A DNA stretch of 64,000 nt from Octopus sinensis (lineage: Eukaryota), in assembly GCF_006345805.1 (NCBI RefSeq), contig NC_043008.1, positions 42,842,001-42,906,000 of the forward strand. The letters run 5' to 3'. Shown here in pieces: positions 1 through 64,000 of the stretch; position 1 is the first letter of the stretch, and each line of letters opens with the position of its first letter. A model generated the notes under the pieces. That model worked only from the letters and a program-made list of their open reading frames with translations. It was not told the origin of the DNA and did not search any database. The translations under genes and the position numbers were made by a program.

Positions 1-539
1 ACACAATTCAATATAATGAATGTTCGACGAGGGAAAAATAAAACCCTTCTGACCAAAAACAAAAAACAAACACCTTATCGCAAAATAAATACTATTTCTA
101 TTTATTCATTTAATTATAAAATTTTTGTTGGTGGTTGTCGTGGCGGGATGGGATGGGACGTTATTTTTTTCATTTCGCTTGTTTCATTTTTATATTTTTA
201 GGGAATTTTCAATGATACTTGTTTCTTTTTGTTTTTCTTTTGTTTTTCTTTTGTTTTTCATTGTTCCGTTTATTGATTCGGTTTAGTGTCTTCGTCTAAA
301 ATATATTGAGATTTAATACCTCAAGTCAGTTCACATTCTCTCCAACCCATGCCCACCACCCCCCAAAAAACTATTTCTCTATTGTTTGTTCAGTGAAGAG
401 GTAGAGACTGAAACAACAACACCAACAACAACAACAACAACGACGACGATAAACAACAAATACACAAACCATAATTAATGTATTTGCTAAAATATAAATC
501 TCCCCTGCAATGTGTGCCAAAAGTTACAGGCGTTGCAAC

Positions 540-542
540 TGA

Positions 543-595
<53 letters not shown>

Positions 596-635
596 TTACA
601 GTTGCTGCTACTGCTGCTGCTGCTGCTGCTGCTGC
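540..635. repeat. Compound (ACT)n/(GCT)n microsatellite
   Basis: Direct reading; explains the poly-T/A/V ORFs at 390-747. Confidence 0.95.
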
Positions 636-754
636 TTCTGTTGTTCTTGTTACTGCAGCAAATTTCATCTTTGTGTTTATAATGTCAAGTGCCAGGGTTT
701 TCATGGTAATATCTTGGCTGCTACTTTTTTTTTATCCCCTGCATTGATTTTTAA

Positions 755-785
<31 letters not shown>

Positions 786-1402
786 TATATATGTGTGTGT
801 TAGAGTGTTACCTGTCATACGAAGAGCAACATTGAAGGTATAATTTCGCTACCATGGAGAGTGTCGGGAAAGTCTGCACATATAAAAATAATTCTAATTT
901 AACTTTTATTAAATGTGTTGGTGTTTATGCAAAATGATGGATGAATAAACATTTTCAAAAGAAAAAAATTAATTAACCCTAAAATAGACAGAAATAAAAA
1001 ACAAATTTCTCATTTGTATAACTCTTCCCACAACTAGTCCGTCATTTGTCCTCCTCCTCCTCCCCCTCCCCGTCTGTCTTTGATTCTTTCTCTCTCATTG
1101 TGTGTGTCTCTATCGTTCCTTGTCTCGTTACCGACCCAAACGCCTCGTTTATACATTCAGTCTGAATCGCTTATGTCATCTCTCTCTCTGTCACTCTTTT
1201 ACTCCAGTTGCCCCTTCTCTTTTAGGAATTGTAAAGTGTTACTGGAGAACCAACCCACCAACCAACCAACATTTATATCGGCTATTATGTATGTATATAT
1301 ATGCTAGGGTTTTCATGGTAACAGCAACAACATGTATGCGTGTGAGTGTATGTGTATGTACATATGTTTATACATACAAACATACATATATACATACATG
1401 CA

Positions 1403-1445
<43 letters not shown>

Positions 1446-1573
1446 TATATATATAAATCCTGTTGTGTGTATGTGTATGTAAAAGATTATAACGACTGTA
1501 TTTTTCAACTGATTTTCTCCAAACTGGGAACATACATTACTTATGTTCTGGGGATGGTTTTAGACTCTGAAAA

Positions 1574-2760
1574 TCTTTCATAATAATGAATAACAGGCTT
1601 CCTAGGGGCAGAATACACCCGCTCCTGGGTTTTCACTTTCATTTTTCAGACGCTATTGTTTTCACATTAAGTTCAATCGCTATTGCTTTCACTGTAAGTT
1701 TTCAATCGCTATTTACAAGCAACAACGTCGAATTACTGACAGAAAGAAGTTCACAATTACTGATGACAGATATTTCATATATAATTTACTGACTGATGCA
1801 ACTTCATAAATTTCTCTTCAATCCGTACACTTCGTTAAATTTGCCTACAAATTTCTTGTTTACTTTTGCAAAGTTTTGTATTTTTTGTTGTTGACGGAAT
1901 TACTGATAATAGAAAGTTCATAATTTAGTGACAGAAATAACTTCAAACATTTCACTTAAATCCGTACATTTAGTTAATTTCCCTAAAAATTTCTTATTTG
2001 CTTTTGCAACAGTTTTGTGCTTTTCTGTTGTCAAAGTCTTTTTTCTGGTTCTTTCGAAACTAGCTCTTTAGTTCACTGACAAAATATCGCTTCAACTCGT
2101 ACAATTCTTTATTTTCCGTAAAAATTTCTTATTTACTTTCTGCCCGTCGTATTACGAAATATAATTTCCGTTCCCCAGTTATTTTCATTGATTACTATCT
2201 ACTGCACCCGTGTATTTCTGTATAGTTATGTAACCATGCCTAGAGGGAAAGTGTCAAATTTGTCTACAATGTCAAGGTCAGCCAAAAGAATGTTTTTATC
2301 CAGGGAAAGAGAGACAGCTACAGAAAGGGAAGCATACCAAGAAACGAACAGACTGTGCACTACAAAATCCAGAGCATCTCAAAGTGATGAACAGAGGTAT
2401 GCATGGCTGACAAGGAATAGGATCTCCACTACAGAACGAAGAGCAGCTGCAACAGCTCAGAGAAACAACTTCTATGAAGCAGCTTTCAATTATGATCCAG
2501 CAATTCATTTATGCAGATGACACTAGAGTTTCCATTGGTGCACTGAGAACTGAGTGCATACATTGTAAAGTAAGGGAGTGGCCTGAAGAGATACCTGCAC
2601 TTTGCTGCAGCGGTGATAAGGTTAAACTCCCTGATATCCCCCAGCCCCTAGAGCCATTGAAGAAACTGTTGTCATCAACTGACCAAGATTCCAAGCACTC
2701 CCAAAACAAAATTAGACGGTACAACGCTGCCCTACAGATGACACCATTTCACACAATTCC
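1574..2760 (+). mobile_element. 5' part of a Helitron, truncated
   Basis: Contains a RepHel N-terminal coding relic (2236-2749). Upstream region has about three diverged internal repeats (1730-2140). Putative A^TC 5' terminus at 1574 is tentative; no CTRR 3' end identified. Confidence 0.7.
2236..2749 (+). pseudogene. Helitron Rep/helicase N-terminal fragment, frameshifted and truncated
   Basis: MPRGK...AAFNYDPAIH, +1 frameshift near 2509, then YADD..IG..ECIHCK..WPEE..LCCSGDKVKLPDIPQPLEPLKKLL..SKH..KIRRYNAALQMT. This matches the CxxC..CC..G.V.LP..P.PL..LL..IR.YN..QMT motif of Helitron N-termini. Confidence 0.88.
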
Positions 2761-2844
2761 GTCAGCGGACAGTTCATGAATACAAAAGCACGCTGGACTG
2801 TTTTTTATTTTTCTCTTTTTGGTCGACCTCCTTTTCACATCTAC

Positions 2845-3195
2845 AAGATGATCACGACCGGAACGCTTTTTATCACAGGTCTGTTTGATTAGACCTACTA
2901 GAAATAACAGTCAGGTCACTCAAATCACATTTTACCCCCTTAACGATACGCTGCAGAATGTAGGCTGTGATGTGCAAAATATCGGATGGTCACGGTTGGA
3001 GAGCTTTTATCATATGGATACTAAAGCTAGAGATAAGCAGTCAAATATTCCTCAAATCATTGATACAATTCTCTCCAAAAGGGAAGAACACGCGTGATAT
3101 TGAAGAATTTGATTTACAAAAGACAGGACATTTGTGACCGGAACATTGTTTAGCGCTGGTTTGTTCATTAAAGGCAAGCTTTAGGCTAGAAATAG
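2845..3195. repeat. Diverged unclassified interspersed repeat (AGAAATAGCAG/GATGGTCA family)
   Basis: Motifs ctagaaata(a/g)cag..ctcaaatcac and gatggtcacggttgga recur at 29040-29260. Confidence 0.5.
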
Positions 3196-3663
3196 CAAAA
3201 ACGACAAAGACAACAGCAACAGTAACAAGAACAAGATCAAGAACAGCAATAACAAAATAGCAAAGTTGCATTTTAATATGGTAAGAATGAATGCAGGGAG
3301 TTTTTACCGATTTTTTTTGCAACGCTCCCTACTGTGTAGAGGTTTTTTGTGTGTACGTAAGCACGTATACATCTATATATGTATATGTGTATGTATACAC
3401 ACACACATGTGTATATATTTATATATATCTGTGTGCGTATGTCTGCATGTATCATGTGTAGGTTTAATGTATCCACGTATGCTGTAAGCTCACACAGATA
3501 CACACAGGAAACGTTAGCGACATAAATTCGTTGAAAATATCTTGCCACAAATGATGTCAATTCTTTTGTGACCGCGCTTAGCAAAGTCGGAAGGAATTCC
3601 CGTCAGATAGGAAATAATTTTAATAGCATTTCGTGTGTGTATGAGCGTGAGCGTGCATGCATG

Positions 3664-3818
3664 TATATATCTATATCTATATCTATATCTATATCTATAT
3701 CTATATCTATATCTATATCTATATCTATATCTATATCTATATCTATATCTATATCTATATCTATATCTATCTATCTATATATCTATCTATCTATCATCTC
3801 TCTCTCTCTCTCTCTCTC

Positions 3819-3860
<42 letters not shown>
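3664..3860. repeat. (ATATCT)n hexamer array grading into (CT)n and (TA)n
   Basis: Direct reading. Confidence 0.95.
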
Positions 3861-3861
<1 letters not shown>

Positions 3862-4730
3862 GCATACACACATATATATATATATATATATGGGTGTATA
3901 TATATTTATATGTAAAGTCATGTATAATATAAGTGTGTATTTGTGTGTGTAATACGGATACTAATACAAACATAGAGAGAAGGATTAAGCGAACGATTGT
4001 ACACGAAAAAATAATACGAATATACAGACATCAAAAGCTGCACATATCTTTAAAAAAAATCAATATTCCCCTTTACCCCCAGTTTACTTTCTCTTTCTCT
4101 CTCGCTCGCTATCAATCTCCCTCTCTTTTTCTCTCTTTCTATCCTCCCACAGTTTATCCATAAGCAAGAAGTGTCCATGTGATGTATATTAAAAAGGTCA
4201 AATATGTATCACAACAACTGACTAAACACATTAAAATGTCAACAGATCTGCAAAACTATGACAAACGGAAACATAAATCTTAGTTTTTTCCCCGTTAAAA
4301 TGTTTGCCACAAATATCACACTGCTGTGTGTGTGTCTGTGTGTGTGTGTGTGTCTATATAAGTATGTATACACACACACACCCATCTCTCTCTCTACGTA
4401 TATATATATATATATATATATATACACCACACACAAATATAATATATATCAATATCAGGAACATCAAATATTTGTTTACGTTCGTGTCTCCACATCATCA
4501 TCATCAACATCATCATCATCATCAACAACAACAACAACAATAACAACAGCAACAACTTCAAGGTCAAGGTCAACATCAACAAGCTTGTGTTGACCTTATT
4601 TTCAATTATGTGCTTAATGTAATTGATTATCATCATCATCATCATCATCACCATCGTTATCGCAGTCGTCATCGTCTTGGTGATCGTGGAGGTCGTGGTG
4701 GGGATGGCCGCGATCATCACAGTGATGGCC

Positions 4731-5082
4731 GCACATACATCACAATTTATCAAGATAAACAGCGCATGACCTTGCAAGTGGGGCCCAGGTAGAATTTTCT
4801 TCAGGTCGAATAGTGCTTCCCGCTCAAAAAGTTCTTGAATGAAGGTTGTTTAAGGATGATGAACGAAGCACCCATGTCTCCAAAACTGAATTATTCAAAT
4901 TCCAAAGAATTCCTCTCAAAACATGGCTATGATGCTCCTCCACTACTTCTGGTCGAGCTCAGAAATACCCATATCACCAGTTACTAAGGGACATGTTCAA
5001 CTTCTTAAGGTCAAGCAACTGACAATCAAATCTGTGATATTGAGCAGAATATTTGCATTAGCCCATATTTTTATACCAAGAC
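4731..5082 (-). mobile_element. Non-coding interspersed retro-repeat associated with (TAA)n (family T), copy 1
   Basis: Strong similarity to 49574-50040 and to the reverse complement of 60204-60691; abuts an (ATT)n tract. Confidence 0.8.
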
Positions 5083-5092
5083 ATTATTATTA

Positions 5093-5133
<41 letters not shown>

Positions 5134-5438
5134 TTATTATTATTATTATTATTACTATTATTATTATTATTAAGATCATAACTATAGCATTCCTCGACTG
5201 CTCTTTTTGCGTCTCTAAAGAAATATTTATTTGGAATGTCTACTCCTTCGTTTCTTGTGGAAGGGATAAGTTTCTGATAGTCACATATTACATCTGCTGC
5301 TGCCAATATCCCCTGCTTAGATGGGGGTCAGCATTCTATTTGCAATGATGTACACGTGTTAACTGTACGGAACATTTCAGCTAAGTTAACCGAACACTAC
5401 GAAATGTATTCTAAATAGAGAATACCTGTCTCTATCCT

Positions 5439-5768
5439 GCTCAGTGGTTAGAGCGTCGAGCTTACGATCGTGAGGTTGTGAGCTCGAATCCCGGACCGGG
5501 CTGCGTGTTGTGTTCTTGAGCAAGACACTTTATTTCACGCCGCTCCAGTTCACTCAGCTGTAGAAATGAGTTGCGACGTCACAGGTGTCAAGCTGTATCG
5601 GTCCTTGCCTTTCCCTTGGACAACATCGGTGACGTGGAGAGGGGAGGCCGGTATGCATGGGCGACTGCTGGTCTTCCATAAAACAACCTTGCCCAGACTT
5701 GTGCCTCAGAGGGTAACTCTTTAGGTGCAAACCCATGCTCAGTGCCTGACCGAAGGGGGTCACCACCA
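5439..5768 (+). mobile_element. tRNA-derived SINE with CORE-like central domain, tail type 1
   Basis: A box GCTCAGTGG, B box GCTCGAATCC, then TTGAGCAAGACACTTTATTTCAC..CCAGTTCACTCAGCTG shared with the SINEs at 18818 and 46156. Confidence 0.85.
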
Positions 5769-5861
5769 TATGTATGTATATATTTACATATGTATGTATG
5801 GATATATATTAATTGATTAATCTCTATTTTCTTATTTTTCTTATATATATGTATATATATG

Positions 5862-6062
5862 ATGAGAATTTACAAAAAAGCAAACAAACAAACAAACAGA
5901 AAGCGAAGACGGGTGTGTAAACAACAAATCGATGTATTCGTTTAACGCCCGGGAAGTAAGAAAGTCTTTTACGTTTCGAGCCTATGTTCTTCGACAGAAA
6001 GGAACACAGAAAAAAACAGGGAGAGATAAAAAGGTTTAGTGGCTAGCGATCTATCATGGCGA
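5862..6062 (-). mobile_element. Short non-autonomous Penelope-like terminal element in (TA)n
   Basis: Reverse-complement match to 42795-42970; contains a minimal HHR motif; flanked by TA repeats. Confidence 0.7.
5966..6001 (-). ncRNA. Minimal type I hammerhead-like motif, variant core CUGUCGA
   Basis: Minus strand: CTTT CTGTCGA A GAAC ATAG GCTC GAAA CG TA AAAG. Stem I CTTT/AAAG, palindromic ACGT stem III, GUA site, one stem II mismatch. Confidence 0.65.
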
Positions 6063-6084
6063 ATATATATGTTTACGCGCGCGC

Positions 6085-6262
6085 GCGTGTGTCTTTGTGT
6101 TTGAGTTTGTCCCGACCTCTGCTTGCCAACCGGTCAAGAATGACCTATAGAATAAGTACCAGGCTTATAAAGATAATAAGTTTTGGGGTCGACTCATTCA
6201 ATTCCTGAAGGCGTTGCCCAGCATAATCGAAGCCCAAAGTCTGAGAAAGTAAAATATAAAAG
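6085..6262 (+). mobile_element. 3' fragment of the microsatellite-containing SINE family
   Basis: Matches the 3' half of 19271-19635 (atagaataagtaccaggctt..ggggtcga..gaaag/aagtaaaa). Confidence 0.7.
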
Positions 6263-6623
6263 ATTTGTTAGTTTTCCATTTTAGTTTCTGTGGGAGAGTT
6301 AGGTTGGGTGCCTGGTTGGCCAGAAGGCTCGAGGATTGGTTCGAAGGAAAAGTGGCTGGCTGGCTGGTTGGGCTGGTCGAAGGCTGGCTTGTTGTTCAAT
6401 CGGTTGGCGTGCCGGTTGGTTGGTTGGTTGATCGGCTGTTCGTTGGTTCGATGATTGGTAGAATCGATCGATCTGTTTGTTCAATCAAGTGAATGTCAAA
6501 AAACAACTCCAGAACCATTTGACATTTTGTGTGTGGATAACCTCGACTCGCTCGATTATGGCTTATCTCCAGACACTCGGAATACAGAAATGTGTTGACA
6601 CAAAGCTATGTAAACACCATATG

Positions 6624-6675
<52 letters not shown>

Positions 6676-8267
6676 ATATATATATTATATATATATATAC
6701 ATATATATATACATATATATATATGTGTATATATGTATGTATATGTATACACACGCATATTTATAAACCAATTTAATATATTTACACACAGATGGACACA
6801 CATATATGCATGTTTGTATGTCTGTCTATTCCCTGATATATATAATTATGTATAGTAGATATGTATATATATGCATGTATATATGTGAGGTTTCTGTATG
6901 TATGTATCCATATATATCCATATATATCTCTTCCTCCCCTCTCCTCTTCTATCTCCCCTCTCCCCTCTCTCTTCCCTCTCTTTCTCTATCTCCCTTCTCT
7001 CCTCTCTCTCATCCTTATTTCCTCTCTCCCCCCTCTATCTCCCCTCTCCCTTCTCTCTTTATATATATGTAGCCAGAGAGAGAAAGAGAAAGAGCGAGTG
7101 TGTAATTCAACATATTTTAGAATATAAATATATTCACCTGTGCATGGACACATGTATGAATTTATGCACGCATGTGTGCGTGTATATATATATTTATAAT
7201 AAGTGTAGGTCGTATACGAGTGGGTATATATTTATAAAAATGAAGTTTGAAAACGCCACTATATAAGATAGATTTTAATTTTCTTAGAAATTTTACATGT
7301 TTCGGTTCTTGAAAAAACGAACCTTATCAAAAATATTTTAAAAAGCTAAGTGTAATAAAAAAGTTCATAATTGTTTCTTACTGGTTTCAACAGAATCCAC
7401 GTGATGGCTTTTTTGGGGAGTAAGCATAATAGCTGTCTTATGTGTTGGAATAAAAATAAAGTAATGGTCAGTGGGTGAAATGGCAGTTGCAGCAGTGACT
7501 GTTGGTGGTAGTAGCCAAACCTCGATCTTCTCTGACCAGCAATTCAATTCCTGGAAACCCACAAACCTGTAGTATCTTCTCTCTACCAACTCATATCGTG
7601 TGTGCAGCAACTTTAGCTGACCTAATCACTTAATATGTGTACAACGTCCACCTTGGTCCACTCGGATGCAGATTCTTTTATAAAAGCCCTGTTGTGACTC
7701 ACACCCAGAAATTCTGCCAGAAACTCGTCACAGCCTTTCAGCCATTAAACCAAACCGGTTTCTTTATTTCCTTGTAGTTACAAATCCCAGGAAATTCCAA
7801 TCTGGACAAAACCTGCACCAAACAATCAGTGACAATCCGTAATTATCATGGTGGCTGCACTTTTCTAATTTCAAAAGTTAAACAGACATGTGTAAATATG
7901 GCGGTATTGGTGACAGCGTCAATGACATCTCTGCTTATTGTAGCAGCAGTTAATCCTGATTAAGCAGGTCGATGGTAAACAATAGATACTGTTTCATCAC
8001 TTGTCATCACTATACAGGCTTCTCCGTCCACTTCGATAGTCACATGACGTCACTAATCTCTAATTTCCTCCGTCCAGGATTACAATGTATATTTAGTTTG
8101 GATCCACAAACAGAAACTCGATGCGAATAGATTAAACAGGGTCGAAGCAGAATTAATTATTTAAAGTAGTCACCATAAAATGAAGTGTTGAATATTCTAT
8201 TTTGTGTATGAATGTCTTGTACTTTAAAAGAAGTACAAAGGAATATATATATATATATATATACGAT

Positions 8268-8812
8268 TGTGTCTGACGAGAGTCATTCTCTTTTAGTGAC
8301 TTATTGATTTAACACACGCACCGGTAAAATTTCCACTCACTCATTTATTTTTACTAAAATTTGCGTTGCGTCTTGTAACCTATTCAATGGTCGTTGATTC
8401 TGTCCGTTATCGGAACTACGTTTTGTTTTGTTTGTTTGTGCGCATGCGTGTGCGTCAATGTGCGTGTGCATACACATTTGCATGTATGTATGCGTGTGTA
8501 TGCATGTTTGTGTATGTGTATGCACACATACATACATACATACGTATATGCACACGCACACCTACACACACGCATGCGAACAAACAAACAAAAACAACGC
8601 AATTCCGATAACGGACAGAGTCAACGACAATTGAAAAGGTTGCAGAACGTAACGAAAATTTTCGTAAAAATAAATATGTAAACGAGGGCAACTTTACCGG
8701 TGAATGTACTAAATCAATAAGGCACTAAAACAGAATGACTCTCTCCAGACACAATAAAATACGCTTCAACACACGAATTCACATAAAGAATCTTGCAAAC
8801 CAAATACAAAAA

Positions 8813-8815
<3 letters not shown>
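8268..8815. mobile_element. Fold-back PLE-like element with ~185-bp inverted arms around an AC/GT microsatellite
   Basis: 8268-8450 is the imperfect reverse complement of 8570-8753; homologous to 24133-24395 and 51938-52200; (TA)n on both sides. Confidence 0.75.
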
Positions 8816-8851
<36 letters not shown>

Positions 8852-8950
8852 TAGTAATAGTATGACAACAAAAGAATGAATGAGACCTCGATATTATGTA
8901 AATAGAGGAATTTATCTGTAATATAATATGGGACAATTATTCGGTTACCA

Positions 8951-9013
8951 TAATAAAACTCAGAGTTTCGGATGTCGGGGCGGAAATCTGCTCTGGCATC
9001 TCGTCAGTTATTA
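8951..9013 (-). ncRNA. Type I hammerhead ribozyme motif
   Basis: Minus strand: TAATAA CTGACGA GATG..CATC C GAAA CTCTGAG TT TTATTA. 6-bp stem I, intact core, long imperfect stem II, stem III ACTC-T-GAGT, GUU site. Lies in a TA-flanked element (~8850-9040). Confidence 0.75.
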
Positions 9014-9756
9014 GGACAAACAAAAATGCTATGAAAATCTATGAAAATCTATGAATATATATATATATATTCACACACACACACATAATATACATACATT
9101 TATGACAAGGCCTCACTGTCGGTGACCGTAAACAGAAGCGTAAATATACTCTTTCTATTTCACTGATGTGCAAAAAACTGACTGGACTTTTGGTGGACCG
9201 TCTCATGGATTGCTGGCCGCTCCTCAAAGAAGTCACGCACGATTTGTTTTTCAGTCAATAGATTAGATCAGCAGCTATATAAAAATGTCAGAAATCAGGC
9301 TATCAGCGTGATAAAAAGTATAATTAGCATATTTATAAACAATATCTATTTTGTACATGACACAGCAAGGATTGAAATAAATCGAAATGTTACAAAGCCC
9401 CAGAGTAGGACTTTATAATAATATGTATATTGATTCATGTACCTGATGCTCCTCTTTGCAAACAGCCAGAGCGTAGGCAGAATCTATTTACATTCTTATT
9501 TAACCAACAGAAGAGTTTTGTAATATTTAAATATGCTTAATTTATTCTGATATATGGTGTCGTGCATAAATTAAATATTGTTTACACACACAAACACGCC
9601 ATTTTACAGAAGATGCAGGCTCCACACCCACGAAAAACTTACTCTCTAAAGGGTTTTCATTCAGCATTTGTACTCTGTTACTTATAGCTTGATCTACTTC
9701 GAGCTCCATCGTTAAAAAAGGACATATATGTGTATATCAATATATATATAATATAT

Positions 9757-9802
<46 letters not shown>

Positions 9803-10211
9803 ATGTTGTGTGTGCGGGTATTACGTATACTAGCATACACACAATCACATTGTGTACAATCACATAGTATAATGTGCATCCTCTTCCTCTTCTTCGTCAT
9901 CGTCGTCGTCCACCTCTTCTTTCTCCTCCACTTTCTCTTCCTTCTCCACCTCCTCAGCATCGGCATCATCATCATCAACAATTATGGCACAAAACCCCAT
10001 CAACAAACGCCGAAGCGAATATAAACCATATCGGGAGAAATAGCCGCGAGTCCTTTGAAACCTGCGTGAAACATAAAACCTGCATGGAACTATATACACG
10101 TATATATATGTAATATATATATATATGTATATATCTAGATACCACATATATATATTAGGTGTATATATATATATATATATTATATAACCTATATAATATA
10201 CATATATATAC

Positions 10212-10242
<31 letters not shown>

Positions 10243-10339
10243 TCATATATATACATATAGACATATACATACAATTATATATATGTATATAATATATTAG
10301 ATATATATCTATATACATATATATATATCATATATATAT

Positions 10340-10379
<40 letters not shown>

Positions 10380-10585
10380 TATAATTGTATGTATATGTAT
10401 ATAATTCACATTTCCTTTTATTCAATTGGAATATATAAAGGAGTTGAAAATTATCAATCCAAAACAAAAAGGAAATATGAATCGAAGAATAAAAACGGAT
10501 CAGAAAACGATAAATCGATATATAATTGATTTTATGAAAAAAATATGTGATGGGTATACGTGTGTGCGACACACACACGCACACA

Positions 10586-10623
<38 letters not shown>

Positions 10624-10843
10624 TTGATACACACGCACACATAAATATGTATACATATATGTATATGTATATATATGTAAATACTTACATGCATATATAT
10701 ATATATACATACGTATGTATATTATATATATACACACATATACGTACATATGCAGCATTTATATATAAAAATATAGATATATTTATATGCATATATGCCT
10801 ATCTATTTACGTATATGATTGTGTGGGATCTATCTATCTATCT

Positions 10844-10875
<32 letters not shown>

Positions 10876-10967
10876 CTAGCTATCTATCTATCTATCTATA
10901 CCTATCTATCTACTATCTTCTATCTATCTTATCTAATCGATATCTATCTATCTATCTATATATAAAT

Positions 10968-10998
<31 letters not shown>

Positions 10999-11389
10999 AG
11001 ATATATATATATATATTATACTTACATATGCATACATATATATGTACACACAACACACACACATCACACACCACACACATATATATATATATAGTATATA
11101 ATATATATATATATGATATATATATATATAGTGTATATATAGCGAGAGAGAGAGAGAGGGAAAGAGAAACGAGGAAAAGAGAGAGAGTGGGTGAAGTGAA
11201 GAAAGTGAAAGGGAGGGATATATAAATAGATAGGAGGAAGTCATGAGAGTTGGGGCAGTGTAGTCGGAGGAATGGGCAGTTTACAGGAATCATTGCTGAA
11301 ATGGGAGGCGTATAGTGGGAGGGGGTAGAGCTGGAAAAAGGAAGAAGTACATTAAAAATTCCTAAATATCACATATACGCAAACACATA

Positions 11390-11451
<62 letters not shown>

Positions 11452-11456
11452 AACAA

Positions 11457-11491
<35 letters not shown>

Positions 11492-11724
11492 TGGCGATTA
11501 TGCAACTTGCCAGTCTTGGCGTGTTTGTTTATGTCCCGCTCCTTGCCTTTCCCTATAAATAAAGCCTATTGTATGTCAGGATGCGTAAAAAGGATATCTC
11601 CATTGAAAGGAATTCATACACAAACACTCGTACATTTCCACATACGCACACACATACACACATACACACACACACAGATACACGTATACATACATTTGTA
11701 CGCATAAGCACATATCCATAAACG

Positions 11725-11758
<34 letters not shown>

Positions 11759-12109
11759 AATATATAATAAAACATTATAAACACACATAGACATATATTT
11801 ATAAACATATTTGTGTATGTGTGTAGATATATATATAGATATATATATAATATATATATATATATACATTGTTGTGTGCATTTTTATTTGTATAGTATAT
11901 ATAAATATATGTAAGTGTATATATATATATATATTATATATTTTGTGAAAAAGTTTCTAATGAAAAATAAGGACGGATCGCCTATAATAGAACCGTGTGC
12001 TATTTTCAATGTAAACATATTTATCTACGCTCACCCCACACCACATACTTCTGAGATACGTGCATGGAAACACACACGCGCACGCAGACACACACCTTCA
12101 TACCTAACC

Positions 12110-12140
<31 letters not shown>

Positions 12141-12178
12141 CTTTCGATTTCACAGATATATTCACGTTATATGCAATT

Positions 12179-12210
<32 letters not shown>

Positions 12211-12277
12211 TGTATGTATGTATTATTTATGTATGTATATATATATAATATGTATATATATAATGTATATATATATG

Positions 12278-12310
<33 letters not shown>

Positions 12311-12594
12311 ACACTTATACATTGTGCATATACATTTACCGAGGTGAATATAAAGCTGAATCAATAGTATTTACTTAAAAAAGTGAATGTTATGGATATA
12401 GATGAAAATTGTGTATTTGAAAGCCAACCAGCTTTATTTGTAAGCAGTTGCGCCCGCATACAAACACATGCCCACATACACATATATACACTCTCAGCGC
12501 CAGGCACACATATTTCGTAAATTTATATATATTATATGCATTCCTACCCGCGCGCGTGTAAATATATATATATAAATATAAATATATTATATAT

Positions 12595-12644
<50 letters not shown>

Positions 12645-12734
12645 TGAATATGTATAGATGATATATGTAAAAAGTATGTTAGTGTGTATATAATATGTAT
12701 ATATATCGTAGTAATAATATATATATATATATAT

Positions 12735-13272
12735 ATATTAGGTGCCCCCTCGTTATCGAGTATGACATTGCCCAAGCTAATCAATGTTGTTATCGTGCAA
12801 TGCCTGTGCAAGAAGATATTTTTAAAGTGAGTAAAGGCTGTGCACTGAGTCAATCCCACTCACTAAGCAACAGCAGCCATAATCCGAAAAGAAGAACCAA
12901 GTCAACTCATCGGTAACCACTGAGGCCGTAGGTTTTATGTCGGAGTTATCCCAGTTATATAAGTTACCTTCTCCTAGAAGGATGCCCTAACAAAGGCTAG
13001 GTGTCCTTCACTCCCAATGGTTTAAGCGCGCGATCGGGTATTCAGTCCGATTATTTCTGTCCCCGCGCACGATACAGCCTAAAGACATTTATTGGATGGC
13101 CGTTGACTCTCAAGAGTTCCTCCGCCCTTTGACGGGTTTTGTTTTTCATCTCGCAGGGTGTCCAATAAACATCCTCCTCACCAAGCAAGCTTGGTGGGGT
13201 TGCCGGTTTAGTCGCCGACGACCCGACCATGCAACAGGTTGTACTGGGTTACATGTTACTAGCAGCACTCGA
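12735..13272 (-). mobile_element. Non-autonomous element resembling an RTE-clade LINE 5' UTR
   Basis: Minus strand has GGGCATCCTTCTAGGAGAAGGTAACT and CAGTGCACAGCCTTTACTCACTTTAAAAA, which I recognise as RTE 5' UTR-like motifs; ends in (TA)n; no ORF. Confidence 0.55.
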
Positions 13273-13886
13273 AAAACGCATATGTGTATGGATAAAAGTT
13301 TGTCCGAATTATACAGAATATAAATGATATCAGGTGTTAAATGGGTTGGGTAATGGACTCGTAAAACTCATCCTATTTAACTGATATCATATATATTCTG
13401 TGTAAGTCAGACTGTTTTATATCCATACACATGTACGTTTTTTCAATTAAATGTATTTACTATTCTATGTAAATCGATTTGCCTAACTTGCTTGTCCTTA
13501 CATTTCCTCATTTACCGGCTCAAGTTCAAATCTCTTGAGCAATTCGAAGTGTATACTATATAAAGAATACTCGTCTCTAACCTAAAAACTATCTGTATGT
13601 ATGTACGTATGTGTGTATGAATGTATGTATGTATGTATGTATGTATAATATACAAATAATTATATATGAAAATAAATTACTGACACACGAACGGAAAATT
13701 ACGCGGCGAACTTCATTAGCTTACAGCTGTTTCAGAGTTGGATAATTGTTCATTACCCGACCTTCTGAAATGAAGAGAAAATTAATTTGGAAAACCATGT
13801 GCATACATAGAAAAAATTCGCTTTCGATGGTGATAATTTCCAGTTATGTAAATGCATCCCTAAATTACCTTACACTTCATTTTAGA

Positions 13887-13951
13887 AGCTCTGAGGAAGC
13901 TGTAAGTTGATGAACAAGCACTGCCTCCTATAGTGGAAACAGATGTAAGGA
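13887..13951 (+). ncRNA. Hammerhead motif with long stem II, diverged
   Basis: AGCT CTGAGGA A GCTGTAAG..CCTATAGT G GAAA CAGATG TA AGGA. Homologous to 39439-39519; degenerate inverted copy at ~13655-13790. Confidence 0.6.
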
Positions 13952-14074
13952 AATGAAGTTCATTACATCATATCCTGTACATTTGTCACTTACTTAATTT
14001 TATATTACACTATGTAAGCGATTAATTCTTTATTCTGAAGTCTATTGATATTGAATTTTAAACAGCCTTATATT

Positions 14075-14121
<47 letters not shown>

Positions 14122-14651
14122 TATATATCATACATATATGTATATTATATATATGCACCACACAAATGTATATGCAAGTATAAGGCATGCACATGAATAT
14201 ATGTATAAGATATTTTGATATGACCGAAATGGGTGAAAGAATGTATGTAGCATATATATACACACATATATATACACACCACACACGTAGACAAGAATGT
14301 GTGTGTGTGTTGTAGGATGTTGCATTTATGAATTCGCGTATGAGATTCATTTGTTTAAAGCATTTAAATTTTAAATTTTCGTGTATCGAATCTAAATTAC
14401 TCATACATATCCGCCACACACACAAACACACACACATAGACACACACACACATACAATATTTATTCACATATATATATATATATAACAGACACATATACT
14501 CATACATACACCTCCATACATCCACAAACGCACACATACACCTCGCCATATATCTCAACATGCTCAGTATATCACTCATTGATGACTTTCCCTCTTTCTT
14601 AACCATCTGTACTTATTTACACACCTTCTCTCTCTCTCTCTCTCTCCCTCT

Positions 14652-14697
<46 letters not shown>

Positions 14698-14813
14698 TTC
14701 TCACTAGCTTTCTCTCTTACCTTTTCTCATTGTTTCTCTCTTTCTTTGTTTAGCTTTCTAAACTTATATCTCTTTTCTGATCTTTATTTCCATCTCTAAA
14801 CTTCTCTTCCCCC

Positions 14814-14862
<49 letters not shown>

Positions 14863-15024
14863 GTCTCTCTCTCTCTCTTCCTCTCTGTCTTTCTCTGTTT
14901 CTTTATCCCTCTCTCTCCTTAAATTACTCTTTCTCTCTGAACGTAAATATTTCTATAACTATTTTAAAATATTCAGATACATAAATATACTCACCCACAC
15001 ACACACTCACTCACTCACCCTCAA

Positions 15025-15070
<46 letters not shown>

Positions 15071-15552
15071 ACACACACACACACAAACACAAACACACAC
15101 CAAATAACCTCACATATACACGCATATAGCTAACCATACGCGTACACTCAGATAGCCACACATTCAAACATACACATACAGACACACATATACACACATC
15201 GATAACCGTGCATACGTACATACACAGACAAAAATACATGCATGTATACTCACCCACATATATCCAACACACACACACACACACACACACACTCATAAAT
15301 ACGCGCAGATATTCACAAACGCATACACAAATACTCACAAACGCAGAAAATCACACTCACAGACAGACACACATACACACATATACATACATACATACAT
15401 ACACACATGCACACATTACACACATATACATGTACATACATACACGTACACATACACACGCATACCCTCACGCACCTCCCTCCATTTTCCAACATTGTGT
15501 ATATTTTTCAAATCTATTATATATTTCAGAAGTAACCATTACTTTGAACGAG

Positions 15553-15880
15553 TATGTATGTATGTATGTATGTATGTATGTATGTATGTATGTATGTATG
15601 TATGTATGTATGTATGTATATATGTATGTATTTATGTATGTATTTATGTATTTATGTATGTATTTATGTATGTATGTATGTATGTATGTATGTATGTACG
15701 TATGTATGCATGTATGTATTTATGTATATGTATGTATATATGTATGTATTTATGTATGTGTGTATGTATTTATGTATGTATATATTTATGTATGTATGTG
15801 TATGCTTATATATGTGTGTATGTACGCATGTACATATGTATGTGTATGTTTGCATATATGTATATAAATATATGTGTATG
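15553..15880. repeat. (TATG)n microsatellite, pure then degenerate
   Basis: Direct reading. Confidence 0.95.
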
Positions 15881-16584
15881 TAGGTGTATATATTTGTGTA
15901 AGCTTTATCTAACGTCTATCATTATCTCAAAGAACCATTCGTTTTAGTTGCTGTTGTTATTGTTGTATACCATTAATATAACATTAAGATTAATAATTGT
16001 TTGATTATTTCTTTGAAGTGGAGAGGAAATGGTAAATCCTAACGTTCTTTCCTCTCTGACAACATTAGCTACATGGTATGTAAAATGGTTCCATCGATTG
16101 GAAATCTATCGTGTTCCTGCCTTTCTGAGCCCCAAGCATATTTATTCTGGCCACCATTAAGACCGTTTTTATTTTTCCTGGGGAATAAAAAAAATATCTT
16201 CTCGATATCGTTTTTGTTTTGCTTCTTTGTTCAATTACCTGTTGATATTTTTTTTATTTGTTTCCATTTAATTGATGTTTATTTTTGTGTTGTTTGATAA
16301 TTAATAGTTTATTTATTTCTTCCCTCTTTCTCTTTTTCCCTCTCTCTCTCATATATCAGCACGAATCATGAACCGCGAGAGATTATCCCTGGTAACAGAT
16401 AGCGGAACTATTTGATAAATGTACTCTTGTTAAATACATTAGAAATACGAGGAAAGAATTAACTGTGATCGCCGCAGAACTAGAAAGAAAAAACTTTTTA
16501 TATACAGGCAGATATGTTCAGACTCAGAGTGGAAAATGATATACACATGCAACACCGATTTTCCGAAACCTGTTATGTTACTAC

Positions 16585-16944
16585 GGCACTCTGTCGGTTA
16601 CGACGACGAGGGTTCCAGTTGATCCGATCAACGGAACAGCCTACTCGTGAAATTAACGTGCACGTGGTTGAGCACTCCACAGACACGTGTACCCTTAACG
16701 TAGTTCTCGAGGAGATTCAGGGTGACATAGAGTGTGACAAGGCTGGCCCTTTGAAATACAGGTACATCAGAAACAGGAAGAAAGAGTGAGAGAAATTTGT
16801 GGCGAAAGACTACAGCAGGGTTCACCATCACCCCTGCTGGAGGCTCGTGGAATTTTAGAAGTTTTCTCTCAATAACCACTCACAACGCCCAGGTAGGGAA
16901 TCGAAACCGCTATCCTACGAACGCGAGTCCGCTGCCCTAACAAC
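16585..16944 (-). mobile_element. tRNA-derived SINE with a distinct central domain, tail type 2
   Basis: Minus strand head GTTAGGGCAGCGGACTCGCG..GGTTTCGATTCCC; the 3' ~165 bp match the tail of the SINE at 46156-46460. Confidence 0.8.
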
Positions 16945-17158
16945 CCGTTGTATATGTAGGCTGTATAAACTAAGTATATACATTGTATACACTCAATATA
17001 CACGTTGTATAACCCAAATATATACGCTATGTAAACCAAGTGTTTTATGCATTTTGGCACTTTACTCACCCGTTGTCTCGTACAAAACAAAATGGCGTGT
17101 TCTCTCAGAGGAGTCAGTATGTCTCTGTTTTCACTGTATTATTATTATTATTATTCAA

Positions 17159-17547
17159 GGCGGCGAGCTGGCAGAGTCGTTAGCACGCCGGGCGAAAAGC
17201 TTAGCGATATTTCGTCTGCCGTAACGTTCTGAGTTCAAATTCCACCGAGGTCGACTTTGCCTTTCATCCTTTCAGGGTCGGTTAAATATGTACCAGTTAC
17301 GCACTGGGGTCGATATAAACGACTTAATCCGTTTGTCTGTTCTTGTTTGTCTTCTCTGTGTTTAGCCCCTTGTGGGTAATAAAGAAATAGGTATTTCGTC
17401 TGCCGCTAAATTCAGTTCCGCCGAGGTCGACTTTGCCTTTCAACCTTTTGGGGTTGATAAATTAAGTACCAGTTGAACACTGGGGTCGATATAATCGACT
17501 AGTCACCTCCAACAAAATTTCAAGGCCTTGTGCCTTCAATAGAAAGG

Positions 17548-17549
<2 letters not shown>
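17159..17549 (+). mobile_element. SINE (GGCGGCGAGCTGGCAG head, Meta-like domain duplicated) in (ATT)n
   Basis: B box GAGTTCAAATTCC; GTCGACTTTGCCTTTCATCCTTTC..GTACCAG present twice; several further copies in the window. The Meta-domain label is from memory. Confidence 0.85.
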
Positions 17550-17609
<60 letters not shown>

Positions 17610-17983
17610 CATTATTCGACAGTTGATAGCTTCAAGTAAATTTCTGTTGCATCACATGTTAAACCTCCATATTGCAGCATTGTGTGATGCTCTTTGGTGT
17701 TGGAGGGGAATACAAACTCTTCCCAGCATTGTATTGCATCCGTTTATTTTGTGATGGAGTTTGGGTTACAGTCTTTCGTTGTATTAGCGTTTGTATCGTG
17801 TGTTGTATTTGTGAAGCGAGTTGGGTTCTTTTGTTGGGTATCCGACCTCTAGAGAACGTCATGTTGTGGGAGTTATCTATTTTATTGTATAGAATTTGTT
17901 TTGTGTTTGTGGGCTGTTTCATTTGGGTTGTATTATTGAATTGATTTTGTCTTGCGTGTGGTTGTTGTTGTTCTTTTCTTATG

Positions 17984-18053
<70 letters not shown>

Positions 18054-18061
18054 TAATAATA

Positions 18062-18170
18062 ATGCTCTTTCAGTAACCATCAGAGCATCACAACAAATCA
18101 CAGCATATACCCAAGGCACACAGAGCTGCGCTCGGTAGTGAAGTGAAAGCACGCTATAAAAATAAAACTA

Positions 18171-18172
<2 letters not shown>
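18062..18172 (+). mobile_element. Short 3'-end-like retroelement fragment inserted in (TAA)n, probably R4/Dong type
   Basis: 110 bp of unique sequence with (AAT)n on both sides in the same polarity; Dong elements are known to target TAA repeats. Confidence 0.5.
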
Positions 18173-18229
<57 letters not shown>

Positions 18230-18254
18230 AATAATAATAATAATAATAATAATA

Positions 18255-18296
<42 letters not shown>

Positions 18297-18817
18297 TGAT
18301 GGTGATGATGATGATGATGATGATAATTCATATTTGATATTATTCTTCAAATTTAAGATTATTGCCCTACATATTTAATATAATTCATGTAATTGTATCT
18401 ACAGGAAATCTTAACCGCTGACAAATAGCAATGATTGCTTCACGATTAAGATTTCTAAAGATAAATTCCTATCTGTTTAAACATTCCTAAAACAGATCAA
18501 TGCATGAAGATGATTGAAGAGGTCGATAACGCTATTGTGTTACGAAGTCTTAACAATGATACACAAACGACAAGAAGCTCGGATGCAAAATACACGTTGG
18601 GAATAACATGTATATATTTACTGTAAGATCTCAGCACAAACACAACGCTGATGTCTTGTTGGTTGTTAAGTGCAATCGCATCTATTTGTGACCGGGATTT
18701 GTACTTTAGCTTCAGTTATTTTCATAAAATGAGATCTCTCTCTCTCTTTCTTTCTCTCTCTCTCTCTCTCTCTCAACTTTAGCCACACATAATTATATAT
18801 GGAGAGATAATAGTGAA

Positions 18818-19112
18818 GGCGTGTGGCCTGGTGATGAGGGCTTTGCACTCACGATCACTACATCGTGGTTTCGATTCCCGGACCGAGAGGCGGGTATTGT
18901 TCTTCAGCAAAACACTTTATTTCACACTGTTCCAGTCCACTCACCTGTAAAGGGGCCACCCCCGCAATGGACTAAATTTCCGGTCAGGGGGTAGAACGTT
19001 GTCCCGCCCGCCTAGGCAGCGGGGTAGTATCATTAGAAAAGGAAAGCGATGCAAAGCCAATTGTGACCAGTGATGTATAACAACAACCGATAGTCTGGTA
19101 GATCACGTGATA
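18818..19112 (+). mobile_element. tRNA-derived SINE with CORE-like domain, tail type 3
   Basis: GGCGTGTGGCCTGGTG..GGTTTCGATTCCCGG, then CAGCAAAACACTTTATTTCAC..CCAGTCCACTCA. Confidence 0.75.
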
Positions 19113-19270
19113 AATAGATAATATAACACCCACTAATGCAGTATTTGAAAGAAAAAATATATCATATATGGTCAAATGTGTAGCTATTTATCGCAGTATT
19201 TTGTAACCATTTTTGCTCACTTTGAAGTCCCTTACACCCACCAATATATATATATATATATTTATATATA

Positions 19271-19635
19271 GCTGTGTGGTAAGTAGCTTGCTTACCAACC
19301 ACATGGTTCCGGGTTTAGGCCCACTGCGTGACACTTAGGGCAAATGTTCATAGCCCCGGGTCGACCAAAGTCTTGTGAGTGGATTTGGTAGACTGAAACT
19401 GAATAAAGCCCGTCGTATATATATATATATATATATGCATGCATTTGTGTGTCTGTGTTTGTCCCCCACCATCATTTTGACAACCGATGTTAGTGTGTTT
19501 ACATTTCCGTAACTTAGCGGTTTGGCAAAAGAAACTGATAGAATAAGTACTAGGCTTTCAAAGAATAAGTCCCGTGGTTGATTTGTTTGACTAAAGGCGC
19601 AGTCAAAATGACTGAAACAAGTAAAAGATTAAAAG
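19271..19635 (+). mobile_element. tRNA-derived SINE with internal (TA/TG)n microsatellite
   Basis: GCTGTGTGGTAAGTAGCTTGCTTACCAACCACATGGTTCCGGGTT..GGGCAA..internal TA tract..GACTGAAACAAGTAAAAGA; full copy also at 54765-55150. Confidence 0.85.
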
Positions 19636-20160
19636 AACAATACAATACAATAAATAACCATTATGGTTTGCACAAAGAAGAATATTTCTATGGTTTTGAA
19701 TTGGTTTGATTTGTTTATAATTAATTGTACGTTAATTGGATCTTGAAGAGTGGAAAATATAGAATTGGTCAGCATTGAAAATGCTTAGATTCCATGTTAA
19801 GATTCTACGGAGATGTGATTGCTTAGGTCAGTGCTCGGGACGTGAAGTGGAGCAAAGATCACATTTTCTCTCGTATAAATCGCTAATCTGCCAAAGTAAA
19901 ACACACAGGTCGTTTTAATCCTATTACAGACATCCAGGATGAACCGGGATGTACTAAGGTGGTTCATAACATCTGATAAGTTTGATTCGGGTGACTGATC
20001 ACCACCCCCTATAAAATATTGCTTAAGTGGGGCGTGACAATATTTTGGTGGTGTGAGGGGCTTCAGAATCGAAGGTAATTAACAACCGAAAAAAAAACTA
20101 GCTAAGTATGTGTGTGTATATATGTGTATATGTATATATATGTATACATACATACATACA

Positions 20161-20222
<62 letters not shown>

Positions 20223-20226
<4 letters not shown>

Positions 20227-20354
20227 TGTGTGGTGAGAAGTTTACTTACCAACCACATGGTTCCGAGTTCAGTCACACTGCGTGGCGCCTCGGTCCCACC
20301 AATGCATCGTGAGTGCACTTGGTAGACGGAAATGAAAAGAAACCCGATATATAT

Positions 20355-20385
<31 letters not shown>
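20223..20385 (+). mobile_element. 5' fragment of the microsatellite-containing SINE
   Basis: Similarity to 19271-19415 with an internal deletion. Confidence 0.75.
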
Positions 20386-20388
<3 letters not shown>

Positions 20389-20831
20389 GGGATATGTACG
20401 TATTTCGATGGTTGTGGATTGCACTTACATGACTGTGTCATCCGTTAAACTACTTTTGTTGCTTTTTAATTGTAATTGATTTATGATTGAATAGTTAACG
20501 CTCACGCTTGTAATACATAGACATTTGAATTACATTTTACAACCCAGCCGTCCTTTCACACGGAATTTCGTCTTTTTCTAAACCATGACCCTAAGGTGAC
20601 TTTATATATAATGGAACTGTGATTATGTATATCAGAAAAATATATATTAGTCGAAACAATTTCTTGGCCTTTTATGGTTTTTATAATTATTATGATGCTA
20701 TATTACATTCATAGTATTTAATGTAATATTGTAATATAAATAAATTATTGGATTGTCAGTTGTATATCTCTATATTTAATTTCTCTGTCTCTCTGTCTCT
20801 ATCTCCTCTCTATATATATATAGTAAATATA

Positions 20832-20891
<60 letters not shown>

Positions 20892-21126
20892 ATGTATATA
20901 TATATAATATACATATATGTATGTATCTATATATATATATATGTATATATATATATAGTAATATATATATATGGTGTGTGTGTATAAAGACTACATGTAT
21001 GGTGAAAAATGCAACTATTTATAGTACCGTTTCGCAACCATTTTTTTCCCATTGCTCCACTTTCTTGTTACCGCAAAACACCTTTAAAGAAGTTAATAGT
21101 AAATATATATATATATATATATATTA

Positions 21127-21169
<43 letters not shown>

Positions 21170-21208
21170 GTATATATATATAATATTATGTATATATATA
21201 TATATATA

Positions 21209-21264
<56 letters not shown>

Positions 21265-21296
21265 GTGTAATATATATATATATATATATATATATC

Positions 21297-21367
<71 letters not shown>

Positions 21368-21439
21368 TAATATATACATATATATATATATATATAATAT
21401 ATATATATATATACACATATATATACACACACATATACG

Positions 21440-21471
<32 letters not shown>

Positions 21472-21478
21472 ATATAGT

Positions 21479-21521
<43 letters not shown>

Positions 21522-21681
21522 TTACCTCTGTATTTCACCTGCCTGAAAAATATGTATTGTCATATCAACCAATCATCGATCGCACGAAACAGGTGTAAAG
21601 ATAAGACTTGATTAAATCATGTAAATTCTATATGCAATTTTCATATAAATACATTTTTTACGAACATTATCATCTGTTATC

Positions 21682-21719
<38 letters not shown>

Positions 21720-22258
21720 TGTGTAAGTGCGCGTGTGTGTGCGTGTATGTTTACATATATAAATACATGCACTTTTACATTCAAATATATAAACTTGCGT
21801 ATTTACACACACACATACACACATATATGTACCTTTGTGTAAAGATATAAAAGCTTGTAATACATACATATATACGTACACACACACACAAACAAACACA
21901 CGCATACACACACAAACACACATAGACACCCACAAGCACACACACGTGTGATACAGATTGAATATATTTAGTCTTTCCTGTCAACACACTGAAGGCTCCA
22001 TAACTATTCTCGAAACTTCCAGTTTATTTTATAATTACCGAGTTTCCACAAATAATTACCAGTCTGTAAATAAATAATTTTGCTCGATATTTCATTTTAA
22101 CCTTTATTCTTCCTAATTTATACAGGACATATATAGACATCCGTATGTATTCCTGTCTGCCCGTCTATCGGCTTATCACATATACATTCGTGCATACTCC
22201 ACTCCATATACATACATACACATACACACACATATATATATATGTATATATATATAGA

Positions 22259-22308
<50 letters not shown>

Positions 22309-22565
22309 ATATATTATATATGTATATATATACATATATAAATATGTATGTATATATATATATATGTATATATAGGTGTGTGTATATATATTTTTTGCAT
22401 GATATATATTTGTATCTATGTGTATATAAAATGTATATATGTATGTATGTTTATATATATATATATATATTTATTTAGTATATATATATATAATATGTAT
22501 ACGTATATATGAATTTATGTATGTATGTATATATATATGTATGCGTGTATGTATATATATGTATG

Positions 22566-22605
<40 letters not shown>

Positions 22606-22615
<10 letters not shown>

Positions 22616-22997
22616 TATTAGAGACAAAACCACTATTTTGCAAAACAAACAAGGAAAGACTTAATCAATACATAAAATTTTAATAATAGTCAAAAAAACC
22701 GCCACTACAATTGTTACTTGTCTTGATCGACAATCTTCAGGTGGACTTCCAATAAGTCTCATAATTTGAAACTGACTTATTGGAAGTCCACCTGAAGATT
22801 GTCGATCAAGACAAGTAACAATTGTAGTGGCGGTTTTTTTGACTATTTATTAAAATTTTATGTATTGATTAAGTCTTTCCTTGTTTGTTTTGCAAAATAG
22901 TGGTTTTGTCTCTAATAATATTTTATAATATTTTACTATAAAATTGGATTTAATCCTAATCTGATTTTTTCCCTGTAAATTTGGATTTATTCCCTAA

Positions 22998-23000
<3 letters not shown>
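22606..23000. mobile_element. PLE-like terminal element with a near-perfect 153/154-bp inverted duplication
   Basis: Arms 22606-22758 and 22774-22927, 15-nt spacer, one indel seen; right copy extends to ~23000; flanked by (TA)n. Confidence 0.85.
22788..22830 (+). ncRNA. Minimal hammerhead-like motif, GAAA changed to GTAA; mirror copy at 22702-22744 (-)
   Basis: CCAC CTGAAGA TTGTC GATCAA GACAA GTAA CAATTG TA GTGG; stems I and II perfect, palindromic stem III. Confidence 0.65.
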
Positions 23001-23070
<70 letters not shown>

Positions 23071-23214
23071 TTATATATATATATATGTATATGCATATAT
23101 GTGCGTTTCTCGGCTGTTTGGTGCAATTGCCAGAAACACTCTTTTCGAATTGAATGCTTTTAGAAGTTGATGATTCCACGGATTTTAAAATCAGCAGGTG
23201 AGGCAATCATCGAC

Positions 23215-23865
23215 TAGCCTTAGGTAATATTTCAGAACTGAACAACTGCAGTTGTAAGAGAAACTATTGATAAGAATGTAAAAGTGTAGACATCTTCACG
23301 TGGAACACGTTGTAATGAAGTTGGAATATGATACATAAAATTATGCGAATGGTCAGGTTGTCAAACGTCGAGGATGAATCAGTTGTATCTAATGGTAAGG
23401 AATTGGACTTTAATGATGAAGGCCGAAAAGAACTTTTTAAGGAACTTGTCGTAGAGTATCTAAATATAAGAAGTGAAATACACCGCCATCTTGAGACCAA
23501 ATGTTGTTACAAATACACTACATGTTTACACTGATTATTTGGAGCTGTTGACCATCATCGGCATCCATGACATGAACAAAGTGGTCTGCATAAGAATTTT
23601 GGGGTCTATACAAAGAAAATAGTAAATTAGGGGCCGGAAGTTGTATATTAAGGGTTCCTGGAAAAAATTTGCTTTTGATGTATTTGTTGCATCTCGAACG
23701 ATTTACATAGTTCAACCTACACAGGTGAATGTGTGACAAACAAAATAGAAATTTTGGAAGAAATATCTATAAAACTAATTGTTAAACATCGAACGTATGT
23801 ATGAGGGTTCACCAAAGTAAAATAGTCGTCGAAGGGGTCCGTAGATAAAAAAAAACCCACGGCTT
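23215..23865 (+). mobile_element. Possible highly decayed hAT (Charlie/Buster-like) remnant
   Basis: Weak residual peptide resemblance (..ISELNN.QL..LI..CKSV.IF..) and a GGGGTCCGTAGATAAAAA subterminal-like motif; many stops. Confidence 0.3.
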
Positions 23866-24132
23866 TACTGCCTCACAGGTTATCTAAATTTCAAAATTGT
23901 ATCAACGTATACTTAATGTAACAATACCTAGTGCACATTTAAAAACCATAAACACAAATTTTTCATTTTGCACCAGGAACTTACACAGAGCTTACGATGT
24001 GCGAATATATTTGATGCACGTTCGAACTGGGGATCAAGCTACTGACTGCGTTTTGTCACGGAGAATACATCTCGCTTGTTGACAAATGCTGTATCAAGCA
24101 TATTCGGAATGATAATGACATTGCATATTCTG

Positions 24133-24395
24133 TTGTGTCTGGGGTGAGTCATTTTCTTTTTGTGCCTTACAATTTAACACACTCATCGGTAAAATTTACA
24201 CTTCGACACTATTGAAAAGGTTGTAAGACTCAACGAAAATTTTAGGAAAATAAAAATGAGAAATAAGTGGAAATTTAACCGGTGAGTGTGTTACATTATA
24301 AGGCACAAAAAGAAAATGACTCTCCCCAGACACAACAGAATATACCTCAACACACAAACTCACATAAAGAATCTTGCAAACCGAATCCAAAAATG
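24133..24395. mobile_element. Fold-back PLE-like element, same family as 8268-8815
   Basis: 24133-24200 is the reverse complement of 24266-24335; shares CAACACAC..CACATAAAGAATCTTGCAAACC with 8767-8800. Confidence 0.75.
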
Positions 24396-24545
24396 AAATG
24401 GCATTGCGATTTCACTTATCACTGCTTAACGCTCCCCCACCCGTAATTTACATAAAACTGTTACCTATAGATTAATTAACATAATTTATGCAATTGGCCA
24501 CGGAAGTAAAGCATTACATGAACGTACATTCAATGTATCATTATT

Positions 24546-24712
24546 TTTCTTTTACTTGTTTCAGTCATTAGAGCGCGGCCATGCTGGGGCACCGCCTTGA
24601 AAAATTTTAGTCGAATGAATCGACCCAAGTAGTTTTTCAATCGGTCTCTTTTCTCACAAGGAAGTAAACACACCAATACAGGTTCTCAAGCGGTGGTGGG
24701 GGAAAACAGTCA
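24546..24712 (-). mobile_element. 3' fragment of the microsatellite-containing SINE
   Basis: CTTTTACTTGTTTCAGTCATT..GCGGCCATGCTGGGGCACCGCC is the reverse complement of the family tail. Confidence 0.75.
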
Positions 24713-25206
24713 CACATACACACACACACACACACACACGGACACACACACCACACTTACACACAGACACGCACACAGACACATACACACGATGGTTTCA
24801 ATGGATTCTTTTATTTACATCCATTTCTATATCTTTGGATGGCGTTGCTTGGTTTGTATTCATACAGGAGAGAGTACTGACATACACACGTATATACATA
24901 CACTCATGCATACACACACATATATATATACACATATATACATACATACATAGATACATACACAAATACACACACACGTACATACAAACATACATACATA
25001 TATAGATTGGTACGTAGATAGATACATACATATATAACTATATACTTATACATACTTATACATATAAACGTACAGTATATAGATATTTATAGTCGTGTGT
25101 ATATACATGTGCATGAACGTGAATATATATGTTCGTGTATGTGTGTATGATTATATATATTTATATCTGCATACATGCATAATTATACATGTATAATATA
25201 TATTTA

Positions 25207-25252
<46 letters not shown>

Positions 25253-26484
25253 CATATGCATATATATATGCATGCACACACAACACATAAATATAGTGGA
25301 TACAGATACATACAGACACATGTAATAGGCGTTTTTATGAATTTTAGTATATGTATTATCTATGTATAGTGTGTTATGTATGTGCGTGTGTGCGTGTGTC
25401 AATGTCTGCATGTGTGGGCGTATATATATTATATATATGCATACATACCTTCATACATATATATGTACATATATTCACCTATATATAAATAAAAAATATA
25501 TATATACATATATATACATATAAGTATATATGCATATATCCATATGCATATTTATATATATGTATACACATATGTGTGTGTGTTTATATGAGTCAATTAT
25601 TGTATAAAAATTGCAGAATAATGTATATAAACTAACAGTCTCCGACGACGGAATATCTGTGGTTTGTATATATACATATATATATATATATGGACTTTTA
25701 TGTGTATATGTATATACATATATGCAAACTCATACACACACATATACATACATACGTACGTCCATACACTGAAACAGCTACAGGTGCGAGCGTATATGTA
25801 TATATATATATATATGTATGTATACACACGTATATACATGTTTATATACACACGCACAGATATCCAAGTTGCCATACAGGGTTCGCTGTGGTGATGCATA
25901 TAACAACTAAAGCTTAACCCATTATGCAAACGAAAATGTGCATTAAAATGCATCTGCCAATGAAAATTGCATTAAATTATGCAGTTAATGTGCAAAGTAT
26001 CTAAAAATCGATACACATGTTGCTTACAGTCGTTTGATGTGGCGGTCGGGGTGGCGGTCGTGGTGGGGGCGCCTTGGATTTTGTTTTTTTTTATCTATCG
26101 TATTTTATTGTTTGCAATTTTGATGTTTTTGATGTTTTTAATGTTTTTGGTGTTGTTGTTGTTGTTGTTGCAGTTGTAGTGGTGGTGGTAGTTATGTTGG
26201 TAGTTGTTGTGAGGGTGGTGGTTGTTGTGGTGGTGGTGGCGGGGGTTCGCGGGCGGTTTATTCATTGTTGCTGCGGTTGTGATATGACAATCGTTTGCAT
26301 TATCGCAACTACAACAACATGCAGCAATAACACTGTCATCATCATCAAAAACAACAACAACAACCAACTACTACTACTACTACTTTGACAACGACGACGA
26401 AGATAACAAGAACAGGTACATCACAAAGAGATGTAAAGAAAGATAAAGAAGGTTCGTAACAGAGAGAGAGAGAGAGAGGGACAG

Positions 26485-26516
<32 letters not shown>

Positions 26517-26691
26517 CAGAAAGAAAGAAAGAGAGATAGAGAGGGATAATATATATATATATATATATGTATATAGAGAGAGACCATAGCAGCCAAAGAA
26601 TCGTCGAAATCCATCTTCTGTCTCTGTTCCTCTTTCACGGCTCTCTCTCTTTCTTACTCATTCTTTCTTCCTTTCTGTGCGTGTATATACA

Positions 26692-26746
<55 letters not shown>

Positions 26747-27231
26747 AGATATATATATATATGTGTGGTGTGTGTTGTATATATACATTATTTACATATA
26801 TACGTATGTATATACATATATATTATTTACATATATACTATATATATATTGTATATAATTTGTGTATATATATATATACACATATATATATGTACATATA
26901 TACATATACATATATATACATATATATTATGTATGTATTATATATATACATATATATATATACACAAACACATATATAGTATATATATATATATACACAC
27001 ATAATATATATACTATATACATATAAATATATATGTATTTACATCTATACATATATATAATGTATATAAGTTGTGTATTATATATATATACACATATATA
27101 TATGACATATATACATATACATTAATACATATATATGTATGTATGTATATATATATATACTATATATATACACAAACACATATATATGTATATATATATA
27201 ATTACACACATATATATATATACATATATAC

Positions 27232-27266
<35 letters not shown>

Positions 27267-28309
27267 TACATGCATATATATATATATGTATATGTACCTA
27301 TATGTATGTATTTGTATATATATACATATATATATACATACATAAATACATATATACATACTTATATGTATATATGTATATATATCTATACATATATATG
27401 TTTGTATATATGTATATATATATGTATTCATATATACACAAACCTACATCCAACCCCACCACCACCACCACCACCACCACCACTACATATATATTTATAT
27501 ATACTTATAGATATATACTCTTTGTTTTTCACCCATTCTCCGTTTCTCTCTTCCAGATACACAATAGAAATACTGATAGAATGTCAAGATATGGCCACAG
27601 TTCAGGCCCTGCAACAAAGTAGTAGATGTAGTAGTAGTAGCAGTAGTGGTGGTGGTGGTAGTAGTCGCTGTCGTAGTATTTCCTGCTATTACTTAATTTA
27701 TTGTTTCTCGCAATCGTTATTGCTCGTGTATCTGTTGTTATCGATGATCACTGCACTCTTATCATAAACACACACATACATACACACATACATACACACA
27801 TACATATATATATGTAGATAATATGTAAATATATAAATAAACGTATACATACGTATTAAATATAGGTGCCATATATATATGTATATGTATGCATGTATAT
27901 ATATGTATGTATGTGTCTGAGTGTTTGTGTGTGTGTATGCATATATATATATATATATGTTATGTATATATATATATATTATATAATATATATAGATATA
28001 ATATATATAATACATTTTTCTGTATGTCATATTTAATGCAGATAATCTATGGTAAACCTCAAAACTTCAACATTCGCCTCGAGAAAGCGTCTCCTATAGA
28101 CGTGCGATGTTAAAAAAAGCACAAAGATATATCAGTAGCAGACGAAAAGTGTTTAGCAGTGGTGGATTGGTTAAAAAAGGTATTTCTCCTTCCTTGAGTG
28201 TCATCAATCATTGACAGCCACGTTTTAAAACACGTGTCTATGTGTATACATACATGCATACATACATACATATATACATACATTTATATATACACACAGA
28301 TATTCTAGC

Positions 28310-28367
<58 letters not shown>

Positions 28368-28409
28368 ATTATATATATATATATATATATAATATATCTT
28401 TTAAACTTT

Positions 28410-28560
28410 TTCTCTTACTTGTTTCAATCATTAGACTGTGGCTATGCTGAGGTGCTTCTTGAAGAACCTTTAGTTGAATGAATCGACCCCTAATAATATT
28501 GTTAAGCTTACTTCTATTGGTATATTCTTTTTATTCTATTGGTATGCGAAAAATATTAAC
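28410..28560 (-). mobile_element. Diverged 3' fragment of the microsatellite-containing SINE
   Basis: TTACTTGTTTCAATCATTAGACTGTGGCTATGCTG..AATCGACCCC. Confidence 0.65.
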
Positions 28561-29625
28561 AAAAATACTTCGTCCCTTAAAAGTTCCAACCTTTGGTACA
28601 ACTCCATTACACACCATAAGCGAACGATGAGGAAAATATGATAATTGCAGGGAAAAACTTACAAACCGGAGATGACGTTTGTTCAGTGTGCAGGAACTCA
28701 CTGGAGTTGAACCTGGAACCTGTGCAACAAGCTTCTTAATTTCACGGCAATGTTTGATCACTTTTGTTAATTAAAGTTCCTATACCTCACCTTGCATTTA
28801 CAATAATTCTCGTTCGTCATTTTCTGACAGTTTCCAAAGAAATTCAGCTCTTTGGTCTTTGGTGGGTCTGAAATATGAGGCACCATCTTCTAAGAAATCA
28901 TTCCTGTTTTTATTGAAAAACATAAATTTTAGGAAATAAATTCTATTTCTTCTGTGGAATTATCTCATTCTAAAAAGACAATTTCTCTTCTAAGGATGAA
29001 AATGCATTGGAGACTAATTAACATATAATTAAGATATTTAATGACCGAAGAAGATTTCTTGGTGGTCATTCCAATTGTTAGAAATAGCAGCTAAATCGCC
29101 CTCATAATACAACCTTACCGACTTCAAAATGCAGAAACACATCGGTTCATGTAAACCTAGATACACAATGACCGAAATAAGAATGTGATGGTTCAGGTTA
29201 GAAGCCCTAAGGATACAGGTTTGGTCAATCAAGGATGTGATGCAGCTAAACAACATCCCAAAGCTTTCTTAATTAGTGTTTTTTAAATTCCAAAATGGCT
29301 GAGAAGGCTTTGAGATTTGATCTTTGGTATTAGATTTGAAACATTTATTAAAATAAAGAATTAAACATCTCACCTGAAATGCTTGACACGATATAACAAC
29401 TGCAACAGCAAAGTTAATTATCGTCTAAATGAACGGATGTGTTGGATGAAATGTCTTGGCTGCCGATAAATAAATATATATATATTATAATATATATATA
29501 TATATATATATAATACATACATGTATTATGTGTGTGTGCGTGTGTGTGTGTGTGTGTGCGTGACCGCGTATTTATCGTTGGCGATTTTTCCTCCGTCTTC
29601 CTTTCCTTGGATCTTTCCTTTTTCT

Positions 29626-29660
29626 GCTTCTGACGAAGAGCTCCGCTCGAAACGTTAAAT
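29626..29660 (+). ncRNA. Minimal type I hammerhead motif in a PLE-like element (~29560-29752)
   Basis: GCTT CTGACGA A GAGC TCC GCTC GAAA CG TT AAAT; canonical core, perfect 4-bp stem II, ACGT palindrome, weak stem I. Confidence 0.7.
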
Positions 29661-29775
29661 CCTCCTGCTTTCTTTCCTTTTCTGAGCGTCCAATAACACT
29701 ATACTTGTTCCACGTCCTCACGTTATTGTGTTTTCATGTTTGGATTAACTATATATATATATATACACACAGACC

Positions 29776-29937
29776 TCTGCCGTTACGTTCTGAGTTCAAA
29801 TTCCGCAAAGGTTGACTTTGCCTTTCATCCTTTCGGAGTCGATAAATTCAGTACCAGCTGCATACTGGGGTCGATCTAATCGACTTCCCCTGTCCCCACA
29901 AATTTCGGGGCTTGAGCCCAGAGTAGAAAAGATTATT
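29776..29937 (+). mobile_element. 5'-truncated Meta-like SINE
   Basis: Matches the 17215-17549 family. Confidence 0.8.
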
Positions 29938-31228
29938 TGAGACATTTCTGATAGATCCGTGGAGGATGTGATGGCCTCATATTGTTTTTCTATTTTACCA
30001 TGTTATATTCACAATTAATATCCCAACAACGACTGTACTGTACAGAGTTATATCCTTAACAAAAATACTTACACCTCATTCTACCATTTTGTTTTTACTA
30101 GTAAACTTCGAACTTACTTATCATCGTATATCTAGCACTAGAATGCCCACAACTGTATTATATCGTAATTTTAAATAAAAACAGATCCCAGATTTATTGT
30201 ATTCTATCTTGTTACATTTACAGGACAAATACTGTACGAATTCTCTCATGCTGCTATATCTACAACGCCAAACTCTACATTAATTGTATTGCAAAACCCG
30301 ACACCCGACATTTACAGTTTTATATTATACGGACAAGTGAAATACTCACACTTTGTCGTATAAACTCTTAGAGGACGAGAACTATTAGAATCAGATCAAG
30401 TGACAGACGCAATAATTGACATTGCCGAGTTCCGCCCCTTCTACATTGTGACTTCACACCTTCACAAAAGGCAACATAAGTTAAAAGAAGAACACACCAA
30501 ACATAAACTAAAACACCTCACACTTTTTGTTCTTGTCCTGAATTAATATTTAACAACTCAGACTGCCTCCAATTTTATCTAATTCTTAAGACAATTCTTG
30601 GAAATTCCGAATTATTGCCTGCAATAATTCCCATGTTCAACAATAAAAGTTCCAGACTAAATCTGAATATTTTATTAGAGACGAAAATAGCCGAATCGAT
30701 TGTTTTAAGCAACGACATCTCATCTCTCTCGTTTTTGCATTCTATAAATTTTGTTCGTCTTTTTTATTTTATTGAATTGTATTTGGAATAAGTAATCTCT
30801 CTCGCTTTCACTCTCTTTCTCTCTCTCCCCCTTTCTCTCACTCTCTCACTCTCTCTGCCTCTGTCTCTCTCTCTCTCGCATATTTTCAAACACTACCTTT
30901 AGCTATGCTAATGTTAAGAGTATGTGAGTTGCATAGAAGATAGAATGCGGTTAGAGAAGATATTTATAAGCCATCTACAGGAAACTAGGGCATTAGAGGG
31001 TATTAAATCTTTTCAACGACAACATCGGGTAACCATTAAAAAACTGTACCCTTGCAAAATGTACCAGGGTATGTTATCCTGGTAAAGCGCATCAATCTTT
31101 AAACAATATTCAATGAAATATTTGAACTCATTACTGCAAGCGAATGAACCAAGCGATATATGGAACAGGTAAAGCTTCTTGTTGTGCTAAGCTACATCTA
31201 CACATAATACATATATACATTTAAAGTA

Positions 31229-31455
31229 CCGTAAATCCTCGAGTATAGTCCGCCTTCGAGTATAATACGCAGGGGAAAGGCATTTTCGCGCCCGACATCA
31301 CAAAATGCGTCTGAATAAACATTGCCGGACAGCAAATAGAGATTCGGACATTGCTTAGAAAATATTTTTCACTTTTAACCTTGAATAGTACGCACTAGGG
31401 ATTTTGACCTTTAAATTTTGAGAAAAAAATGCGGATTATACTCGAGGATTTACGG
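31229..31455. mobile_element. Tc2/pogo-type (Tc1/mariner superfamily) MITE
   Basis: 25-bp TIRs CCGTAAATCCTCGAGTATA(G/A)TCCGC with one mismatch; TA target-site duplication on both sides. Confidence 0.9.
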
Positions 31456-32736
31456 TATATATTTTATATACATATAATTAAATGGAGCATCAGTATGACA
31501 AAGGTATTTTCAGACAGCACAAAACATAGTGACAGGGAAGCGTATATGTGACACTTTAGACAGGAGCATGTCCTCCCCCCATTTATTGTATATCTTTCAA
31601 CGTTTTTTAATGCAGATTTTGTTTCCACGTCTTTCGTATGACTTTGCTGTCATTGTCACAATGGTAACTTATTTCATTGGGTGAAAATAAGCTTATGTTT
31701 CCCCTTTATCAACCATATATTTCAATGGAGGTTAAATCTTGTTCCAGTTTCAACAATAAATCTTAATGGAGGTTAAATGACGATTGCGTTGATTCTGTTT
31801 TAATCAAAGTAATTTCTAGCCAAGCTAATTTCCAATAACCTTTACCGTGAAACGAAACTGTGTCCTGGGATTCCTCCTACCTACATTTTTCCTCCTATTC
31901 TACCAAACACGTTCTATTTTGAGGCGGTAAAAAGTGTTGCACACTGCCACCATTGATCCCAGTTGGCTTAGGTTCGCTTCCAGCTAGAAACTACGCACTT
32001 AAAATTTATTTCGCTTAAATAAATAAATAAGTAAATTTTCATATAATAAATAAATCGCAAGTAACAAGATTTAAATCTCACAAAAGGCAGTATAATCACT
32101 TTACTACTGTTCTGCTTTAATGATTTTCTTTCTAAAGATTCGGAATTTAAAGATAATACTCTTAAAAGGAGAAAGAAAGAAACGAGAAAGAAGAATCTAG
32201 AAAACAAAGCAAGGAAGAAATATTCCACGATATTCTATTGTTTTGCTTGAATTCTCTTTTAGTTTTAAGTCTTCTTCCCGCCAAATCCACTGCAATGGTT
32301 CAACTCAAGATGGCTTCTGTAAAGGATAGCTGTAGCAACGGAAGGTTAGAAGAACAAAAATATATGGAAATCAATTCAGTGCATTCAATGTTGAAGTCTA
32401 ATATTTACAATATATCTATGAACATGCCCTTTCCGTGGTTATATATTACATTTTCTGTATGAATATATAACACAACAACCACGTTAATACATATCAATAT
32501 ACACTTTTTCTAAAGAATGTATGTGCAGCACGGTGTGATATTATATTTGTGTATTCTGAGTTATGCATCCATCAACACATACATATTTTCTTGAAGCTAT
32601 CATTGTTGGTGTACCCAAACATATATTTGCTTCTCCTTAAATTTACATACGCGTGGAATTCCTTGTTAAAATCTACCGTACCGTTATATTTGTATATGTG
32701 TGTGTGTATATATATATATATATCTCATTGCCCACC

Positions 32737-32834
<98 letters not shown>

Positions 32835-33880
32835 AATCTTTCTTTCTTTCTTTCTCTCTCTCTATCTATCAACATATGGGTTCTTGACGTCTGTTTATTT
32901 CTGCTAATTCTTGGCTGAAATATAACCCACTGAAGCATAATTTCGTCTTAGGCAACGCATTTACAAAGCGGGAACAGACTGGATAAAACAAATAGATAAA
33001 TATGATGAACACTTACTTCAGGGATGGTATTTCTCCTGCGATACTTAACAACATCAAGCTGTCTATTAAAATTCACCGAACCAGACGACACTTTCTCTCC
33101 AATCTTATTGTAATATTCCTTACATACATCGTTCATTTTCACTTCACTTAGAATTGGTAAGCTACTCGATCAATGGCGCTCGCAAATGCAGAAGAATTCC
33201 ACATATGCTTTTGGTGTTAAGCAAAGGGATCGTTTTCTTTCTTATTCAACCAGTCTCCATACTGTCTAAAGAACCTTCCAGATCTTTGGCCGTTTTGATA
33301 ACTTTCCCCCTTTCTATGATGTTAGGTTTTTCAATTTTCTTTCTATGTTTGGAAAATTCCTTCATCATATCAACGCTGATGTATATACAAATCACTTGAA
33401 AAATGGAAAACGTTCATAGACATGTATATACATACAGACAAAACATATTCAAACACAATCATAACAAAAAAATAACCCCACACTCATATATATAAACACA
33501 TTCATACATACATATTTACATATAAATCATATATATATTTGTATAGTGTATATACATACACACACACACACACATATATACACACACACATATATATACA
33601 CATATGCTATATATACATATATGTTGGTGTGTGCATCTATATGTGTATATATATGGAGCGTATTTGATTTGTATATTCAGAAGTATGAATATTTGTATAT
33701 GTATGACAGTACATATACATATATACAAATATATATACATGCGTATACAGGTATGTACTTACGTACAGCACACACACCCAATCACACATGCACACACTTA
33801 TGTGTATGTACACGTATATATTCTTACATACATGTATTCAACCATGCATACATATACACATACATGCATACATACATACA

Positions 33881-33912
<32 letters not shown>

Positions 33913-34938
33913 ATATATAATATATATATATATATATATGCACACACACATGCATGACTATCCATATCCATGTCTGACTGTTTTTCTGTCAATCTATCTT
34001 TCTATTTCTCTGTCTGTCTGTCTATGTATGTATGTATGTATGTATGTATGTATGTATGTATGTATGTATCTATCTATCTATCTATTTCTTTCTCTCTCTC
34101 TCTCTCTTTCTATCTATCTATGCGCACACACGTATGTATAGAATACATGAAGACCGACGTTTGTGGCCGAAGTATTAAATAAATCATATTTTATTCTTCT
34201 AGAAACTTATTGCTTTTCATGGTATAATTTCCACAAATTTGCAGAAAAGTTCTTCAGCCAAAATACCATATTTTCTACTTTTGCGTGAATGAGCATTTGT
34301 CTATGAATTTCAACGCGTTTCACTTTTAGAAAACAGTTTGAGAAATTCTTTAAAATAGCGACAGAAGTGGCAATCGAGACTCTTAACAGAAATCTTGGTA
34401 AACCAACAATTCTTAGAACGATCTCTACCAAAAGTTTCGTACTGCGTATTAACAAACATCATGGATAATTCTCATATCGTTTTACAGTCCTTCGATGTTT
34501 TAGAAGTGCTGCTCAAATATACAGTGAGAGAGATATGTAACGACAGAGGGGAATTTTGCAGTAGGGACGACATCTGCATACAAAACAAACTGTTAAGTCA
34601 ATACTAACATACGTTTTTAATAACTGCATTCATGTATATTTGCACTGCTATTAGGAATTGAGTGTCGTAATGTCTTTCTTTTATGCTGGCTATAAAATAG
34701 GAAATATATACATGCTAGAAGTGCCCCCCACACACGCCGTCCCCAATTATCTAAGACAGTTTTGCAGGGTCCTAAAGGGAACCTGGCTCTTCAGGGGCCT
34801 GTGAAACTTGAAGCAACACGGAACCGAATCAAATTGTTTTAAATAATACTTGTAACTCCTACGAAATGTGTTGAGTGCACTTTTCTTTTGTTTGTCCACT
34901 CACTCATATATATATATATATATATATATACATACAAA

Positions 34939-35295
34939 CTCAGACACCTCCTAGACCTTCGACCCAACCTCCAACTTGACAGTACCACACTTCTTCATCT
35001 AGCCGAACTTGTTCTCTCCATCAACTGCTTCTCGTTCGCGGGGGAGTTTTACCAACAGATCTCTCGGGAGTAGCCATGGGAACGAGAATAGGCCCCCAAC
35101 TATGCGAACCTATTTGTTGGCTACATTGAAACCCAAATATTCTCACGATTCACTGGTCCCACTCCCGAACGATACGGTCGTTATATTGATGACTGTATCG
35201 GTGCGACCTCACTCTCCCGAGAACAACTAGAGTCTTTCCTCTATTTTGTCCAATCCTTCCATCCTGCCCTCGAATTCTCCTGCACTATTTCCAAT
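34939..35295 (+). pseudogene. Penelope-like element reverse transcriptase fragment
   Basis: LRHLLDLRP..TTLLHLAELVLSINCFSFAGEFYQQIS / GVAMGTRIGP / NYANLFVGYIE..GPTPERYGRYIDDCIG..FVQSFHPALEFS. Two +1 frameshifts; PLE-type G.AMG and YIDD motifs; begins at (TA)n. Confidence 0.92.
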
Positions 35296-36908
35296 TTGGA
35301 CCCAAAGTCTAAGCTGGACAGAACATGGAGCGAAGCCTCACCACACGCACAGACTACAAAGTAACAAATTTAATAAGAATATTAGAAAGGGATACACTTT
35401 ACAAGGGACCAGTCAACTTGTCAATATTTGCCAACAAGTTATAAAAGAAAAAAAAAGAATTTTTTAAGGGTTTTGTTAGTGTTGAGGGGCTCATTTATGT
35501 TTAATTACTATTGATATTGTGTAATGCTAGTTCAAATCTGATTGACCGGGTCTATAATCGAAGGTGGTCCCATCATCACAATCCGGGCATTTTGTTATTT
35601 CGGACATTTTGCAATGTGTCCTTCATTCTTTTTTTAAAGGTGATAAAGAGTTTTTTTTTAAGGGGAATTTACCTTCTGTTTTTATATAACTGAGCGATCG
35701 TAATACACTTCACACTCTAAAGAATCTCTCGTCACTTCACGTTTTGGAGGTTCCACTTTTGTAGAAATATTTCACACCTAAACATAAATCCAGTGCCAAG
35801 TCGATGATTACAATGTTTTTTTTCTTTGCTTTTGTTTTGTCTTTATTTAAAACAATTTTTTTTACTTGTTTTTGTATTTCTGTTTATTATTAATTCTACT
35901 TTCCTCACCAAAGCCTCTTCACTGTCAAAGTTATAAATATTTGAAATCCGATTAAAACCAGAGTAAGACACATAAAACAAAATCTAATTCAGACTTGGTT
36001 TTTCAAGTGTTGTTGTTGTTGTTGTTGTTGGTGGTGGTGGTGTTGGTGGTTGGTGGTTGGTGGTAATTGTGGTATGGAGAGATAAAAAGTTATAAGACAA
36101 TGGTTGTTATTCGCCAATGGATTAATAACTGGTAGAGCAGGTTTCTTCAAACAGGCACGGATAGCTGATTTCTGTAATGGCAATATCAAGGCAAGGAATC
36201 ACTGTTCGAGAAATAATATGGTATTGATTAGATTTGTAACTCGAAGTGGCCGGAAGAACAGTGACAAACTTCACTGCCAAGAGGCTACTCTTGGAATCCT
36301 CGTAACTGTAAAAATCGGTTTAGTGCTCGAGGCCGATACCAACGCATATACACAAACACCCACAAGCACATACACACTCGGTTTCTCTCTCATGTACATA
36401 CTTTCATACGGCGCCTCACACATACGCTTCTATGAAAGGATATATATACACACAGATACAGTCATGCACACATGCGTGCACACACATACATGCACACACA
36501 CACACACATACATACAATATACACATCAAAACTGCGCTGCGCATCTTTTCATTTCTTTCTACGAAAAGTAAATTTTCCGTGTGAGATAAACCCGCAATTT
36601 AAACGCCATCGTGAAAAATTACGTGGTTACGCCATTGGTCTAAGATTTCTACAGATTGTAAAAGAAATCGATCCGCCTAATTTTAGGTTTATGTCTTGTG
36701 ACTTAACAGTTCGACAGATGGATATCGATCTATAAGTACGAACCTTAATTGTAAGTGCAGAGATCGATATTATCGGCCAAACCATTGAAAGTGGTGCGGG
36801 TCAATGATCAAATCCAGCAAAAAATGGGAAATAACTGTAACTTCAGTGAATTTGCCTTTAGAAGTGAATATACGTATATGTGTGTATGTATATGTGTATG
36901 TATATCTA

Positions 36909-36994
<86 letters not shown>

Positions 36995-37336
36995 AATCTT
37001 CCCCCGTATGTATTGTGGACCACATAAAGATATTCATTAGAAAAATCAATCATACATGGATGAAACCGTTATGTATTGTAAGTTAAAAAGATTTAATATA
37101 TTGAAATGAAATATTACACCGGTTTTTATCTCGTTAATTTGTCTTAAAAGATTATAATAATTCTCTATGGTCTTGTGCACTTTCACCCATTTTTTTTGTT
37201 TTTATACACACATACTCACACGCACACACGCATATATATGATGTATATATATATATATAATATATATATATATATTATATAAATTTGTACGTATGTATAT
37301 GTTAATATATACACCCACCCACGCACACACACATGC

Positions 37337-37399
<63 letters not shown>

Positions 37400-38265
37400 A
37401 TATATATACCAGTCATATAGTGGTGTTGAGCCTATCTATATAAGAGTTTACAGTTATTAATCGACATCCATAGCTTTCTTCTATCTTCATGTTCTCATGA
37501 ACAAAGAACTTTCACTCAACTTTTACTCTTTCATTCTACCAGAAATTAATTGAGTATAAGCTGTTATCCAACGTCCTCCGCTTCACTTGTTACTACAGCC
37601 TTGTCTCAGTTAATCTAAGACAGCTTATTCAACGGCTGTAAGAGTTGTTTGCACACCACTGCAAAACTCCGATATCTGAAGGTCATTTTTCTTGATCCAT
37701 CAGCTGGGAATGTTATCAAAAGGTGTCAGTCGGCCTCGCTGTTTATTGAACTGAACAATTAAGTAAAGCAAAACAGCAAATAACATCATTTTAAACTGGG
37801 AAGTGTGGGATGTACTTTAGTTTCTGTTGTAAGTTCGATGATATTTGATAAGAGTAAATATTCTCGATTTTATTGACTGCTGCCAACGAAACAGGAGCAG
37901 TAAAAAAACACAAGAACAGAGAAGGTGGTGAAGTGACCGGATAATTCTCGGAGCTAATTAGTATTGATTATTTATGCTTTCTAAGAATCACAAAGACTAA
38001 ACAACACAATTTTCAAAATGGAAGGAGACCATTAATGTAGGCGATGAGATTTTTGCTCTCAGTACATGAAATAATAATTCGTCTCATAGTGAAATCAATT
38101 GTATTTTACTAAATAGCTTCAACGATAAAAAAACTATTTTTAGAATGCTAAATATGCCCCAGCATGGCCGCAGTTGAATGAGTGAAACAAGAAAATGAAT
38201 GAATGAGTAAAAGTTTTAACAGTTAAATATTACTGGTTAGAAAAAAAGATGTTTAATCTCATTCG

Positions 38266-38387
<122 letters not shown>

Positions 38388-39438
38388 ACGAGAGAGAGAA
38401 TGTGCAACTGTCGTTATTATTTGAAAGCAAGTTAAGGCGGTTAGGGTTTTGGGAAGCCTAATTTCTCGAGAATGGTACTTAGGCAGTATGTTACATATCC
38501 CAGTGCCCCAGTAATTACAGGTATAAACCTGAACTTGTAATCTGGAAAGAGTAACTTCAGATTTCTCAATAGTTCAGCGTAGGTGTTCTCTTTTTCTGTC
38601 TTTCTGTCTGTCTGTCTGTATGTATGTATGTTTGTATGTATGTGTGTTTGTATGTATGTGTGTTAATGTACGTAGATAATGCCTCTAGGATGTATGCCTG
38701 CGCTGAACATTTTACGAGGTTTTTCCACCGCAGTTTCTATAACCGTTTTTTACTCGGAAAATAGTTGGTTTCGTTACGTCTGTTCGTTACGGCTGACTTT
38801 GTATCTAACACCACATGATAAATGAACCATTGGGAAATATACGTGACGCAACTCCTGGTCGCATGACTAATCCGCCTCACACGCAGAGCGTTGATTAGAC
38901 AGAAAAAAACTCCAGCTTGTCAAAGATACACAACTCGTGTCGTGTCCGATACCCCACCATGGGAATTTATATTGAACTCTCAAAGACTTGTAATTTTTAA
39001 CATCTCACACTTTCTATTTATAAACTTTCGAAGGAATAACAAGCAGCAACAATATCCTAGCAGCCTGGCTTTAAGCGCTGTTGAGTTTCAAAACTCTCCG
39101 AAGGTTAGAATTGTAGTTAGCAAGTGTCTTTGTTCATGGAGCGACATTTATGTTAACAGAGAAACAGTGAACACCTCAATAACTTGCAGCCTTCTTTAGT
39201 TTATAACGGAAGAGTCCGTCAGAGACATGATACGAATGTACACACACACATACGTACATACATACATACATACATACATACATACATACATACATACATA
39301 CATACATACATACACACATATATACATACTTGCATACGTACAAACACCTCCCCCCACACACTTACACACACATATATCTTTTTCGTACACGAGAAAAACG
39401 ATGACAAAAGACTAAAAGATTATCTCATGAACTTCATT

Positions 39439-39519
39439 AGCTTACAGCTGTTTCCACCATAAGATGCAGTGGACTCATAGTTGAGTGCCTGAGTAACGCC
39501 TTACAGCCTCATCAGAGCC
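39439..39519 (-). ncRNA. Type I hammerhead motif with long stem II
   Basis: Minus strand: GGCT CTGATGA G GCTGTAAG..CTTATGGT G GAAA CAGCTG TA AGCT; intact core, palindromic ACAGCTGT stem III, GUA site. Confidence 0.72.
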
Positions 39520-39773
39520 TCAAAGATTAAGTGTTCTACACCAGATCATTAGTATCGCAATGCCTGAATAAAATGATAAAATACACGCATATATATATAT
39601 ATATATATTATATATAATATATATAATATATATATATATATACATGTGTGTGTGTGTGTGTTTGTGTGTGTATGTATATATATAATATCTGTATGTACAC
39701 ACATATATCTATATATATATATATTTATATATTTATGTTTACTGTACAGACACTTACACACATAATATATATG

Positions 39774-39806
<33 letters not shown>

Positions 39807-39841
39807 TATATATACATTATATATATATATATATATACATA

Positions 39842-39874
<33 letters not shown>

Positions 39875-39917
39875 TACACACACACACACATATATAATAT
39901 ATATAAATATTATGTAG

Positions 39918-40232
39918 TGTAGTCATTGGTCATAGCCGGTCAGTAAGTTACCATTGGCTTCAGGACTGTTATTCCTTTTAGCAATATAGGTGACTCAGCA
40001 GCAGATCTAATTGGACGGAGGCAGACACAATCTCTCTGATAATGGAGGTAAGAATAGAGTCTTAGTCATCATGGTGGGGGAAAAAGAGATTCTGAAACGA
40101 AATGCATCTCCTTTCTGATCAAAACTACCGTTATCTTACCTGCAGATCTGACGAGTCACCTATTTTGCCAAGAGCAAAAATAGGCGTGAAACCATTGGTA
40201 ACTTTCTGACAGGCCATAACCAACGACTACAT
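39918..40232. mobile_element. Fold-back PLE-like element with ~90-bp inverted arms, each carrying a hammerhead motif
   Basis: 39918-40008 is the imperfect reverse complement of 40143-40232. Right arm: CTGACGA GTCA CCTATTTTGC CAAGA GCAAAAATAGG CGT GAAA CCATTGG TA (40148-40200). Confidence 0.7.
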
Positions 40233-40335
40233 AAAATATTATTGTTGAATAAAATTTGCAGAGTGTTTTTTTCGGGCTTATGAACAATAACTGACCTACA
40301 TATATTATATATATATATATATATATAATATATAT

Positions 40336-40393
<58 letters not shown>

Positions 40394-40409
40394 TATTTAT
40401 ATATATATA

Positions 40410-40895
40410 TCGCTGCTGTCTCTCTCCCCTGGCTCTCTCAAGGTAATGGACGACATTCTTTTTGCTCCGCTCGTCGTCCACAAAAAATTCTGCGTTTGCA
40501 ATACTTTTTTTTTCGTTCGGCGTTAACAGCCCTTCTTATCTTGTTTTTCCTTGTCCTGTCTTTTACTGTTTACAATTTGTACTGTCGTTACTGTCCTGTT
40601 ACCATTTTTTACCCCTCTGCGAAAGATCTCAGAATTTTAATTGATTTGCTTTTCGCAGGAAGGAAAGTTTTCTTGTCGAAGATACGTCTCGCTTTTATCC
40701 TTCGAAACGTAGAGTAGATGAAACCTTTAGCGACTGAAGAAGGGGTTTGTTCTTTGTGTTAATTGTCCTGTACTCTATTTTTTTTGCTGTTTTTAAAAAA
40801 TGTCCAGTTCCTTTGGTTTTTGTCTATGTTTTCGTTTCTCATTGTGTTGGACGTCCTTTTGGTGTCCTGTACTCATTATGCGTGTATATGTACAT
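40410..40895 (+). mobile_element. PLE-like terminal element in (TA)n carrying a rearranged hammerhead (family M)
   Basis: TA-flanked; same layout as the 48440-49306 elements (TTTGC..GCAGG/GCGGG..TCGAA..CGAAA..CTGANGAAGGG..GTCCTGT). Confidence 0.6.
40664..40745 (+). ncRNA. Candidate non-circularly permuted hammerhead ribozyme (family M)
   Basis: TACGT C TCGCT (40683-93), CTTC GAA ACGTA (40700-11), AGCGA CTGAAGA A GGGG (40729-45). Stems III and I are perfect 5 bp, stem II is 4 bp with G.U, GUC site; extra helix AAAGTTTTC/GAAACCTTT. Confidence 0.75.
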
Positions 40896-40981
40896 GTAGA
40901 GGTAGGTACGTACATATATGTTATATATATATGCTTATTTTTATTTATTTTATTTATTTATTATGTTTTATTTTATTATTA

Positions 40982-41012
<31 letters not shown>

Positions 41013-41047
41013 ATATATATATATCAAATATATATATATATGTATAC

Positions 41048-41079
<32 letters not shown>

Positions 41080-41664
41080 TGTGTGGTGTGTGTGTGTGTG
41101 TATTTATATATGTATATATATGTATGTGTGTGTGTGTCTGTATATATATATGTGTTGTGTGTGTGTGTGTGTGTGCATACTTTCACAAACAAGTATCTAT
41201 CTGGAAGATTATGTTAAAAATTGCGGTCAGACATTGAACGATTACCCCAAAATCAAAGATCCATTAGATTCCATCAGCACAGCAGACATTCTTCCCTGTT
41301 GTTATAATGGTTGTGGTATCATACAAAATAAAAGAATGACCCTACCCCCTCGTAGAATAATTTCATAATTCCATAATTCCATTTTAAAACAAAACTTCTT
41401 GGATAATACATTTTGAAAGCCATTTGTTATAAAATGCTTATTTTTTTTTGCACATTTTGTTTGTACTATTTTTGATTTAATGTTCATCTCGTGTGTTTGA
41501 ACTGGAAATGTGTAACTATCTTGAATTAGTGTTGTAACCTTTAAATCTGGGTTTTATCTCTGCGGTGTTTGGTTGCTGCCAGCTAATGGAAATATCATTA
41601 ACAACAACAAAAGAAGCAGCGTAGAAAGACTCCCCGAGATCAATTGATTTTGTGTGAGGATGGG

Positions 41665-42365
41665 GGAATGTCGTTGTGATTGGGGACTTTCAACATATGT
41701 GTGTGTGTATTTGTATGTGTGCACGTCCAATACATATGTATGTGTATGTGTATGTGTGAACGTACGGTTGTGATTGTGGTTGTTCAATGTTTACACGTGT
41801 GTGTATGTGTACACGTGTGTGTATGTGTACACGTGTGTGTATGTGTACACGTGTGTTAATGTGAATGGGTGTGTGTATGTGAATGGGTGTGTGTTTGTGT
41901 ATGTGTGAAGTAGATATAGTTGTGATTGTGGACTTTCAATTTATGTGTGTGTTTGTATGTGTGCGTGATGTGTGTATGTGTGCACGTCCAATACGTATGT
42001 GCGTGTATGTGTGTGTGTGTGTGAATGTACCGTTGTGATTGTGGTTGTTCAATGTATACACGTGTGTGTTTGTGTATGTGTGAAGCAGGTATAGTTGTGA
42101 TTGTGGACTTCTGTGTGTTTGTATGTGTGAATGTGTGTATGCGTGATGGCATCTGTGAGCGTTCAATACATTTGTGTGTGTGCGTGTGAATGTGTAGTTG
42201 TGATTGTAGATGTTCAACATGTGTTTATGTGTGTGTATGTTTGTGTGTGCGCTCGTGTATTTGCATGTATGTTTGAAGTTGGTATAGCTGTTATTATGAA
42301 CCTTCAATATGTGTGCGTGTGTTTGTGTGAGAATATGTGTCGCTGAGATTTTCAACATTCAATGT
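41665..42365. repeat. Degenerate minisatellite (GTTGTGATTGTGG..TTCAAT units with GT-rich spacers), including three perfect 18-bp repeats
   Basis: Unit motif at ~41672, 41767, 41919, 42032, 42095, 42197, weaker at 42288 and 42340; TACACGTGTGTGTATGTG x3 at ~41792-41845. Confidence 0.8.
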
Positions 42366-42843
42366 GTATAGGTATGCGCATATATCAAGGTGTGAATGTG
42401 AGTACATATGTGTGTATATGTGTGGGAATGTGTTTTATTCAGTACGCAATCAAATGTGTTGTGAAGAGAGACAGAAAAAGAGTGAGAGAGAGAGAGAGAG
42501 AGGGGGAGAGAGAGAGAGACGACATAAAGAGAGAAAGAAAGAGCAGGGGAGAGAGAGTCACGAGATAAAAACAGCGAGAGACAGTGCGGTTTAAACTAGT
42601 ATGGATGTGATTATACATACAAATGTATTTATATACACACAGACATACATGCGTACATATATACATATATATGTATATATTTATATATATACACACATCT
42701 ATGTATGTATGTATGTATGTATGTATGTATGTATGTATGTATGTATGTATGTATGTATGTATGTATGTACGTACTTTTCTATCTATCTAGCTGGCTAGCA
42801 TTTTTTATTTTCTCATTTTCTCTCCCTGTTTATTTCTGTGTTC

Positions 42844-42879
42844 CTTTCTGTCGAAGAGCGTAGGCTCGAAACATAAAAG
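42844..42879 (+). ncRNA. Minimal hammerhead-like motif (CUGUCGA variant) in PLE-like element 42795-42970
   Basis: CTTT CTGTCGA A GAGC GTAG GCTC GAAA CA TA AAAG; stems I and II perfect. Confidence 0.65.
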
Positions 42880-42982
42880 CCTTTCTCACTTCCCGAGCGT
42901 TAAACTAATACATCTGTTTGTTGTTTACACACCCGTCTTCGTCTTTTGTTTTTCCTGTAAATTCTCACTATATATATGTATG

Positions 42983-43013
<31 letters not shown>

Positions 43014-43077
43014 CAATATGGTCCTTACTAAACTAATTCGGTCAAAACTTCCTACTTTGGCCCATCAGCATTGTCAG

Positions 43078-43119
43078 AACTGTCTGATGAACGGTCGTGC
43101 GAAACTCTGAGTAACAGTT
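43078..43119 (+). ncRNA. Compact type I hammerhead ribozyme motif
   Basis: AACTGT CTGATGA A CG GTCG TG C GAAA CTCTGAG TA ACAGTT; perfect 6-bp stem I, intact core, GUA site; diverged paralog at 48144-48185. Confidence 0.8.
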
Positions 43120-44190
43120 AGTGAAGATTTTTCCAGCTTTAATGAGTTTATTACTCTAGTTTTGAACAAAGTCATTTTGTTTATTTCTTCCCAATATTCT
43201 TTTGATTCTTAATCACAAAATGAATTCCATACCTGAAAATGACGAGAAATTCTCGACCAGAATATTATTGATTTATTTCATTATTTATAATCTCATTTTA
43301 GGCAGACTGTGCCACTGAAACTTGTCTTCGACGTGAGCATGTAGTACTGATAACGAAAACTAACCAAACATCCTTCAATCTTTAATCAAACTTGATATCG
43401 TATCTACCAGTTATGTGCCTCCGTTCTTGTAGAAGATAGATTTATATCAATACCTTATTTAATTTTCAAGAAACATTCAGATAAATAAACTCATTCTTAT
43501 GTTTGAATAAGAAATAAACTTGCAGATTGCAGACAAGATGCGATGAAAAGTTTTCCCTTGTTAGATTTGACTTAAATATAAAAATAACAAAAATAAAAAT
43601 AAAAAAGGATAAAGATAAATTGCTAATAAAACATTCTTCTACATACGGAAGAATACACAACGCGACGATAAAACTTGTTTACTGACACAAAATTGGCCGT
43701 AAAGCAGTTCTTTACTATCTTCCAGACATCTTCTTAGTTGGTCATATTCAAGTTTTCACAGAAAACAAACCCCAAAACAGCCCGTGTTATTATTTTCTAA
43801 TTCGATTTATTTTCTGCAGAAATATTTCAATTTTTCATCGTATTATTTGGTGATGTACGAAACCAATCTTTTTTTAAATGAAATAGATAAGGAAAAAAAA
43901 AGGTGGATATTTCATAAAATATCGATTTCTGAACAGCAAAGTCGAAATTTGAACTGAAAAGTATAAAAGCCATTTTACGATGGTGTTCTACAACATAGAA
44001 AATAGGTTTCGTCCCCCTGAACCAGGCTATTGAAGATCGATTCCCTTTGATCAGACACAGACAAACAACTCCTATTGAAACAGACGGATGATTTGTTGTC
44101 TATCCCAACCGTAAGATAATTGCCATCCAATGTATATATACATGCATGTATCTATCTATCATCTACTATCTATCTATTACTATCTATATC

Positions 44191-44250
<60 letters not shown>

Positions 44251-44251
44251 G

Positions 44252-44292
<41 letters not shown>

Positions 44293-44340
44293 ATTATGAT
44301 CTATCTATCTATCTATCTATCTATCTCTATCTTTCTATCT

Positions 44341-44396
<56 letters not shown>

Positions 44397-44454
44397 AAAA
44401 ACAACACAGCCATATGATTAAAAAACCCTTTAAAAACAGGAATCATCTCAATAG

Positions 44455-44863
44455 TCAAGGCTTGTCATGTCATCCTCTGCAGACCTTCGCCAAGCAGCTC
44501 ATTTTAAGATAGATACGCGAGAAAAATTACTAATAGAGAAACGAAAATAAACTTTAGAAACAGCAACGCCACCATTGGTTACGTGGATACGATAAACGTG
44601 TTTTCAAGGGAGATAATCAAAGAACGCAACATTGTAATACTTCATGTAAAGTAAATATAAAAAATGAAAAATCATTCAAGAATCCATAAAAATTTCCAGA
44701 TCACTACCAAAATTTTATCATTTGTTCCTTGTGTCATTACCAACATTTCCTGCAAGTTTCATCAAATACCGTTCACAACTTTTTGAGTTATTTTGCACAC
44801 AGATGGACAGACGGACAAACCAACGCCGATGAAAACATAACCTCCTTCCTTGTCGGAGGTAAC
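44455..44863 (+). mobile_element. Non-autonomous Helentron (HINE/DINE-like)
   Basis: Subterminal inverted repeats ACCTTCGCCAAG (44483-94) and CTTGTCGGAGGT (44849-60), 3' hairpin ACCTCC..GGAGGT, GACA/GGAC-type repeats before the 3' end. Confidence 0.72.
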
Positions 44864-45604
44864 AAGGGAATAAACTTCTACAAATAGTTATACATTTCCT
44901 GCTGGCAAATTTGGAGTTTATAGTAGTTTAGACATATGGGAATTAAATGTACTTGAAAATTAAAACTTTAATGTCATTTAAGTTGACAGAAAGTTCAGTA
45001 AGTAACTAAGTGAAGAGAAGCGTGTCAAGCGTTTATCGGATGCCCAGTTGCTTTCGAACTATATAAAAAGACAGAACAGTTAAAAATGCAGAAGATAATA
45101 ATGTAGGATTTGTATCAATATGTCCGAAGGCTGTGAGTTACAAAAATAGGCTAATTTTTAAAACAATAAACAATCTATGTCATAACAAGCTGGGAATGTG
45201 GCGAGAATTATATTGACCAAACAAGTATGCTACTCAGAAAACGCATGACGTTTCACCTACAACAAATACGTGACTGAACATTAGCAAAATCAGACTCGCT
45301 AAAAATTTACAGATGCTCAGCCAAACTTCTTGTATTGTAAAATATATACCAACCGTAAATCCATAATCAGTGATACTGATTATTAATCCATTTTTCAATA
45401 TTTATAATATATGTTTTCCTACATTATTTTTAATAATTAAAGAGCAAACAATTTACATACTTAACTTGCGTCTACTAATGTACAGATTGTTACCCCTCCC
45501 TTCTGAGTCCATAACGAGTAAATCTCTGGTAGGTAAACTGTATGCCAAATGGAAGTCAGCAGCTAGCCATTACCATTTCACACGTACATTTCAATAAATG
45601 TCTT

Positions 45605-45870
45605 GAACAAGTTTGTAATTATGTACTTTGGAATATTAATTATATATTTTAGTAATTATGTACCTTGGAGTATCTGGTACTTTTGAAATGATAATAATGA
45701 GAGAATAGAAAACTCAATCTTGAAACTATTTGGTTGTAGTAATGTATTTTGGATACGATATATTTTGAAATATGTAATAATGTATTTTGAAACAGTCTGA
45801 ATGCGTTTTGAATACGTAATGTCCTGTTTTGAAACGATTTAATTATGATAACGTACTTTTGAAATGAATT
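45605..45870. repeat. Degenerate short tandem repeat (GTAATTATGTACTTTGGAATAT-like units)
   Basis: About eight to ten diverged ATGTA(C/T)TTT(G/T)GAA units. Confidence 0.6.
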
Positions 45871-46155
45871 GGCTGCAGCGTAAAAGGAATCCTACAAATT
45901 CTTCTTTTTATTATTTTTCTTTATCCGATTTGCATGGGATATTTTGAAATATGAGATATTTTAAACGTTTTTCTGTCCCTCCCTCTCTATCTCTCTATGC
46001 ACACACAGAGGCACATACATGAGCACACACGCACACACACACACACATACACACACGCAAACACAAACGCACACACACTCACACACACCTACACTTACAC
46101 ACATATATATTGACAAACGACGTGTTACGGAAAACGTGGCAGACCTTATTTCGCG

Positions 46156-46460
46156 AAGGCTCGTGGCTTAGTGGTTAGGGCATTCCGCTTACAATCGTAA
46201 AGTCGTGAGTTCAATTCCTGGAGAAGTATTGTATCCTTGAGCAAGACACTTTATTTCACTTTGCTCCAGTCCACTCAGCTGGCAAAAATTCCCAAGGGTC
46301 AGCCTTGTCACACTGTGTCACGCTGAATCTCCCTTAAAACTATGTTAAGGGTACACGCGTCTGTGGAGTACTCAGCCACTTGCACGTTAATTCCACGAGC
46401 AAGCTGTTCCATTGATCGGATCAGCTGGGACCCTCATCGTCGTAACCGACGGAGTGCTCC
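46156..46460 (+). mobile_element. tRNA-derived SINE with CORE-like domain, tail type 2
   Basis: A box TGGCTTAGTGG, B box GAGTTCAATTCC, CCTTGAGCAAGACACTTTATTTCAC; tail shared with 16585-16750. Confidence 0.87.
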
Positions 46461-47447
46461 TACTACCTAGACCATATCATCGTTGGAAATAGAGAAGTAT
46501 ATTTATTGGTTGGATAAGCTATGGAGATTTACTTACAGTACTTTAAGTTTCTCAACGAGTTGTTGAAACAGAAACTTAAAGTCCTGTATATATGCCCCCA
46601 TATCTGTATCAATCAATAATTTAGTTCACACACACACACACACACACCACACACACACCACACACACACACACACATACACACGTACACATACATAGGTA
46701 CATATAAACTAAACGTAGACCAACAAATTCCACTACAAAAATAATGTTGAAATGAAGGCAACCGTAGAATACATTTGCTCTTGTTATCGCGCAGTTGGAT
46801 CAATACTAGGAGCACATTAAGAAAGTAATATTTCAACCCCGCATCTCTGCCTCTGTTGATGTTGTAGATATATGTACATCGTCCTATTTTAAATTCCATA
46901 TTCACGTATCAATGATATTGTCCAAGACTATTGTACACTCTCTCTATGTTCTTTTATATAATATATACATACATTATAACTTGATATTCTAGAACTCTTA
47001 AAATACATTAAACTGAGTCTACGTAGAACTATTTACTTTAAAATACAATGACCGTAAATTGAGGCAAATTCAATTGATTTCAATGATTTTTGTGTGAATA
47101 TCAAATATTTTTTATTATATTACAGTTTTGAGTGTTTGTGTGTGTGTGGTTTTACATATGTTTTTTTTCTGTCTGATATGTGTGTTTGTGTGTATATTTA
47201 TACTGTGTGTGTGTTGTTTGCGTAGGTACATCTGTATGTGTGAGAGATATTACGTGAGTATTGATTTCTTTAACTCGGTGTAAATCGTATACACATACTT
47301 CTGTCTATACTCTCATACATTGTCTGTATGTATATATGTATGTAATTATGTATGTATGTATGAATGTATGTATGTATGTATGTATGTATGTATGTATGTA
47401 TGTATGTATGTATGTATGTATGAATGTATGTATGTATGAATGTATGT

Positions 47448-47482
<35 letters not shown>

Positions 47483-48242
47483 GTGTGTGTATGTGTCTGT
47501 ATGTGTATGAGTATAGGTAAATGTTCGTTTTCGAATGCTGGTTTGTGTAATGACGTCTTTATTTGTGGAGTCAATTCTGTCAGTGATATATACATATAGA
47601 GATACGCGCGCGCAGACACACATGTTTATATATATATATATGTGTATATATATATATGGTATATATGCGTGTGTGTGTATGTAGATAGGTATATGTCTAA
47701 GTTTCTGTACATATCTATGTAAATATGTATGCATATATATTATATATTTATACATATATATATATATACATATATATATAATACATACATACATACATAC
47801 ATATATATATACATATATATATATATTCACACAGACACACGCAAGCACATACACACACACATATATAGGTTCATGCATGTGTATATTGTATATATATACG
47901 TATGTCTGTGTGTGTATGTAGATATGTATATATTTAAGTTTGCGTAGATATCTAATCAAATATGTATATATACATACACACACACATATATATATATTCA
48001 TACATACGCACACACGTGTAGGCAAATAGGTGCAAAACAAGGTGTAAAAACTACACCAATATCAAAGTTCGACTGATGTATTATTCTTTTTTAAACAAAA
48101 CGCATCTTCTTAAACTTACTGAATATTCATTTTTAATAATTACAACTGTCTGATAAATGGTCACACGGAACATCGAGTAAACATCTGTGAAAATTTTCCT
48201 CAGTTAAAGTATATATATATATATAACATATAAACATAAATA

Positions 48243-48298
<56 letters not shown>

Positions 48299-48346
48299 AT
48301 AAAAATATATAGATATGCATATATACATACGTATATGTGCATCTAT

Positions 48347-48404
<58 letters not shown>

Positions 48405-48565
48405 ATCTATCTATCTATATATATATATATGCATAAATGGGCACATGACGTCAAGAAACGTGTACAACAAAAAAAAAATACGAAGCACGAGTACGTGGAA
48501 TATGAATTATTCTTTCGAATAACGAAAGACACAAATGGAAAGGAAAACAAACAGCATAAAGAACG

Positions 48566-48645
48566 ACCCTTCATCAGGTGTTGACAGTTTTTCTAGTCTC
48601 GTATTTCGAACATTTAACAACAATATACGCTTTCGACGAAACTGT
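48566..48645 (-). ncRNA. Candidate non-circularly permuted hammerhead (family N, copy 1)
   Basis: Minus strand: ACAGTTT..CGTAT A TTGTTG ttaaat GTTC GAA ATACG..AAACTGT CAACAC CTGATGA A GGGT. Confidence 0.7.
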
Positions 48646-48691
48646 TGCTCCCGCAAAGTAAAGTAAACAAAATTTAGGATTTTTGTGGAGG

Positions 48692-48762
<71 letters not shown>

Positions 48763-48948
48763 ATTATGTGTACATACTTACATCTATACGTATATATATA
48801 TATATTTATATAAGCATATGTAGGCAGAGGACATCACGAAAGGCGTACAACAAAAAGAAAATACGAAGCACGAGTACATGGAACATGAATTATTCTTTCG
48901 AACAATGAAAGACACAAATGGAAAACAAAACAAACAGCATAAAGAAAG

Positions 48949-49012
48949 ACCCTTTATCAGTTGTTGGCTGTTTTTCTACTCTCGTATTTCGGGCATTTAA
49001 CAACAATATACG
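48949..49012 (-). ncRNA. Candidate non-circularly permuted hammerhead (family N, copy 2; 5'-truncated, core CUGAUAA)
   Basis: Minus strand: CGTAT A TTGTTG ttaaat GCCC GAA ATACG..CAACAA CTGATAA A GGGT; stems fully paired but G8 mutated. Confidence 0.6.
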
Positions 49013-49099
49013 CTGTTAGTTTTCGGTGCCTTGTTTATGCTACCAATTTTGACCCTCCGCAAAATCCCAAATTTTATTTACTTTGCTTTGCGGGAGCAA

Positions 49100-49178
49100 C
49101 TGTTTTATCGAAAGCGTATATTGTTGTTAAATATTCGAAATACGAGACTAGAAAAACAGCCAACACCTGATGAAGGGT
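49100..49178 (+). ncRNA. Candidate non-circularly permuted hammerhead (family N, copy 3)
   Basis: CTGTTTT..CGTAT A TTGTTG ttaaat ATTC GAA ATACG..AAAACAG c CAACAC CTGATGA A GGGT; AUA site at 49118-49120. Confidence 0.72.
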
Positions 49179-49305
49179 CGTTCTTTATCCTGTTTTGTTT
49201 TCTTTTCCATTTGTGTCTTTCGTTGTTCGAAAGAATAGTTCACGTTCCTTGTACTCGTGCTTGGTATGTTTTGTTGTACAATTTTCATGACGTCCTGTGC
49301 CCACG

Positions 49306-49384
<79 letters not shown>

Positions 49385-49573
49385 TATATATATATATATA
49401 CGTATAGATGTAGGTATGTACATACACTAGTAATATGCATATATATATATATATAATATTATATATATATTATCTATATTATTACATGATCGATCGCCAT
49501 GCATCCTCTTCCAAGTAAGTTTTACCTATATATATATATATATATACGCATTTTTATTCATCTATTACTATCT

Positions 49574-50040
49574 AGTGAGAGAGCAGTGCGTGCCATCAAA
49601 TTGATGCAGGGGTACAATCATACGACGTCCAGTATACACACTATGTCTACCCGTGTGATACGGGTGCACCAGGCGCAGGCATCACAACCATATGGGCATG
49701 ACATGGGGGTCTCACGTCAAAATAAACAGCACATGACCTTGCAGGTGGGGCCCAGTTAGAATTTTCTTCAGGTCCAGACACCCATCCTGCTCAAAAGCTC
49801 ACTGAATGAGGGTTGTTTAAGGATGATGAACGAAACACCCATATTTCAAGAGGTGAATTATTCAAACCCCAAATAATTCTACTCAGCAACTATTTAAGGT
49901 CTTAGAACTGACAAGAAAATCTGTGATATTGAACAGAATATTTACTGTAGCACAACATTTATGTCAAGACAACGCGTGCACGTGATAACACTTCCAATCA
50001 GTTAAGATCAGAAACCACGAGCGCCACTGACTTGCACTGC
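49574..50040 (-). mobile_element. Family T retro-repeat, copy 2 (internal deletion)
   Basis: Similarity to 4731-5082 and 60204-60691. Confidence 0.8.
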
Positions 50041-50052
50041 AGAAGGGCACAA

Positions 50053-50087
<35 letters not shown>

Positions 50088-50115
50088 GGTATTATTATTA
50101 TTATTATTATTATTA

Positions 50116-50149
<34 letters not shown>

Positions 50150-50151
50150 TG

Positions 50152-50872
50152 TTGAAGAGAAATTACAACTTAAGAGGACAAAAAATGGTGGAGCAAATGG
50201 TGGAAACGAGGCATTGAAAGAGACATAATTCGGGCAAGGCAAGATCTAGGAAAAGTTGAACAATGGTTAAGAGGAAACTGAAAAATGGGGAAAAGACCGA
50301 CCGACAAAAATTTGAGAAGAAATATATAATACGGAAGAACGGGTTTGATGCAATAATGGAGCAGTTGAAACAGAGGATCATGGGAAAAAGTCAGATGATC
50401 AGAAGAACAGAAATAAACAGTTCGAAGAGAACAGATTGTTGAAAAATAACTCGAAGCAATTCTTCCGAAAGTTAGAAGGAGACGATGGGAAAAATTTTGC
50501 TCCTAATGCAAATCAAGCCAAGGAGTTCTGGAGCGGATTATGGGGAAACAATGCGGTGCGTAAAAAGGATGCATTGTAGATAGGAGCTATCAAGACAGAA
50601 TTACAAGGAGGAAAAACAAAAACAAAGGAATATTGTCATAATCATGGATGACGTCAAAGAACAAGTGGGCAAAGGGCCTAACTGGAAAGGTCCCCCCCGC
50701 CACCAGACCAGATGGGATTCATGGCTTTTGGTCGAAGTGATGCCACGCAGTGCATGAAAGACTATCAACCCAAATGAATGAGTGTGTCCAAAAAGGTACA
50801 GTCCCCGCGTGAATGGTGACTGGGAAGCCAACTCTTGTAATGAAAGAAAGAAGAAAGGGGAATATTGTGGGA
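50152..50872 (+). pseudogene. R4/Dong-clade non-LTR retrotransposon fragment (pre-RT region and RT start)
   Basis: KFEKKYII..MEQLKQRI..ENRLLKNNSKQFFRKL..PNANQAKEFWSGLWG..PNWKGP..PDGIHGFW..GTVPA*MVTGKPTLVMK..KG; frameshifts and stops. Confidence 0.8.
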
Positions 50873-50874
50873 AG

Positions 50875-52200
50875 GAAGGGAGAGGGTGATTAAAGGTGTT
50901 GGTGATCGTCATTTCCATTTCTTTTAATTATTTGAAAGTGAATTGTTTGCAGGTTTAAAGGAATTTGTTTTTGTCGGGAATAAGACTCATTGAAGCGTGT
51001 TTCTAAAGATCAGTGTAGATGTCTGTAGAGAAGGAGATATTGGAATGTTTTTTGTGTTTTGAGGTAATGAAAGGGTTGTTGGAAGAGACGGTAACCTTGT
51101 TGATTTGAAGCGATGGGAAATATTTTTGCACCTGTTATTTATGTATGGACGGGGGGGGGTGCCTTGTCCGGATAGAAAAAAATAGATTCGAAGATTAATT
51201 CAAGCGTGAGTTGTGCGGAGTTGAATGAAAAAGGACAGCGAAGACGAAAGTTTTGTATGATCACAGATCTATTGTTGTTGACAAGTGGAAGAAAAGAGGA
51301 TTCTACGACGAGGATTGAGATTCGGCAAAAACCAGAAAAGATCGGCTGCAATTTGAAACCAAGGACAGTTATGATGGCTTTCTGATGCAGGTAAATGAGT
51401 TACTGAAAAAGAAACACTGTTCCATTTATTTTTCGGTAGTAGTTACTTTAGTGTTGAGGGCCCTTTTTGTATTTAAACATCCATGTTTAAATACTTGGGA
51501 GATTGGAGTATTAAGTTTTTATTGTCTGTGATCTGTGAAGGGGATATCCCTGGAGGGGAGCCGCTTAGGCCCTCTTTCTGGTGAGTTGTAAACGAAGAAC
51601 ACGCGCTGCCAGGGATTGTTAGCTTAGAATTGGTGGGAATTGGTTGGATGACTTGAAATGCCATAAGGTCCAGGGATGGCGGGGTGTTGTGTAGTTGGTG
51701 GATGTGGGTCGTCGAGTTGTGGCAATGGGCGATGACCAGATGACCCAGCACAAACAATAAGAGCTTAATAGAAAAGATTAGGTTTCGTGTTGGGGACAAA
51801 GATGAAAGGTTTTGGAATGTGTGTTGATCTGGGATTTTTGTAGGAGATGAAACCATTGGAAACTTCTACATCTTTGGTTCATCTTCCAAAGTCGGAGATA
51901 ATTTAAATAAATCAAGAACTTATTTATCAATTAGTTTTGCATGATTCTTGATGTGAAATCGTGTGTTGAAACAAATATTGTATTTGGGGATGATCTTTTT
52001 TGCCAATTAAACACACGCACTGTATAGTTGATATTCACTTTAGCTTTTATACGTATTATTTATAGCTTATTTGTCTGTTAAAGTTCTTTCGCCATACATT
52101 CTGTGACCTCATCAGTGAATCTCATTCCCATGCGTCTCTTTTGTGTCTAGGAGCACTGACGACGTCATAGATGACCATCTCCAAAAATAACAATATCAGG
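50875..52200 (-). mobile_element. Probable 5' region of a Penelope-like element: HHR-bearing terminal repeat followed by a decayed N-terminal ORF
   Basis: 51938-52118 is homologous to the 8268/24133 family and has CTGATGA G GTCA..TGGC GAAA (52087-52115, minus). Downstream minus-strand relics F.TCIR.HH..P.GFKL, SKHKKHSNI and ITNTFNHPL resemble PLE N-terminal motifs. Confidence 0.55.
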
Positions 52201-53393
52201 AACATGTGGTTGTATGGTATTTGGTATACCTGTATTTGACTGTTGTTCAAATAGATGCCACTGGTCACCCTGAGGTATTTCCTTATAGCTCAATTTTGAA
52301 TAATGCGCGCACCCACCCCTTACACATTTATACTTACATCCTCACATCCGTTCTCACCGCAGATATTTCCTGGAAACGGATGAGCTACGCCAGCTTTGAA
52401 TATGACCCTGCACGGCACTGCGGCGTCTCTGCGTCTCTATCAGCTGTGGAGGGCGCAAGGAAGGAAGGAAGGAAAGAATGATACACACACACTCACACGT
52501 ACACACACACAGACATACACACATATGGTGAGAGAGAGAGAGAGATTTTGCTTAGTATAAATATACACACACCTTTGCTTACATTTTCTGTTGCCCAGCC
52601 ACATCCACGAAGCTGAGATACATACAGATACTTACCTACCTACCTACCTACCTACCTACCTACCTACCTACCTACATACCTACCTACCTACCTACCTACC
52701 TACCTACCTACCTACCTACCTACATACATACATACATACATACATACATACATACACACACACACAAACCACACATGTTGGTTAGTGCACCATCCGATTC
52801 ATTGATATATACACATACAGATATGCGCTTATATATTATATATATATATATATATATTATATATGTGTGTGTGTGTATATATATATGTATGAATACACAC
52901 ACTCATACACACACACGTGTGTGTATGTATATATATATGCCCACACATTCCGAGCTTGCTTTGAAGTTGAGTTTGTGTTATTTCTACAATGAAATATAGC
53001 CGTGTTGGTCTAATATTATTGATATTAAAATCCCATTAACATTGATTCGCAACCTTTCGTGAATAAAGTTGTGTTCCTGGTTTCTATTTTTATGATCTTT
53101 GCATGGAAGAAAAAATAGACAGGGAAAAAATAACCCGGCGCTCACATGCGTGCGCACACAATGAGCCACTAGCGCCCTCATACGCACACATTCGCATTCA
53201 TACATACATACATACATGTATGTATGTATGCATGTATTTATATATATATATATATATATGTATATATAGATACACACATATACAAATATATATACATATA
53301 TATAATTACACATATATACATATATGCATATATATGTATAAATATATAAAATTACACATATATACATATATAGGTATGCATATATTTGTATGA

Positions 53394-53444
<51 letters not shown>

Positions 53445-53701
53445 TGCGCACACGTACGATAAGGCGGAAACTTAACTAAGGGGGCTTGTCGGAAGTTCTG
53501 AAAATATCTTTTTAAGAATTCCGATGACCAAGCAGAGAGAAAGTCTTAATTTATCTTCATTGATTTTTCGCTTTTTCTCACAAGAAATGCCACTTCCATT
53601 CCACCATTCCACTAATAATAATTTCACTGTTTCAAATCCGTTATTTGCGAAATTCATGTACACACACGCATGCACACGCGCACGCACACGTACGCACGCG
53701 T

Positions 53702-53734
<33 letters not shown>

Positions 53735-53795
53735 CACACACACATGCATATTTGTATTTTGTTCTATTTCTGTGGAACCATATATAATTATGTAA

Positions 53796-53808
53796 ATCTA
53801 TCTATCTC

Positions 53809-53844
<36 letters not shown>

Positions 53845-53927
53845 GTATCTATTTATGTATGTATGTATGTATGTATGTATCTATCTATCTATCTATCTAT
53901 CTATCTGCCTGTCTGTCGGTCAGTCTG

Positions 53928-53974
<47 letters not shown>

Positions 53975-53976
53975 CC

Positions 53977-54018
<42 letters not shown>

Positions 54019-54055
54019 GTATCTATTTATGTATGTATGTATGTATGTATGTATG

Positions 54056-54100
<45 letters not shown>
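53796..54100. repeat. Tandem duplication of a compound microsatellite cassette
   Basis: (TATC)-(CT)n-(TA)n-TGTATCTATTT-(ATGT)n-(ATCT)n occurs twice (~53796 and ~53965). Confidence 0.85.
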
Positions 54101-54101
<1 letters not shown>

Positions 54102-54640
54102 GCTAGCTATCTAGCTAGCTAGCTAGCAGTCTGCCTGTCTGTCTGTCTATCTGTCTGTCTGTCTCTCAGTATGTCTATCTCTCTCTCTTTCTCTCTCTCT
54201 GTCTGTATATATATAATTGCATTCACGCGCACCTGTATGTTCAAGTTGCCTTAGGTGATCGACCAAATTAGAATATGGTATATTCTTTTCTTCAATATCT
54301 TTTAGGTTGACCAATGAACACACAAGAACAATCAACCAAACCCCTTCCTGACCCACACTCGAACCCCCGACCCCAACTCTGACCTATACCCAGTAGTTGC
54401 CGCCAACAATATCCTGTGTTTACTTGCAGCCTATCACCTTTCACCCAGCGCATCGTGGCCTCTCTTCCGAACTATTCTATAATACGCTGCAATATTTGCG
54501 TCCATTTAAGTATTTCTCACTCAATCCGTGCTCCCTCAGTGGTTTTAAATTCTCTTTCATTGCACTTCTCTTATTTACGTCCATTTTCTTTGTTCAGCTA
54601 CGATCTTGTAACCACTCCCTCTCTCTCTCTCTTTGTGTGA

Positions 54641-54671
<31 letters not shown>

Positions 54672-54713
54672 TGTATGTATGTATGTATGTATGTATGTAT
54701 GTATGTATGTATG

Positions 54714-54760
<47 letters not shown>

Positions 54761-54764
54761 ACAT

Positions 54765-55150
54765 CTGGTTGTGTGGTAAGAAGTTCGCTCCCCAACCACA
54801 AGCTCCCGGGTTCAATTCCGCTGCGTGGTACCTTAAGAAAATGTGTTCTACAAGAACCTCGGAGCAACAAAAGCCTTGTGAGTGGATTTGGTAGGACAGA
54901 AATAGAAAGAAGGTCGTCATATATATATATATATCTAAGTGTGTCATTGTGGCTCTATTTGTCCCCCACCACCGCTGGCAACCGGTGCTGTTGTGTTTGC
55001 GTCCAATGTAAATTTAACGGTTCCGCAAAAGCTTCCGAGGGAGTGCCAGACTTAAAAAAAGTTACGGGGTTCGATTCCTTCAACTAAATTTCTTCAAGGC
55101 AGTTCCCCTCCATAGTTTTGCAATCTAATGGCTGAAACAAGTAAAAGAAA
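54765..55150 (+). mobile_element. Microsatellite-containing SINE, full length and diverged
   Basis: Colinear with 19271-19635; a more decayed copy follows at ~55195-55545. Confidence 0.82.
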
Positions 55151-55685
55151 AAAAACATATTTGTGTATATATATATATATATATAAAAGTTTGCTATGCA
55201 ACAAAGTGGTCTTAGGTACAGTCCTACTGAGCGGCCCTTTAGGCAATTGCATGCTGGGAAGAGTTGGGTTCTATCATTACCTTGTGAATGAATTTGGTAG
55301 TCGAAAATTATGAAACTTGTCATGTGTGTGTATGTGTCGTGAGTTATGTGTTGTGTGTGTGTGTGTGTGTTGTGTGTGTGTTGTGTTTTAATTGTGCGTT
55401 CATCGTTTGATAGCAGGTGGGAGCTTGTTTACTTTCTGCAAGTTAGCGGTTGGGCGAAAAGATTACTGGGGTAAGTACGATACGTGAAAATTAAATGAAG
55501 AAGGAACCCCAACATGACCGCTGTCAAACAACTGAAAAGAACGTATCTTTGGGACGAGGTTCCATGATATTGGGGATATGAAGCCCCCTGTGGGGAATAA
55601 AGAAATTTGGGGGATATGAGCAAGTAAATTAACACAAACGTACCGCGCCGTCATAAGCAGGCAAAGCAATATCACTAAAGAAAAA

Positions 55686-56090
55686 GGCGGCGAGCTGGCA
55701 GAATCGTTAGCTCGCTGGGCGATATGCTTAGCGGTATTTCGTCTACCGCTACGTTCTGAGTTCAAATTCCGCCGAGGTCGACTTTACCTTTTATCCTTTC
55801 GGGGTCGATTAAATAAGTACCAGTTACGCACTGGGGTCGAAATAATCGACTTAATCCATTTGTCTGTCCTTGTTTGTCCTTTCTGTGTTTAGCCCCTTTT
55901 GCGTAGTAAAGAAATAGGCATCTCGTCTGTCTTTACGTTCTGAGTTCAAATTCCGCCAATGTCGATTTTGTCTTTCACCCTTTCGGGGTCGATAAATTAA
56001 GTACCAGTTGCGTACTGGGTCAATCTAATCGACTGCCCCTCCCTTTCCCAAATATGCCAGGCCTTGTGCCTATAATAGAAAAGAATATTA
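55686..56090 (+). mobile_element. Meta-like SINE with duplicated central domain
   Basis: Colinear with 17159-17549. Confidence 0.88.
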
Positions 56091-56225
56091 CCAAAGAAAG
56101 AGTTTGTAACACAAACTGTTGTTGCCAGTGAATTAGAAGTAAAATCTCTAAAGATTTGCCAAAATGTTCCACTACAAAACAACTTCCTCTCCGCGTAATC
56201 CTTACAGTACTCAATACTGGGTAAC

Positions 56226-56444
56226 TAATACTGGTTCCAAATTTTGGCTCAAGGCCTGTAATTTCGTGGGGAGGAGTCAATCAATTACATTGACTCCAGT
56301 GCGCAACTGGTACTTATGTTATCGACCCCGAAAGGATGAAGGGCAAACTCAACCCCAGCAAAATTTGAGCACAGCACTTGAAGGCGGACTTAATGTTGCT
56401 AAGCATTTTGTCCGGCGTGCTGACGATTTCTGCCAGCTCGCTGC
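56226..56444 (-). mobile_element. Meta-like SINE, monomeric and diverged
   Basis: Reverse-complement head GCGAGCTGGCAGAAATCGTCAGCACGCCGG and TTCATCCTTTCGGGGTCGATAA. Confidence 0.82.
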
Positions 56445-56957
56445 TCCACTCTCCTGTGTATCTAATATAAAGAGAAAATACATAAAATTTAGTAAAGTCA
56501 TCACAATAGTAACAGGAACAGTCATTTCGTGAATATATCGGGAATATTTCTTGGAATAATGCTCAGTAAATAGAATAAGACAATTCCACAATGCTACAGC
56601 AGCAGCAGCAGCAGCAGCAGCAGTAGCAGTAGCAGTAGCAGTTGGGTATGAAAGAGATAATTCCATAAAATGACAGAGGTAGAGAGAGTAAATGACAGAA
56701 AATGACAGAGTCGGAGAAAATTTGAGAGCAAAGAGAGGTAACTCCACACACTCCTCTCCACAAATATGTATTTGTATGTGTGTGTGTGTATGTGTGTGTG
56801 TGTTTGCTTTGATTTGTATGTGCGTATGCATTTGTATGTGTGCGCGTATGATTTACAGTGATCGTCTTCTGTTGATCGGTACCCACTTCCCACACATAAA
56901 TATAGGTTTACTGCCATATACAAACACAAATACACATATGCATATAAACATATCTGC

Positions 56958-57043
<86 letters not shown>

Positions 57044-57402
57044 TTATCTGTCTATCAATTTGTCTATTTGTATGTATGTATGTATGTATGTATGTATGTA
57101 TATATATATATATATAAAAGTATATGTGTATATAAATATATATATAACAGTTTATATATAATATATATATATATATAATATATATATATAATATATATAT
57201 ATAATATATATATAATATATATATATATTATATATATATATATATATATGTAATATATGCATAAATATATATGCGCATACATGCATGCAAATAATTATAC
57301 ATATGCATGAAAGCAAAATTGGCGTCTACTGACTGAGTCACGTTTTCTATAAGATACCACAATGATCAGGCCATTGTATATATGTATGTATATATATATA
57401 TT

Positions 57403-57434
<32 letters not shown>

Positions 57435-58618
57435 CATACATATATATATATATAATATATATATATTATATATATATATTATATATATATATATATATTA
57501 TATAATATATATATATATATATATACACTTGCATACATACGCACAACAGTGCAATGAATATCAACCCCGATAATATACCCCCTTCCCCAACCCGTCTGAG
57601 CCAAGGTAATATTTATTTTAATTCTATTTACGAAAAACGCGAAGATAATATTATTTTTCCATCAGCAAATATAATTCTCTATGCACAGCATGGACCTTTT
57701 TCTAAACGAAACCATGTTCTTGTCAAAAACTAATGATAAAAGAAGCAAAAAAGACGTTATTTTCCGGAGCCGAAATAATGTTAAAGGATTTCTAATGACT
57801 GGAAATAAATTATGGATTGATGCAAATTGCGTCAAAATTCCGAAGAGGTTCTTGAGTTTGTGTGTTTGAAAAAATATTAATATATCACAACCGAAATATC
57901 TCTCCTAAGTTGCAATTCCTGAAATATCTCTGCTCTGTGGCATTGTCTGTAAACTTTGGTAGAAATATAAAGAAATAATTCTAAATGTCAGTTAAATAGG
58001 ACAAACGTTAAAAATCTTTATAATTTACACTTTAAAATTATGGAATCTCTCTCACAGAATATTCTAGAAACTCGAATGACTGGTATTTGGAATTTCGTAC
58101 ACACATTTGCATTTTCTGTCAACCAACGAAACCATTCCTTCGTTAAAAGTTTTTGATACAAGCTTCGTATTCTAAAATGATTTAAATTAAAACCTTCAGT
58201 CAAAATTTTATGTTAATTTCTGTGTCAAACGCCAACAGACTAATGATAATTGTATTTTAGTAAATTCTTCATTATTCCCGAAATTAATTGAAACAAAGGC
58301 CTCGTGTTTCAACAAAAATAACGGAAACAAAAGAATTAAATGTCTTTCATGTTTTATTCTCTGTTTGAACTAGTTCTTGTTTTAATTATTATCCCTTATT
58401 TATTATACTTTATTTATTTGTCCATTCATTTCTTTACCATTACTTGTGTGTATTTGTACATTTTTAACAGCTTTAATTGTGTAACGCCTTTCAACGCTCC
58501 CCTCGTGTTTATCTAAGTTGTTTTCCCCTCACACCTCCACACTTATTTTTTGTATGTCCTCTCCTCAAACTACTTTATTGTATTTTATTGTCCGAGATCT
58601 TTGTGTCTAATAAAAAAG

Positions 58619-58978
58619 ATTATTGTTATTATTGTTATGTACTTTTAATCTGCATGTTTGTTGCAATCACTTGCCGAGACACAACCCAGGCCAAGTGAAG
58701 GATAAGAGATGTTACAGTATAGCTGAAATCTTGGGAAGGGGAAGTGGCAAAAGCAGGAGCGAAATATCTCCATGTGATACAACACAGACATTTAAATTGA
58801 CAAGGTGTTCTTCCTAAGGTTGTGGGCAGTACTTGTCGGCACAATCTTTTGGATTTCTTTGAAACATGGTTCTCCTGGGATGTTGTTTGCATGTTTCTGG
58901 CATCTCCTTTTTATCATACCTAGGGCCTACAATAACAGGAACTGTTTTGCTTTAAGATGCCACAACTTTTCTATCAAT
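58619..58978 (-). pseudogene. R4/Dong-clade LINE 3' end: C-terminus of the restriction-like endonuclease domain plus 3' UTR
   Basis: Minus strand IEKLWHLK../[33 protein letters not shown]; the 3' UTR ends in TAACAATAACAATAAT. Confidence 0.8.
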
Positions 58979-58979
58979 G

Positions 58980-59029
<50 letters not shown>

Positions 59030-59030
<1 letters not shown>

Positions 59031-60020
59031 GACTGTTTCAACTCACAGAACAGAGATTATGTGATCAAGCTAGAGCAATAAGAAAAAATCGTTGGTTTAC
59101 AGAAGTAGAGCTTGAAACTATCAAAACATGGGTATTGGAAAATAGCGGCAGAGGAAACGAGGAAAATACAGTTTCTACTGATAGAAGTAATTTTATAGCA
59201 GAAAACAGAAGTGAAATCTCTAATAAACCGCAAGAAAGGAACGGTGATAGCTTGTTTGATGAGAGACATATATCTAAATGTCTCTCATTTGGAAGAGGAC
59301 AATAAAACTAATGGTGACATGACAGATGGACAAAAGGCAATCTACGACAGAATAAAGGCAAGGCTACAAGAGAACGATAGCGACATTATTTGCAACGTTA
59401 AAATGGTTGATCGAAGGAAATTGAATCAAGAAACGAAAAATGTGAATGAAATTCTGAAATACGTCAGAACAAAAAAAAAACATGATGGAGATTTGATCAA
59501 GGTAGTAAGTATTGTTGTAGCAGAAAATGTGGGTGTTCATGTCAAGAAAAATCCATACAATGGGAGTGAGAAGAGAAAAGATCCATGGTGGAAAAGAACA
59601 ATACAGGCGTGGTTAGAAGGACATTTCTGTGCGAGACCAAAAAGAGAAGCAAGAGCTTAAAAGCAAACCAAAATACAGGGCCTGAAAGCGGTAATGGAGG
59701 AACTCAAACAGCGCTTGGTTGCAAAGGAAGCAAAGATGGTAAGATACGATCAAAGAATGAAGGGGTGCCAGCAGAAAATGTTATTCAGAGTAGATAAGAA
59801 GAGACTCTACAAAGAAACGAATGGAGAGTGTACAGATGAAACATTGATGCCAGATAACAATGAAAGTCAAAGGTTTTGAAGTGATATCTGTAACAAAGAC
59901 AAGGAGCACAAGAAGGATGCTGAATGGTTGCAAGAACTGAATCAAACACTAGTCTGTCCATCCAAAACAGACAGAACTAGTCATTTCAGTTAGGGAAGTG
60001 ATGGAAATCAGCAAAAAAAA
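59030..60020 (+). pseudogene. R4/Dong-clade LINE N-terminal fragment
   Basis: [89 protein letters not shown]; frameshifted. Confidence 0.85.
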
Positions 60021-60151
60021 AAAAAAGAATGGGTAAACATTTTTTCAACCTGTTGAAGACAAACAAGATGTCAAAATATCGTTCACTGGATGACAATGGC
60101 ATTCTTCTTTTAATTTTAACTCTATATCTTCTGGAGGAGTTACCTCAATCC

Positions 60152-60189
<38 letters not shown>

Positions 60190-60203
60190 TAATAATAATA
60201 ATA

Positions 60204-60691
60204 ATGTACATTGTTTTGTCTTGGTATAAAAGATGGGCTCCAGCAAATATTCTGCTCAATACCACATATTTGCTTGTCAGTTGTTTGACCGTAACCAGTT
60301 GAGCATGTCCCTTAGTGGCTGACGATATATGCATCTCTCATCACGAGCAGAAGTAGTGGGGGAGCATCATAGCCGTGTGTTGAGAAGAATTCTTTGGGGT
60401 TTGGATAATTCACCTCTGGATGCATGGGTGTTTCGTTCAACATCATTAAACAACCCTTATTCAGGGACCTTTTGAGCGGGATGGGTTGCTCGACAAGAAG
60501 AAAATTCTAACTGGGCCCCACCTGCAAGGTCATGCGTTGTTTGTCTTGATATGAGATCACCATGTCGCACACATATGGTTGTGATGTATGTGTCTGGTGT
60601 ACACTATCAGACGGGTAGTCATGATGGGTATACTGGGCTTCGTATATTTTACTCCAGTGTCACTTTGATGGCATGCACTGCTCTCTCACTC
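60204..60691 (+). mobile_element. Family T retro-repeat, copy 3, inserted in (AAT)n
   Basis: Preceded by (AAT)n and followed by an AAT/AAC tail; homologous to copies 1 and 2. Confidence 0.85.
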
Positions 60692-60745
60692 AATAACAAC
60701 AACAGCAATAAAAACAACAACATTAATAATAATAATTATTATTAA

Positions 60746-60965
60746 GGCGGCGAGCTGGCAAAATGGTTAGCACGCCGGACAAACTGCTTAGCGGTATTTT
60801 ATCCGTCTTCACGTTCTGTGTTGAATGACCACTGATGTCGACTTTGCCTTTCATCTCATCGGTGATCGATAAAATAAGTACAACTCGAGTTCTGCGATCA
60901 ATGTAATTCACTAACGACATCCTCTCGAAATTGCTGACATTGGGCTTAAATTAGAAGCAATTATT
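60746..60965 (+). mobile_element. Meta-like SINE, monomeric and diverged
   Basis: GGCGGCGAGCTGGCA head and GTCGACTTTGCCTTTCATC. Confidence 0.8.
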
Positions 60966-61366
60966 TTTGTCATCATCATCATCATCATCATCATCAAAAT
61001 AATGATAATACTAATGATGCTGCTCCTGCTGATGATGATGTTGATGATGATCATGATGATGGCGATGATCTCGTTATCGTGGAACTGATTCTAAAAGTTC
61101 TTCGTTTGTTTGCCATTCGTGATAGCGTGACAAATTACTCTCATCCTCTCGACTCCATTGGTCACATTCAACAACATCCAACAAAGAGAGGTTTTATCCG
61201 TGCGTGTAGATAGGGGTGGGTATGGTGGACGGTTAAGGGGTTCGTGCTTGCAGGATGGTGGGGACTAGAGTGGCATTATTGAATATTGACAGCTAATTAA
61301 CTGTCCATAGACACACATACGCACAAATATATATATATATAAATACATACATACATACATGCATAA

Positions 61367-61515
<149 letters not shown>

Positions 61516-61949
61516 CACACACATATATATATACATATACACATATATATGTAATGTATGTCTGTACATATATATGGATATGTATATATATATATATGCA
61601 TACATTACATATATATGTATATATATATATAATAGAATCACTCATTCTCATTATGTCTCTATCGGTAGATTCTCGTCTCGTACACGCTATTTCACTCCAC
61701 CTGGCTTTCATTCATTCGTTCTTTCTTTCTTCCTTTCTTTCTTCCTTCCTTCCTTCCTTTCTTTCTTTCTTCCTTCCTTCCTTCCTCCTATCTCTGTCTC
61801 TCATCTTCTCTCCTTTTATCCACCTTTCAATCTTCGCTTTTGTGTTAGTTATGTCTTTTTTCATTCTATTGTTACATTGTTACATTTCAACCACCATCAC
61901 CACTTCCATCACCATCATCATCATCGTCGTCATCATCATCATCAACGTT

Positions 61950-61987
<38 letters not shown>

Positions 61988-62706
61988 AGCCATCACCATC
62001 ATTATCTTCACCACCAGTCCTAGCCCCACCTTCATCACCATCCCTACCCTCCTTCCTCTCCCCTTCCCCTGCTCTTCCTACCGTTCTCCTCCTCCGCTTT
62101 CTTCATATCATCTCTCCCTTTCTCCATATTTCGGATGTGGTTTTGGTACCTTTACCTAGGTGTGGGTTCTTTTACCGTGTCCCAGATAACAGTAAGAGGA
62201 AAGGAGAATATTTTATATTCAGACTAGACATGTGATGCGAAACCTTGTTACCAGAGTGTGCTAAGCTAGAGGCACACAAGGGCCACGCGAGGACGTTAAG
62301 CAAAGCAATGTCTTGACCCCAAGAGTTCATCAGTTTTTGGAGCTTTCTATATCAAAGGAAACTCCAGAAGATTCTTCCTTTGTTTATGCAACGTACTGAC
62401 CACAAAATTTATTGAAATTGTTTTTGTCGCTTCTTCGTGATGAATTCATATTAATCTGTAACAAAAAAAGATTAAACACAAGTATGTTGAAAATTAGATT
62501 GAAATAAAACATTGTTGAAAGCTAAAAAGATTAACTTAATCCTACGGCATCAGCTAACAATTATAGGTTGTGTAGCAGTGAAATCTTTATTTGACATGGA
62601 AGGAAGGAAGACGTCAAAAACCAGACTCGATCTGACGAAAGTAATGTTGTTTTTTTATGAGTCAACACTTCCAGCGAAGCCAAACCAGCTTGCTTCTTTT
62701 AATAGT

Positions 62707-63120
62707 AATAATAATCCTTTCTAGTAAAGGCACAAAGCCTGAAATTTGAGGGGAGGGGACTAGTCGATTACGTCGACCCCAGTGTTTTACTGGTACTTAA
62801 TTTATCGACCCCGATAGCATGAAAGGCGAAGTTGACCTCAGTCGGTTTGGAACTCAGAACGTAAAGAGATGAAAATAAAACAAACGCCTCCAAGCATTTA
62901 TCAGATGCTGGAACCGATTCTGCCATCGGAGAAAAGCACTTTGCAGTATTCAGTTGCGTGACTCTTAAGTTCTGAATTCAAGTTCTTCCGAAGTTGACTT
63001 TGCTTTGCATCTGTCGAGAATCGATAAAATAATATTCTGTTCAACTACTGGGATCGATGGTACCAACTACTTCCCACCCCATTCAAAATTGCTGGCCTAG
63101 TGCCAGAATTAGAAACCGTT
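62707..63120. mobile_element. Two Meta-like SINEs head-to-head: ~62707-62928 (-) and ~62931-63120 (+)
   Basis: GGTACTTAATTTATCGACCCCG (minus copy) and GTTGACTTTGCTTTGCATC..TCGATAAAATAA (plus copy). Confidence 0.72.
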
Positions 63121-63224
63121 GTTTTCTCTTATCTTCACAGATATCCAGGAAACTGTTTAAACCAACTTTTCCAATAATTTTCACTTATTTTTGTAAAATT
63201 TCGAGTTGAATTGGATATATTCAG

Positions 63225-63258
<34 letters not shown>

Positions 63259-64000
63259 GTATATTTACATATGTATGCATATATATACATACATACATAT
63301 ATATATATATGTATATATATGTGCATGTATATATATATGTATATATATATTGTATTTAATATATGTATATATGTAATACATATGTATAATATTTATATCA
63401 GTTTATTTATTTATGCATATCTGTGTGTGTGTGTATGCATTTTCCATGTTCTGATGCACGTGTAAAGAAATGATAAAAAAGGGGGGATGGGGGATGGGGA
63501 ACCGTGCTACATTTAATCATTTCCTTTATTTCTTATTTCCCTTCCAAACACTTTTAGTCGTAATCTATTTTGCCGACGATCTTTCCAGGTCGAACATGGA
63601 ACTTTCACAATTTCCGGTTTACCGTTGATATCAAGTGACTTTGGCTATAAATTTGGTTAACCAATCCAGTTCCTCACAAGTTTCTCACTAAATTATACTC
63701 AATAAGATAGCCATCTTTTTCTTTGGTCTTTCTCTATTTGATTTCGCTTTAAACTTTCCTTCGCCATTTCTCTTCTTCTCTAACATCCATACATCAAGTG
63801 GTTCCATGAGATCAGATACCATTTTCGATAATACTTGCTCTTTTTTTTTATTTATGGAAATATTTCTTCAATACGATATACATTCTGTTAATGGAGCGAT
63901 GTTTTTAGAGCCAAATATTTAGAAATGGACCAGGTTGTGCTATGTTCGGTAGTTAAAACACATTTGCGGTCTTTGATTATATTATTGAAGAAGAATTAAG

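Follow-up and report, generated by a model that had tools for sequence, protein, structure and literature searches.

An auxiliary helix, here called P4, accompanies the rearranged hammerhead cores of a repeat in the window (i.e., the whole 64,000-nt stretch of DNA analyzed), confirming the observation of the earlier note. We consider it probable that P4 serves as the bridge holding together a permuted hammerhead made of four pieces, located in the tail of a Naiad-type Penelope-like element (PLE) repeat, with cutting predicted. Judged by its position, P4 is a known functional helix type within a new architecture; the strongest evidence for it is that this position is kept across Naiad families with unrelated sequence, and the weakest is a base-pair swap in one window copy.

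The repeat and its copies

The window is microsatellite-rich DNA, animal and perhaps cephalopod-like in appearance, without long open reading frames (ORFs). One repeat occurs in it four times, as copies 1–3 within 48432–49308, which are 88–90% alike in pairwise comparison, and as a family M copy at 40411–40885 on the forward strand, which shares 53–56% with copies 1–3 (identity ∼55%). Copy 3 (49015–49308, forward) adjoins (TA)n at its 3′ end and lies head-to-head with copy 2 (48815–49014, reverse), which is 5′-truncated within the loop preceding block S and has the core CTGATAA; copy 1 (48432–48694, reverse) has (TA)n at both ends and C3 of its core at 48577. Because the four copies have four distinct 5′ ends, (TA)n flanks, and one head-to-head pair (copies 2 and 3), the repeat fits a PLE. 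An HMM built on the four copies recovered no fifth copy, with three extra matches at E 1.4–2.6, and no coding sequence, ORF, or reverse transcriptase was found attached to any of the four; a Naiad would be recognized by an N-terminal GIY-YIG domain together with a reverse transcriptase having CxC and DKA motifs. Copies 1 (48564–48694, reverse) and 3 (49051–49180, forward) have in common two family-rare letters, 49134 T and 49166 C (∼1–2 in 100 by depth), and are thus close kin, despite P4 differing on both strands. The M copy carries, close to its 5′ end, an 8-bp hairpin (40447–40480) that overlaps a splice-donor-like AG/GTAATG at 40441–40448; introns can occur in PLE terminal repeats.

Twenty public runs from five organisms share words with the window, with at least half shared in one run only and none of the runs on record as RNA. 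In three larger runs from three organisms (two guessed to be DNA, one of unrecorded kind), 3,540–4,501 contigs map onto 292 bases of the repeat, and its summed depth reaches up to 0.36–1.0 million, compared with ∼20–65 for single contigs. The repeat family is therefore very abundant in the runs of three organisms, depth figures being distinct from copy number. In a further run (X18), 570 contigs mapped; its RNA origin is a guess, so these contigs are uninformative on expression.

Layout of the rearranged hammerhead

The three cores recovered in the window by a descriptor follow the order S-G-C (site, GAAA, CUGANGA). The repeat has CUGANGA, GAAA, and UH as well as stems I and III, every core base being intact in M and G8 being lost in copy 2. 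The first stem I pair is U.C in copies 1 and 3. In copy 3, all on the forward strand, the layout begins with X1 (49051–49056), which forms helix A by pairing 6/6 with the strand following CUGAUGA, with two compensatory changes between copy 3 and M. Hairpin H (49057–49093), with a 7-bp base, has zero unpaired bases to X1 or X2, giving a four-way junction, and X2 (49094–49098) would pair with 49132–49136 as helix B, contributing G10.1 and the remainder of stem II. Block S (49115–49126) contains a stem III strand, U16.1-A17, and a stem I strand, with the cut predicted at 49120/49121 by analogy with hammerheads; block G (49132–49144) contains a stem II strand ending in C11.1, GAAA, and a stem III strand; and block C (49161–49179) contains stem I′, CUGAUGA (49167–49173), and the helix A strand. 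The forward-strand counterparts in family M are X1 at 40611–40616, H at 40617–40658, X2 at 40659–40663, a predicted cut after C40688, GAAA at 40704–40707, the core at 40734–40740, and the helix A strand at 40741–40746. Stem II is poor in its usual register; instead, the strand before GAAA pairs with X2, placing a G opposite C11.1, and this upstream G is the best partner of C11.1, a G after a one-base insertion also being possible.

A descriptor scan recovered the three S-G-C cores of the window, all three with X2, P4 (6–7 of 7 pairs), A, and H, whereas 300 shuffled windows yielded one core and no full layout; the entire upstream cassette arose by chance in 1/5000 and 0/5000 shuffles. No Rfam hammerhead family matched at E up to 10 in 40420–40860 or 49015–49300, and across the whole window only microsatellite-driven miRNA-type matches below the gathering score were present among the 150 of 374 matches listed. 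A pattern scan returned eight loci in metagenome contigs, all eight without a fitting S block, in bacterial-looking sequence, and apparently due to chance, and none in viral contigs or prokaryote genomes. The repeat does not fit a non-LTR retrozyme: the copies are dispersed with microsatellites between them, the order is S-G-C, and there is no head-to-tail type-I tandem. The searches described in the retrozyme preprint (10.64898/2026.07.22.740005) are of type-I models alone.

The P4 helix

The helix CTGTTTT/AAAACAG of copy 3 is entirely Watson–Crick (7/7), pairing 49100–49106 with 49153–49159 on the forward strand; its flanking pair is A.C, its 5′ strand reaches inward to 49108–49109 over a 1-nt bulge, and its 3′ strand lies 1 nt ahead of stem I′. 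The eight of nine pairs claimed for family M were also recovered (40664–40672 with 40720–40728, forward; one U.C), as were the shared linker motifs TCGAA and GA(G/C)TAG, which flank P4 in both families with G in copy 2 and M and C in copies 1 and 3. In copy 1 (48645–48638/48591–48584, reverse), 48645–48639 and 48590–48584 form 7/7 pairs and the next inner pair is C.A; the 7-mer quoted for this copy in the earlier note begins one base earlier than the in-register helix. The compensatory swap reported there is real, as the second pair, U-A in copy 3, is A-U in copy 1, but it lends weak support, as it is rare in the family: in each of four runs, A>T at 49158 stays below 4 in 100 among the variants listed. 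P4 is almost invariant in the mapped family, with one listed change, at 49103 (7 in 100 in one run).

P4 was found in all three 5′-complete window copies, copy 2, truncated at 49014, being without the 5′ strand. A random strand from shuffled element sequence pairs equally well at the P4 register with P 0.004, 0.003, and 0.0007, three values that are not independent because the copies are homologous. Between copy 3 and M, P4 alone has two two-sided changes kept, one pair gained, and one lost, and this window-only covariation is not significant (null 38486/200000, P ∼0.19).

The 5′ strand of P4 starts 0–1 nt after X2 and its 3′ strand ends 0–1 nt before stem I′. With the strands so placed, a three-way junction would unite the outer end of P4 with the distal ends of stems I and II, its third link being 5 nt. 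The earlier proposal of stacking on stem I and a clamp on the knotted fold was thus largely right in kind, the 3′ strand being 0–1 nt from stem I′, but it overlooked that the 5′ strand adjoins the stem II-forming strand (0–1 nt) and that P4 is nested on stem III. A clamp role that bridges stems I and II is likely.

At the inner end, two or three more pairs are followed by a 5x6 or 5x5 purine-rich loop and then by stem III. In copy 3, the 5′ loop strand joining P4 to stem III (49108–49114, forward) is UC-GAA-AG, a presumptive sarcin-ricin-like GAA side, and the 3′ strand (49145–49152, forward) is A-GA(C/G)UA-GA, with its variable base at 49148, where C is the majority and G occurs in 25–38 of 100 by depth. 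Opposite GAA there is thus AGUA or ACUA, the former in M, copy 2, and the 25–38 of 100. A sarcin-ricin-like or loop E-like fold is suggested by AGUA opposite GAA, C-G closing, the 6x5 loop of family 1, and the position of the variable base as the bulged one, whereas the M loop is 5x5 and the Naiad tails examined do not retain the motif. PMC13085918 and PMC8450098 describe AGUA as the usual strand of the sarcin-ricin motif, a variant with C as the bulged base being rarer and ∼5 kcal less stable; the PSTVd review PMC8403530 places C259 in loop E, with its pairing not confirmed there. A kink-turn, as defined in PMC12510878, is our second choice, possible for M but not for copies 1 and 3.

Covariation, folding, and family alleles

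Of 38 pairs compared between copy 3 and M, 14 carry changes in both strands, and 13 of the 14 form a pair in either sequence (null 2/200000), a count made on the same sequences from which the helices were chosen. The two-sided changes kept are two in A, two in H, one of two in B, two in P4, four in III, and two in I; a further four pairs changed on one side, three of which end paired. Pairs were counted by junction-anchored coordinates because the MAFFT alignment misplaces H and X2 in M.

Duplex energies are −9 to −10 for helix A; for helix B and the classical stem II, respectively, they are +1.0 and +0.5 in copy 3, −3.3 and +1.7 in copy 1, and −6.5 and −3.1 in M. Helix B is thus the stronger of the two in copy 1 and M, and in copy 3 both are unstable. 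When pseudoknots are left aside, the minimum-energy fold of the copy-3 fragment 49051–49180 consists of A, H, P4, and III, with a P4 probability of 0.83, and leaves the top loop, X2, and I′-CUGAUGA free, whereas in family M the nested scaffold lies 4.6 kcal above the minimum and the P4 probability is 0.001. With downstream sequence added, P4 is absent from the minimum fold in copy 3 and M and takes a shifted register in copy 1, and folding z-scores are just −0.1 to −1.9.

The alleles of the family in public runs are independent of the four-way-junction model, yet fit it. At 49133, 49134, and 49166, 98–99 in 100 by depth differ from copy 3 in four runs, and the majority letters would make helix B and stem I fully Watson–Crick. 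An X2 variant at 10–28 in 100 (four runs) matches the CCTTC-GAAA of loose ends and, the alleles being unphased, may pair with an M-type partner. Among the 15 of 19 contig joints at the repeat that were listed, one single contig, from a DNA run, “goes back”; no position at which many molecules start or stop was seen, although contigs are unable to show RNA ends or circles.

The same layout in Naiad tails

Naiads are described by Craig 2021 (PMC8557442) as being without canonical hammerheads, and some are flagged there as HHR_core or HHR_half_core, with no fold given in the parts of the paper covered here. In the supplement to that paper, four core words were searched in the sequences of 54 Naiad families (CTGACGA only among the matches listed), and the matches were parsed by eye, unaligned, a search that misses cores split by line ends. 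The window layout was present, in unrelated sequence, in at least 10 Naiad consensus tails from seven lineages, with a P4 of 5–15 bp located 0–2 nt from X2: Bfor (15 bp; helix A and stem I weak), Amil, Aacu, and Anas (10 bp each), a tail that is probably Plae by file order (9 bp), 3_Chem and 2_Movir (8 bp each), Obim and Ovul (5 bp each; helix A weak), and a further tail with no name assigned (5 bp). Four of these, 3_Chem, 2_Movir, Bfor, and Ovul, belong to the families flagged HHR_core or HHR_half_core by Craig (PMC8557442). At least six more tails (1_, 2_, and 3_Nbra and three others; mostly or all nematode) are of type CSG with a normal stem II, and in these an 8–15-bp helix runs from before stem I′ to after stem II and is not nested on stem III. 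Eight non-coding matches among those listed did not fit (Esco, 2_Skow, and six others), and the other core-word matches were in coding sequence or without such context. The joints between P4 and III in the tails are varied: 3x6 (Octopus), 1x8 (coral), branched, 5x0, 0x3, and 1x0. We read the 3x6 Octopus joint as a kink-turn pattern.

Like Naiads (PMC8557442), the window copies sit at (TA)n targets, are 5′-truncated, include a truncated copy that lies inverted at the 5′ end, and have the ribozyme layout in their 3′ tail; they differ in lacking a linked ORF and in matching no Naiad consensus tail examined, and three 10-nt core-plus-stem words of the window copies likewise had no match in those tails. 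Naiad identity is indicated by the common ribozyme layout, and the repeat may be the tail of an autonomous Naiad-type element or a non-autonomous derivative. Two other motifs were seen by eye in the same supplement: the Naiad-1_Movir tail ends with a twister-like motif, and another Naiad tail has a different S-G-C arrangement in which separate hairpins replace stem II.

Relation to type SGC and type CSG hammerheads

The main text of Eckert 2023 (PMC10085705) describes a helix that connects stems I and II at their distal sides, is needed for cleavage, and was rescued from disruption by compensation (M8/M9). Because the outer end of P4 sits at stems I and II, P4 would correspond to this circled-“I” bridge and not to a new kind of helix. 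Type SGC, exemplified by HRIMA-1, shares with the window form the order S-G-C, all core bases, a short linker between stems I and II, and a helix that sits directly between the G10.1 strand and stem I′ at its outer end and is closely linked to the far end of stem III. In type SGC, however, CUGANGA comes before the G10.1 strand and the helix has its partner downstream, whereas both are upstream in the window form, which also has a four-way junction (A, H) at A9, P4 strands that both continue into stem III, and a block C that is not unbroken, since the strand after CUGANGA pairs with X1. The window form is a high-copy animal genomic repeat, whereas SGC is given in the main text of Eckert 2023 (PMC10085705) as present in metatranscriptomes only, with none in genomes of known organisms. 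The comparison rests on that main text, and the HRIMA-1 and SGC-variant alignments in the supplement may hold closer forms.

Type CSG, represented by two sequences in PMC10085705 and by the CSG Naiad tails, has the same cyclic strand order and a bridging helix into stem III, but it has an ordinary stem II, which the window form lacks, and no A/H junction. The window form may be described as a circular permutation of type CSG opened between A9 and G10.1. In the literature examined, we found no active precedent for a core whose A9 exits into a four-way junction, nor a description of this layout in the literature on permuted, SGC, octopus, and Penelope/Naiad hammerheads, which was covered mostly at abstract level and outside most subscription journals.

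Proposed mechanism and alternatives

In the proposed mechanism, the 5′-to-3′ order is X1-H-X2-P4a-loop-[III′ UH I]-[II′ GAAA III]-loop-P4b-[I′ CUGANGA]-A′, and X2 would act as the G10.1 strand, making this a type-CSG/SGC ribozyme whose chain is broken between A9 and G10.1 but reclosed by the four-way junction. A, H, P4, and III would form first, as a nested scaffold, and the top loop of stem III would next dock onto X2 and I′, completing the core. The three-way junction of stems I, II, and P4 would keep I and II side by side, as the SGC “I” helix does, and may stand in for the contact between loops that ordinary hammerheads use. Stem III of an ordinary hammerhead is directed away from stems I and II, and P4 must therefore fold back. 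Docking could be intramolecular, with the P4/III loop sharply bent, or could involve two copies of a tandem transcript, with the balance tipping slightly toward one molecule. The likely job would be to cut the element precursor RNA ∼190 nt upstream of its 3′ end, a role tentatively put forward for the hammerheads of other PLEs.

Two copies may need to cooperate because the one-sided 5x0, 0x3, and 1x0 joints can hardly turn; difficulty in folding back is also noted in the main text of PMC10085705 for SGC forms without a linker. The minimal PLE hammerheads of PMC4209133 are a partial parallel, being located in the PLE terminal region and possibly needing two copies to cut; they are CGS forms whose weak stem III is exchanged upon dimerization, whereas the window form has a strong stem III, and any dimer would swap loop against base. 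A possible reading, to which we give less than even weight, is that P4, the loop, and III form a stiff strut whose loop docks on a second copy, so that only tandem (pLTR) transcripts are cut, and that this is the “missing” ribozyme of many Naiads, from comb jellies to cephalopods. It is based on a geometric estimate from three Naiad tails in the supplement with a one-sided P4/III bulge (1x0, 0x3, and 5x0 nt), and against it the kink-turn-like joint of the Octopus Naiad and the 1x8 joint of the coral tail would suit a monomer.

Other roles for the strands of P4 were weighed against that of a bridge. The 3′ strand could instead pair at 49189–49196 (forward) in a classical type-SGC ribozyme having a 4-bp stem II with an inserted base, X1/X2/P4a being an off-state that would prevent cutting. 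This is unlikely: the downstream partner is perfect and equally good in copy 3 (−6.3 against −6.6 kcal), and the family majority letters there still permit eight pairs, one of them G.U, but pairing there is poor in copy 1 (−2.3) and M (−1.8), and the site is prone to indels and 10 nt away from stem II. The classical 4-bp stem II with a one-base insertion is drawable as in HRIMA-1, the search pattern of which tolerates an extra base after A9 (PMC10085705), yet it depends on G.U pairs available to any G-run, and in the Naiad tails examined the strands before GAAA and after CUGANGA pair upstream, with the junction geometry kept. That P4 mainly holds the 5′ product for religation or circle formation, as the earlier note had also suggested, seems quite unlikely. 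By sequence, the 5′ piece would still be held by A, B, P4, and III after cutting, and circular PLE RNA is proposed in PMC4209133; however, P4 is just one of these four tethers, a circle requires two tandem cuts and the window copies are dispersed, and for the Poseidon PLE, PMC11167929 describes cleavage as unneeded for insertion in vitro, with no reads ended at the site. A circularization role for P4 is unsupported.

We regard it as very unlikely that P4 is a mere longer stem III, forming a rod or a protein-binding sarcin-ricin site with no part in docking stems I and II. P4 is indeed nested on stem III, the isolated rod folds so in both families, and the loop has AGUA/GAA or ACUA/GAA, but the outer end of P4 is always 0–2 nt from X2 and near stem I′ in the seven lineages of tails examined, while the inner joint varies freely, and in the CSG Naiads of the same supplement the equivalent helix lacks such nesting altogether. 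It is hardly credible that P4 is chance pairing in low-complexity, U-rich sequence and that the swap arose by DNA template switching between inverted arms. CTGTTT-like words recur within the element, the swap is rare, and by our own arithmetic the chance of a compensated swap between two copies 10.5% apart is roughly 0.03; against this stand the fixed-register P of 0.004–0.0007, the shuffles of the whole cassette described above, and the G+C-rich versions of P4 in the Naiad tails examined.

Other features of the window

Motifs of type-I hammerheads in which a single base closes stem III are present at 43084 (forward) and 9007 (reverse), with a degenerate relative at 48144–48197 (forward), and are laid out like the Hydra-clade PLE hammerheads in Craig File S2 (PMC8557442). 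More CTGACGA cores lie at 40148, 29630, and 8273 (all forward), two of them with GAAA downstream; the 40148 core has an inverted partial copy at 39906–39996 and the 29630 core a relative at 5967–5999 (reverse). Several PLE-like families seem to be present in the window. A long near-perfect palindrome with ∼58-bp arms at ∼22697–22835 is MITE-like, and a further dispersed repeat occurs at 4748–5071, 49664–49888, and 60228–60602, 83–84% alike and in opposite orientations. Broken reading frames lie beside (TAA)n/(TTA)n runs at ∼50150–50790 and 59200–59900; they presumably resemble the N-terminal part of R4/Dong-type non-LTR elements, and three ORF pieces from them had no significant match in Pfam.

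Significance

P4 offers a clean handle for disruption and rescue that decides between monomer and dimer, and it bears on the role of PLE hammerheads. If the predicted cutting is true, non-circularly permuted hammerheads would be abundant in animal genomes and not confined to metatranscriptome and metagenome contigs, and the block of CUGANGA plus stem II would not be indivisible. Naiads would then not be hammerhead-free, and their “HHR_core” and “half_core” motifs would gain a testable fold.
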